This document shows positions 1-49,996 of a stretch of 49,996 nt of DNA, piece after piece. The stretch is taken from the NCBI GenBank assembly GCA_910592345.1, contig CAJVPI010000140.1:1-49996 (forward strand), read 5' to 3'. The stretch is from Paraglomus brasilianum (taxonomy: Eukaryota). The position numbers were made by a program, and so were the translations under genes. The notes under the pieces were generated by a model. The model was given only the letters and a program-made list of their open reading frames with translations, was not told where the DNA came from and made no database searches. Every line of letters starts with the position of its first letter. The first letter of the stretch is position 1.

Positions 1-277
1 AATTCGGGTGATCGACATGCTGATCGCTACTATCAACAACATTTGGAACCCCTGTATGGGGACATGTCCCATGACTAATTAGTAGCATGCATGTCATTTA
101 ATTTAGCATTGTATGCTTTCAAAGAGGTGTGATGTTTACTCGTCATACCGATAAACTTGCGAATCGTAAACTTGTTCACACAACCGGGTGCAATAGAGTC
201 AGCGGGACATCGTAGTCATTAGTAATAGTTCCTAATTTAACCGTTACTATCTGCTCATAAGCAACGGGCACTCGAAG

Positions 278-3042
278 ATGAGTTCATGGGAGGTTTTAGT
301 TCAGAACGCTTATAATAATGTACAAGACGGTAATCTAAAGGTTTGTACTATATATCACTCTCGCATGTCTAAAACAACCTATCAAATGATCAAAGGAACT
401 GAACCTTGACGATTTTACTCTGTAATCGTTATTATTTATCATCAGAACGCGTATGCTGGATACCTGAAAGCTGCTACCCTCTTACTAAACAAACTGGCCA
501 CTGAAGCTCCTACTAAAGGTGACGATCCTTCTATTGCATATACTTCAGTACTTGCATGTGAATTGTGTTCCATACAAAATAACGCGATTTAACCATTATA
601 TTTACTGCATGGATACTATCTATATTACATTCTCTTCATACATGCGGTGTCTGTTATACCCTCACAATATTACTAGCAGATGCCAATATTAAATCCAATA
701 GCATTCGTTCATTCCAACAGCTTAAAACATGCATACAACATGCAGAGGATATCCTCGCAAATCGAGTCATAAATGGCACTCTTCCGTCCCCACAATCATC
801 CTTCAACGACGTTACCCCATTGCATTCACCTTCAAGCAACCTCCCATTAGTACCATTCTCTCCACTCACCCGCCAATCACTCATGACCGTAAGTGCCCTC
901 GCCACTCTATCCAATAAAGTTGCAGTAACCAGACAAAAACCCGTAACCGATTCAAACGGAAGCAGTGAGCATGCAAACAAAGAGTTTCGTAAACACATGG
1001 AGGAGCTCCATTCACAGAAGGCCAGACTCGATAATATCAATGTGCATATACAAACTATCTCGACTAAATCACTGATTCACTGGGATGAGGACACAGTTGC
1101 GAAACAACTGACCATTATTGAGAGTCAACTATTTACAAAAGTAGATGTGAGGAAAGATTTCTTATCGAAAGATAAGAAAAGGTCTTCAGTACAAGCATGT
1201 TTGGATTTCCATCGATATTTGACTAATAGTCTTACCCATCAATTTATTATATTTGCTGATACGGTGAGATCAGGACAGAATCCAGGGAGAAGTCAGCAGA
1301 ACGACAATATTATTGCTCGAGGCATTAAAATTGCTTATCTTCTGCTACATGTTTATCGTAATTTTAATAGTTTTGCAGCCATAGTGAAGGCATTGGTTTC
1401 TCCTGAAGTACGTCGTTTACGCCGTCTATGGGTCAATCTTAATACACGTACTAGTCAAATTCTTAAGGATCTTGTAGTGTACATTAGTCCTGCCAATGAG
1501 TATAAAGCATACAAGGAGTTTCTCATCCAGAAGGTGGATTCATACCGTGATCATGAAGCTGGTGTGATCATCGTACCGTGGATGTTACCGCACTATGAAG
1601 AAATTAAGAGTGTGTCTCAGACTTGCGGTGATTCATCAATAGAGGCATTAGGAGCACGTAAACGTTCCTTTATCTTCTCATTGCTTGAACAATGCCAATC
1701 TAACATGATTTCAGCGGATGATGACGAATGGGGCAATACACGGAAATTGTGTTCGTCTGGATCTCGTGCCAAGGATACTATGGTTGTTGATAGTGTTACA
1801 ATGGCGTGTCCACCTGATTTATCTTGTTTAGGAGTTGGTGACCTTGGAGTATATCACTGGTTGGTGTCGCGTGTTTATCTGACAAAGAGACAGTTGGTGG
1901 ATGAAAGTTTGGTAATCGAGCCATTGGTTAATGGCGAACCAGTGCTCAGGGTAGATGAGGATGAGTTATATGATTACAATAGTGATCAGATTAGCGTTGA
2001 ACACGAAGATAGTGCGAGTGACTCTGGGGATGCCATTGATCAGAAGTCTTCGTTCCAGTTCCCAGGCAGGATACCGGTGTCTAAAACAACTGAAAGGTCG
2101 AATGAAGAGAATAGAAGTCTCCTTGAATTGCAATTGTCGGATAATAGATCATTACTTAGTTCATTAGAACCATATGTGATTCGTGGAGAGTCATCCACCG
2201 ATGGTAATAGTGATAATAATAGATTGAATGAGACAACAAAGGGGAATTCCAGTACAGCCACTGGTTCGCCATTTGATCTTTTGTCGCTTGACAAAACACA
2301 GACAAAGACAACAGTTACCAGTTATACCCCATCTGTTTCTCATGGTACAAGTACACCGGCAATCAACATACCACAGACGTCATCACGTTCCCATCCAACT
2401 CAGTCATCGCTTCCATCTGACTCATCAAAGTCACTCAATCCAAATGCGCCTGCATTTGTTCCTCGTAGCTTTGGTTCCAAATCCAATCCACTTACGGTGA
2501 CTGGATTTACTGTTCCTAAGACGACTCTTTCGTCCAGTCTGAATGATAAATTCGTATATACTCCATCGGCTACGAATGGGAAGACAATTAATGGGAATGA
2601 CGAGGATGATGTTGGGTTTGTATACTTGGGTGCCGATAGCAATACCAACAACACTGCTGGTGTTGAGGAAGACGATGAGAAGTTCGTGTACACGCACAAA
2701 GAGACTAACATGGAAGAAGACGATGATGAAACACCGTTTGTGTACTCGAGTAACAATAACGATGAAAATGGTGACAGCAATGATAAGTCTCCAATCCGAG
2801 AATCGCCCGAAGATACGTTTGTATATCAGCCTAGTAATGAAGACAAGAAGGTGCCTGGATCACCTAAAGCAACACCATATGTTATTGGACATAGTTCCAG
2901 TACAGGAAGCGATTCAGATGTGGGCTCTGGTAACGCTGAAATCGCACCAGTGTTTACCAAAGTCTCCGAGAGTAAAGCGGTGGAGAACATCGGCGGTGTT
3001 GATGAGTTGAACATCAAATTGAATACCGAAGCAACGGATTGA
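278..3042 (+). CDS. RasGEF (CDC25-like) domain protein with MIT-like N-terminus and low-complexity acidic C-terminal tail; exons 278-340, 446-518, 677-3042
   Basis: The 740-aa ORF contains VAKQLTIIESQLFTKV, RNFNSFAAIVKALVSPEVRRLRRLW and IVPWM, typical of RasGEF catalytic domains. Two upstream GT-AG-bounded exons join in frame (MSSWEVLVQNAYNNVQDGNLK/NAYAGYLKAATLLLNKL...). Confidence 0.85.
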
Positions 3043-3849
3043 TGTAAATTTATATTATTCATTTTGTGAAAGGTTGGTATTTAAATTGACTATTAGTCTG
3101 ATAGTTGGTTTGTCTGTCTGATAGTTTTAGGTTGTTAGTTGTCCTATTTATTAGGGAACTCTACGTTAAAGCCGTTTACGACTGTATTCTCTGTAAGTTT
3201 AGCTCGTTTTCCGTACAGTGAGACAATATAAAGTAGAACGTGGTTAACAAAATATTCGAGTTCCTGTCGATAAGCATGCAGAATCGGGTGATTCCATAAG
3301 TTATTCCATTTCTTATAAATTAAATTCAAATTTTTTCCTGTATAATGTTGCATGTTGTGGGTAATATAAACGGGAAGGGATGTACAAACTGTTAAATTAT
3401 CCGGTTAGATGATGAACGAGCATTGATACAATTGGCTAGTCTTCGCGAATGCCGAGACGCATAGAACCCTCCCAATAGAAAAATACGTATACATCTAAAA
3501 CTGCAATTGCCGACCAGTTGGCTCATAGGATAATAATAATACGTATTGTAGACATCAAAATTCTTCACTAATAGGGCCTTCTTCCATTGTGATATCTCGC
3601 GTTCTTGTTACTACTCGGATTAGCAAGTGATCTACATACAGTACCCGGGTGATCATCCATACGTGTGAAGTAAAAATTTCACTAACACGATGCAATAAGT
3701 AAATTTACTGCATACGTTTTATAAGTTTCACAGACTTATATAAATATTGAGTGAAAGATAAAGGCCTACGTCGAAGATAAAGATTTACGAAATTCTATGT
3801 CAGAACGTTAGTTATAATGTAATGCGGCGAGCATTGAAATGATGGAGAG

Positions 3850-5060
3850 GATTTAGTCTAACTTGCCAGTATAGATTGGTCTTGGGCAAGTAATATCCTT
3901 GAATTCATCTCTAACAAATGGGCGGATATTATGATAAAGATATTCTCGCACTTTTATAATCCAAAGGAGGTGTTAGTATTAGGATTGAAAGAAGCAACCA
4001 GCTGAGCTTTGACAGCACCAGGTTTGGCTGCTTCGAATACAAAATACTGTAAGCCACTCAATTTTTTAAAGAAAATTCCCAACACGAAATTCATAGCACT
4101 GAGCTTTGTTTAATCCAGCGTATTCGACCTTTTCACAACCTCAACAATATGATCCACACAAGCTACAGTCGTTTTGCGGTATAGTTTCTTCATCAATCCA
4201 AAACTACCCATAACACTTAAATTTAGCATGTCCAGGCACCATAAAATTTAATTCGATACTTTCATATAACCGCAGATTACTAAATATTGGTAAAATCAAA
4301 TGGTAGCATTATTTTTATTCTGACCACCAGCGTTATCACAAGTAATTTTTAAATGTTTTTCGCCTTTATTCAATCTCTTAATTCCATCGAATACCATGCT
4401 CAGCGTGCCATTAGAACCTTTGCCTATTGTTTCGTTCTCATCGAGAACGTAATTAATTTGTTCGCGTACTGCTTCATCTTGAATACCAAATAAATGCACT
4501 TTACGCGGACTAAGATAATAGATCTTACTTACCTGTTGATTGGAATGGGGCACGCGAACGCTTTGTGCTCAATCGTAACAGTAGTGTCAATACCTTCGGT
4601 CACATGATAATTCTTGTCCACTATTTTCTCTGTTGTTCAGCTAATTTCGTATTTTTGTATAATAATTTCTTTCTAATTTAGCCTTAACTAGATGTTCTTT
4701 GTATTTTTTCAATAAGTCTTTTGTTTCCTCCTCCTTACGAGCATTATACTGTAAACCATTCCGAAAATGTTGGCACGCATCACATAATCCGTTCTTGGGT
4801 TCACAATTTGAATATAAGGCGTTAATTGGTGTGCGGAACGCATCGTATTTTAACAATTTCAACGCGACAAAATTGCGATAGACCGATTTATAACTCGTTT
4901 CAGCTGGCAAAAGTGTAAGCGATTGAGTAATGCGATTGACGTTTCTACCAAGGCTTGGTAGTCCATGAATTTCAGCATAATTCTCAAGAAAATTCTTCAC
5001 GGCTGTAGCAACGGTTATATCAATGGTTATTTTGGTCTGCCATCGCGGCACTCTTTTCAC
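3850..5060 (-). pseudogene. Degenerate DDE transposase, Sola-like (DNxxGQNKN family)
   Basis: Frameshifted fragments FLENYAEIHGLPSLGR, LCDACQHF, IYYLSPRKVHLFGI, GKGSNGTLSMV and ITCDNAGGQNKNN, followed by an FMVPGHAKF-like segment. Several stops and frameshifts; element ends not identified. Confidence 0.7.
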
Positions 5061-6061
5061 ATTGCTATGAACACATGGTATTTAGTATTATCCCTTAATC
5101 TGTAGGCCAATTTTTGGCAATTTTGACACATAATCTTATGATGCATTTTTGAGAACAATATTTGCACTTTGACCATTGAGAAAAATAATTTACCTAATCC
5201 TGGAGATTTAAATGAGCAAAATTACATAGTAATAGTGAAAGGATGTGTGGTTGAAGAATAATGCACATTTAATTTTATTTTTTAAAAAATGTTTAGGTAA
5301 AATTTTCAAACTTTTGCAAATTCTGCTTTATTTGAACTATGGCATGCCTCAAATCAAGAAAGTGGCTAGTTTTTACAGAATATTTGATATCTAGTAGTAG
5401 TAGAGGACATGCCTCATCAAACCTAAACAAAACATTCATGCACATATTGTTTGGATCTCTTAAGTATTGCTGTATATAATAGTATACCAGAAGTTTTTCA
5501 AGGGCGTTTTCAAGTGTGTTGGGAAAGCTGATATCTTTCTTTTTCTTTCATTCTAAGTTTGTCTTTGTCTAATTGCATTTTGTCTGTTTTTATATGTTCC
5601 TTTGCCCATTCTTTGGGAGTTTTTGATGAGTCTGCAAGTTCCTCAAGACATGTGGCAAAGTATGCAACATATGTCATCTCTGCTTCTCTAACATAACACC
5701 CTCCAAATTGATGAACAATATGGATAACCATTTCCCTTCTGAAAGCTGCAATAAAATATGTAAATGTCTTTTGTATTCTGTAGCCAGCTGACGGATGGCT
5801 TGCGACTTTCCCCAGCCACTTGCCTTTGCCTATACGATACGTGGCTGTCAACGTCCCTCTCCAAAACCAGGAATATAAATCCTAGTTCCTAGTTATTACT
5901 CCTCGACATTTTCCTAGTAGACTGTGTAGTATTATTATAGGATGTTGACGGACGGTTGCGCCGTGTAATAGTATTATTATAGGACGGTGACTCTACTATT
6001 CCAAAAATGAGCAGTTAAATATAATATAAGTGAGCAGAAAACTACCAGAATCAAATTTCAA

Positions 6062-6360
6062 TTAACAAAGATAGATTATATCGATAAACCTACCAGAAGA
6101 AGGCTCAGCTATACCCGTAGCATAATAATAACATAAACCCAATTTATAATAAGAATATGGATGCCCTAATTGGGCTGCTTTTTTATATGCCAATGCAGCA
6201 AGCCGGTAACACTGTCCTATACCATCCCCGTTCTCATACCGTTGCGCAAGGATGAATAATGCATTGGCCAATTCCTCGTTGAGCTGCTTTTTGGAAACAT
6301 TCGGTTGCTTTCTGTCTATGCCAGTACCGTATTCGTAGCACCAGCCAAGAGCAAACACCC
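6062..6360 (-). pseudogene. Sel1-like repeat protein fragment
   Basis: ALGWCYEYGTGI, LAQRYENGDGI and YKKAAQLGHPYSYYKLGLCYYYATGI match the Sel1 repeat consensus. No intact gene structure seen. Confidence 0.75.
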
Positions 6361-7062
6361 ATAATAACTCTTATACCCTCGAGTTCATCTTTGAATGAGT
6401 TTACATATAACCTAGCTCTGCTACGATGCAGCTCATCCCAACTGATAACTTGATATCATTGTTTGTTATGTAGCGGCTTGTGGTTATAACATTCGTAACT
6501 ATCCTCCCAATAAACGTGCGTTGCTTGCTTGCTTACTATGTTCTTCAAGATATTTTTCGTATGCAATCTTCCGCTTGTTCCAAGGTTGCGTTGGGATTTC
6601 TCCGCCGTATTATAAAGAACTCGCTTTCACTCAGTCCATGTTGCCAGTAGTATCTTGCTGCGCTCCCTTGCATCATGGGGCATATCACGTTGTAGACCAA
6701 TTGCATGCATCAAATCAGATTGTCCGAACTGCGCCCCTGTGATTGATGTTTAACCTCCACAAATGCAACGCCGGGCTTTGCATTTATGGAGGGGTTCCTT
6801 ATTAGGAAATATATTTCAAGAGCGCTGCAACAATAGAAATAATAAATTCAACAGATGCGCTTTTGTCAAGACTATAAGAAACGATCTTACGTTGATAGGT
6901 CGCTCAATCAGCGAAGGAAGCTTTTACGTTAAATTGCTTTTTTTTACCTTTCTTCAAGTTATTTTTTCTTTCTTGGTTCAACATGTGTTGGTGTTAATGT
7001 TCGTTTATTAGTTATTATTTTCCTTTTTTGATAAACTTCATAAGTAATTTTTTCTTTATCTA

Positions 7063-7822
7063 TGTTACGGTCGGGAATTAAATGGGGGCTTGGGGAGAGC
7101 GATTTATCTTTCGCGTAGGCGTGTTCGTCGACCGGGAGAAGTTACCAGGCTTAGCTCGTACTATCGCCCTTAATACGATAGTTGTACAATTAAGACTGAA
7201 TTAAGCCTACAAGTGACCTTAATTATTTATGCGCGCTTTTCGTTCCCTATCCGAGTTTCAAACAAATAAGGGTATCTCTAATAGAATAATAACAACAATG
7301 ATTCTACTGTATTAAAGAATCGAAGTGGAATAATGCTATTTTAAAAATAATATAAACAGGGCTATCTTCGATTTGTTTGTTGTTCTACTAAACTAATTAA
7401 ACAAAACTCTCGTTCCGTTATTCACGTAATTGATCCGCGGACAACTTACTAGTTTGATCAAATCAATGCTATTCCGTTACAGTTTAAATGAGCCGTTTAT
7501 TGGAGTGTCCGGCCTAACAATCAATTATTTCGACGATAAAAGAATTAAAACGTATATTGATTAAAGGATTTCGGGAGAACACTACTAATATCAGTAATAC
7601 TATTAATTTATTTGAATAACAACTTCACGTTCGATGTTCGCACAACACAATCTTTTGACGATGGAAATTGAGCTACTTATATATCTTTTAGCGTCGCAGA
7701 AAAAGTGAACCGCTTTTAGACTACTAATTCCTATGAAGAGTAATTGGATAAAATATAATGTCAATCGTGGGCTTTCTTGACTGCAGAGGAAGATTTTATC
7801 ATCAGATCAGCTTGCCATAACA
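7063..7822 (-). mobile_element. Solo LTR, same family as the LTR at 37610
   Basis: Begins TGTTACGG and ends CCATAACA (terminal inverted repeat, TG...CA). About 550 bp are clearly homologous to 37610-38180. Flanks tcta/tata are an imperfect 4-bp TSD. Strand is inferred from the gypsy copy. Confidence 0.7.
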
Positions 7823-9519
7823 TATAGATATCCCTGGAGAGTTTGATTTTAAAAACATAATAATAAGGGGCGATTATTTCTCCTTGAGCTTTCTTTAATG
7901 GTGCTGCTCCATAATAATAATGGATTTGATGTAAATTAGTTTCATATTAATATTTTTATACAGAGATAGCCATATTAATATACACAGTAAATAGCACAAT
8001 CAATTTAAACGCCTTTGACTTTTCTTTTCTCTTCATCATCTTGCTCGTTATCATCCTGCTTTCCATCTTGATCTCAATTTCTCACCTCTTCATCTTCAAC
8101 TTCAAACTCACTCTTTACTCTTGGGTGTATCTCCACCCTATGTTTTACATTAATGCAAAATATTTAAATCTCTTTGATATCCTATTACAATACATAATAG
8201 CTTAATATTATTACTGATAATTTTCATAGTGTTAAATAATACATTTTAGTTCTTTGGACTTTTAAATTCAAATAAATAGTAAGACTAAAACCGACATGTT
8301 TTATTTCTACTTAATATTAAATAAATCAATGTGTTTAGTACTTGATATTCTGTTCCAATTTTGGCCCCTCTGATTGGTGGCCGCAAAATCATGCGAACGG
8401 ACAAAAAAAAGCAACGTGTACCACGATGTCAAGTATGTCTGTTGTAACGCAGAGAGAAAAACTGAAAAAGATGATTTGAAGTCACCCATAAGCGACATAC
8501 AGCAGATCGGAAACACATAACGAAACGCGGAAAATTTGTCCTCAATTTGCACCATTCTCTGATTGGAGTTTTGCGTCCCTTTATTAGTTACACCTACGAT
8601 TGAACGCTAAAGGTGTACTTGCACTAAAAAGGCGCCATTATAAACCCTCATCTTAATTAAGTTATTATATTACTCATTAACAGTACCCGAATCAAAGTCA
8701 TTTGGAAAAAAAAATGACACGACTTCAGTGCAGTCATATTGGGCGGTAATGACCTTTGTTAGATTTTTGGAATCACAATTTGCAAGAAAAATGGGATTCT
8801 TTCAGTATTAGTCCTTATTTGGATTGAGCAGTCTGGCTGACAACCATATCTGATGCGCTTCATTCCTTCATCTCTGGTATTTTTCCCAAGTCAGGAAGCC
8901 TATGTTATAATACTAATACCCTTCCAATAAATGCTGAAAATTTCTACCACGGCTACGAAATAAATTGGCCGTTTGTTAATTTTTTAAATTCTCTTTAGTT
9001 GGCTTGGTTACTGGATTTATCATTTGACAATTGGTTCTGTAATCAGACTAGAATCACTTTATACAATTGTTTATGACCATGCATTATCTCCTCAAGAAGC
9101 TAGTCGAGGCCAGACTCGAGTCTCCAGAGAGTTGTTTTTCTCCGGCTTTTTTCCCCTTAGAGCTTCCAATGGCTGTAACGGTTTAATTACAATGTTTTCT
9201 TTTCTTCCTGCGGAACGTTTAGGTGGGAGGAAGAAAGACGATTACATTGTCGCAAGCAAATATGATAACCGTTTTTAAAGCTATTTATTGTACAACGTAA
9301 GACGGCATATTGTCCATTAATGACGTTACATATCAATAACACGTTGTCGTCACCGATTCATTGACTCATCGCCGTCGTTACTCCGACGATCTACTCGTTG
9401 GTTTGAAAAAGGATAATTTTGCTGAAAAATATTCCGAGACGTAGCACAGTATTCAGCCTTCCCCACGCTATTAATTGATCGTTACAGCGATCCAATTCAT
9501 TCATATTCTATCAACAATA

Positions 9520-10380
9520 ATGTCTTCTTCTTCCTCTTCTTCTCTCAATTCTTCTCCCACTTCTTCTTCCTCTTCCTCTTCTCCCCCTTCTTCTCCCCCA
9601 CCCCCCTCCTCTATTTCCTCTACTCGTGCTAACGAAAAAACGGCAAAGCCCAAAGTAGAACTAATATTCTCAAACTCTGTAAAATACTCTGTGCACAAAT
9701 CACGAATACATTACGAGAAACTATCTACATTTATTGAAGAATGGTTACGATATGTCAACACATTCAACTATCCATATACAATGTATTGCGACGATAGCAA
9801 AGAGGCATGCGAATGGCATTCGGAGAAGGAAGATGTTGTACAGAAAATCAAGGAACTGATGGAGAGCGAAGAGGGTACATACATAGATAGTCTGATCTTT
9901 GTGGCAGACAAAACGGTAAGTTTCATCCTTGATACATGTGTAGGTGCTCTGTTGAAAAAGGGATCCATGGGGTTTTGTATTCTCTTCATCTGATTTACAT
10001 TTAAAACTCCAAATTCGTATGTAGGGCGGCATTCTAACATTCGTGAAATACAATGTGGACTTTCTACTTCTTATTTTAACAGTGATATGTTTCCTGTGGT
10101 TTTTATTCTCTGAATCATTCGTGTCGAGAACCTCACTACATATTGTTGGTGGTACATTTCTCTTTAGATTAACGAAATATGTCGAATTACCATTTGCAAA
10201 CTATTTCAAATCACTAACCCGTAAAGACAAAACCGAATAGAATATTGATCTTCCAATTCATTGACTTCTTGCACTTTTTAAATTTTGTTTATTCATTTAT
10301 TATCACTAAACTGGGGGTTTTTTTAATAATATATCCATTAGGAACAAAATCATAACATATACTCTGATCACAAACATTAA
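9520..10380 (+). CDS. Hypothetical protein with Ser/Pro-rich N-terminus; putative exons 9520-9915 and 10342-10380
   Basis: ORF with a plausible globular part (KVELIFSNSVKY...IDSLIFVADKT), strong donor GTAAGT at 9916, a CTAAA branch-like site and TAG acceptor at 10341. Confidence 0.45.
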
Positions 10381-11622
10381 AAATGAAAAGTACTTACTTG
10401 AGAAATATCGCAAGTTTGATGAATACACTGATCAGAAGGAAACTGGCCTATTTTTTAGATGAAAACACATGAGCTAGCATGGCAAGACGGCAGAGATCTC
10501 ATTGGGATTATTAGGAAAAGCGAGATTGCGAACAAATCATCATAACCGGATTCTTTACTGGGACACCCTCGTCCCACAATTATGTGGGATTCTCTTCAAA
10601 CACGAGTCATCAACTGTCTTTACATGTGATATTGAAAAGTAGACTTGAATGACCCCTGTTTGTCGTTTGTGCTATATATAGCACTGTCACATCCAGACCA
10701 GAAAAAGCTGGCTTTTTTTTCTTTTCTTTTCTTTTTTTCTCCAGCAAGTCGCAATTCTTGTTTTTTTGTTTGTTTGTTTCACGTTTTCTCGAGTTTATTA
10801 TGTATCAGACAATATTCTGAATCCAAGAATTATGTACATTTATGAAATAAGAGGAAATACTATGAAACCAGGTCAAGGTAGCGAGAACATCACAGAGAGT
10901 ATAGATTGGAGAAAAGAACACGCAAGTATTTTACAAGAAAAAGAAAGAGTCGAGATTAAGCAAACGCTTTCGTAATCTGATGCGCGCGAGAAGTATATAA
11001 ATCCGCATAAGTTTAGGAAAAGGGAAAAAGGAAAAAATAAAAGCAAAAAAAAAAAAAAAAGAAAAAGGGGAGGGGGAGAGTCTAAAATTCACTGGTATTC
11101 TTTTTTTTCTTTGTAGATTTAGATGATGAGAAAGGAAGAGAAAAAAAAAAAGAATCAGTGCGTCTATATATTTTTCTTGTGTAATCAAAAAGGTGAATTA
11201 GAATTGTCTGTATCGTGAGAGTGATAAAAGAATATCATGTAGTAGAAACTGAATCGAATTAATCCAATCATACCCGACTCGATCCAGCAAGAAAAACAAA
11301 AGCCAGAAATCCTATTCTAACCATTTCCGAGGAAAAAGAAATCTATGTAAAAAAAAGAGAGAGAGGGAAAAAAGGGAGAGGAGTATAGAAAGATAGAAAG
11401 AAAGAAAGAAAGAGAAAAAGAGAAACATAGGCTACAAGGGATGCAAAAACCAATGCAATCCATTTTATAGGAATCTCTCTTTCTCTTTCTATTTTTGAGT
11501 AAATTTTTTTTTTCAAATCTTTTATAGAAAGCACAACCTAATATAACCCAAATCCAATAAGCCATCACCCATCCCCCGCCTTGAAAATTCCAAACACAAA
11601 AATACCAAGTAAAGAAAAACGT

Positions 11623-13453
11623 CTAACTCGACCGATTTCTCGCAGTTCTCACATTTGGACGCCTACCACCAGGACCTGTTACTCCAGCTTGTTCTTGCTT
11701 ATCTTTGTCCTTATTACCATCATTCCCGTTAGCATTTCCTGAAGCACCACTTCGTTTCGGCCGTCCTCTTCTCACGCTCCCATCTTCTTCCTTTACCACG
11801 CTAGAATTTAACGATTCGGAAGACGTCTCCGCGGTTTTTTTTCCACCCATTACCGCGTTTTTTTTTACACCCTTTGTAACGCGTTTCTTTTTTGGCGGGC
11901 CCTGTTCGGTGGACTCGTCCTCTTGATCGTTGTTATGAAACACGGTGGGAGCGGGTTGGGTTGGTTGGGCTTGTTGGGGCGGTTGTTGCGATTGGGGATG
12001 GGGAGGATGAGACGTTTTAGGGGAGATGTCGGTGCTGCCTTCAGTGGGTGGAGGAGTTAATGTAGCCGACGAGCGTTTTCTACCCTGATTTCCCCCATTC
12101 CCATTGCCGTGTACGTTCCCGCCGGAAGTACCAACACTAGTTTGCGTGGACACGTTCGATACTTCGACTATATTCATTGCTGCGGCCTCTGCAGTGCCGA
12201 TTCGATTGTCCGCTGGTAAGTTGACGGGAACGTTTGCCGAGAAAGTGCTCATCATACTCGCTTGTGCAGGCGGTTCCCCATGGTATGGGGCCTGCGGCGT
12301 TGTAATCGGGAGACGGATTGTCTGGACGAATGGTTGATTGCCAACAGGAGGCATCTGAGTGGCTACGGGAGTTGTGACAATTGGGGGCATGTCGGTGTCT
12401 TCAGCTGATGAAGATGATGATGGTGAACCGTGAGCACCGCGATATGCACGAAGCTCTTCGTCATAGCGTTCCTTATCGGCGAAATAACGGTCTTCGTAGA
12501 CCTAGATTGACGAAATCGTGGTTAAGAAGAGTGGGAAGGAAGCGAGCTTTGATTAATGACGGGGATCTAGGAAAGAGAGGGTATATGGATGTATTTGATA
12601 GGATAAGATGTATAAGGTAGAAATAGGCACAAACGCACACACCACACACACCACACACACCACACACACACCACACACACCACACACACCACACACACAC
12701 CACACACACCACACACGCCACACACCATACACACCGCAAACCACACGCACCACACACTCTACGCACTACACGCTACACACTCTACGCACACACTCTACGC
12801 ACTACACCTGCACACGCTGTACATGGCGCACACATATAGACATCATACCTTTTTCTGCTCAGTCGACAAAGCTTTCCATCTGCTCCCAATTAACTTTACC
12901 AATTCTTTCTGATTGGCTTCCGGATTGTTGGCTTTCATCTCAGCTCTGATTTCGTTGCTGAAAATGATGTAAGCGGTATTTGGTTTCTTTGGTGCGTTTG
13001 GATCTTTATTATATGATTTGCGACCTTTGCGGTGAGTGCGGGGGGTCAGTGTGGTTGTTGTGGGACTGACGGGAGTGAGCGTTGGAGGGAGTATGCTAAC
13101 ATCGCGGGGGATAAGTGCTTGGAACTCATCGACTGCAGTTGCAGCTGTTCGCAAGGCTGTTGCGACTGATTCGTAAGCGCGAGCGAGCTAGGTGGATGAA
13201 TGGATGGGATGGATGGGATGAGATGGATGAGTGAATTATTGAATGATTTATTAAACAGGGCGTGTAGAGACGAGGGTGTGGTGATATGACGTGATATAAC
13301 GTGATATTGTCCAAGGAATACAGATTTTCTGCCATGTCAAAAGGGATTACTAGCATGAGAGATCAGAGATTGAATACATACATCGTCGCGCTTGACGGTC
13401 AGCATAGCTAGGACTTGTGGGTCAATCTGTCGCGGATGGGGATTGGGATCCAT
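11623..13453 (-). CDS. HMG-box chromatin protein (HMGB/Nhp6/Hmo1-like) with C-terminal AT-hook; exons 13453-13382, 13187-12849, 12501-11623
   Basis: Splicing gives KDPNAPKKPNTAYIIFSNEIRAEMKANNPEANQKELVKLIGSRWKALSTEQKK|VYEDRYFADKERYDEELRAY, a canonical HMGB-type box. Donors GTATGT and GTATGA; AT-hook RRGRPKR in the last exon. Confidence 0.9.
12632..12810. repeat. CA-rich micro/minisatellite (CACCACACA)n in intron 2 of the HMG gene
   Basis: Directly visible tandem repeats, grading into CACACTCTACG variants. Confidence 0.95.
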
Positions 13454-13579
13454 GGTAGACGGCAAATTGTAGCCTATAGATTTGAATTGTTGAGTGGGTG
13501 TGAGTAGTTGCGGAGTAGAGAGTAGGGTTGAGGGTGGATGGTCATTTTGTTTAATACGCGTCAGCTGTATTGCCAGTAA

Positions 13580-13730
13580 TTATTGTTGTTGTTGTTGTTG
13601 TTATTATTATTATTGTTGTTGTTGCTGTTGTTGTTGTTGCTGTTGTTGCTGTTGTTGTTGTTGTTGTCTCTTTCTTTTCTCTTTCTCTCTTTCTCTCTTT
13701 CTCTCTTTCTCTTTTTCTTTTTTTTTTTGT
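13580..13730. repeat. Compound microsatellite (TTG/TTA/CTG)n plus (TCTCTT)n upstream of the HMG start codon
   Basis: Directly visible. Confidence 0.95.
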
Positions 13731-14639
13731 TTTATAACTTTTGACTAAAACTATTATTGTTTTGTTTCAGTCGTCTTTTTTTTTCTATCTATTCTATTTT
13801 ATGTATGACTATGTCGGTTGTATGACTATCGTTCCACGGCACTTTATGTAGTGTGTGGGTTGTTGTTTGTTGGTTGTATGTAGTTTGTTCTTCACCAGTT
13901 TTGTAGTGGGGGAACAGGAGTGGTCTAGTTGAGTAATATTCATTTCCTTGGGCTACTCCCTCTTATCTCTTACCTTTTTTGTTTGTGGAGAAGTGAGAAA
14001 AGAAACTTCAGTGGGAGTTCTGAAGTCGGGGGGCTTTGGAGTTTGATTGATGTTGGAGAGATTAAGATGAGAGTAAATGTTGGTGGTAAATGTCAGTGGG
14101 ATGTGGAGTAATTCGCCGACTTAATTTCTTGGGGGATAATTTCTGGGTGATTGGAGTATATTTGTATATGGGGTTGGGTGAGATTGGTTATATGTTTATG
14201 GATGGGGGATATGAAAAATCACTATTTGATTTATTTTTGTTTGCAGATGAGAAGAGCGATTTTATGGAATTAGTTGGTGTGGGACAGAAAGATTGGGGCA
14301 TAAATCCAGCCCGTCCGCAAAATAGCGAGGCTGATGGAGAGTTATTAGGATGGGTTGATCGTATGGGTGGCAATTGACTAATATGGGAAGATTGGGCGAA
14401 TGGGAGAGTTGGAGATGGAGTGGGATGAATGGGGTGATTGTTAATGCATATCGGACATGCAGTACTTTGGAGTTATACCGATAATATATTAGGAAAGTGT
14501 AAACTCAATAATTACTCATTTTAATTGGTTTGTTTATTATAAATTGATAGTTATAGAAATATCCGGTATTGTAATAAGCGGGTAATTGTATTAGAATTGA
14601 AATAATCATTGTTACTATTACATAAATATAGCGATTATA

Positions 14640-14765
14640 ACAAGACAAGACAAGACAAGACAAGACAAGACAAGACAACAACACAACAAGTCACAACACA
14701 GCACAGCACAACACAACAACAATAATAGTAATTAACACTAACACTAACAACAACAATAATAATAA
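14640..14765. repeat. (CAAGA)n / (CACAA)n / (AAT)n microsatellite cluster
   Basis: Directly visible. Confidence 0.9.
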
Positions 14766-17700
14766 CATCTGGTCTTATTATTAGACTTACTTATTTATTT
14801 ATATATGCTCATTCAATTTATTCATTATTATTTATACTTATCGATTTGTTTGTTTATAAATTACGCAAATTAGTCATTAGTGATCGAAATAAATTTCATC
14901 TGTGTGCTATATAAATCAGCCCCTGAATAACTCGGAGTTTTGTGACTGATAAAGAAGATAATTCCAGTGTTGGAAAACAGGAAAAGGCAAACCCTTTCTC
15001 TGCTATAAGTAACTACGGATACGAGGAAAAACTGAATTATATAGTAAATTCGTAAAAATAAATAAAATTAAACTCCGCCATCCCATTCCCCCCACCTCTC
15101 CCACCTCCCCACCTCCCCCCTCATCCCCCTCCTCCCTTTTCTAGCAGAAAGAGAAACTCTAATGCAAATAAAACTGGCGGTCAAAAGCAGCCAAACTATC
15201 TTTTCCAACCCAGAAAGAAATAAATGACTTTTCATAAATTAATCGTAGTAACACATAATACTTGATGGCGTACTGTGGGAGCATTCGATGTATCATTACT
15301 GCATGATGCAATTGTTTCTGCTATTTTTGATAAATTGTTGATAATTTTGCCTGAATGCATGCGAGCGAGTGCATATATGAGTGTGCATTTGTAACACAGA
15401 TCTCGGGAACTTATCAGGAATCACATCTATTAATAAGCATACAAAAACAGAAGAAAACAAATGCATAGAACGAAAACATTGAAATTTAATAAATTGGATT
15501 ATTATAAGTAAATATAAACTCTCCCATCAGTTACTAAACCCCCCTCTCATCAATTACTAACATTACTTACTACCAGTGTCTATCAATTCGCCCCCTTTTG
15601 TTCGGACATTTCCCGATCATCGTAACGCTCATTTTCAGGGATAACGCTAATTGTTTACTCCCAATAAATCAATCTGTGCAACCTAACGCTACATTGACAT
15701 TTCACAATTTGGAACAAAGCAAAAGGGAACAAGGTTGGATATATTAGGAATATTGGCGTTACTATTTTTGTAATAAGATACGTTACTGAATGAATAACAG
15801 TGGATGGGATTTTGCGGGATAATATTGGATTCCGTGGGATTAAATGGGATTAAATGGAATACGCAACAAAGACAATGCTATGAACATTAAGGTTAATACT
15901 CTAACGTCTCAATAGTGACGATAAATAGTAACGATAATAACGAACAGTGACAGCATTAGGAATCGAGTGCGACATGAATTCAAAAATGGTCATTACAGAC
16001 CCCGCAATAAATATTAAGTCAATATTAATGTGCAGAACTTTAAGGTTTTCCCAAATAATTAAAAACCTCTTTGTATACATGAAACCAGGAGTGCCATTAT
16101 AAACTGTTTCTCGCGAGCAGGGTGATTTTTCATCTTGACTTTTTATGTCTACTACTGCTTGCTTGAGTATAAATCATCATCTCATCATTATCGTAGAAAT
16201 CGGGCCAAGCACTCTTTTTTCCGGATCAAGCGATGAAGGTTTGCATATAACTGCCTATTTTGAGCGTTTCTGTAACTCCCAGACGCAGGGATGAAAAAAA
16301 ATTTACCGTTTGGTTAGATGTACCTTTTGGTATTTCGTTACAATAATAATGTTTACTCTACTTGGCTTTGTGTTTTACGCCCGCAAAATCTCTCCACTAT
16401 CAGAGTAAATCCGAAAATGTCTCCCATAGTCATCTGGTCGCATAAAAAAGACTTTTCCATACATTTATTGATAACAAATTTGTGCACGCTTGTCCAAATC
16501 AAGTGGAAGACTGAGATATTGGGCTGAGTATTACATAACGCCGATTTGGAATCTCGATACAAAGGCTTACATGTGATGTTTTCTTAAATGAACGCAACTG
16601 TGTCAGCCAAAATAACCCATTTAAAAGATTTACCTGCAAGCTTTGTTCCCAAGATAAGTGACTGAACAACAGGTCAGCCCACAATAAAATCCATATCAGT
16701 ACAGTCTGTAACAAGTGAACATAACGCCACAGAAACAGTTCAGGGATTTAATTGTTAAGCCGATAATCCCCTGTAGTTATTTTATTTTGGCCAGATTCCG
16801 CAATGCTGTCTGTCATACCCAAGAAGTAAAGCTTGCTATTAAATTTGCTGTTTGAGAGTTTACTGCAAAACAGAAAGCATTTCGCAAGTTCGTCAGAATT
16901 TCTCTTCAACTCGTACTTGAATGTTAGTTTGTTTTCATTAAATCAATCACAAATCGACTTCACTAGTGAACTTTTTCGTGGGTAATTTTCCTTGGTTCAA
17001 TCAACCTTACAATAATAACTTTGATGTATATATGTAACGCGGGTACAAGTGAAATTACTTGCCCACGCATCGAAATGAACCTGAGGAAGAGAACACTAGA
17101 AGTATACTGATAAGAACAAAGAAATAGAGAATGAGATTTTTAATAATAATGAGATGTAGTATAGGGTTTTCACTAGAATGACGCAAAGAAATAGGTTAGG
17201 TAATACTTTAGAAATTATCATGCAATGTTAACATCATACCGGTATACTTGAATATAATTACGTTATTAAACCAAACAGATCATAGCAACGTCCTTAAGAA
17301 GAACATGATATGTTCCAAGTCGTAAAATTTGTCGTGCATTTATCGATTTATTATTATCAAGGATAGCCCCTTGCAAATCGTAATATCAATCAAATGTGTT
17401 ATCAGATATACACATAAGGCAAATTCCAGAAAGTTCCAAAACGCGTTGGTTTCTTTCACAGATTTCAGATCGACACTTTTCTTCTGTGACAATGAACGGG
17501 TAACTTGTATTATTTGCTGATTCAAACTTTAATCTTGCGTCAGCTAATATCATTTCATTCAATGCCATTAGAAGAAATGATCCCGAACGTAATTATATCA
17601 CTCTAATATCCAGAGTTGCCGCGCGGATCTTCCTGGCATTCCCGAGTGATTACCGTAGATGTACGTATCATGTACTGCATCCGGGCACTTTTATTTTCAA

Positions 17701-19379
17701 GTTAAGTAACGGTTATAATTGAATCTGACGATTAAAGATTGGCCAATAATTGAGCAGGAGAATTTTTGAGTTTACGGATAATGCACATTGGCGATATTAA
17801 TATCGACTTGTGATTTGATTTATTGGTAAAATTAATGCCAACAAGATTACCGGGAAGAGTAAATGCTGATTGGATTAGCAATAGACCATTTTAAATGCAC
17901 CAGTTTGACTTGACAGATAATCTTTCGTTTAGGCTAAAACATTAACAGAATGCAATTCATGGCTAATGCGTTGTGTGGGATGATACGTCAACTGAATAGC
18001 TCATTACAACTTCCATTTTGGCAGTGAACACAAAAAACCAAAGGCTCTATTGATTACTACACTTGAATATCTACATACAGAGGAAATTATGACAACCACG
18101 ATCCTTGTATATAATATAGGCCACAATAATAAGCAAAATTGAGACCGTCGCGCCCATCACGTTACGATATCGGCTTGCGTTGTGACGAGTTTTTTGAAAA
18201 AAGACGTTGCTACAACAATTGGCATAATAAGAAGCAGTAGTTTGCATTGTTTTTTATAGGGACGCTTTCGAAGCATTCTGAGAGTTGTTCGGATTGGTAA
18301 ACTCGTTGGATGTGCAGATGAAAAACCTAACCAAAACGTTATACATTTGTAATAAACCAGATACCGGTAATCGAGATAAATGCTTCTTTATTAATTAACA
18401 ATAACGGCAATATTTACAGAATTGTAATTTCAGGTCAAATTTCTCGGGCTACCATTACAAGATATGAAAAGACCGTCATAATAACGAATTTTTTGTGTCG
18501 ACTTTCACTGTGTTGTCTCCTCGATGTCATTTACTGACTCGATTGCAGGGGCATATATATGGAGATATTTTTGAAGTTGAGTGTCAAAATTGGCCGGTGG
18601 TAAAAGAAAAAAATAGTGAACGAAAAAAACATAAAAATATTCATAATTTAGATGGTAGTAGTGTATAAGTTACGAAATACGATGCTTTTACAAAGTATAC
18701 GCATACATGGGTACCTCGCGCGTGACCATCTTCGTGGTTCAATATGCTCCATCATTCGTAATCATTGTTGTTCTTCTCTCGTTAAAGTCGACCCTTTGGT
18801 CAGCTTAGTAGAATTGGAAATAATCATGGGAAGACAAGTTCAGAGTTTAACCAGCAATTTAGAATTTATATCCGCTCCCGAAAAGAGAACTTGTATAACC
18901 TCAAAATCCTTAAACATACAGTATTTAGAATAAAGTTCATTTTGTTATCCAATAAAACCAAATTTATTGTATCACAATGCCTTTACTGTTGTCTATTCAT
19001 CCAAAATATAAATTCCTAATTGGCACACGTGAATGAATATAATTGATGAACTCATATCGGGTTGATAATAATAACACAACTGAATCAACCTAATCATTGA
19101 TGTAAACTCTCGGTTGGCCGAATTGTTTTTTAACTTCAATATAATTTAGCCTGACCGAATTGATATTAGCAGTAATATGATGAATAGTCCGTTGACATGA
19201 CCCATTAACATGATAAATAATTCAATCATCTATCTTTATAACAAAACTAAGCTTTAATTCATTAGATTAACATTAGTATTTACAAATGATAAACACGTGG
19301 ACCCTCGGTTTTCTATCTGTCCGACAACCCGTCAAACTCTTTTCTCGTCACTCTTTAAATCTTTTTGTCCATTTCAATA

Positions 19380-21290
19380 CTAATTCCCTCTGGTCAAATT
19401 TTTTCTCTGCAATCTGGGTCTAGTAGTGACAATAGGCACTTCACCAGGGTGGTCAATAATTACGAAAGCCTCAAGCCGTGTTGATTTAGCCCCATCCATA
19501 TCGACATCATCTCTCTCGGCATCTCCTTCAGAACTGTTGTCTGAATGGAGGTTAGTGATCGTGTGATTACCGTCATCATCTCCTTCGTCATCACTGATAC
19601 TTATCGAATCTAATGGTTTGCGTGTCTTTGGCCACTTATAACCATCATCTCCCCACTGGCCTGCTGACGAAGAGGAGGCCAGAGATGACATCTTTGAACG
19701 GTGGAGCATATAATATGGAGCAAGTGGCGTATTAAGATACATAGAGCATAGAATCATCATTAGTGTCCCAGTTATATGAATAGCAACGTCGAAAGTAATA
19801 CCTCGATATTTGGAAATTGATTAGATGCAGCTACATTCATTGGAAAATAGCAAACAGCAAACATTCAAATAATAATATCTTACAGGATTTGGTTTCACTT
19901 CTCCCCCAGTAGCAAGATATCTCTGCCATCCATCCAAGTATACTTTCTTGACTAGGAAATTGCAAAAGCTCTGGTCAACAGATAAGGTCCCCGCGTTTTT
20001 ACACGCATCAATAGCCATTGAAAAAGAAACAGTCTAAAAGTAATTATCCAAAACACACCTTGGCTCCCTTCACAAGCCTCAAAGCAGTCAGGAATATATT
20101 GTTTGAATCTGACATACTCATAAGATCTTTCCTTACAAGGCTTCATCCTTGAGAACAAGGCTGGATTTTTAGAGGGCCATGAAAATTTACCCTTCTTTAT
20201 TCCCTTATTATTTCTATCTCTATTTCTATTACTATCGTCCAAGTCCATTCCCTCATCTGTATCTTCAGGATCTTTTACTATATATGCCTCAACTGCATCA
20301 ATCTCCATCGGCATTACTCCAGACGACTCGGCTTTAGGAGATGTCGGCGTGCTTGGAGACTGGTGTATTGGTGTGGTCGACGGTGATGGTCTTGTGGGTG
20401 TTGGTACAGCTGACGACGTGCGCGAAGTGCGTGATGGAGAGGAATTAGAAGCGGCGGTCTTAATGCGAGCGATGGAAGAGGCTGCGAGGGCAGCATTGGA
20501 AACAGTTTCAATGTTTGGTAAATAGAGCATTGATGATACTCCTCGTGTCCGCCGTGCAAAATTGCGACCATTAGACTTTCCCGATAAACTTTGTGCTGCA
20601 GATGATGGCGGCGAAGAGTGATCGTCCATTGAAGCCTCGGAATTCGTCGATGTCGTCTTTCCCGAATTTATTCGACGTTTCAGTAATTCTTTGCTTTGAG
20701 CAATTAACTTTGCAAAAAAACTCTCTGAAGGCAAGTCCCCATTCAAGTGTAGGGACGGTTCGGAAATTGGTGTTATTTTGGTTTTGGTTATCCTTCTCCT
20801 GGTTCCTTCCATGTCTTCTGAATCTGATTCAGAATGGTAACTTTCATCAAAAGAAACATATTCTTCGGATGTAGATGAATTTTCATCACCTTCTTCATCA
20901 GTCTCTATTAGTATAATTTGACTGTCGTCTTCGACGAGACGTTTTGTTTTTTTGGATAGAATGGAATCCTCATCGTCTCCATCAATGACAATCACTAGAT
21001 GTTACAAAAGGGTTAATATGGGTCACACCTTTTTTTTTATCATGAATTCCTTGATCGTCAATCTAATTCCTCATACCTTCATCTACCAACTTTCTTTTTA
21101 CTCCAGCTATTTTAGTACCAGTTTCCGAACTCTCTCCTTCACTACTCTCGTCAAATCCGTCTCCATTACTATTATTACTTCCACTAGCCTCTCCTTGATC
21201 CCATTGATAGTCTTGAGACTGCGAGGTCTTTCCATCTTCTATGACTGTAATTCTGGTTGTTGTGGTGAATAACGGTGCCTTCCTATACAT
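19380..21290 (-). CDS. Hypothetical multi-exon, largely disordered Ser/Asp/Glu-rich protein
   Basis: Chain of same-strand ORFs (21063-21290, 19952-20995, 19821-20018, 19380-19760) with GTATGA and GTAAGA donors and a CTAG acceptor near 20995. The 3' splice pattern is uncertain. Confidence 0.65.
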
Positions 21291-22139
21291 GTGAAGGAGG
21301 TTGAGATCTGAGCGGGAGAGAGAGAATACAAGGTGTATGTAATATACGTTGAAGCGCGAGTTGTGACAACAATGAATATGTTATTATTATATTACGTGCA
21401 AGTTTTAAGACCTTACCATATATAGGACACTCTTGAAAACTTGGAATTTCATGTGATTTTCATGAGAAGATTGATTGGTCAAAATATCGAGACTTGTTAT
21501 TTATTCATTGTACTGTATGTTCGGTGTATGATTCAACGTCCAAGTCCATTGTGAACATTGTTACAGTATTAGCATCCGTTAACCCTAACCCTAATTGCAA
21601 GTTTTTCTACAAAAACTATATAAACCAGGGCTTTTCTGTTTCCCACAATTGTCACTTTCACTATTCAATTTTATAAGCTGTCGTTTCGTACTCTCATTGA
21701 ACCATCTTTATGAAAGATTCCAACGTCTTTTTAAATTTATTATTGCATGACATGACTATAATAGGATCTGTCGACAAATTACCAAGTGGCGGCCAAATTT
21801 GTCTTTGAAACGCATACTCACATTTCTATAATGAAAAACGTAATTACCTTATTTGACTGTCGTTGAGCCATCCTCGCTGATAGAACCTGAATACCAGATG
21901 CGCATATCCCGTAACCTGGCGATTGGAACAACTAAGCTTACTGTTGCTCATACCGATAGGTTATGAAGTGAACATAACAAGCGTAATCCATAATAATCTG
22001 AGCTTCTCTCTTACAATAACACTAACAACTATTGTACACGAGTACCAAATACATAACTTTGGAGTACCTAATTGCATATTTCTGTACAAGTGAATTTGCA
22101 CAATCACGATATATCGTAAATGTAATAGTAAACGTTTAT

Positions 22140-22260
22140 TTTAAGGACTTAAAAACTATTATTATTAATACACGCCTACATTAAAACCTATCATTACTAA
22201 TAAATTAGGAATAACAAGTCCTGTCAGGGAATAGGTTCCCGCGTAGCCTAAGCTGACTCC
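22140..22260 (-). ncRNA. Putative Fanzor omega-RNA scaffold / element right end
   Basis: Immediately 3' of the Fanzor stop: hairpin GGGAA-CCTA-TTCCC (22227-22240), long-range stem AGGACTT/AAGTCCT (22216-22222 with 22144-22150) and inner CTAAT/ATTAG hairpin. The position matches known omega-RNAs. Confidence 0.55.
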
Positions 22261-23802
22261 TTTTTTGTAAGATATCGACGAAGAATATTGCGAGCACCAT
22301 TAACATCTCTATCAAGGTTTGTTTTACATTGGGGACAGCAAAACACCTTAGCTTTTTTATGAATATAACCGCAGGATCCAAGTTTTACTTGTGTTACTAC
22401 TCGACAGGGATGCTCACGTGCCTTATGGATCAAATGCTGTTGAAATTGACAATGTGACCATGTAGAACCAATGCGTCGTCGGACCATTCCTTGAGTGCGA
22501 AATTCGATTAGTAATATTATGCGATAGTTTTCACAAAGCCATTTAGCTAGTTTGTGATGACAATCATTCACAAGACAACGGATCCTCTTATGAGTGCATA
22601 ACGTAATCTACAATTGAAAGTAGTATATATGTTAAATTATAAATAAATATTAAATAAATAATTTAATTAATAAAATTTACCTGTAACGTTTTCGCTTATT
22701 TTTTTTTCCATGAATACAATCGCGTTTACTTTGAAGTTTGTCGCATGCATGACTCAATCGCTAAATTCGGCCAATGTCGTTTTTTACAGCTACCCCACTT
22801 GGATCATAACCTGTCATGAATGTACGTACACCTGGATCCAGAGAAATCACTCCTGATCTCTCCTATTACATTATTAAATATATAATTGTTAAAGTTTTAA
22901 TTTAATAGATAATATAATATAATAAAAAAATTAGATCAATACCTTTTGAAATATAGGGCCTTGGTTTTCAGCCCGTATTTCAAGTGGTCTGGGTATACAA
23001 GATAATATTTCCCTCGTCGATTCATAACAAGGCGGCTACGTGTATCATATTCAAGCTTATTTGGAAGAGGTTTGATTTTAGAGAGAAATGAATATTCGCC
23101 ACGAGACTTGCCCCAGTGTTTAGAAAGTATTGTAATTGATTGTTGAGGATTTTTTGGAACGGAGCTTCATCTTGAATTTTTTACGATTGGCAGCAAAATT
23201 GGAAGAATATCCTTTAAGCAAGTCGTTCATTGCTTCATCGCGAATGTCATAGGGAGTTTAAGTTTGGTATCATTGAAGTTTTTGGCGTTGAGACATAGTG
23301 CGCGTAGATCCTTCTTTTTTTTCTTTTTCGACGGCGGTAAGGCACTGATTGTATGTCCATCGTGCTGTTCCCATCCATCTTCTGAGTTTCAGCCGCTCCT
23401 GCTGGTTGGGATAAATGCGAATACGTTGTGCCTTGCCTGCTGAAGGTTTCTTGGAACTCTTGAACCTCTTGGGCGGCTTCTCTTCTCCTTCTGCGGTTTG
23501 CAGCCTAACGTAGTCCATTATGTCGCGCCACAAACACTGTGACGATTGCGAGTAGGTCTTCTGCGAGCTCTCCATTGGTATAAACTTCTGAACCGAGAAC
23601 CACGAGCCGTGTCCCATTTTTTTCAAAGATTCACTCCACAAGTTCGGACACAAGCGGTCTTTTCGGGTAACCACCACTTCTTCGACTCCTTTAGAGTATA
23701 TTTGTTCCAAACCCTGCGTTTCCAATTGAGCCCTGTGATCTGTCCGTAGGTTGGGGAGCTGAGGACCTCCTTTGTTTGAACCGTTTTTAGTGGTGTTAGC
23801 AT
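22248..23802 (-). pseudogene. Fanzor2 (eukaryotic IS607-type TnpB) RNA-guided nuclease, degenerate, with two spliceosomal introns (22863-22942, 22608-22680)
   Basis: Motifs in order: WNKYTLKESKKWWLPEKTAC, GSWFSV, RIRIYPNQQERLKLRRWMGTARWTYNQCL (OrfB HTH), PYDIRDEAMNDLLKGYSSNF, RuvC-I VISLDPGVRTFMTGYDP, CHHKLAKWLCENYRIILL, WSHCQFQQHLIHKA, Zn ribbon SCG...CPQC, RuvC-III LDRDVNGARNI. Multiple frameshifts and small deletions. Confidence 0.92.
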
Positions 23803-25186
23803 TGAGGGGAGAGATTATGTGTTTACGATTTTAATTTTCAAATGAGCAAAATATTGTAATGGTTGAAGAGTTTGGGGGATAATGTCTTTAAATACGTTTA
23901 TGGTTGAATGGCGGAACCGAAAACATGCATAAAACATTCAATCTTATATGGAGCCTACGCGCATAAAAATGTGGGTTGTTTAAGAATGTGAGTTAAGTGA
24001 GTTAACCGTGTTTAATCATCAAGTAGACTTGGTTCGAAAATTGCACAACGGTCAACTTGCGATTGTTATTAACTAGGAATAGTATTAGCTATAATCGAGA
24101 TACGATAAACAGTGTTCATGAGAGGCTATTGTTGTGTCGATTAATGGAAACCGTTGCTTGACCTAATTGATTTTGTTCGCCACCAAATAAAGAATGATAC
24201 ATAGTAAAATAATAATCTTATTCTTGTGCTCAAACATAACTGATGACGATAACAAAAAACGGAAATTTGCATGTTTAAGCAACCTTCTTCGATGACGAGG
24301 CTAATAATAATAATTTACTTTATTGAACTGGAACAGTTGGGACTTGTACATAAATGCTTATCGCTTTGCAGTAGCACTGCTTTTGATCGTGAATATTTCT
24401 GCTTGAAATTACCGGATTTTGTTGAATTCCACCACATCATCAGGTAAACGTTCCGCATACACGAAAGATCATTATAATTATAACACAATGCAACAATATA
24501 TGTCATAACTTCAATTATAAGTTTTCTTAACGAAACCATACGATGGATGGCTATCGTTTAATTAACAGTCGTTATCATCCTTCTGGAAGTAGCAACGGAA
24601 AAAGAGCTTCGTTATTGTAATTTTAACACAAATAACATATCGAGTTATTATTATTGGTTGGGTATGTCCACAGCAATGGGGAAATTTCATATGGCCAACC
24701 ACGTATTAGTAGGAAATTAAATATATAGTCCATCCACTTTAAAAATATTGGAATCGTAAATATATTTATTATTTGTTCTTTAATACTAAAAGTTGCGCAG
24801 ACTCGAAGCGCTCTCTAAATTTTGATAAAGTGTTCTCAATAGTTTGCCTCCCCAAACCGATATGATGAAATGGGCGAGGGAGGCCCTAAATTGAAACTAG
24901 TCTATTTGCGCATTACACTTCTCAGTTCTATTATAAAATAATCAAAAGTCCTTTTTTTTTGGAGATACACTGTTTCCACGACTACCAATGCTATAATAAC
25001 TATGTCTTTTTTGATGTGATATTTTCTATACGTGTTGTTTTTATGGAATTCTTATTTTTATTAATATATATCATCATTTTATAGACAATTAATTTAACTG
25101 CCCGGTATGTCAAAAATTCTAGTTTTGAGACTGACTACGAATCCTTTTGCGACAAGCTATTGCAATATTAAGAACACACAAACTTA

Positions 25187-27200
25187 TCAAAGGAATAATC
25201 CCTCAATACCACCTTCAGCAGCAGTTTCCTAAATGAAGACAATATTATAGATTAATGTCTATCCACAAAACAGACAAAACGTCCAAGTGGACAATCAATA
25301 GTCAATAATATACTGACCTTAACAAACATTTCAAAGTATGAATATATGATTGTAACGGCCAACAGTATACCGGTACCGGATCCAAGAGCACCTGTTTATC
25401 GCAAAATGGTTTGTAAATATGGCAATTCATCAATGTTCTGCCCTAAAGTTATTCTTCTTACCGAGTAGATCAGCCATAACGGATAAAGCACCGATGCAAG
25501 CACCACCAAAAGCTGCAGCTGTTGGAATTACACGCTTCAACTCCTTGTACACAGATGTGTCACGATGACCGGCAATTATTATTCCTTGATCTTTGAGTTG
25601 TTTAGCGACATCGCGAGGAGAAGAATTGGAAACTTCAATCCACGTCTTGGAAAACAAAGCACAGGCCGACAAAGTGAACGTGACATATAAAACCGTGTGT
25701 ATAGGATCCTTAAGTGCGTCGAGAATGCTATGTGGAGGAGAGATGAAATACGCAAGGCCGCTTGAAGCATATTGCTGACTAGAGCCTTCATGTGTCTGAT
25801 ATGAAAAGAAAAAGATTTTAGTATATATCCGCAAGAGCAGTTTATTCCCTCGTACTCTCACGGTACTCACCGACCATACACCAAGCATTCTAATAAGGAT
25901 ATTCTCTGGAAATCGGTTGTACATCATTTGTGAGATAAGGAAGATATTCGAAGTCAAGGCTGATTGAAGCATAATGGGCATATTTGATGTATAGAACAGT
26001 TTGACTGGGTAAGTGCTACGCTGTCCACGGGCTCTGCGTGAAATAACAGGTATTTCGACTCTGAATCCCTGGAGATAAATAACAATGGCGAAGACGCTAA
26101 CGGTGGCCAAAAGATTCATAACATTGGGCAAGTTATTGCGATAGAAAGCCTCTTTCAGAGCACGAGTCTTGTCACCACGAGTAATAAGCAAATGGAACAA
26201 TGCGATAATGGCTCCTTCGAACTCAGGTCCACGCCCGGTATTTACAGTAGTCGGGCTGAATGCCTTCCAGATAATAGACTCGCAAATATTTGTGGCAATA
26301 AATAGCGAAATTCCCGATCCGAGACCATATCCTTTTTGCAACAACTCATCCAAAAGCATCGATATTAACCCAGCCATGACCAACTGAATGACCAACAGCA
26401 AACAGACACCAGCCCCAATTTCGGACGGATCACCGTATAGTCCCGTCAAGACAGACACAGTTGCTTGACCGAATGCAAACACCATTGCAAAGAGTTTTTG
26501 CGCACCGTTAAATAGAGCACGGTCTTCTTTCAGAGAATAGTCAACGTCGATAAGACCAGCACCGGCAAGAAGTTGCATGATCATTCCTGAAGTCACAATT
26601 GGGGTGATTCCGAGTTCCATAAGAGTTCCACGGTTAGAGGCAAGAATTACACGCAGCCAGTAGAGAGGGTCCGATGAGTCTGACGACATGATGCCATATA
26701 ATGGAATTTGGGAGCATACTAAAAAGATAAACAGCGTGACTGCTGTCCAAAGAATCTTCTGCCGGAAAGGGACCTAGTGCGTAGATATATGCATATGCAA
26801 ATATTGTCAGCATGGCAGTAAACGATGTTAAATCATAAAACGACATTATAAATGTTAGAATCACTTGTTGTGAATACTCTAACAATAAATAAATTTATGT
26901 GAAATATTGCATGGCTAATAAACTGTTCCCAGTACCTTTCGATCTGGTGCAGTCACTTCAGGAAGTATGGACATAAACGGCCTGATGAGATGAAGGAATC
27001 GGACTGGAAAGAAATAATAAATCAACGTAATGTTAGTACGAAACAAAGACTTGCCACATACTCAACAAACTCTTTCTCGCATGTCTCTTGTGAGATGGTT
27101 TGAAATCGCATCTCCTGCCAGGACATAACGACATACTGGTACTGATGACCTACAACTTGCTAACAGTTGAAATAAACCGAAACTGATACGCACATCCCAT
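25187..27200 (-). CDS. SEC61: Protein transport protein Sec61 subunit alpha; exons 27200-27194, 27003-26936, 26773-25871, 25795-25462, 25391-25318, 25228-25187
   Basis: [19 protein letters not shown]...[63 protein letters not shown]...[19 protein letters not shown]...[21 protein letters not shown]. All introns GT-AG and in frame. Confidence 0.98.
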
Positions 27201-27574
27201 TGTATAGCTTTTGACCGATGTGAGGATTAGTGTTCTATGAGTGTCCCAACGAAAAGAATGAAAGTTATTGAAAAAGACTAACTGGAAACTTATTTATTTG
27301 TATGCGTGTTGTTTCTACTGTCTATATTAATATCCACTCGTTAAATGGACGTGGTGTCGTATGATTGGTTTATGAAAAATTATCCGAATGTACGATGACA
27401 TCCAATAAAAATGCTCTATTTTTGAGCGCGTGAAGAAAAGGGACGCGCAAAAAATAATCAAAACAAAAAAAGAATCGAAAATTCCTTTGCATTGCCTTTT
27501 ATAAAGATACCATTTTCATTGTAACCCCTGCAGAGTACGCTTGGTCGTTGTATTTATTAGCCTTATTAGCCTTT
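27201..27574. promoter_or_regulatory. Short bidirectional promoter between SEC61 and the ADIP-family gene
   Basis: Divergent start codons about 375 bp apart; contains ATTGG/CCAAT boxes and CGCG-core sites (GAGCGCGTGAA, GACGCGCAAA). Confidence 0.55.
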
Positions 27575-30373
27575 ATGCTCGGTGAGGAAACGATGGATTC
27601 CACTGAAACATTTACTCTACAAAGTGCTGTAGACTATATCAACGTGCAACTCGATGCATTCGGATATTCTTCATCTCTAAACTTTCTTGATAATAGTCGA
27701 GAGAGTACGACGCAGATCATACATTGTATATTTGGATTATTACAGCAGAGACAGGTTTAGTTGGACAGTCTTGTTGGGTGTGAGCTAGAATGGGAGAGCA
27801 TTTAGTATTTACTAGCGAAGAGTATTTAATAGAATAGAAGTGTTATTATGATAGTAATAGGACTCGGGGAACAAAATATAGTTTCCTCATGTGACTGATA
27901 CTTGTAATAATTTTTCGTTCGTTATTCCTGGTTGATAGAAAGACATTGGTTATCAAGATGAAATGAATGATTTGAACAGAAGGCTTCAGAGTGATCTTGA
28001 GCTTCTAACATCAAACTTGGTATGTATTTTAAGATCTTGTAGATTGTTTATGTTATATAAATATTGAAACACTCTACGGTTTGTCTTTACCATTTAGTCA
28101 ACTATACTAATCATTGATCCGTACTCTCGTTATCGATATCTTTAAAAATTACTGTCAGAAAAGCACTAAACAACGTGCAGAAACAAGTGAGCGCGAAGTT
28201 GATTGCTTGAAAACCAAATTAAAGTATGTAATTATGTTTCTACTTTTAAGTGACACACATTTTAATATACTTTCAACACAAGTATCATGTGTCCAAATCC
28301 AGAGATAGTACGGATACATATAAGAATTACTTTATATTTATTATTTGCGTATTTGTTCATACTTGTTATTACGTGTTGACAAAACAAATCCGCCTTCACG
28401 GTAATTATTTGACTACAAATAGCTAAATAAGGGTTATCACGAATTAGATGGGCAGATGACAAACTGCGTGACGAAGTGGAGAAGCATCGAGCTACAAGAG
28501 ATGATTTGTCAAAAACCAAATCCAATTTACAATATACCAAGACTCTATGTACGGTGAGTGTAATATGAATAATTTTAACTAGTTATAGTCGTTGTGGAAA
28601 ACCCGACTTTGCCAGTTTTCCGACGTCAATGTCATCATATTCTTCAGAGATCATGTTTCTCATGCATTGCGCTTTACAACTATTGTTTCTATTTAGCACG
28701 AAGTTCGTAAACGCGAAATCGAATATGAACGCTTTAAAGAACGCATGCAACGTGTCCTGAATGATAGATACAGATCAGCCAAGATTGGACTAAAAATCCT
28801 CAATCCAGCACCCAAGCCGACTAAAAGTATATCAAATAATGGTCGAAACGGACAATCACTCGCCGAGACACCTGCATTTGAGCAACAAAGTGCAGTGAGT
28901 AATAAAGAAAACCAGTGGCGATACCCGGCATTGCATAAAAAGTCGATTAACTGCTCACAAATACATTTATGTAGGACATTGAAATGTTTAAACAAGTAGT
29001 AGCCGACGCTGAAGCACGACAGAATGAGCTAATACACGAGAACTCTAGTCTTCGCCAATTGCTATGCGAAGTACACGGCCAAATTTTGTCATTTTTGGAA
29101 GATCAGGCTGATGTATTAGAGACACCTACACCTGTGAACAACACTGACAGATTCCAGGTTGGTGAACCATTACTTGACTGCGTTGCCTTTAAACCTAATT
29201 TCATCTTGTTCACGGCTATTTCGCTTGCAAATAATTTACTTACCCTTATGTTTATTATATTCGGCCCGTTTTCAATCAAAGACGCCCAACACACGCACTC
29301 TTCGTAATGCAAAATTCCAACTCCCTTATGAAATGTTTGCACAAAATATCGAAACCGAAATTGCCGATATCCTAGAAGTGTTTCGAAATGAATGGGATAA
29401 CCGCCCTGCCGCAATGACCACAGAAGTTGAACAACGAGATCAAGAATTACAATGTCAACAATTAGAAATACAGCAGAGGGAAGAAGAGCTAATGAAGAGG
29501 GAATTGGAGTTGGAAGAAACTAAAGGAGAGTTACAAGTAATAATGAAAGAATTGCAGGGCAAGGATAAGGAGATACGTTCTCAGCAGGAGGAGATTGAGA
29601 GGTTGAAAAATGATATTGGTATGTTTATTAATTAAAAAGTGAGGGCGCAGAGGCATGGAGGTGTAAAACAAGTTGCTAATATCAGCTGTATAACAGAGGA
29701 TGTCACTCAGTGTACGGAGGAAGCACAACGAATAATTGAGAGATTAGAATCAAAGGCATTTGAGGATGGCTTGGATGATATTTCTGTGTATGTATTTTGA
29801 TGCCAACTAATGTCATATTGATGTATTAATATCATAAGTTGCTAAATACCACTATGCATTTACTATTGTCAGACATGAGCTCACAGTACCAGAATACGAT
29901 GCAGCAGATGAAGACATAGAACGAAGGAGAGAACAATTGAATGAGGAGAGAAGAAAATTCACAGAGTCACTGCTTAAATTAGGGAAAGATCGGGAAATAC
30001 TGCTGGTAATTATGGTGCACATTTCGCATATTTGGATGTGGGTTGTTCCAATCCGATATTGACATAACTTGATGATAAACAGCAAGAAAGAGTCGAGTTT
30101 GAAATCGAAAAGCGGCAATGGAGAACTAAGCATCCAATGGGCATTATTCATACACCGTAAGTGTTATATGAGATTGATGATAAAATTTTCTTCATGCACC
30201 CTTTTGGAAAGCTCACGTATTCGTTTTGTTATAGTTGTAGTGCACAAACTTATCAGCGGACGCCTAATACATATTATGCAAGAGGAACGCGGGATGAAGT
30301 TAGTCCATTAACACCATTCCTACGAAAGATTCAAGAGACTCTTGTAAACCGTCATAAAATGATACCTGAATGA
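27575..30373 (+). CDS. Afadin/alpha-actinin-binding (ADIP / SSX2IP / Msd1-family) coiled-coil protein, multi-exon
   Basis: SAVDYINVQLDAFGY...QIIHCIFGLLQQRQ, HEVRKREIEYERFKERMQRVL, VVADAEARQNELIHENSSLRQLL and ERRKFTESLLKLGKDREIL, linked by GT-AG introns. Start is at 27575 or 27593. Confidence 0.82.
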
Positions 30374-30799
30374 ACTGAGCACTTTTTTGTGGTGTAACAT
30401 ATTGACATATCGCGTCTGCAATTTACAAAATACTGCACACGAGATTCCTATCATTGGACACCCCCAGCAATACCATGCAGTGTAATAATAATTGCTTCGG
30501 TTACAGAAATTATTGTCTTATTATTATCGCGTCTAACAAGGCAATTGTGTTATCGTAAATGTATTTGCCGACGAAAAATTTTTTTAGAATAAGCCCATGA
30601 ATAAGCAAAGCTACCTTTCAAATCTCGCAAGAAGTTTTCCGTGCATTATGCTTATTGGTTAGCATGACCGGTAGTGTTATCGTTATATTAATATTTTGAA
30701 ATCGACAAATTGTAGTCCCTGGGAAACTAAGGTTTCTGATCGTATTCACTTTTCATTAAATCACACCTCTAAATCCACACCCTCCCTAAATGCACGATT

Positions 30800-31880
30800 T
30801 GAGAAGCATTCTGATATCAAAGAATAAATAGCAAAGCCACAAGTAAATATTTTGTTTACTAAAAATTATTTTACTCACACAATATGTAAACAATATGCCA
30901 TAACACAAAATAATATAAAGGTACAATCTCTTAATGTGAGTAGACTTTAAATGCTTCAAGTCATCCTCAGAAACCAATGACTTTTACATCACTGCCATCC
31001 ACATAGATAATATTGGAGAACAGTTGTGGTTATAATAGGCTCCACTAAGTTTGTCTCTGAGCTCTAATAATATATTCTCCACCAGTTTTGATGGCAGGCC
31101 ATGTCAACCAGTCTATAATAATAAGTCAAATAATAAAGGTGGTTATCACAAAAATAATAACAAATCCAACCCATTATAATTGTTATAGCAATCCATCATA
31201 ATCAAGCCACATACCTTGGCTCCATCTTGCAAGTATTTACAATTAGCCTGTATTTGCAAAGAATTATTATTATTTTAGTTTATGCTAGTGTTATAGCAGT
31301 GGATTACAACAAGATATCCATACCCAAAAAATCTCAGCATTCAGGTGGTATCTTCTTTTTGTCAGACCCGCCATATTAATATTGTTGGCCCACCCTAACC
31401 AATAGTTTCTGAGTATTTATCAGCCTACAAAAAGATATCCAATGAGTTTCGTACCAAATATTTTAAGGGGGTTTAGAAGATGTGTAATGAGGGATCTGGA
31501 ATATAATTATAATAACCAGCTGTCAATTTTTATCCTTCTTTTTATATTATTATTATACTGATATGAATTTTTATAAACAAAACCAAAAATCCCTTCTTTG
31601 TATATTTTTTATTCATATAATAATAATTGATCATAGGAATTTATATTTACTTCAAATTCTGCAAGTAACTTTGCCTTTTATTGACATCCCACAGCTGCTT
31701 GATTCTGGATCATAAATGCCATATTCTTCTGAGTAGGAAAGGTTTATTAGTGACCCAGCTGGTCTCTTTCTTTTAAGAATGTAATTGCTTTCCAATATTA
31801 ATATGTCAGGTCTTTATTAAAGTATGCTTCATCAGAGGTTGGCTTGCCACTCGAAACTGACATCTCAAAAGTACCTGACA
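30800..31880. mobile_element. CpG-depleted decayed repeat/TE relic truncating the neighbouring pseudogene
   Basis: About 3 CpG counted by eye in roughly 1 kb, far fewer than in the flanks. Broken minus-strand reading frames; family not recognised. Confidence 0.4.
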
Positions 31881-31887
31881 TTGTTTA

Positions 31888-32990
31888 TTATTGCACATGA
31901 GTTACTGCACTGTTTATGAACATAGAAATAAATTCTCTGCAAGTCATCTCATTGACACGGAAGTTGTCCCTTTTTTGCTCCAAGTCCTTGATGAATGTCT
32001 GGAGTGCATTGGAGCCAATAGAAGGGTCTTGATTTGGAAGATTGGCTGCAGAACAAGAATTATCCAAGAAATGATTAATGATAATATGCGATAACATTTG
32101 CAAACAGAAAACATCACATTTGTTACCAATATTAAATTGGCCAATATCAGCCAAAGCCTCACCCCGACGTTTCAGGAACTGCTGAAGAACTTTTGTCAAC
32201 TCCCAGTCACTGTATGCTTTTCTACCTACACGGAATCAAAGAACAAGTCACATTCATGTTCTTACTGCATCTAGTTCATGCTTGCAAACCAACCTTCAAT
32301 CCGAATAAAGAGATGGATTTCATGCTCATTATCTTAATTTTTGATACCACCTTATTAAGCTGATACTCGTTCTCGATTTCCTCATTACTTGCTTTATTAT
32401 CATGTCCGTTGTATATAAGTTGTATATGAAGTGGTATGAGACACCCGGCTGCAGAGTTTCAAACTTTTTTTGACAACAGGTACGAATGAGGTACCAAAAA
32501 CCAGAGGAATGCGGAAACCTTTCCTTGAACCACTTTGTGGAGAGATTACAGCGGACGATAACTACAGGTCAAAGATAAATAAAACTTATTAGCCGTTTAG
32601 CAGGCAAAAGTGGATGAAATCGTTTTCTTACCATCAGAGTCTGACACTGGATAGCGTATGACAAGAGGTGCAGTGGTCAGGTCCTTAAGAAGCATGTCTC
32701 CGCTAAGAGGCTCGTTGCGGTTGTCATAGGAGAAGAACTCGATGTCACTCGGCTCAACGTCTTTGAAGAATTTTTGATGTTCAATAAGTACAACTTTATT
32801 GCTGAAGAATTTTTGATGTTCACAAAGACTATTTCCAAGATCGTCCAAGTCACTGTCAGCTTGTATATGTTTTTTGGGATATTTAAGCTCTCTCGTCGCC
32901 CTCAGGAAGTATCCACAATGTTGGCTTCGCCAAACTGCGGAATCTCCTTTCGATGGTGGAAATAGTTGTGGCTATGTAAGCCCTCGAAAA
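31888..32990 (-). pseudogene. Crinkler (CRN)-like effector-family pseudogene
   Basis: Exon-like fragments KPTLWILPEG, DVEPSDIEFF...PLVIRYP (ubiquitin-like header), KAYSDWELTKVL and NEMTCREFISMFINSAV (helix preceding an REase-fold core). Stops present, a 20-bp internal duplication near 32764/32803, and the C-terminus is missing. Confidence 0.5.
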
Positions 32991-34199
32991 AGTATTATAA
33001 ACTGTATAAAAACTTGATTCTCATGAATTGTGTAACAATTTTTTTATATGGATATGGTCTTACCTGAAAAATGTGCGAAATCACATGGTCGGTAATAAAC
33101 TAATATATAGTATGCATGCCAAAAAAGAGCTGAAAAGGAAAAAATTGCTCCTGGAAGAATGATAGTGCCTGTTAGACAGAAAGAGTCTCAAGTTAAGGCT
33201 CATATTGTAGAAGCATGTATTTAGCATCACTGATACAAAATGTTAACTGTATTTTTATTTCTTGTAATAGAAATAAGTGCTTGCAAATCCAATGGAAGCT
33301 TTTGACAAAATTATTAATCAATATGGAGAAAGATTTATGCTTTTTTATGTATTTATCCTTCTTACTGTTAGTATTAGTATAAATCATTGACCATTAATAT
33401 TAATGTAATAATAATAATTAGACTTTATTTTTTAAAATAGCACTTATGCTGTGTAATATGCATAGAAAAAAAATTCATTTGCAAAATACTTGGCGTTACA
33501 ATTTGTAATGCGCATGTAATTTTTTTCTTGCTGATAGTTCTAACACATTGTGTGGTTGTATTGTGGTTGCATCAGGTTATGTCATGCTATTGACGCGGAA
33601 TTAAAATATTAGTAAAATAAAGCTTTAAATTAGAAGTTTATGAGAATTCGTTAAATAGGAATGCAAAAACATGGTTCAGAAGAAATTATTACATCCCGTA
33701 GCTGGCCAGAATGCAATATATTCTTTACATTTACCAGACATTACAGATAATCGAGTCCAAACTGATAATATCATCTGTGATCACGAGGAAGAAAACAATT
33801 ATGAATGAACTTAAAGTATTATCCCAGCTTCTGTTGGATTATAATAAAAGAACTTTCGAAAAGTTTATGCGAGACATAGAAAAGGAATAGTGCAAATAAG
33901 AAATTGTGATGTGAAATTGAGTATCTGAATATGCAGGCTGACATCTATAAAATCTGATTTTACTTATTAGCTGGGGCTTTTTTTTTTCCTTGCGCTTCTG
34001 CCTAGCCTCTATTTCCTTTTGCAGGTCCAATGGTGTATCAAACCTTAGCGTTAGCCAAATTGCAAGAGGATCATCTTCTGGCCTAGTGAGATAAAATACA
34101 ATCCGTTTTCGAAGGTAGCTATTAATGACCATTGATACATTTTTCACATCGGTATAGTACTAGTTCGTTTTAGTACCCAGGGTTCTCGTGTAGGGGATA

Positions 34200-34990
34200 C
34201 AGTCAACTACCGTTAATTCGTGTCCCCCTTTAATTCGGATTTCCGATAATCCGGACGTTTAACGCCGGGCTCTTTTTTTCATATCCTTTTATTCGTCCGA
34301 CAGCTGTCGTATTGTAAAATACAACTTTAATTCGGCCATTGACTATCATTCCTACATACAGTTGACACTCGAACCTGTTTATACCGAACCAAAATTGCCA
34401 GAACCGATTTTTTATAATTAATAACTTTGAATATAACGAATCTCTGGTAATAGCGAACTCGGGTTATAACGAACAAAAATTCTTCAGCCGGACAGTTCGG
34501 TATGGTATAAATAGTGTCAACTGTATGGTAAAATTATTCTAACGTTAATTTGGACGCTTATTCAAATTCACTCCTTTTAATTCGGACTCTTAATAAACTT
34601 CAACCGTTCAAATTACAAACGATTATCACAGAAACGATACTGCTAAAAAACGTTCCAAACAATATACTCATTTAACTGCCATACAAAAGAAGGAAATCTG
34701 TCAACGTCAAAAAGATAATCCTTATATATCCTATCGTAACCTGGCAAACGAATATTAATATGGAGAAGGAAAAATAAACAATACAAGATATTATTTCTCA
34801 GTCAAAAAAATGGTTAGCTATTGACATTAATGGACATCTACGTACTGTCTGAAAAATAAACCCGGAATGGCCAAACTTAGAACAAGCATTATGGTTATAG
34901 ACAACGACAATAATTGAAAATAATCTTCCACTGAAGCTCGTGTTTATGCGGACCGTTTAGGAATAAAGGATTTTAAAGGAAGTATAAACA
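34200..34990 (+). mobile_element. pogo/Tigger (Tc1-mariner) DNA transposon remnant with CENP-B-type HTH fragments
   Basis: Left end TA|CAGTCAACTACCGTTAATTCG with repeated TTAATTCGG subterminal motifs. Broken ORF HLTAIQKKEICQRQKDNPYISYRNLANEY / TIQDIISQSKKWL / PEWPNLEQALWL / ARVYADRLGIKDFKGS. Confidence 0.75.
34359..34523. mobile_element. 165-bp Tc1/mariner-type MITE nested in the pogo remnant
   Basis: Perfect 11-bp TIR CAGTTGACACT...AGTGTCAACTG, TA on both sides, and an inner inverted pair ATACCGAAC/GTTCGGTAT. Confidence 0.85.
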
Positions 34991-35656
34991 GTCTTCTATC
35001 GAAAATTTTTTTCATTATCCACAATAAACAACTGTGTATTTGAAAAGCAGAATGCTGACTACCAATCACTAATGGCCCAGCAAACAATTACTCAAAGAGC
35101 ACAGGCACCAGCTTCTCAAGCTGTTGAACCTGTTAGGCTGCCGAGAGGTCCACCATCATTAAAAACAGATGAAATTATTATGTAGCCGGATACTTTTTCC
35201 CATAGTATTAGTTAAATATATATATGCTTATTTTGTTTTTCTGAATATTCAAATTTGCAATAGCTTATTAGCAATATTTATTTTTATGGTATACTTTTGG
35301 TTATTGGCTATGTTGAAAGAGTCCGTCACCTTATAAACTCATTTTTTAGGGGTGCGGGTTTCAGTCAATATTGCTTCACTTTCGGATGCAATTTGCCGTC
35401 GTTTCCTCTGTGTTTTGTAAAAATAAAAATTTTCGGTCTCAAGTGATCTAGCCTACATTAGTATTAGATCATCAATAATAAGTAAATATTTGTGGGGTAA
35501 CTACCATGAACAAAGAGCAGTCAGTGCTACTTACTTCAAGTAATTTGAGAATACAGTATGCATCCTCAAGAATTCCGCAGTCACTATCGTCCGATGGTAA
35601 CCTGCATCGATCGACCATTCCCAAATCTATATATTAATATGCCAGCCCCACACCAG

Positions 35657-35733
35657 TCCATGGCATAGAAACACCTTCAGCGTTCAATCGTAGGTGTAAA
35701 CAAATAAAGAACGCAAAACTCCATGGCATAGAA
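35657..35733. mobile_element. 49-bp insertion flanked by a 14-bp direct repeat (TCCATGGCATAGAA)
   Basis: Direct repeats at 35657-35670 and 35720-35733. The insert is the near-identical reverse complement of 8568-8616. Confidence 0.8.
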
Positions 35734-36009
35734 GTTGAGTTCAAGCCCTACACATAAAATGAAATTAACTAGAATGTCAAACCTGAGTAAGTTTAGTGGT
35801 GGTGCAGCTTACAAGACTTACCAACTTGGAGCCAGCCATATATGGTTACACTCGTACGTTTATCATCTGGTACATGTTTGCATTCTCTTAGCAAACGGTT
35901 GATGCCGTCACGCATAACTATCATAAGCTTTAATTTATCGAGATACCACTTCCTACGACAAGCGGTGGGAATTCCAAGAGGTCCTAATCTTCCCGCAACT
36001 TCTCCGTAT

Positions 36010-36464
36010 TGTTGTACGACCGGTGTTGTTGTTGTTGTTATTAAGTATAATCGTGTTATTGAGAACGTTGCTGGGGTTTCATCGATAATCGTTCGTACAA
36101 CTGATTAAGCTCTCGACGCTGTAAACTTTAATAAGTCCAGTGTATGCCGGAAGCTAGAGATTACCAGACTGAATTTCTACCATTAGAGACGACATTAGAG
36201 ATCATAGTGAACGCCAGTTGAATATTTCCAATCCGTAAGTTTATTAGTTGTTTTCCATCGTATTTATTATTCGATCCTATAAGTATTATTCCACCGTAAG
36301 AGTTATTCCATTATTCCGTTGGAGTCTTCGACCAAATCCTAAGTGGAAAAGGTGCAAAAACTATTCGACCTTTGATTGTTTACATTTAAGTGATCATCTG
36401 ACGTACTAATAATATTAATCGTAAATCGCTATTTAAATGTTATTATTAAATTTGTCGTATAACA
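36010..36464. mobile_element. Solo LTR (455 bp) with 4-bp TSD GTAT
   Basis: Ends TGTTGTACGAC...GTCGTATAACA (10/11 inverted match), GTAT on both sides. Excision restores the host reading frame FEVIY-GEVAG. Confidence 0.88.
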
Positions 36465-37609
36465 GTATATAACTTCGAATTTATTAGGCGTCTTAACTAG
36501 TGTACTTTTCATGTCGACTTGTCTGCCTATTCGCGCTTTTTTAAAAGGATTTCCTTCTTCGTTGCGTGCATCATTAGTAGCTAAAGCTTGGATTTCTCCC
36601 CTTATATATAGAGAATAGTTAATATTAATTCTAAATATCAATCAAACAAATGTAGAAAGATGACTTACCAAACATTTTTAATGTGATCAGTAGTAAACAC
36701 TCCGCGAAATAATGGAAACATCGAGCACATTTTTAACTCTTCTTCTGTCATCATGCTTTGAAAGATATGCATACCGCTTTTCCTATATGGCAATCGAGAG
36801 TTAATACTGTAACCGAAGACAAATATAACCAAAGAAAGCAAAGAAAGCTTATACATACATAAACTGGATGTTTAAGTCCAATTTTTCAATACCATGTACC
36901 TTTTTCGTACACCCACTATCAAAATAATCTATGATATTTTGTTCTGCAGGCATCGTGATCTTGTCAGCAAAATCCTGTGACAATTGCAATATGTTCTCTT
37001 TAGTGAACTGTTTACAATCGTGCAAGCTTTCTCTGGTCAAATCTAACACTCCCCAGTAAGCAGGGCTATTGGGTATCAATAGTCAGGCCATTATTGAAAC
37101 AATGATAAAGTAATTCCAAACTTACGTGATGACCCTACGGGTTTTGGGAATACAATCCTGATATTCGCCGAAAGATTTGATTGCATTTGCACGTATATAT
37201 GGTGGATCCTGTTAAGATATAATTAGCTTGCTGAATATATGTTTACACTAGGATTTACCTGTGAAGATCTATCATTACTTGTGAGCGGTAGTTTCCTTTC
37301 TTTTTCTAGTGTTCTTTCATCAATGTTTTCCAAAAGGACGTCTTCATTAGATTCATCAAATAATGATGCGTTGTTCCCTCTCTTCCTTTTCAAATCGTTG
37401 CTCCTGTTAGCAGAAGTGAAGGCTTCGGTTTCATCCTCCATTTGTATTTCAATTTATTGTAGCATATTGCTTTTGAATATAAACATTAATCACTAACAAA
37501 AATAATACAAACCTTTGAAACAACAATGGGATTTTGAAAGCTACCGCTGCCATCAGGCTGAAATGATCTGATCGGGTTACACCAATAAAACGTGATAAAA
37601 AATGCCGAT

Positions 37610-39510
37610 TGTTACGGTCGGGAATTAAAAGGAGGTTTGGGAGAGCGAATTTATCTTTTGCGTAGGGGGTGTTACCAGGCTTAGCGCCCTTACTACGATA
37701 GTTGTGCAATTAAGACTGAATTAAGCCTCAAATGACCTATTTTAATTATGCGCGCTTCTCACTCCCTATCCGAGTTTCAAACACTTGTGAATACAAATAA
37801 GGGTACCTCTAATAAAATAATAACAATTATTCTACTAAAGAATCGAAGGGGAATAATACTATTTTTAAATTTAAACAGGGCTATCTTCGATTTGTGTTTC
37901 GACTAGTCGGTATCCGTCACTTGTCTTTACTAAACTAATTAAACAATATTCGTCTCGATAATTAGTTATGAACTCTCGTTCCGTTATTCACGTAATTGAT
38001 CCGCGGACAGCTTATTAGCTTGATCAAATCAATGCTATTCCGTTACAGCTTAAGTGAGCCGTTTATTGGGAGTGTCCGGTCTAATAATCAATTATTTCGA
38101 CGATAGAATATTAAATTATGTATGTTTATAATAAAGGATTCCGGGAGAATACTACTAAGATCAGTAATATATTATTTTATTTCACAACATAGACAACATT
38201 ACAACATGAAGATTTATATATCTTTTCTGTCACAAGAAAGACGACACGCCTCTATATAAATTATTAACAATTAATTTTAGCGTTTGTGCTGTCACAAAAT
38301 TAGCGACACGCTGCTGCGTCTGTCACAGAATTTCTAATTGTTATTCCATCGTCAAAATTTTTGTTGTCTTTATACATTAAGTAAGTTCTTATTGCTGTTC
38401 TAGAGCGATGTACTGAGACTTCTTTTCTCCCCCTTTTAAACTTTACTAATATTTCTCCCATTCTATAATATATCTCTTTACTTAATATCATATCCCCTCT
38501 CAACTCTAATTCCATCTCTTCCTTCAATTCATTCCATTTCTCCCTCCATTTTTTTTCTCCCCCCTTTTTTCTTTCTCTCCTTCCTTTTTCTATAGTTTAC
38601 ACACTGCTCTCGATCACTGAACTTTTTTCCGAGCTTTTTTTTTAAGTTCTATGGACTTAATTTTTGTGGACGTTTCTGTGGTTGATTCCGTGGAAGACTC
38701 TACGGGAGTTTTTCTTCTAGCCCCAGATATCCTCATCGTATGGGACTTCAGTTGGTCCTTGGAGGATATATTGTCTCTCCAATTTCTTCTTCCTCCGACT
38801 GTTGGGTCATCTGGTCCCCAAGTTGGTTCTTCGATTTCGTCTTCTTCAAAGGCTGGCCTTCCGTGAATTGTAGGGTATGTTCTGGAAATCCGTAGTTATC
38901 ATTGGTTGGGAATTGTCCTGGATAATAGACTGCCCAATTATTGTTGTTGGTTGCAACGCTACCAACTGCGCCTCGTTGTTATAACTATTATATCTGCCGG
39001 ATTGATTATGATAGTCTGGGGTATCAGAGGCATTGCTTCTAGCATCTTTGTTATCTCCTCGTCGATCATCATTTTTGCAGCCTCTCGAGGAATGGATCCA
39101 TATACGAATTGTAAGGCCATTCTGCGGATTTCGTCGCCCATTCTCTGTTGGTTTTCAGTGGACCATTGTTCAGACTGCATGTATGCCCATACATCCAGGA
39201 CGTCGTCAATGGAATATTCGAAAACGATGGTTGTACTCTCATCTGTTCTGGTGGTTTTGATATAATCGGTTATTAGATCTTTTAATGTCAGAATATTTGA
39301 TGTCCGTGGATTTTTATATTTATAGAATGGTCGTAGAGAATGGTTGTGGTCGTAGAAAATTGCTGTGCTTAATAAAAAGGTTACTGTGGGTAAGTTTATA
39401 TGCCGTTTTCCGTTTTGTACTGATGTATTTTATGAGTTGCTCGTATTTTGCAGGGTGAGTGGCTTATTTTAGTCTTTCTTTTGATAGATTGGGTTTCGAG
39501 AGAGAGCATC
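37610..39510 (-). mobile_element. Ty3/gypsy LTR retrotransposon remnant (3' LTR plus deleted pol)
   Basis: LTR homologous to 7063-7822. Polypurine tracts on the minus strand at 38420-38585. Minus-strand fragments DALSRNP (RNase H end, about 39490-39510), then IFYDHNHSL and LITDYIKT (integrase Zn-finger region), giving the RH-then-IN order of gypsy. Inner LTR boundary uncertain (38296-38490). Confidence 0.7.
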
Positions 39511-40426
39511 ATCGGTTACCAACTACTATCGCGAGGGACTTTTATTCACAATTGTGGCACAACTATATTCTGACCAACGAAAAACTTTTGCAATAATTGT
39601 GTTCACATGCAAATTTTGCTGTTACAGCACAAGTCAATTATACAAGTCGATATCGATTTATAGTAATAAATAACTCTTATTATCATCGAAAATTCGGGAT
39701 TGTACTTGTATAACTGACTTTAAATGCACAGTTAAATACCACATCTATATCCAGAGTAGCTAATGCACATATTACAAGTCTTTGGACAATCAGCAATAAA
39801 ATTAAGTCATACAGCCTAGCAAATTAAATTAAAGCATCGTACTACTATTATAACCATTGTAAGTTAAGGTTATTCACAGTTAGGCGTGTTACTGTAATAG
39901 CAGCAAATAAGGTTTTGTACTGTCTCCGATGTTTCTTCTATCCGATCATCGATTGATTATTATGTCCATTAGTTAAGGTTCGTGTATTAAAATTGAGACT
40001 TTATTTTATTCCGATTAATCGGAATAACCAATATACTTGAAACATCGGAACAAAACATCGGAACCTTGAAACACGTCGAAAATGTAACGATAATAATGTC
40101 GCTATACCAGAAAGTATGCTTCTATAAATAACGCGTCATTCAAAATTACTATAAATACATTCGGGGGAAGACTCTTTCCCGATGGCAGGACTCTTATTAC
40201 CGCGTCCGACTTGCATCGCGTGTGGATGTTGCGGAGTAATTCTGTGTATCTGAATTACATTAACTTTTGGTGGGGTTTATCAATTGCCAAACTTTATTTA
40301 CTTATAGTATATAACGTTTGAGCTAAAATACACGTATATCTGATCTAGATGGCCGTGATACGTCTTCTGGGTCTTTCAAATACACAATCAACCTCGTTAA
40401 TCCAAAGTTAATGGGACCAAAGCTTA

Positions 40427-40760
40427 CTGTAACACTTCAACGTGTACCCGGGGTATTTCCCTAATTGATTTTAGTATCCTGGGTACTCCTGTAGGGTACA
40501 CCCCGACACGACGCGAAATAATATTGACATGTTAATATTATAACTGACTTAACATATGTATGTATTGATCATAGTGACAAATTGCATCATAACGTTATGC
40601 TAAGCGTGTATCCATGTACTTTCAAATCAATGCTAACAGAAAAATACAGAATGGGCTATAAATCACAAAAATATTGTTATTATATTAGTACCCGGGTGTA
40701 AATCAAAATAAACTGGTGGAGAGTACATCTCATGGGGGTACATATGTTGGAGTTTTACGG
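40427..40760. mobile_element. Degenerate ~334-bp MITE (Tc1/pogo-like ends)
   Basis: Left TA|CTGTAACACTTCAACGTGTACCC versus the reverse complement of the right end, CCGTAAAACTCCAACATATGTACCC. Internal GTACCC/GGGTAC motifs; right flank is CA rather than TA. Confidence 0.55.
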
Positions 40761-41645
40761 CAATTTCGGATTAGCGAGATTTCTTTCATAATCCGAATCT
40801 GCTATCGAACAAAATATTAAGAACTAATTCTTATTTAGAAAAAGAGTACGAAGAATGAATGCCCAATGTTAACAAGACGTTTATTAATTATGACAAATAA
40901 ATCAAATTTCGTACATTCTCACTAGCACTAGCAAATAATACAGTATATCCAATTTGCGCACGTCAATATGTTAATATCGTCTACCAGCTTTTATAAACAT
41001 TTTCTCGCCCTGACAAAACACGTGAGATTATTCGACATACTAATGACGTGTACTTTCTCTACAGTAAAAGAATTATACTGCACTGTTTCGAGGTGTGAAA
41101 ATTTGTTAATATTCAACTACCTTTTGTTCCTCTGTTTCGCACAATATGGGGGGGGTTTCGAATTGCAAACACTGATGAGATTTTTAATCTTCGTATTTAA
41201 TCTCACGAGGAATTTTATTCTTAATGACTTGGACAGATCGTCAGTAGTAAACAAAATAATAGATGAGGCAAATATGTAATAGAAGTGCGGTCCGCATTCA
41301 AACGCACGTTGCCTATGGCGCACAAAAAGTGAAAACAGTTTATCACGGTAATATTTAAGCAGAAATAAACATTAGTTATTATTATTATTATTGATATCGA
41401 AGTCACAAATTAAAGAATTTGATCTCTTGACGTAAAACATTAAACGTTAATTAACAAATCTAATATGAAGTGATCGATATACTATGCACGGAATGCAAAA
41501 CAATGCTCTTTATATAATTGATAAGAACATTTTGATCTGACAACTTTTTTAATTTAGAACCCATTTTGATCTTGTGCATGGTGTAACATTGATCGTGAAC
41601 TATTTATTTTTTCACATTTCACTAGTTTGTTTTATATCAAGTACA

Positions 41646-43678
41646 ATGACTACCTGGAGGCTGTTAACCCGCTCTATAACAAATAATGTTTTTTTGTCGT
41701 CTTCACGACCGAGCGCGAGACTGGTTCCTCGATTATACACACTGCCCCGACGGCATGTCAGTCCGTTTACCAAGTTTTTCGAATCAATAAAAACACAGGT
41801 TGAGGAAAATAAGGAATTTCAGCAGAATGTCAAATTACTGCAAGAGGAGAAGGACAAACTTGCCGAGTTAGAAGCTATGAAGAAAGCGAAGGAGTTGTAT
41901 AATAAAGCAAAGGTGAATGATTGGTTGTGGTTGAGTCAATATCCCCCGCCCCATACTGTAGTTATCGATCAATTTATTGAATCAGGAAGGTGCCGATGCA
42001 ACCACGAGTATCGGGACGGAGAAAATCAAGGCTTCAGTTGATGACATCAAGAAATCTGCTGAAAAAATAGGATCAACGGTATCCGAGGCGATACACGAAG
42101 TTGGCGGAAAGGAATTTGTCAGAGAGAGCCGAGAGAAGGTCATACAGAATTGATTGGTTTTACTACCTTCTACATGCTGCCGTAATCTAACCAACAATCC
42201 CAACAGATATCTTCGTTTACCGAGAAGGTCTCGTCGCAAGTCTCTTCAACCACCGAACCGCTACGACAAACCAAGGTGTATTCGACCGTCCGTGATTCGA
42301 TAAAAGAGACAGTTAAAGATAATTCAGCGCGATACTCTGGGTTTATTGATAAAGAGACGCGACGAAGTCTGCGTGAGGAAGCTGCACGTGAAGAAATTGG
42401 TAAAAGTGGACAGCGAGTTGCGGAAGATCTCAAGTAAGTAGCAGACTTACTGGTGTCAAGTATATTATATATGTTTTATTGACATTCAACATTTTTATTA
42501 AGGTCATCATATACTTATCGTGAATTCATTTTGTCTTTGCAAGTGCCGGGCAGGCTGTTGTGCTTCATAAAGATTCAAAATGGAAAGAGAGCTGGAATCG
42601 ATTTAAGGAAAATAACGCTGTAATACAAGGTTTGACATAGCTATTTCGTTACTTTTCCATGACTTTTAAGAAGAGCAAAGATCACTCATTTTTCTTTCTT
42701 TATTTTATTGAAAAAGTCTTATTCAGACTGAAAAGTGGCTATGAAAATAGTGATAACGTCTTCATATCTTATTCTCGACACGTGACCGATAGTATTGGCG
42801 ATACATTTGGTGATTTTATTTGCCCTTGTTGATCAATCGTTTGCTTATTTAACTTGTTGACTAAACTATAAACTATATCATTAAAAGGATCTTTCTTAGC
42901 CGAGACAGAAACAGCGCAAGCCTTATCACAGCTAAAAGCAATAGATCCTAGCTTCAATTTAGACTATTTTATGAGAGAGGCACGACAGTACATTGTACCG
43001 GAATTAATTGAGGCCTACTTGAAAGGGGATACGGAAACGCTGAAAAAATGGTGTTCAGAGGCGGTGAGTTACAATTGATTTGGGGTGTTTTATTTATTTA
43101 TTTTTTTTGTTTTAATCTAGTTATCTAATGACTCTCAAATATTGGATGTAGGCTTATAACGTTCTCGCGCATGGTTTCGCGGCTCAAGCAAAAGATAACC
43201 TTTTGAGCGATTGCCGAGTACTCGATCTACGAGATGTAGAGGTAATGATAGGGCGCACATACGATTTTCCGCAGCACATATTCTTTCGGAATTAACACAT
43301 TCCCAAAAATATATATATAGCTCAGAGCAGCTAGGATACTAGATAACGATATACCAGTCTTAGTGATAACATTCTCGGCGCAGGAAGTGATAATGTTTCG
43401 TAATAGGTTAACGAACGAAATAGTACAAGGGAGGGAGGACCAGATTGATCAAGTAACGTATGCGTGTGTTCTGACCAAGGAGGAAAGTCGAATTGGAGAT
43501 CCCGTTACGAATGGATGGAAGGTATTGGGTAAGTAGCACGGGGGTGAGTGTACGAGTTGGATAAAAGGTTGAAAGCGGGAACTTTCTGCTGTCTAGAGAA
43601 GTATTCATGCGTACTAATAAGTGTACTTTGCTAAATTTAGATATGGCCAAGAGTGGTTCGCAAAAGTTAATATGGTGA
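41646..43678 (+). CDS. TIM44: Mitochondrial import inner membrane translocase subunit Tim44, multi-exon
   Basis: Arg/Ser-rich presequence, then FTKFFESIKTQVEENKEFQQNVKLLQEE, VVLHKDSKWKESWNRFKENN, ETETAQALSQLKAIDPSFNLDYFMREARQYIVPELIEAYLKGDTETLKKWCSEA and DNDIPVLVITFSAQEV. Confidence 0.95.
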
Positions 43679-44677
43679 AAATATGAGATGAGAGAATGAG
43701 CACTGAAAAAAGACGAAAGACATTAATGATAGTTATATAATTTTGATCGAGTATTGAGTTGCGTATTCAAAAGTCAAATGCGTGATCTTAATGTATAATA
43801 GGTGTTTCTATCCACATAGCCATTACTAACACTGCAGGTTTTGCAACAAGCGAATATTAGAGCAACAAGCTGCTGTTTAAACGTGTTCTTATGAATTGCT
43901 TTATATAACGGCGATGGACAGACTGTTTGTTTGGAATATGCTACAACTCGTCGCGTATCTAACTTAATAATACATGAATTTGTCAGCTATTATCAGATTC
44001 GGTAGGTTGGCTCGCTCTCTGGTTTGGGTTATTTCATCAAACTCTTCTATTATTCACGTCAATGATCTGCCGGTCTAATAAAGATACTGTTCTATAAAGC
44101 TTTTATGCCGATGCGTTTTGCAGTTGTCCAATATACATTTAAAATTATAACTGAGGTCTCTGCAGATGAGCAGAAGATATTAAATTTCTCAATAAAAGAA
44201 ACTATCGCTAGTCAACATGACAAGGCTAAACTAACGTGCTAAATCAAAACAGCTATTCGCAAAGGGGAAAGTTCTGTTCGAGATAGAATAACAAGATCCT
44301 GACTATTATTGCATTCTGGTATTATCGTAATTGAGATTAACGATTGTATATGACCCGATATTGCATTACTGACACAATTAGTTGATTCAATTCTAACAGA
44401 AAGTAAATCTATAGACCAAAGAATAAAGAGTTCCTTTTTTCGATTCGTTTTCATTTTTTTGATGAATTTTTTTACAATGTAGGCCTAGCAAAAAGATACC
44501 AATAATGAGTCCTTTAGCTATTAAGAAATTATAGATTTCACTTACTTCATTATCAAACGCATCTTTTCGATATCTAGTGATAAATATATTCCCTATTAAA
44601 GGAACATCAAAGAACTACCCCATGCTTGTTCTGCTAACATAAAGTGTTCGATTAAATCGAGTTCACCTTACCTAACC

Positions 44678-45785
44678 CTATTCATGTTTCTTTCTCGGAA
44701 CAGAGTATGGCCGATATCTCTGTCCGCCATCTTTTACCTCCGCGTCAGAACGGCTCCTCGACGCCCGGGTTGACGACTGCGAAGCATGGTCATCTACCGC
44801 TGACGTTTTCGTCGAAGCTGGCCGATTATTGGAAGAGTGATGAAATTTTTCTTGTCGTTCTGAAAGTTTTGACAAATCCTTGGATTCGCTCGGTTCTTTC
44901 GGTTTTTGTTGTTGCATTTGAGCAAGCTTACGTTCAAGTGCTTGGATCTTTGCGTTAGTGCTGTCGAGCGACAAGGATTAAATTTATGAGTACCATTGAC
45001 GAAATTCAAAGCAATAAAAACGTAATTGTTGTAGAATCGAGTACCTAGCATGAAGCATCTTGTTTGCTTTCAGTAATGATATGGTAGTTGGACGGTTGTT
45101 GGCGATTGTTGTTCGTTTGTTTGAGGATCCAAGTTGACCATCTTCATTATTATGAGATGTCTAAGAGCAGAGCATGGCATTTTTTCCATTAGTAGAGCAC
45201 ATCTTTTCGTAAACAGATTACAAGAACAAGAGATATTAATACAAACCGCATATGCAAATGTTACAATCAAGGGGCGACCTTTGATAACCTTTGAATGCAT
45301 AGCTGTCATGGCTTTCAAAGCTTCCTGGTGCCAAATCAGAACCAAGAATATATAATAAACAAAAAGGAAGCGTATTAGAATGACAGAGATTATGAAATGG
45401 AAGACAACGTTTCCTGTATAGAAACAAACACCAACCTCTTTACGACTGTACTCTAAAAAACAGTACCCTCGAGGTTGGCCCCGACGAGGCCCACTTTTGT
45501 GAAATAAGTAGTCAAGATGTGTGATCTTTCCATATGGCTCAAACAATTTTACTATTGTATATCTAGCGGGGATCAAGAATGTCTACCAGGTTTAAATAAC
45601 GCCCAATAAATAAACCGCGAAAGTATATACAATGTTATATTTACTCGTCAACTGCAGCATCCAGATTTCCAATATATAAGCGCTTGTCGTCGAGCTGTGT
45701 TATTGAGTATAGGATAAATGCCAGCACCAAGAACGTATTCAAGACGCAACAAGCATTAGCTCACCTTGGTTGAATCTTGTGTCAT
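44678..45785 (-). CDS. RBM18: RRM protein, RBM18-like, multi-exon
   Basis: DKRLYIGNLDAAVDE|YTIVKLFEPYGKITHLDYLFHKSGPRRGQPRGYCFLEY...GRPLIVTFA, C-terminal AKIQALERKLAQM and RYRPY. Confidence 0.88.
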
Positions 45786-45919
45786 ATTTTAAAGGAATTG
45801 AGTGTGCTTGACTAAATAAATTTTTCAGGGTTCAAATGACGACTCAAATATGTAATAATAGTGGGGGGTTTTAATCAGTATTGTATTCTTAACAAGCCAT
45901 TGTCACAGTATATTTGAGT

Positions 45920-46340
45920 TTCAGAATTCCAGACAACTTTGGTTTTGAACAAAGAGCAAAGCTCTTTACATTTTATTAACAAACAAACAATATAATATAA
46001 TAACAGCAACAAGAACATCATCACTCCTCCAACGTCTCTTTCTCCTTGGCTTTCAAACATTTCCAAAATTTCAGACAACTTTTGAACAAAGAGCAAAGCT
46101 TTTACATTTTTTTTATTAATAAATAAATAATATAGTAAAATAAATAATGGCAACCAGAACATCATCACTCCTCCAAAATTTCAGACAACTTTTGAACAAA
46201 GAGCAAAGCTCTTTACATTTTATTAATAAACAAATATATAATATAATATAATATAATATAATATTGAATATAATAAATAATGGAACCAGAACATCATCAC
46301 TCCTCCAACGTCTCTTCTCCTTGGCTTTCAAATATTTCCA
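45920..46340. repeat. Complex local tandem duplication (three partial copies of a CAGACAACTTT...GAACAAAGAGCAAAGCT...AGAACATCATCACTCCTCCAA unit)
   Basis: Directly visible repeated blocks starting near 45930, 46070 and 46180. Confidence 0.85.
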
Positions 46341-46674
46341 AGAGGTATTCTACCTCCTCTTGGTAGACGTTGGTTTCGGAGTTCTCCAGGATCTCCAGGG
46401 TGGCAGTGGTGGTGGTAGTAGTGGTAGTAGTGGTCGGGGTAGTGGTCTGGTCGGGGAGGTAGTGGGGGAGGTAGTGGGGGTGGTGGGGGTGGCAGTGGTG
46501 GTGTGGCTACTGCTTTCTGAAAACTTTTTGCGGCGGCCACTTGTCCAGGAAGTCTTTCTTAACGATTGCCATTTCGAGTCACTAAGTGACTTCCACGCGT
46601 CCATCGCAAGCTTCATGCCACTACCGTTTGAAAAAATCCACCGCGAATATTTGTGCCGCCCCACACGGTCTCTT

Positions 46675-46972
46675 CGGACGCCCATCCACTCTTAGAGTAT
46701 TGTTGTACTCGAAGAGTTCCTCCTTGCTGGAAACAAGACGTGCCAACTCTTGGTTAAACTGTTGTTCGACGTCGGGAGGAAGAAGGTGATAAAAGACATT
46801 TTTTTTGTAGTAGTAGTAATAGTAGTGGTGGTGGTAGTAGTAGACGGACGCCCATCCACTCTTAGAGTATTGTTGTACTTTAAGAGTTCCTCTTTGCTGG
46901 AAACAAGGCGTGCCAACTCTTGGTCGAACTGTTGTTCGACGTCGGGGAGGAGGAAGGTGATAAAAGACATTT
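46675..46972. repeat. 128-bp direct duplication (46675-46802, 46845-46972) of a minus-strand ORF start, separated by (GTA/GTG)n
   Basis: Both copies begin MSFITF on the minus strand. The upstream copy reads MSFITFLLPDVEQQFDQELARLVSSKEELLKYNNTLRVDGRP; the other is frameshifted. Confidence 0.9.
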
Positions 46973-48999
46973 GGTAGTAATGGTGGTTGGTGGTAAGAGT
47001 AGTAGTATAGTAGTAGTAATGGTGGTAGGTGGTAGGTGGTAGAGTAGGAGTAGTAGTAGTAATAATCACTTTGTTGGTGATGTTCTTTGCAAAAAGTAAG
47101 AGATGTCAGCTTTATAGGAAGTATTACCCGTAGATATCCAGGGTTGTCACACCATCAATTGGTTACTCGCGTTCCTATTTTTGTATCGATTACTACAGCA
47201 CAAGAATGACAAATTGGTTAAGCACAGTTGTTTTAGGACTAGTCTTGTAACAACAAATGCAGTCGATTACATCACACGCTCATGTCATCAAAAAGCATAA
47301 GCTCTATATTTCCTAGTCAATGAATGTCATTTGTACAGTGTTATAAATACTGTGTTCATTAGTGTACAGAGAATCTTGAATGTTTTCGTAGAAAATCAAA
47401 GCAAACATCCTTCTTCTCTATTCGAGTGATAGTGACATTCATACGTTTTATTGCTGTGTTCCATCGACGTTCCATATTGTGTTTCTATTGTCATGCAGCT
47501 TATACATGCAGCAGCATACCTTTTAAGCTCCTGTTGCTCAGGGTAACTGATGGCCATGGACTGATGAGCTGATAAACCTTGTTGGCATACAGCATCAGAC
47601 TCACTGTATATTACAGTAGTCGATAAATAATGATTTAACCAACGAATATTACTCATACCAACGTTTGTTATTATATACATTACGCAGTATAGGTTTAATA
47701 TTAATTAAGTTTTATTAGATTATCTTGAATATGGCGGTGTTACTATATTTGCATTTTCTTATTTCCATTATCGGATATTCACTACTACTTACATTACGAT
47801 TAACATATTTCACAATTCACTTCTTGTTGTGTGCTAGCAGGTTGGGAGGTGTCGTGTGTGCAGAAAATGCTGCATTCGTTAAAGGGGTTGTGGTTGTGTT
47901 TCAACGGTACTGGCGGCGAGGCTGGACGATTTGTTGGTTAAGTGGTCGTGATTATTATTTTGAGTCTGTATATGATATTTGTGAGTTTGTTGGTTTTTTA
48001 TATTTACAGTAATAAAGATACCAAATTTTTTACCTAATGAATTTGTGATTGTATGATTCTACTTGTTGACAACGTTGTGTTTTTGTATAGTACTATTTCG
48101 GTTGGGGGATCATGTGAAAAATAAACAACTCCTTTCAAATAATGAAGGTGGATATCGTCTATGATAGCGAAACTACTTTGGTTGCTTTAAATTTAGAAAG
48201 TAAATTGTATAAAAAATGGTACTAAGTCCAGCCTTAATTCACTGACAAATATAATCGTCATTACGTTTTACATATTCTGGTATTTTTCTCGACGGCGGAG
48301 TCATGAGGCACGGCAAATCTGAAATAAAGTGTTTATTTATTTCTTCTTCAGACTAACCAAGAACATGCGGTTTTTTGTATAGTCACATTACGCGCGGCTT
48401 TGGCATATGGAATGATACAAAAAGCTTTTAACGCTCTGGAATCGAAGCGTAACAAAGACCTCGATGACCTCTGTGCTCGACAGCCATATTTCTGCATCAG
48501 GTCAAACTCAACTGTAAATAATGTGATCATTAAAGGAAAATAATTCTTACTTTACATGAAATTTTATGCGCTGTATCCATTACTAGCTTATTATTATGGC
48601 TAATTACCCCTCACGAACTGGGGAGCTTTGTCGGCCTTTGCAACCCTATACCCTTTTTATGTTTGGTGTGAAAGACCTGAAACGTAATCGTTATCTTCAC
48701 CTTGCAATTGGTTAATCATCCAATAGACTGCCCTGCCCAGGAATGAAGTCAGTAGATAATAATAAAGAACAAAGAGACGGAATGTTGATTCACATTTACC
48801 ATTAGATCCCAAATGGCCTTAAAAGAATTGTAAGATCATCGATAATAACAGTTATCAGTCACTGGACATGTCCAAACAGGTGCATTATTACACAAAATCT
48901 GATTGCAAATAAAGCCACAAAATACAACCACAAATTAGCAAATAGTTATTTGAAATCGTCCAACATAAATACTCGATTATTATATTGTTATGACCAACA

Positions 49000-49950
49000 G
49001 TACTTTTAAAACACACATAACCATAAAATATACAATGCTTGCATACTGACTATTTTAATGTCATTCTCAGTTTTTTTACAAGATACTTTGACATAAACAA
49101 AGATTTTAATCATTCAATAATACAATATGCTTTATCAAATCATTTCTTATCTGTAACAACAAAAAGAAACTTGGTGAAACATCAATAAATATTATTAATG
49201 ATTAAATTTAAAAATAATAAAATGCTGTTATACTAGTATCGAATTGATCCTTTACTTCAATGAACTTAAATGTCAATATTATCATCCTTTTTTAATGTAC
49301 CTTTGCTTTCAAGAGTTTCTTTTTTCTGCTTCTTGAGGACTTTTGAACAAGGCCTTTTACTTTCTGTGTAGCCCACTTGCAAACTATCCTTGTTGACACA
49401 ATATGAGTTTCTGTCTTGTAAATGTCCTGCTGTTAAAATTGCTTCTATAACACTCAAAAATAAAAAGCTTTTTGCATCCTTTCAGGTTTTAGTTCACAAA
49501 TAATTCATGAGATGAGGGCCAGGTAACATGAAAGTGGCAGTTAAATCTTCTATTTATAAGTTTCTGTAAAGCATCCTTGTGTAATTTTAACCTCCTTTCT
49601 TTATTAATATGAATAGTATCTCCATGTACTCTGAAAATAACATAGTCAAATGATCTCTTTCTGACTGTACTGCAGCTATTTGTATCCTTAATTCATCAGC
49701 AGTCATTGGCTTTCCTCCTATATTCTGTTTAATATTAATGAACATGACCCCAAATTGTTCCAATGCCTCATCAAATGCAAAATAATTTTGGTACTCATTA
49801 AATTAACCAATGCAACATGTTTTAAGAGTGTTCATAACTGAAGCTCATTTGCAAGGTAAGACAGAAAGTAGGTGACTAGTGGAAATAACATAATTATGTT
49901 ATTTCCACTTAGTATAGGTTATTCCCACTCAGTAAGGTTATTCCCACTCA
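49000..49950 (-). pseudogene. CpG-depleted decayed coding relic of unknown family
   Basis: About 1 CpG in 49000-49950. Broken frames such as NEYQNYFAFDEALEQFGVMF, GGKPMTADELRIQIAAVQSERDHL and VIEAILTAGHLQDRNSY. Confidence 0.35.
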
Positions 49951-49996
49951 GGTATGTGTCGTGATCCAAATTTTGTGACACGGACTAAGGTGTCGT

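Follow-up and report, generated by a model that had tools for sequence, protein, structure and literature searches.

A decayed IS607-type Fanzor2 transposon lies at about 24050-22173 on the minus strand of the 49,996-nt stretch of Paraglomus brasilianum DNA analysed here (the window), and the region examined covers its right end (Table 1). This right end is shared with other copies of the element and likely encodes an omega-RNA scaffold (predicted at ~22259-22173), which in this copy is likely a relic. The remnants of two transposon genes are present, the sequence shared among copies stops at a terminal GCG, and both the stems and the pairing of the hairpin loop with the scaffold terminus covary between families. 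The first-pass annotation of this DNA had proposed an omega-RNA of the Fanzor type at the right end of the element, and the shared end, the covariation and a layout like that of Naegleria lovaniensis Fanzor2 (NlovFz2) uphold the proposal. The minus-strand motifs that it quoted are all where it put them; it overlooked that a further 5' stem covers the stop codon and that the genes are broken.

Table 1. Features of the transposon copy and of its predicted scaffold (positions in the window).
Feature	Position	Strand	Basis
Predicted omega-RNA scaffold, about 87 nt	22173..22259	minus	Shared end, covariation, 5' stem; NlovFz2 layout
5' stem-loop over stop codon, one base missing (bulge) in window copy	22243..22257	minus	Stem counts, contigs
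Pseudoknot hairpin, stem 22240-22237/22230-22227, loop 22236-22231	22227..22240	minus	Paired 98.6% in A2, 95.8% in held-out A3
Long stem, 22222-22210 with 22195-22183, G.U-rich base	22183..22222	minus	Fold, A2, alignments
3' strand of pseudoknot	22174..22179	minus	Family complementarity, A2, held-out matches
Terminal GCG: element right end, predicted scaffold end	22173..22175	minus	Invariant columns in A2; end of shared sequence; NlovFz2
Right flank, predicted guide	22153..22172	minus	Loose ends; flanks; inference from NlovFz2
Broken Fanzor2 gene: frameshifts, stops, deletions	22248..23653	minus	PF12323, PF07282; tblastn; comparison with intact L041 ORF
Intron 1 (predicted), 80 nt, GT..AG, in Fanzor2	22863..22942	minus	Splice ends; absent from L041 and L006 ORFs
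Intron 2 (predicted), 73 nt, GT..AG, in Fanzor2	22608..22680	minus	Splice ends; absent from L041 and L006 ORFs
TnpA remnant: 3' half of IS607 serine recombinase, stops and frameshifts	23500..23736	minus	NF033518 E 1.2e-5; tblastn with L030 TnpA
High-depth segment replacing 5' half of recombinase gene	23790..23968		Sharp loose ends at 23790, depth
Left-end non-coding region of element	23969..24048	minus	Resembles L006 and L030 left ends by eye; inference
CCG at left boundary: predicted TAM; CG, predicted crossover dinucleotide	24049..24051	minus	Family comparison
Motifs GGGAA, CCTA, TTCCC, AGGACTT	22240-22236, 22235-22232, 22231-22227, 22222-22216	minus	
Motifs CTAAT, ATTAG, TAGG (two), AAGTCCT	22208-22204, 22201-22197, 22190-22187 and 22178-22175, 22150-22144	minus	

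The window is eukaryotic, with a Sec61-alpha gene at 25430-26773, AT-rich introns and intron-broken open reading frames. Upstream of the scaffold, minus-strand matches to PF12323 and PF07282 identify fragments of a TnpB-like gene, the Fanzor2 gene, which ends in a TAG stop codon at 22250-22248. This copy retains the DPG motif and the last RuvC Asp, and comparison with the relatives L030 and L041 shows that the segment with the rearranged catalytic Glu and the first zinc-finger Cys has been deleted; against the same two relatives, the TnpA remnant is without its HTH and catalytic-serine part. Summed depth is much higher over 23790-23968, where tblastn with the 5' half of the L030 TnpA gave no match and where loose ends are sharp at 23790, and this segment probably represents the insertion of another, abundant repeat. 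Judged from their sequences, both genes are broken and neither nuclease nor recombinase can be made by this copy. An 80-nt skip with the ends of the first predicted intron was found in one contig of run X20, which may be an RNA run, and may also represent an intronless copy. Intron sites vary among close families, with two in the Fanzor2 of the window's family and none in that of L041 or L006; the TnpA of the latter two carries one intron (L041:620-683), and a break in L064 is placed differently (L064:1856-1911). Within the window, no second copy of the element was found by blastn, and the covariance model described below had a single match, the locus itself. The window also holds a dispersed repeat pair (7063-7613 and 37610-38182, 76% identity) and tandem repeats (45919-47005).

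Relatives were collected with a degenerate pattern for the C-terminal motif, which matched at least 120 metagenome loci, four viral loci and seven loci in prokaryote genomes; another search of viral contigs gave one locus. Three of the relatives (L028, L063 and L067) belong to the window's own family at 77-83% DNA identity, and five (L006, L030, L041, L064 and L095) form a sister family. L041 lies beside an IS607 TnpA whose two exons matched NF033518 with 109.5 and 53.6 bits (cut-off 110), and its best PDB match was the mimivirus protein ApmFz2 (9b0l, E 2e-23), with the D-E-D triad aligned in register. Through L041, the family thus has a TnpB-like protein with DPG, the rearranged Glu near the zinc finger and the final RuvC Asp. 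Both L041 (672-2102) and L006 have intact, intronless Fanzor2 ORFs of ~480 amino acids, which overlap the 3' end of TnpA, and complete scaffolds. Among named proteins, one of Gigaspora margarita was nearest to the C-terminal piece (62% in the alignment); Diversispora, Gigaspora and Rhizophagus supplied the named relatives of L041, with D. epigaea proteins 63-95% identical. These Glomeromycota relatives suggest that the host is an arbuscular mycorrhizal fungus. In all, 1919 proteins reached E 1e-40 to L041. Published catalogues, in the available parts of the sources, list Rhizophagus proteins as FZ2 (PMC10432273) and include Diversispora and Rhizophagus among Fanzor HMM matches (PMC10711439). 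The catalogued proteins of Rhizophagus clarus (GET01997.1), R. irregularis (CAB4385202.1) and Diversispora epigaea share, by eye, the exon junctions and C-terminus of the window's family. In the literature that we searched, mainly open access, we found no description of the RNA, ends or TAM of a Glomeromycota Fanzor2.

The right end of the element was located by aligning the ends of its copies, as the first-pass annotation had suggested. Contigs of four runs were aligned to 22095-22270; X2 and X8 are one sample, possibly the source of the window, and X3 and X6 are soil metagenomes from two other, separate studies. Among the loose ends listed, 19 contigs diverge from the window at 22168-22175, 13 of them at 22172, with all four runs represented, and one contig diverging at 22195 is unlike the rest. 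At least four further contigs diverge at 22184-22191 and have the variant end ATAGGCG, in which the outer U.G pair of the knot becomes U-A. Depth is at flank level up to 22166, with many contigs beyond. A conserved non-coding stretch therefore runs from the end of the ORF to the right end, where conservation drops sharply, and the sequence common to other copies does not extend beyond TAGGCG(T). The first flank base, T at 22172, is common to most copies of the window's family, likely as a target-site preference.

Across the relatives collected, the 133 tails formed 73 clusters, 16 of which had several members; in seven of the 16 the common sequence stops at, or a few bases from, GCG or GCGT, three stop elsewhere (GGG-T, CGG-T, GAG-like), and six are duplicates, truncated or unclear. 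The families of L057, L074 and L080, of the L013 cluster and of the L045 cluster end in TAAGGG (with a CCTTAT loop), TGTAGAG and AACGG, respectively, which suggests other crossover dinucleotides and TAMs. Of the two scaffold ends put forward in the first pass, the one at TAGG (22175) is near, two bases short of the conserved end GCG (22175-22173), and the one at about 22143 is 22 nt or more beyond the shared sequence.

The 141-nt stretch of the first-pass annotation shows no excess of folding stability over shuffled sequence (z -1.0; 29 of 200 shuffles equalled it), the shared part of 78 nt (22250-22173) is modestly more stable (z -2.2; 5 of 200), and the family copy L063 reaches z -3.3, with none of 200 shuffles as good. 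As one of two options, the first-pass annotation had the scaffold closed near 22143 by a long stem of AGGACTT with AAGTCCT, which is indeed a perfect 7-bp match and makes the fold just 2 kcal/mol worse (-26.4 vs -28.4). However, because contigs of four runs diverge at 22168-22175, AAGTCCT lies in the unshared flank, and it was absent from all nine other flanks long enough to test (three of which are one insertion). Its pair probability is 0.006, and such a repeat occurs at chance rates: of 2000 shuffles, 66% contained a 7-bp inverted repeat and 14% one that had three or more G/C. The point of contig divergence refutes this stem as a family feature, and we give a scaffold closed in this way next to no credence.

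In the scaffold that ends at GCG, the partner of AGGACTT is AGGTTTT at 22189-22183, with a pair probability of 0.42 for the outermost pair and 0.79-0.99 for the other six; the long stem is paired in 75.6% of cells across alignment A2. At its tip, the proposed CTAAT-TT-ATTAG would need a 2-nt loop, and the fold gives four pairs around a 4-nt loop instead. The tip in the window is 21-24 nt shorter than in L028, L063 and L067, and both forms occur among the contigs. Beyond the right end, the flank at 22164-22149 carries, with two mismatches, a second version of a 16-mer from the scaffold's 3' strand, and neither strand of the window has a third such site.

The short hairpin read in the first pass as GGGAA-CCTA-TTCCC does form, with pair probabilities of 0.89-0.92 for four pairs, but in the rest of the family four base pairs (GGGA/TCCC) enclose a loop of six nucleotides, GCCTAT, and the window copy gains its fifth pair through a G-to-A change at 22236. 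This A was not seen in the other contigs of the right-end comparison or in L028, L063 and L067. An A at loop position 1 does occur in the intact-ORF relatives L006 and L041, and the outermost knot pair is often unpaired (12 of the 25 rows of A2), so that the window's A is tolerated in nature and need not be damaging.

Directly 5' of the hairpin, 26 of the 30 loci chosen for this test have a stem of at least 5 bp, against a null mean of 12 and a maximum of 19 in 500 rounds. It is preceded by GA in 18 loci, and the 5' end of the predicted scaffold was placed from this conserved GA. In the window's family, the 5' stem spans the stop codon. The window's version scores 2 when ungapped, and the base missing from it (after 22244) is present in contigs of all four runs. 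In X2 and X8, summed depth falls sharply at 22245 (window 22244-22245), which may reflect gene-less copies that keep the scaffold alone or contig breaks at the one-base indel. Rfam returned three chance-level matches, none over the scaffold's knot.

Covariation across copies, a further check proposed in the first pass, was found between the loop and the terminal bases and within the stems. To call ends, we used a rule that ignores the loop and four variable bases; it was written after the tails had been seen, and it called ends in 43 of the 73 clusters, leaving 30 without a call. In 28 of these 43 families, the loop of an upstream hairpin is perfectly complementary to the five bases NNNN-G, compared with a mean of 2.8 and a maximum of 10 when termini were swapped between families (5000 permutations). 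The 28 families use 15 different loop/terminus 4-mers, so that whatever the tree, no fewer than 14 compensated changes are required. The remaining 15 families are misses when all 5 bp are demanded, and the window copy is among them because its fifth pair is U.G; its knot consists of four Watson-Crick pairs (22235-22232 with 22175-22178), this U.G pair and one A-C mismatch.

Two alignments point the same way. The 25 rows of A2 are biased, because 21 were chosen from families that matched in the loop-complement test, and its five inner knot pairs hold in 24, 24, 23, 23 and 22 of 24 rows. A covariance model without the knot pairs was then run on 83 of 132 loci, with 24 training loci and 25 duplicate or truncated loci left out, and matched 16 (held-out set A3), eight of which share a cluster with a training member and two more of which come from the loop-complement test. 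Across these 16 loci, pairing at the six knot pairs is 86%, and hairpin and knot together have a covariation score of 0.55, against 0.195 when shuffled and at most 0.167 when slid; new loci such as L002, L031, L061, L072 and L081 keep four or five knot pairs. A pseudoknot of the 5' hairpin loop with the last bases of the scaffold is thus supported by covariation and is weakened in the window copy. The CCTA loop had been matched in the first pass to two TAGG words, and it is the terminal one (22178-22175) that covaries. The other, GATAGG, was rejected as a knot partner, as it showed no covariation and was paired at chance level (58% vs 56% shuffled); it belongs to the 3' strand of the long stem.

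It could be argued that this conserved structure serves the mRNA 3' end or the recognition of the DNA end by TnpA rather than a guide RNA, all the more so as recombination is predicted to take place at the same terminal CG. Stems that tolerate G.U pairs and a long-range knot with compensatory changes point instead to single-stranded RNA, the layout equals that of the working NlovFz2 scaffold (PMC10432273), and the activity of the IS607 element ISXfa1 needs the knot (PMC10711439). We consider such a role highly improbable.

At the left end, CCG-TT followed by TTTCGAAC is common to L006, L030 and the window, and the DNA upstream of it differs among the three; the sequence common to L016 and L050 starts at TCCG. 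Depth is above flank level up to the bin ending at 24048 in three of three DNA runs, a weak signal. A left end near 23955-23968, taken from loose ends, was dropped after comparison with L006, L030 and L016/L050. L041 parts from L030 at an internal CG instead of at the left-end CCG. The CG is firm at the right end; at the left end it is a candidate drawn from just two comparisons between families. The sequence predicts 5'-CCG as the TAM, and if CG marks both ends, an empty site would consist of CCG and then the right flank. Among the 25 longest inverted repeats, none convincingly joined the two ends as a terminal inverted repeat. Fanzor1 elements are described, in the part of PMC10711439 available, as having no pseudoknot and as bounded by terminal inverted repeats and a target-site duplication; the element studied here departs from this description, since its pseudoknot covaries.

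A close parallel is NlovFz2, whose TAM is CCG and whose scaffold ends in GCG (PMC10432273; this and the following comparisons refer to the available parts of the sources). As in NlovFz2, the scaffold starts with GAG and a 5' stem, continues with a G-rich hairpin and a long stem, and ends in GCG; the NlovFz2 hairpin is of 3 bp, with a loop complementary to the terminal bases, as here, and its TAM matches the left end of the window's element (PMC10432273). The knot is CCTA/TAGG in the window and CCTT/AAGG in NlovFz2, and the window's scaffold is shorter, without the extra stem after the hairpin, and accompanies genes that are intron-bearing and broken (PMC10432273). Because this layout and the GCG end match, we place the scaffold at ~22259-22173 and the predicted start of the guide at 22172; the view that the flank following the scaffold supplies the guide, already taken in the first pass, would hold by the same analogy. 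By eye, the right end of another relative (L088:141-258) differs little from the scaffold end published for NlovFz2.

Two further systems share the principal features. ApmFz2, a mimivirus IS607 Fanzor2 (PDB 9B0L), has an IS607 TnpA and a pseudoknot in which 5' nucleotides pair with the final bases of the scaffold, and its RuvC domain reads G:C and C:G pairs, which may be compared with the near-invariant C-G pair here (24 of 24 rows); its TAM is GGG and its scaffold 205 nt, against a predicted CCG and about 87 nt in the window (PMC11832414). The reRNA of the IS607 TnpB of ISXfa1 likewise has a dinucleotide crossover, a scaffold that ends at the element end and a knot, which is required for activity, but it is bacterial, without introns, and uses a GG crossover and a GGG TAM (PMC10711439). 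A pseudoknot has been predicted for Fanzor2 (PMC10711439), and introns in Fanzors and conserved 3' regions have been described (PMC10530073).

By analogy with these systems, the element may have worked in the following way. First, the serine recombinase of an intact copy would join the CG at both ends to the CG of a CCG target. Second, transcription through the right end would yield the scaffold and ~20 nt of flank from 22172, and this RNA would fold into the 5' stem, a single long stem and, between them, the short hairpin, with its loop knotted to the terminal bases. Finally, the WED/RuvC groove would grip the pseudoknot, and the complex would cut empty sites of CCG plus flank, so favouring retention of the element.

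It is possible that the present copy, with the same scaffold and boundaries, continues to produce its RNA and that this joins a Fanzor2 from another locus, acting as a stand-alone "ghost" guide directed at the empty site. Decay has touched the scaffold far less than the genes, its short-tip form is also found in other copies, and the scaffold exceeds the coding part in summed depth, which is not copy number; moreover, ghost omega-RNAs are reported to work for SpuFz1 (PMC10432273, in the part available), and the sister family has intact Fanzor2 ORFs. However, the window's scaffold carries three small lesions, 78 nt are too short to tell selection from chance, and the intact ORFs found belong to the sister family. 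We therefore regard a working guide here as unlikely and take the scaffold of this copy to be, as stated at the outset, a likely relic.

In summary, the locus itself is ordinary, as the type of system is known, its fungal proteins are already catalogued and the copy is broken. The Fanzor2 pseudoknot, previously supported by one structure and one mutant rescue, gains natural compensatory support from 15 loop/terminus sequences, and a simple rule gives the scaffold end (GCG), the guide start and the predicted TAM (CCG) for a large clade. More speculatively, and as a whole even less likely than a working guide at this locus, arbuscular mycorrhizal fungi may harbour a live CG-crossover IS607-Fanzor2 family in which many gene-dead copies, the present one among them, keep a minimal omega-RNA of ~87 nt and supply guides in trans, and in which a few intact, sometimes intron-bearing Fanzor2 proteins cut empty CCG sites and so spread insertions between the nuclei of a shared cytoplasm. 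Arbuscular mycorrhizal fungi, which are symbiotic, have few genetic tools. The predicted scaffold is among the shortest, and the intact relatives L041 and L006 are candidates for a compact editor from this group of symbiotic fungi.

Follow-up and report, generated by a model that had tools for sequence, protein, structure and literature searches.

A decayed IS607-derived Fanzor2 element in a mycorrhizal-type fungal genome and the nested transposase and nuclease genes of its relatives

How can a bacterial two-gene insertion sequence stay autonomous in a nucleus, given that eukaryotic ribosomes scan and as a rule yield a single protein from each mRNA? The locus described here lies in a window of 49,996 nucleotides (the whole stretch of DNA analysed), and its family offers a testable answer. 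Our main reading, to which we assign a probability of about 0.7, is that the window carries a dead copy of an IS607 element of mycorrhizal fungi, whose relatives nest the transposase gene (tnpA) in the Fanzor gene (fz) and would obtain both proteins from a single spliced mRNA, with TnpA started at a CUG codon and most ribosomes scanning on. We also lean, if only slightly, towards the view that this is an active, autonomous IS607 element in mycorrhizal fungi, which would have turned an operon into a bicistronic mRNA, traded the AUG for a CUG in strong context and placed both genes under the control of one intron.

The locus is a decayed IS607-derived Fanzor2 element in a fungal nuclear genome. 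A preliminary description of the window had already proposed a Fanzor2 in a fungal genome, and Pfam hits, a phylogenetic clade shared with Fanzor2 (Fz2) proteins and a glomeromycete Sec61-alpha gene next to the element bear this out. The Pfam profiles HTH_OrfB_IS605 (E 1.5e-9, 23273-23830) and Cas12f1-like_TNB (E 3.3e-9, 22251-22607) matched, and the motifs WN..KKWWLP, SWFS, SLDPG (Asp codon 22838-22836) and DRDVNGARNI (from 22313) were located where they had been reported, on the minus strand between 23830 and 22248. None of the outcomes named beforehand as speaking against a Fanzor2 was encountered: HMM hits were obtained, the contig is no contaminant and the protein grouped with Fz2. The host gene for Sec61-alpha (25430..26773, minus strand; Pfam and protein comparison) lies outside the element. 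Six glomeromycete proteins share 89-91% identity with its product, and among the 120 matches listed no other named protein exceeds 84%; the host is therefore an arbuscular mycorrhizal-type fungus.

Alignment with related loci (L numbers) placed the whole IS607/Fanzor2 element at 22173..24048 on the minus strand (1,876 bp, no terminal inverted repeats), which replaces the extent of 22140..23960 given earlier. In runs of the best-matching organism, which may be the source of the window itself, read depth was higher across 22173-24048. In two of these runs, contigs with unique flanks ended at 22201-22209 and began at 23939-23945, and since many diverged contigs piled up between them, the element is multicopy. 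The expectation of a multicopy family with intact members was thus borne out by the contig pile-up and by intact relatives from soil metagenomes. No joint spanning the whole element, as from an empty allele, occurred among the contigs of four runs, contigs showing presence and not absence.

All parts of the element lie on the minus strand. Next to the left junction ACCG (24049..24052; left-junction comparison), the predicted target site and target-adjacent motif (TAM) with CG as the likely crossover core, follow the left end and leader (23969..24048), which are internally deleted and match the left-end blocks of L003, L013 and L018. A foreign high-copy repeat of ~220 bp (23750..23968) then sits where the 5' half of tnpA and the start of fz should be. 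It has the highest read depth, with loose ends at 23745, 23790, 23956 and 23968, reaching up to ~20x that of the left flank in one run, and was found in other contexts in the same organism as well; among 257 loci it is shared with L012 only (L012 17-207), with an identical junction. The ATG at 23802 proposed as the fz start is indeed present, but it lies inside this foreign insert and is not the start used by the family. What is left of tnpA (about 23270..23748; homology search, tblastn), namely the C-terminal half of the serine recombinase with its tail, is broken by indels and stops. It is overlapped in the +1 frame by the N-terminal domain of the first fz exon remnant (22943..23709), which also encodes HTH/REC/WED and carries several frameshifts (motifs, Pfam, tblastn and indel comparison). 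The remainder of fz consists of intron i1 (22863..22942, 80 nt, GT-AG, phase 0), at a site common to relatives, an exon with RuvC-I (SLDPG; 22681..22862; motif, tblastn), intron i2 (22608..22680, 73 nt, GT-AG, phase 2), which is kept in the same clade as i1, and a last exon with the RuvC-II region, zinc ribbon and RuvC-III (22248..22607; Pfam PF07282 and indel list versus L014). The predicted omega-RNA scaffold and right end (TGTAGGCG; 22173..22262) rest on a predicted hairpin and pseudoknot, and the right flank (22153..22172), which varies among copies after a fixed first T, would provide the guide.

Decay, as previously claimed, is extensive. Compared with its closest relatives L050 and L014, the window copy is 93-94% identical in aligned columns and differs by 17-19 indels. 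A 16-nt deletion near 22395 (indel list versus L014) removed the catalytic glutamate of RuvC-II, the first cysteine of the zinc ribbon is gone and ~25 nt of one right-end RNA stem are deleted. Neither the missing glutamate nor introns i1 and i2 had been recognised in the preliminary description. The CUG, the fz AUG and intron i0 are likewise missing from the window copy, so that what is said of these three features rests on its relatives. The window copy is a dead deletion derivative of an autonomous element with tnpA and fz, and would be movable in trans only, provided that its damaged left end still works. Elsewhere in the window, we observed two copies of another dispersed repeat (7063-7613 and 37610-38182; 76% alike over 616 columns, no long ORF), a 54-bp repeat in opposite orientation (8564-8616 and 35671-35723; 91%), imperfect tandem repeats (45919-47005; 69-85% alike) and a perfect 32-bp palindrome (49878-49909).

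The preliminary description saw no serine recombinase and proposed a non-autonomous family without TnpA. Neither statement survived: under the Fanzor N-terminus, at about 23748-23270, the C-terminal half of an IS607 TnpA can be read in the other frame, with the motifs GLNWKRR, VEEVVVTRKDRLC and ELAEDLLAIVTVFVARHNG and a tail to KLQ-stop, and relatives carry both tnpA and fz, the window copy being the deletion derivative. The search for copies with a linked serine recombinase that had been suggested was productive, as L012, L050, L013, L018 and L073 carry tnpA at the same place. Pfam made no call on the broken remnant. A 59-residue TnpA query (P0001) matched 61 of 86 candidates, among which are a Rhizophagus clarus protein annotated as 'IS607 family transposase' and Diversispora epigaea resolvases, and tblastn of the remnant gave 91% identity over 112 aa to P0023 and 73% to P0034. 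The best solved-structure matches of the family's TnpA were IS607 serine recombinases, and the combination of a TnpA serine recombinase with an N-terminal MerR-type HTH, which is expected of IS607, is present as a remnant in the window and whole in relatives. Broken tnpA genes were found in L013, L025, L066, L079 and L009.

On the nuclease side, the features of a Fanzor2 were recovered in a eukaryotic host: DPG at RuvC-I in the window, and a RuvC-II glutamate shifted beside the zinc finger (EEYTSKTC) in relatives. The best structure match of an Fz2 profile was 9b0l, Fanzor1 (Fz1) structures scoring far lower (E 1e-2 vs 1e-13); a phmmer search of PDB sequences with the Fanzor of the intronless relative L009 gave no match, whereas the profile search did. 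The predicted model of the L009 protein aligned with ApmFz2 over 311 residues (Z 17.2, rmsd 4.9); it is disordered to residue 86, ApmFz2 matches from residue 87, and TnpBs match from about residue 186 only. HMM and fold alignment reach ApmFz2 residue 53 onward, so that the N-terminal domain, described in the available part of PMC11832414 as unique to Fanzor2, is present in this relative and the overprinted stretch includes it. In a tree of 53 rows (FastTree and a quick method; ten chosen loci without a usable ORF left out, no Fanzor1 row), the window fell into a clade of support 99 with L018, L003, L006, P0012 and the proteins named as Diversispora and Gigaspora; the cyanobacterial rows and those of canonical TnpB stand apart, and the grouping is with Fz2/pro-Fanzor. 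A Fanzor1 affiliation, with a eukaryotic DDE or Helitron transposase as partner, is not borne out: the partner is an IS607 TnpA, and Fz1 structures rank far below 9b0l. The Fz2 of the window family is predicted to be an RNA-guided nuclease. Side observations in the same comparison concern an intronless sister clade (L028-L031, L033, L034 and L038), in which no tnpA was detected, a 2-kb contig in a 'Bacteroidetes' metagenome-assembled genome (L082), which groups with non-cyanobacterial metagenome Fz2 rows and may be misbinned, and a viral scan with the fungal profile, which returned one locus. Hosts of metagenome loci were assigned via protein similarity.

In intact relatives, tnpA lies almost wholly within fz, with 776 of its 828 nt overlapping in the +1 frame and an overlap of 776-779 nt across L001, L002, L003 and L006. 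Among 20,000 synonymous recodings of TnpA, only 0-34 left the +1 frame free of stops (four loci). Over the TnpA core (HTH and catalytic domain), pN/pS of the TnpA frame was 0.11-0.33 in four lineages; that of the Fz frame was ~1 over the same core, 0.34-0.47 across the TnpA tail and 0.17-0.25 where fz stands alone. As pN/pS is near 1 there, visible selection on Fz over the TnpA core concerns openness of the frame and a few motifs only. The nesting is not restricted to fungi: 77 of 80 GTDB pro-Fanzor loci, mostly cyanobacterial, carry tnpA, all in the +1 frame and 75 overlapping the nuclease ORF, and 15 of the 16 viral loci found with TnpA show +1 nesting. For two distant canonical TnpBs of phages that are accompanied by tnpA, the overlap amounts to a few bases only. 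On this comparison of loci, the tnpA/fz nesting predates the fungi.

Introns i1 and i2, both AT-rich with GT-AG ends, are conserved within a single clade of loci, the i1 site being occupied in L012-L015, L018, L021, L024, L025, L043 and L050, and the R. clarus gene model GET01997.1 joins at the i1 site. L011 and L059 lack both introns exactly to the base, and L011 is 93-98% identical to the intron-bearing L013; the two sequences are either spliced transcripts or precise intron losses, the record type (DNA or RNA) not distinguishing between these. A contig skipping 22607-22680 was considered as evidence of splicing and rejected, as 11 other letters occupy the gap. L020 has an apparent separate insert near the i1 site. 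A third intron, i0, was present in 14 of 30 fungal-clade sequences, absent from five including the window, and unscored in 11; it is missing exactly from L079, which may be a DNA copy that lost the intron, and the Diversispora gene model P0028 reads across its junction. Removal of the three GT-AG inserts restored the frames, removal of i0 restoring both frames together. With i0 removed, L001, L002, L003 and L006 encode a TnpA of 275-276 aa and an Fz of 590-592 aa; with i0 retained, TnpA ends at 135-137 aa and Fz at 124-152 aa (three loci tested). The Fz of L004 and L005 is truncated (494 aa).

None of the fungal-clade loci has an in-frame AUG for tnpA. In 12 of 12 scored fungal-clade loci the start position is CUG, a count made without L013, whose tnpA is decayed, and without three loci cut at the 5' end. 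The same position is AUG in 8/10 other metagenome, 24/27 viral and 38/54 GTDB loci (10/54 GTDB loci have no ATG, GTG or TTG in the scored stretch), and the relative P0039 has Met there. The context A-3/G+4 of the CUG was kept in 13/13 loci despite indels just upstream, although the search pattern itself required an A..CTG context. These 12-13 CUG loci amount to about 8 independent lineages, L001-L005 and L010 being near-identical, and invariance of the codon is weak by itself, as the same holds for 5 of 15 conserved Leu columns. The next AUG follows 52-61 nt downstream in the +1 frame and corresponds to the fz start in 12 of 13 loci (lost in L079). The first 17 TnpA codons, upstream of the fz AUG, had a pN/pS of 0.19-0.39, a value resting on 13-16 codons, and L018 carries an in-frame 9-nt duplication within them. 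Between 1 and 19 codons before the CUG, a stop closes the tnpA frame, and within the element no AUG precedes tnpA in L018 and L066. The simplest reading is that TnpA would initiate at the CUG, with leaky scanning to the fz AUG.

Other readings of the locus have to be weighed against this. IS607 is a prokaryotic family, and one might suspect that the contig has taken up bacterial DNA, from a contaminant or an endosymbiont, through misassembly; spliceosomal introns, multiple copies in the organism's own runs, the surrounding intron-rich fungal genes and the glomeromycete clade refute this and leave it next to no probability. Hardly more credible is a TnpA-less, non-autonomous Fanzor2 family. This would suit the lack of an intact recombinase ORF in the window and of a TnpA match in L028-L031 of the sister clade, but the remnant is 73-91% identical to IS607 transposases and the closest relatives carry tnpA, so that this reading is refuted for the family.

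It is very unlikely that tnpA is untranslated in fungi and that the elements spread by Fanzor-driven homing, duplication or another enzyme: the missing AUG and the many decayed copies point that way, and against it stand the purifying selection that four lineages show on TnpA across its HTH and catalytic domain and the precise CG|T junctions of near-identical copies at new sites. A start of TnpA elsewhere, in an element with introns as described, is possible but doubtful, be it by a frameshift after the fz AUG, an upstream host exon or another near-cognate codon. The CAG found 6 nt past the CUG in most loci could be a splice acceptor, and in NCBI gene models such as P0028 tnpA is joined to upstream exons; however, L066 and L009 lack that AG, a frameshift start would skip the first 17 codons with their purifying selection and their in-frame duplication in L018, and the stop shortly before the CUG closes the frame to an upstream start.

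The ends of the element were defined by the junctions. In eleven sequences (L013 and L024 representing one site, and L014 stopping there), the right end reads GTAGGCG, followed by T and then unrelated sequence. On the left, similarity starts at ACCG|T in an unbiased alignment, and the left junction is ACCG or ACTG in 10 of the 14 sequences compared, the DNA before it being unrelated and the pattern used having contained the motif; left ends were not located in L001, L009, L025 and L073. L003-L005 share a 30-nt left extension of captured flank (L003 396-435), with a new junction at ACCG|T or AACG|T. These left and right junction alignments define the CG core and the element boundaries at 22173-24048. 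In line with IS607, there are no terminal inverted repeats or target duplications, and both junctions share a dinucleotide core, CG(T); no end repeats were found in the window element. From the junctions, target and TAM are predicted to be (A)CCG. A family statement in PMC13565253, as far as its available text goes, gives GG for IS607 insertion. The core here is CG and not GG, and since the TnpA is clearly IS607 we take it as a variant of target choice.

At the right end, a hairpin is predicted whose loop pairs with the terminal GTAGGC, along with a long stem. Hairpin and pseudoknot were paired in 93% of 100 cells, with 7 compensatory changes, all in the hairpin, relatedness inflating such counts; the pseudoknot pairs are mostly invariant and hence show no covariation. 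A structured right-end omega-RNA with a pseudoknot and a variable guide, as in Fanzor2, is thus predicted, and a search of Rfam with the right end returned one chance-level match only. Outside the fungal clade, L019, L040, L041 and L061 also have the GTAGGCG right end and the pseudoknot, and the CG core may be common in the clade.

L001-L005 are 99.5-99.9% identical over about 2.1 kb and have five different right flanks, and their proteins are 95-96% identical to the D. epigaea gene models P0010 and P0028. This suggests recent transposition of IS607 in a Diversispora-like host and in fungal nuclear genomes. Under initiation at the CUG, one spliced mRNA would give TnpA from this codon while most ribosomes scan on to the Fanzor AUG, an arrangement that would keep the transposase scarce. 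By analogy with the known family, TnpA would cut the element out in the form of a double-stranded circle and integrate this at (A)CCG|T with CG as the core. The emptied donor site would be cleaved by Fz2, directed by the right-end omega-RNA and a guide taken from the flank, and the element would be regained through repair on the filled sister. The predicted TAM is CCG, and GCG stands at the element's own end. The IS607 mechanism and restorative homing are treated in the accessible part of PMC13565253.

The window locus is a fossil of a known kind, and the expression strategy of its family appears unusual and well supported by comparative sequence. As for the new programmable nuclease initially suggested, the family offers one more Fz2, glomeromycete Fz2 proteins being included in Suppl. 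Table 1 of Saito et al. 2023 (PMC10432273); what is unusual, and had escaped the preliminary description, is how the two nested genes would be expressed. Intact copies are available (L002, L003 and L006), and the analysis corrects public gene models that mix both frames and gives exact ends, the guide boundary and a TAM prediction. Mycorrhizal fungi are hard to manipulate genetically, and if the reading is true they harbour a native serine-recombinase integrase and an RNA-guided nuclease with the TAM CCG.

Parts of this picture have precedents. In the portion of Suppl. Table 1 of PMC10432273 at hand, Fz2 of Rhizophagus, Diversispora and Ambispora appear as automatic gene models only, some mixing both frames and one being a TnpA-Fz chimera, and these genera are not mentioned in the text supplements of PMC10530073, as far as available. 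That Fanzor genes can contain introns is already reported in accessible sections of PMC10530073, and Fanzor2 is placed within IS607 in those of PMC3627910. 'Two overlapping ORFs' are given for IS607 in general in the passages available of Gilbert and Cordaux 2013 (PMC3673617), Bao and Jurka 2013 (PMC3627910) and Kojima 2026 (PMC13565253), and PMC3673617 there calls IS607 transposition in a eukaryotic genome unconfirmed. In the literature as partly accessible, we found no account of a CUG start, a both-frame intron or, for mycorrhizal fungi, the architecture of IS607; one might be contained in Repbase, ISfinder, subscription papers and some supplements.

Among known systems, the eukaryotic IS607-like elements of PMC3673617, PMC3627910 and PMC13565253 ('IS607EU') likewise combine a serine recombinase with TnpB and lack terminal inverted repeats and target site duplications. 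The available text of these accounts covers no Glomeromycota, introns or start codons, whereas the fungal family has near-identical copies at several sites. The cyanobacterial pro-Fanzor IS607 elements (Yoon et al. 2023; 10.1101/2023.08.09.552727, PMC10711439) are the closest prokaryotic relatives and have the same +1 nesting; unlike the fungal family, they have no introns, and their tnpA has ATG, GTG or TTG in 44/54 loci. The accessible portion of that paper describes the pro-Fanzor origin and not the tnpA/tnpB nesting. NlovFz2 of Naegleria lovaniensis has a measured 5'-CCG TAM, according to the part of Saito et al. 2023 (PMC10432273) at hand; this is the motif predicted here. ApmFz2/ApmFNuc of Acanthamoeba polyphaga mimivirus (PDB 9b0l), as described in the available parts of PMC11832414 and PMC10530073, likewise has an N-terminal domain before the TnpB core, DPG at RuvC-I, a shifted RuvC-II glutamate, a zinc ribbon, an IS607 TnpA partner and a right-end RNA. 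Unlike ApmFz2, the fungal family has a nuclear fungal host, spliceosomal introns, a putative CUG start of tnpA and a predicted CCG target.

Follow-up and report, generated by a model that had tools for sequence, protein, structure and literature searches.

The window, a stretch of 49,996 nucleotides from Paraglomus brasilianum (contig CAJVPI010000140.1), holds a decayed element of the IS607 type in which the Fanzor2 gene is interrupted by two short AT-rich inserts (Table 1). Very probably, these inserts are U2-type spliceosomal introns that were gained once by one IS607/Fanzor2 subfamily of arbuscular mycorrhizal fungi and have spread with it, the copy in the window being dead.

Table 1. Features of the Fanzor2 element and its surroundings; positions are those of the window unless a related locus is named.
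Feature	Position	Strand	Remarks
Whole IS607-type (IS607EU) Fanzor2 element, decayed	22172..24052	minus	~1.9 kb
Left end	24032..24052	minus	ACCGT junction, then TTTCGAAC
Separate repeat-like stretch where the TnpA 5' half would lie	23790..23968	.	far higher copy; borders approximate
IS607 TnpA serine recombinase remnant	23273..23736	minus	C-terminal half only; overlaps the Fanzor frame; tblastn with pieces of L001 TnpA
Intron 0 site of relatives	23659..23660	minus	no intron in the window copy; VVTRK-DRLC in TnpA, WWLPER-TDC in Fanzor
Fanzor2 exon 1	22943..23736	minus	N-terminal extension, HTH/WED/REC part; PF12323 match; tblastn in several frames
Intron 1	22863..22942	minus	80 nt, GT-AG, phase 0, 8 codons 5' of RuvC-I Asp
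Fanzor2 exon 2	22681..22862	minus	RuvC-I DPG, Asp at 22838-22836
Intron 2	22608..22680	minus	73 nt, GT-AG, phase 2, within KRYR-LR
Fanzor2 exon 3	22248..22607	minus	zinc finger and RuvC-III Asp (22307-22305); PF07282, NF040570, alignment
Right end and predicted omega-RNA scaffold	22172..22265	minus	ends TGTAGGCGT; ~28 nt deleted in the window copy
Host Sec61-alpha gene (part), next to the element	25229..26773	minus	three introns, 25229-25317, 25392-25461 and 25796-25870
Dual-frame region	L001:213-1043		window equivalent 23273-23736

The original prediction had described two AT-rich inserts with GT-AG ends and the lengths and phases listed in Table 1, and this was confirmed in its coordinates and in its junction peptides, ENQGPIFQK-ERSGVISLDPG for insert 1 and KRYR-LR for insert 2; the donor of intron 1, given there as GTATTT, reads GTATTG. 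The borders are AAAAG-GTATTG...GTAATAG-GAGAG for intron 1 (GC 10%) and TACAG-GTAAAT...TTGTAG-ATTAC for intron 2 (GC 9.6%), and stop codons are present in all three frames of each insert. The two AT-rich inserts are not a chance occurrence, since in the 50-kb window GC contents of at most 11% over 73 nt are confined to three stretches, the inserts themselves being two of them. The third such stretch is located at 46202-46294. The branch-point consensus is YTRAY and, read by eye only, YTRAY-like sequences (TTAAT, TTAAC) lie near both acceptors, as is expected in DNA this rich in A and T.

Preservation of the reading frame, which had also been claimed, holds at both junctions but not around them, and the inserts, described as lying inside a Fanzor ORF, have no intact ORF around them in the window copy. 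Exon 1 is frameshifted by indels relative to the related locus L006, its 5' part overlapping the TnpA remnant, and exon 2 contains a premature TAG at 22763-22761; position 22761 is occupied by another base in further copies in DNA run X5. A 10-nt deletion near 22603, 5 nt past intron 2, shifts the frame of exon 3, and another deletion near 22395 has taken out the EEYTSK motif. This motif holds the shifted catalytic glutamate here, which in Fanzors is placed six residues N-terminal to the zinc finger (PMC13565253); the window copy has thus kept both catalytic aspartates and lost the glutamate motif. Because of the frameshifts, the stop codon and the deleted catalytic glutamate, the window copy is a pseudogene, predicted to be inactive.

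Assignment of the family to Fanzor2 follows from its domains, in that a TnpB-like RuvC, a C4 zinc finger and an HTH were all found (PF07282, PF12323), with protein P0013 scoring 135.8 bits against NF040570 (cut-off 100). The family motifs LDPG, EEYTSKTC and RD.NGA are those of Fanzor2, with DPG at RuvC-I and the glutamate displaced to a position close before the zinc finger. Through locus L001, the gene content of an IS607-type element was also recognised, a TnpA with a MerR-type HTH and a serine recombinase domain being encoded upstream of Fanzor; the first exon of this TnpA alone scored 109.7 bits against NF033518 (cut-off 110) and matched PF00239 and PF00376. The TnpA remnant of the window is 67% identical to that of L001 over 109 aa (tblastn). 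The stretch that replaces its 5' half has ~49% identity to TnpA 5' halves, a contig depth of 8077-16126 in DNA run X3, as against 15-66 on the flanks, and loose contig ends at 23790 and 23968. It is present in L015 too, there with a CCG run.

Both termini of the element were located by comparison with related loci. The ACCGT left junction is common to the window and six of seven loci, with ACTGT in L006, and the flanks upstream of it differ among these eight rows, L002, L016 and L017 having one common flank. At 22180-22172 the right end is common to the window and 14 loci, with a fifteenth, L008, ending in C, and the flanks diverge beyond it. The right junction reads GGCGT and the left ACCGT, a short core being common to both. 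The predicted omega-RNA has two stems with 14 pairs, two of which show changes on both sides. No terminal inverted repeat was present among the 25 longest of 71 repeats, and no target duplication was found; nor did an empty site come to light. An earlier candidate for the left end, TAGG at 23956, was dropped as related loci show ACCGT at 24052. RNA contigs of runs X10 and X11, which come from one study, skip 22239-23709 and correspond to an internally deleted short derivative that has kept the right end.

The family is clearly multi-copy, since the depth of the element body is in excess of that of its flanks and its ends are shared between copies with differing flanks. In X3 the body had a contig depth of 147-3632, versus 15-66 for the flanks, and in X5 mostly 12-52 versus 2-4.5, paralogues of the window element being visible here only as contig depth, which is not the same as copy number.

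A pattern scan of metagenomes gave 104 matches, which resolved into 30 loci. Intron 1, with GT-AG ends, occurs at the same site in 11 of the 30 (42-86 nt), a count that includes both L005 and L006, which are identical at this intron; its lengths cover all three classes modulo 3, and every copy has an in-frame stop. Intron 2 is intact at its own site in 10 of the 30 loci (51-89 nt). In L020 intron 2 has a GC donor and has lost its acceptor, and in L022 and L030 it is damaged or partial, with just the 3' end retained, for which reason these two loci stand outside the counts. Six loci were left unscored for introns, namely L019 and L028 (38% and 22% identity) and L025-L027 and L029, where the match is C-terminal only. 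Both introns are missing from 11 loci that span both sites (L001-L004, L008-L011, L014, L016 and L017). Eight of these non-carriers hold another unspliced intron, either intron 0 (L001-L004, L009, L016 and L017) or a different one (L014), and hence they truly lack introns 1 and 2 in their DNA. The intron of L014 marks a fourth intron site (L014:126-190; 65 nt, GT-AG, 31% GC), L014 being a GC-richer relative.

Homologues are continuous across both sites, and removal of the inserts restores the homologous frame. Comparison of intron positions among relatives, the check put forward with the original prediction, thus turned out in its favour at the same two sites; as to intact homologues encoding protein across the two segments, which would have spoken against it, the homologues pass both sites without inserts, and the inserts hold stops. 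Gene models of Rhizophagus clarus, themselves predictions, read GPMFQK-EGS and (K/Q)KRYR-L(R/H) at the corresponding positions (GBC05058.1, GBC01471.1 and GBB95212.1), and the R. clarus model P0068 breaks on L018 at the borders of intron 1 (residue 321/322) and intron 0, the DNA of L012 and L018, 90-92% identical in protein, serving as a stand-in for that of R. clarus. An origin from introners or introner-like elements was rejected, because introns at different sites were no more alike than shuffled sequences: comparisons of introns 0, 1 and 2 with each other gave z values of -1.3 to 0.7 against shuffles, versus 4.1-9.9 for same-site introns, the intron 2 sequences used being truncated.

One locus, L011, is without both introns exactly at the GT-AG borders and reads as the spliced product of the carriers. 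Its flanking exon letters are those of the carrier subfamily, with 89-91% identity to L006, L013, L021 and L024, and it nests among the carriers, with a subclade support of 96 in the first tree (from which L022 and L025-L030 were omitted) and 100/97 in the second (which also omitted L002, L003, L005, L016, L017 and L019). An AU test, set up with the first tree already known, rejected a topology in which the 11 carrier rows were forced together without L011 (p = 0.012). L011 would be a transcript after splicing or else a DNA copy from which both introns had been lost via a transcript and, given its exact spliced sequence, splicing at these borders would be needed under either origin. In the trees, a single branch (support 99-100) accounts for introns 1 and 2; L014, with its different intron, is the nearest non-carrier to it, and neither intron occurs in sister subfamilies from that same group of fungi. 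We infer a single gain of these two introns, in one subfamily and later than the origin of the family, with the proviso that a single tree oversimplifies a history in which the subfamilies are mosaic.

If L011 were a DNA copy, the introns would still be real, and the family might in addition spread or be edited via RNA, L011 representing a cDNA-type double loss and the absence of intron 0 from the window subfamily another. This we consider unlikely. The sequence of L011 continues for 278 nt beyond the right end and is without a poly(A), which favours such a copy, yet a read-through transcript would account for it, and among the DNA contigs of runs X3 and X5 there is none in which intron 1 or intron 2 is skipped. 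Intron 0 is cleanly missing from the window and L015 and is present in relatives to either side of them in the tree, as a route through RNA would predict, but recombination explains this pattern equally well: L009 is 98% like L012 on its 5' side and 69% on its 3' side, L021 is 89-92% like L001 on its 5' side and 74% on its 3' side, and the TnpA side of the window copy is equally distant (79%) from both groups of elements with intron 0. Since the elements are mosaic, the absence of intron 0 in the window is not callable as a loss. L004 is likewise among the mosaic elements.

We also weighed the reading that the inserts are AT-rich insertions into a lineage that was dead by then and have GT-AG ends by chance. 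All carrier loci recovered here are indeed damaged to some degree, and no contig bridging intron 1 or 2 was found in six RNA runs (X10, X13, X14, X11, X12 and X18, a subset of the ten runs marked 'RNA' or 'RNA?'). However, the Fanzor body is barely covered in these six runs, so that the lack of junctions says nothing against splicing; as a positive control, introns of the Sec61 gene were spliced in RNA contigs of three runs. The ends of the inserts have been kept despite a twofold variation in length, L011 is without both inserts exactly to the base, and between two carrier subfamilies the majority codons give a dS of 0.32 and a dN of 0.035 (dN/dS 0.11, 187 codons, p = 8.5e-13), and therefore the protein was under purifying selection after the introns had been gained. 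Chance insertions into a dead lineage are, in our estimation, highly improbable. A joint at 22436-22966 in X11 was not accepted as splicing, as its ends differ from the intron borders. The proposal of spliceosomal introns in a gene of the fungal nucleus, which would have been expressed by Pol II, is supported at the level of the family; the window copy is a pseudogene, and no spliced RNA of it was seen in the six runs.

An origin of the element from bacteria or an endosymbiont, with its DNA wrongly joined to fungal sequence during assembly, can practically be dismissed, for although IS607 elements are described as bacterial in origin (PMC3673617), this one has GT-AG introns, among its named relatives the nearest are gene models of Glomeromycota, contigs of X3 connect both of its ends to the window flanks, and a viral scan with the Fanzor alignment gave no relatives among 26 pattern matches. 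The viral scan for TnpA gave two loci among 65 pattern matches, covering just 34-42 residues. Residence in the fungal nucleus, as opposed to contamination, was thereby upheld at the family level, on the strength of the introns, the Glomeromycota relatives and the contigs that span the ends.

The exon of the neighbouring Sec61-alpha gene has an identity of 89-91% with six proteins of Glomeromycota and of at most 84% with those of other fungi, and it groups with the Glomeromycota (clade support 98); as judged by this gene, the host is an arbuscular mycorrhizal fungus. The 75-nt Sec61 intron at 25796-25870 is without an in-frame stop, such that a stop-to-stop frame runs through it, and it was spliced in three RNA runs. 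Elsewhere in the window are a RasGEF-domain gene with a PAM2 motif at 583-3039 (plus strand) and an RRM gene at 45073-45582 (minus strand). Host Sec61 shows the same distance to each of the six Glomeromycota. The window copy of the element has a dS of 0.48-0.49 to L012 and L018, for which L007 gives values of 0.35-0.43 to the same two loci. The GC3 of the element is 29%, the frames of the host having 35-46%, and the GC content of its introns is 10%, versus 30-37% in the three Sec61 introns. The low dS, together with the contrast to the host in GC3 and intron GC, suggests that the element may have been transferred from an AT-richer mycorrhizal fungus with its introns already in place, a reading drawn from the dS of the element itself, and decaying repeats may lose GC anyway. 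The original description of a long-adapted eukaryotic resident holds for mycorrhizal fungi as a group, but the host of the window may itself have received the element from another fungus.

An active element would be transcribed by Pol II and spliced by the U2 machinery to give an RNA-guided nuclease, and its ends and the analogy with IS607, which inserts into short dinucleotide motifs (bioRxiv 10.1101/2023.08.09.552727), suggest that the serine recombinase would move it as DNA via a CG(T) core. Transposition at the DNA level would keep the introns in new copies. Fanzor, with the guide RNA of the right end, is predicted to cut empty (A)CCG sites, and as the predicted (A)CCG TAM differs from the GGCG of the right end, the element would not cut itself. 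Movement as DNA, which had been thought probable, is supported for the family by its ends, its IS607 gene content and the differing flanks.

The intact relatives have a layout of their own. Intron 0 is present in 11 loci, some with and some without introns 1 and 2, and includes a CTAAC in 10 of 10. Its removal alone from the near-intact L001 and L004 opens frames for TnpA (275-276 aa; 274-276 aa when L021 is included) and Fanzor (590-592 aa, with all three catalytic motifs), which overlap by 764-779 nt in L001, L004 and L021, the third frame containing 11-17 stops (12-17 in L001 and L004); one intron thus serves both overlapping frames. In all 11 loci examined (L001-L004, L006, L012, L016-L018, L021 and L023) the TnpA frame opens at a CTG, and between the preceding stop and this CTG no ATG lies in frame; the CTG has A at -3 in 10 of the 11 and G at +4. 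The Fanzor ATG is the next ATG, 52-61 nt after the CTG, and two of the R. clarus models begin at it. Short upstream ATGs are out of frame in 10 of the 11 loci; that of L023 is in frame yet closed by a stop. The best reading of this arrangement would be leaky scanning from the CUG to the AUG, alternatives to which would be a further exon upstream or transcription starting elsewhere.

We put forward, with rather more doubt than assurance, the possibility that in mycorrhizal fungi the two-gene operon of IS607 has become one spliced, dual-coding mRNA, with a CUG-started TnpA, the Fanzor2 AUG 52 nt on in the +1 frame and a single intron for both, and that its history has involved stepwise intron gain, the swapping of halves and horizontal moves, introns included, between deep fungal lineages. 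If the dual coding from CUG and AUG were true, it would bear on how a bacterial IS obtains two genes from one capped mRNA and on how the transposase stays low relative to the nuclease. The family would also offer a dated series of intron gains in a bacterial-type gene that was ancestrally intronless, with four intron sites spread over its subfamilies, and L001 and L004, being near-intact, are usable for testing. Intact members would, moreover, represent compact Fanzor2 nucleases of natural origin, for which a CCG-type TAM is predicted. It is this dual-coding, CUG-started layout of the intact relatives, with its stepwise gain of introns, that is perhaps the lead worth keeping, though our confidence in it falls short of even. 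No literature was found on this family in mycorrhizal fungi, on the shared intron or on the CUG start in a search that covered subscription journals thinly.

Fanzor genes were reported by Jiang et al. (2023; PMC10530073) to have captured spliceosomal introns, at up to ~9.6 per kb, and these were read as a sign of long evolution and adaptation in eukaryotes. The inference from Fanzor introns to long eukaryotic residence is already published there in general form, and the result for the window is a modest one, confirming on a dead copy the generalisation that Fanzor genes gain introns. In that study, introns were predicted by gene finders, expressed as densities per family, with a Fanzor1 on a Helitron as the worked example, whereas the present case concerns Fanzor2 on IS607 and sister subfamilies with and without introns, a contrast that allows the gain to be assigned to a branch. 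Two of the supplements to that study contained none of six names of mycorrhizal genera.

IS607EU elements with Fanzor2 have been described by Bao and Jurka (2013; PMC3627910), in a review (PMC13565253) and by Yoon et al. (bioRxiv 10.1101/2023.08.09.552727). The present element is like them in its serine-recombinase TnpA and Fanzor2, its lack of terminal inverted repeats and target site duplications, the DPG of RuvC-I, the glutamate shifted near the zinc finger and the conserved right end. It is unlike them in its Glomeromycota host and intron-bearing genes, and in that the Fanzor of intact relatives overlaps nearly all of a TnpA without an in-frame ATG. The word 'intron' was absent from the text available for Bao and Jurka and for Yoon et al. 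Overlapping ORFs are known from prokaryotic IS607 (PMC3673617), and N-terminal extensions of Fanzor2 have been reported in an article (PMC11832414) in whose accessible text 'overlap' has no occurrences. The Fanzor2 of Naegleria lovaniensis, NlovFz2, has a measured 5'-CCG TAM (Saito et al., 2023; PMC10432273), and the ACCGT left junction found here predicts a similar TAM. Spliceosomal introns are also gained and lost in other DNA transposons, including CACTA elements (PMC4158355) and Tc1-like elements of molluscs (bioRxiv 10.1101/656579), to which this family is alike in that respect; those are, however, DDE transposases of old eukaryotic superfamilies, whereas the introns described here belong to a recently imported IS of bacterial type.
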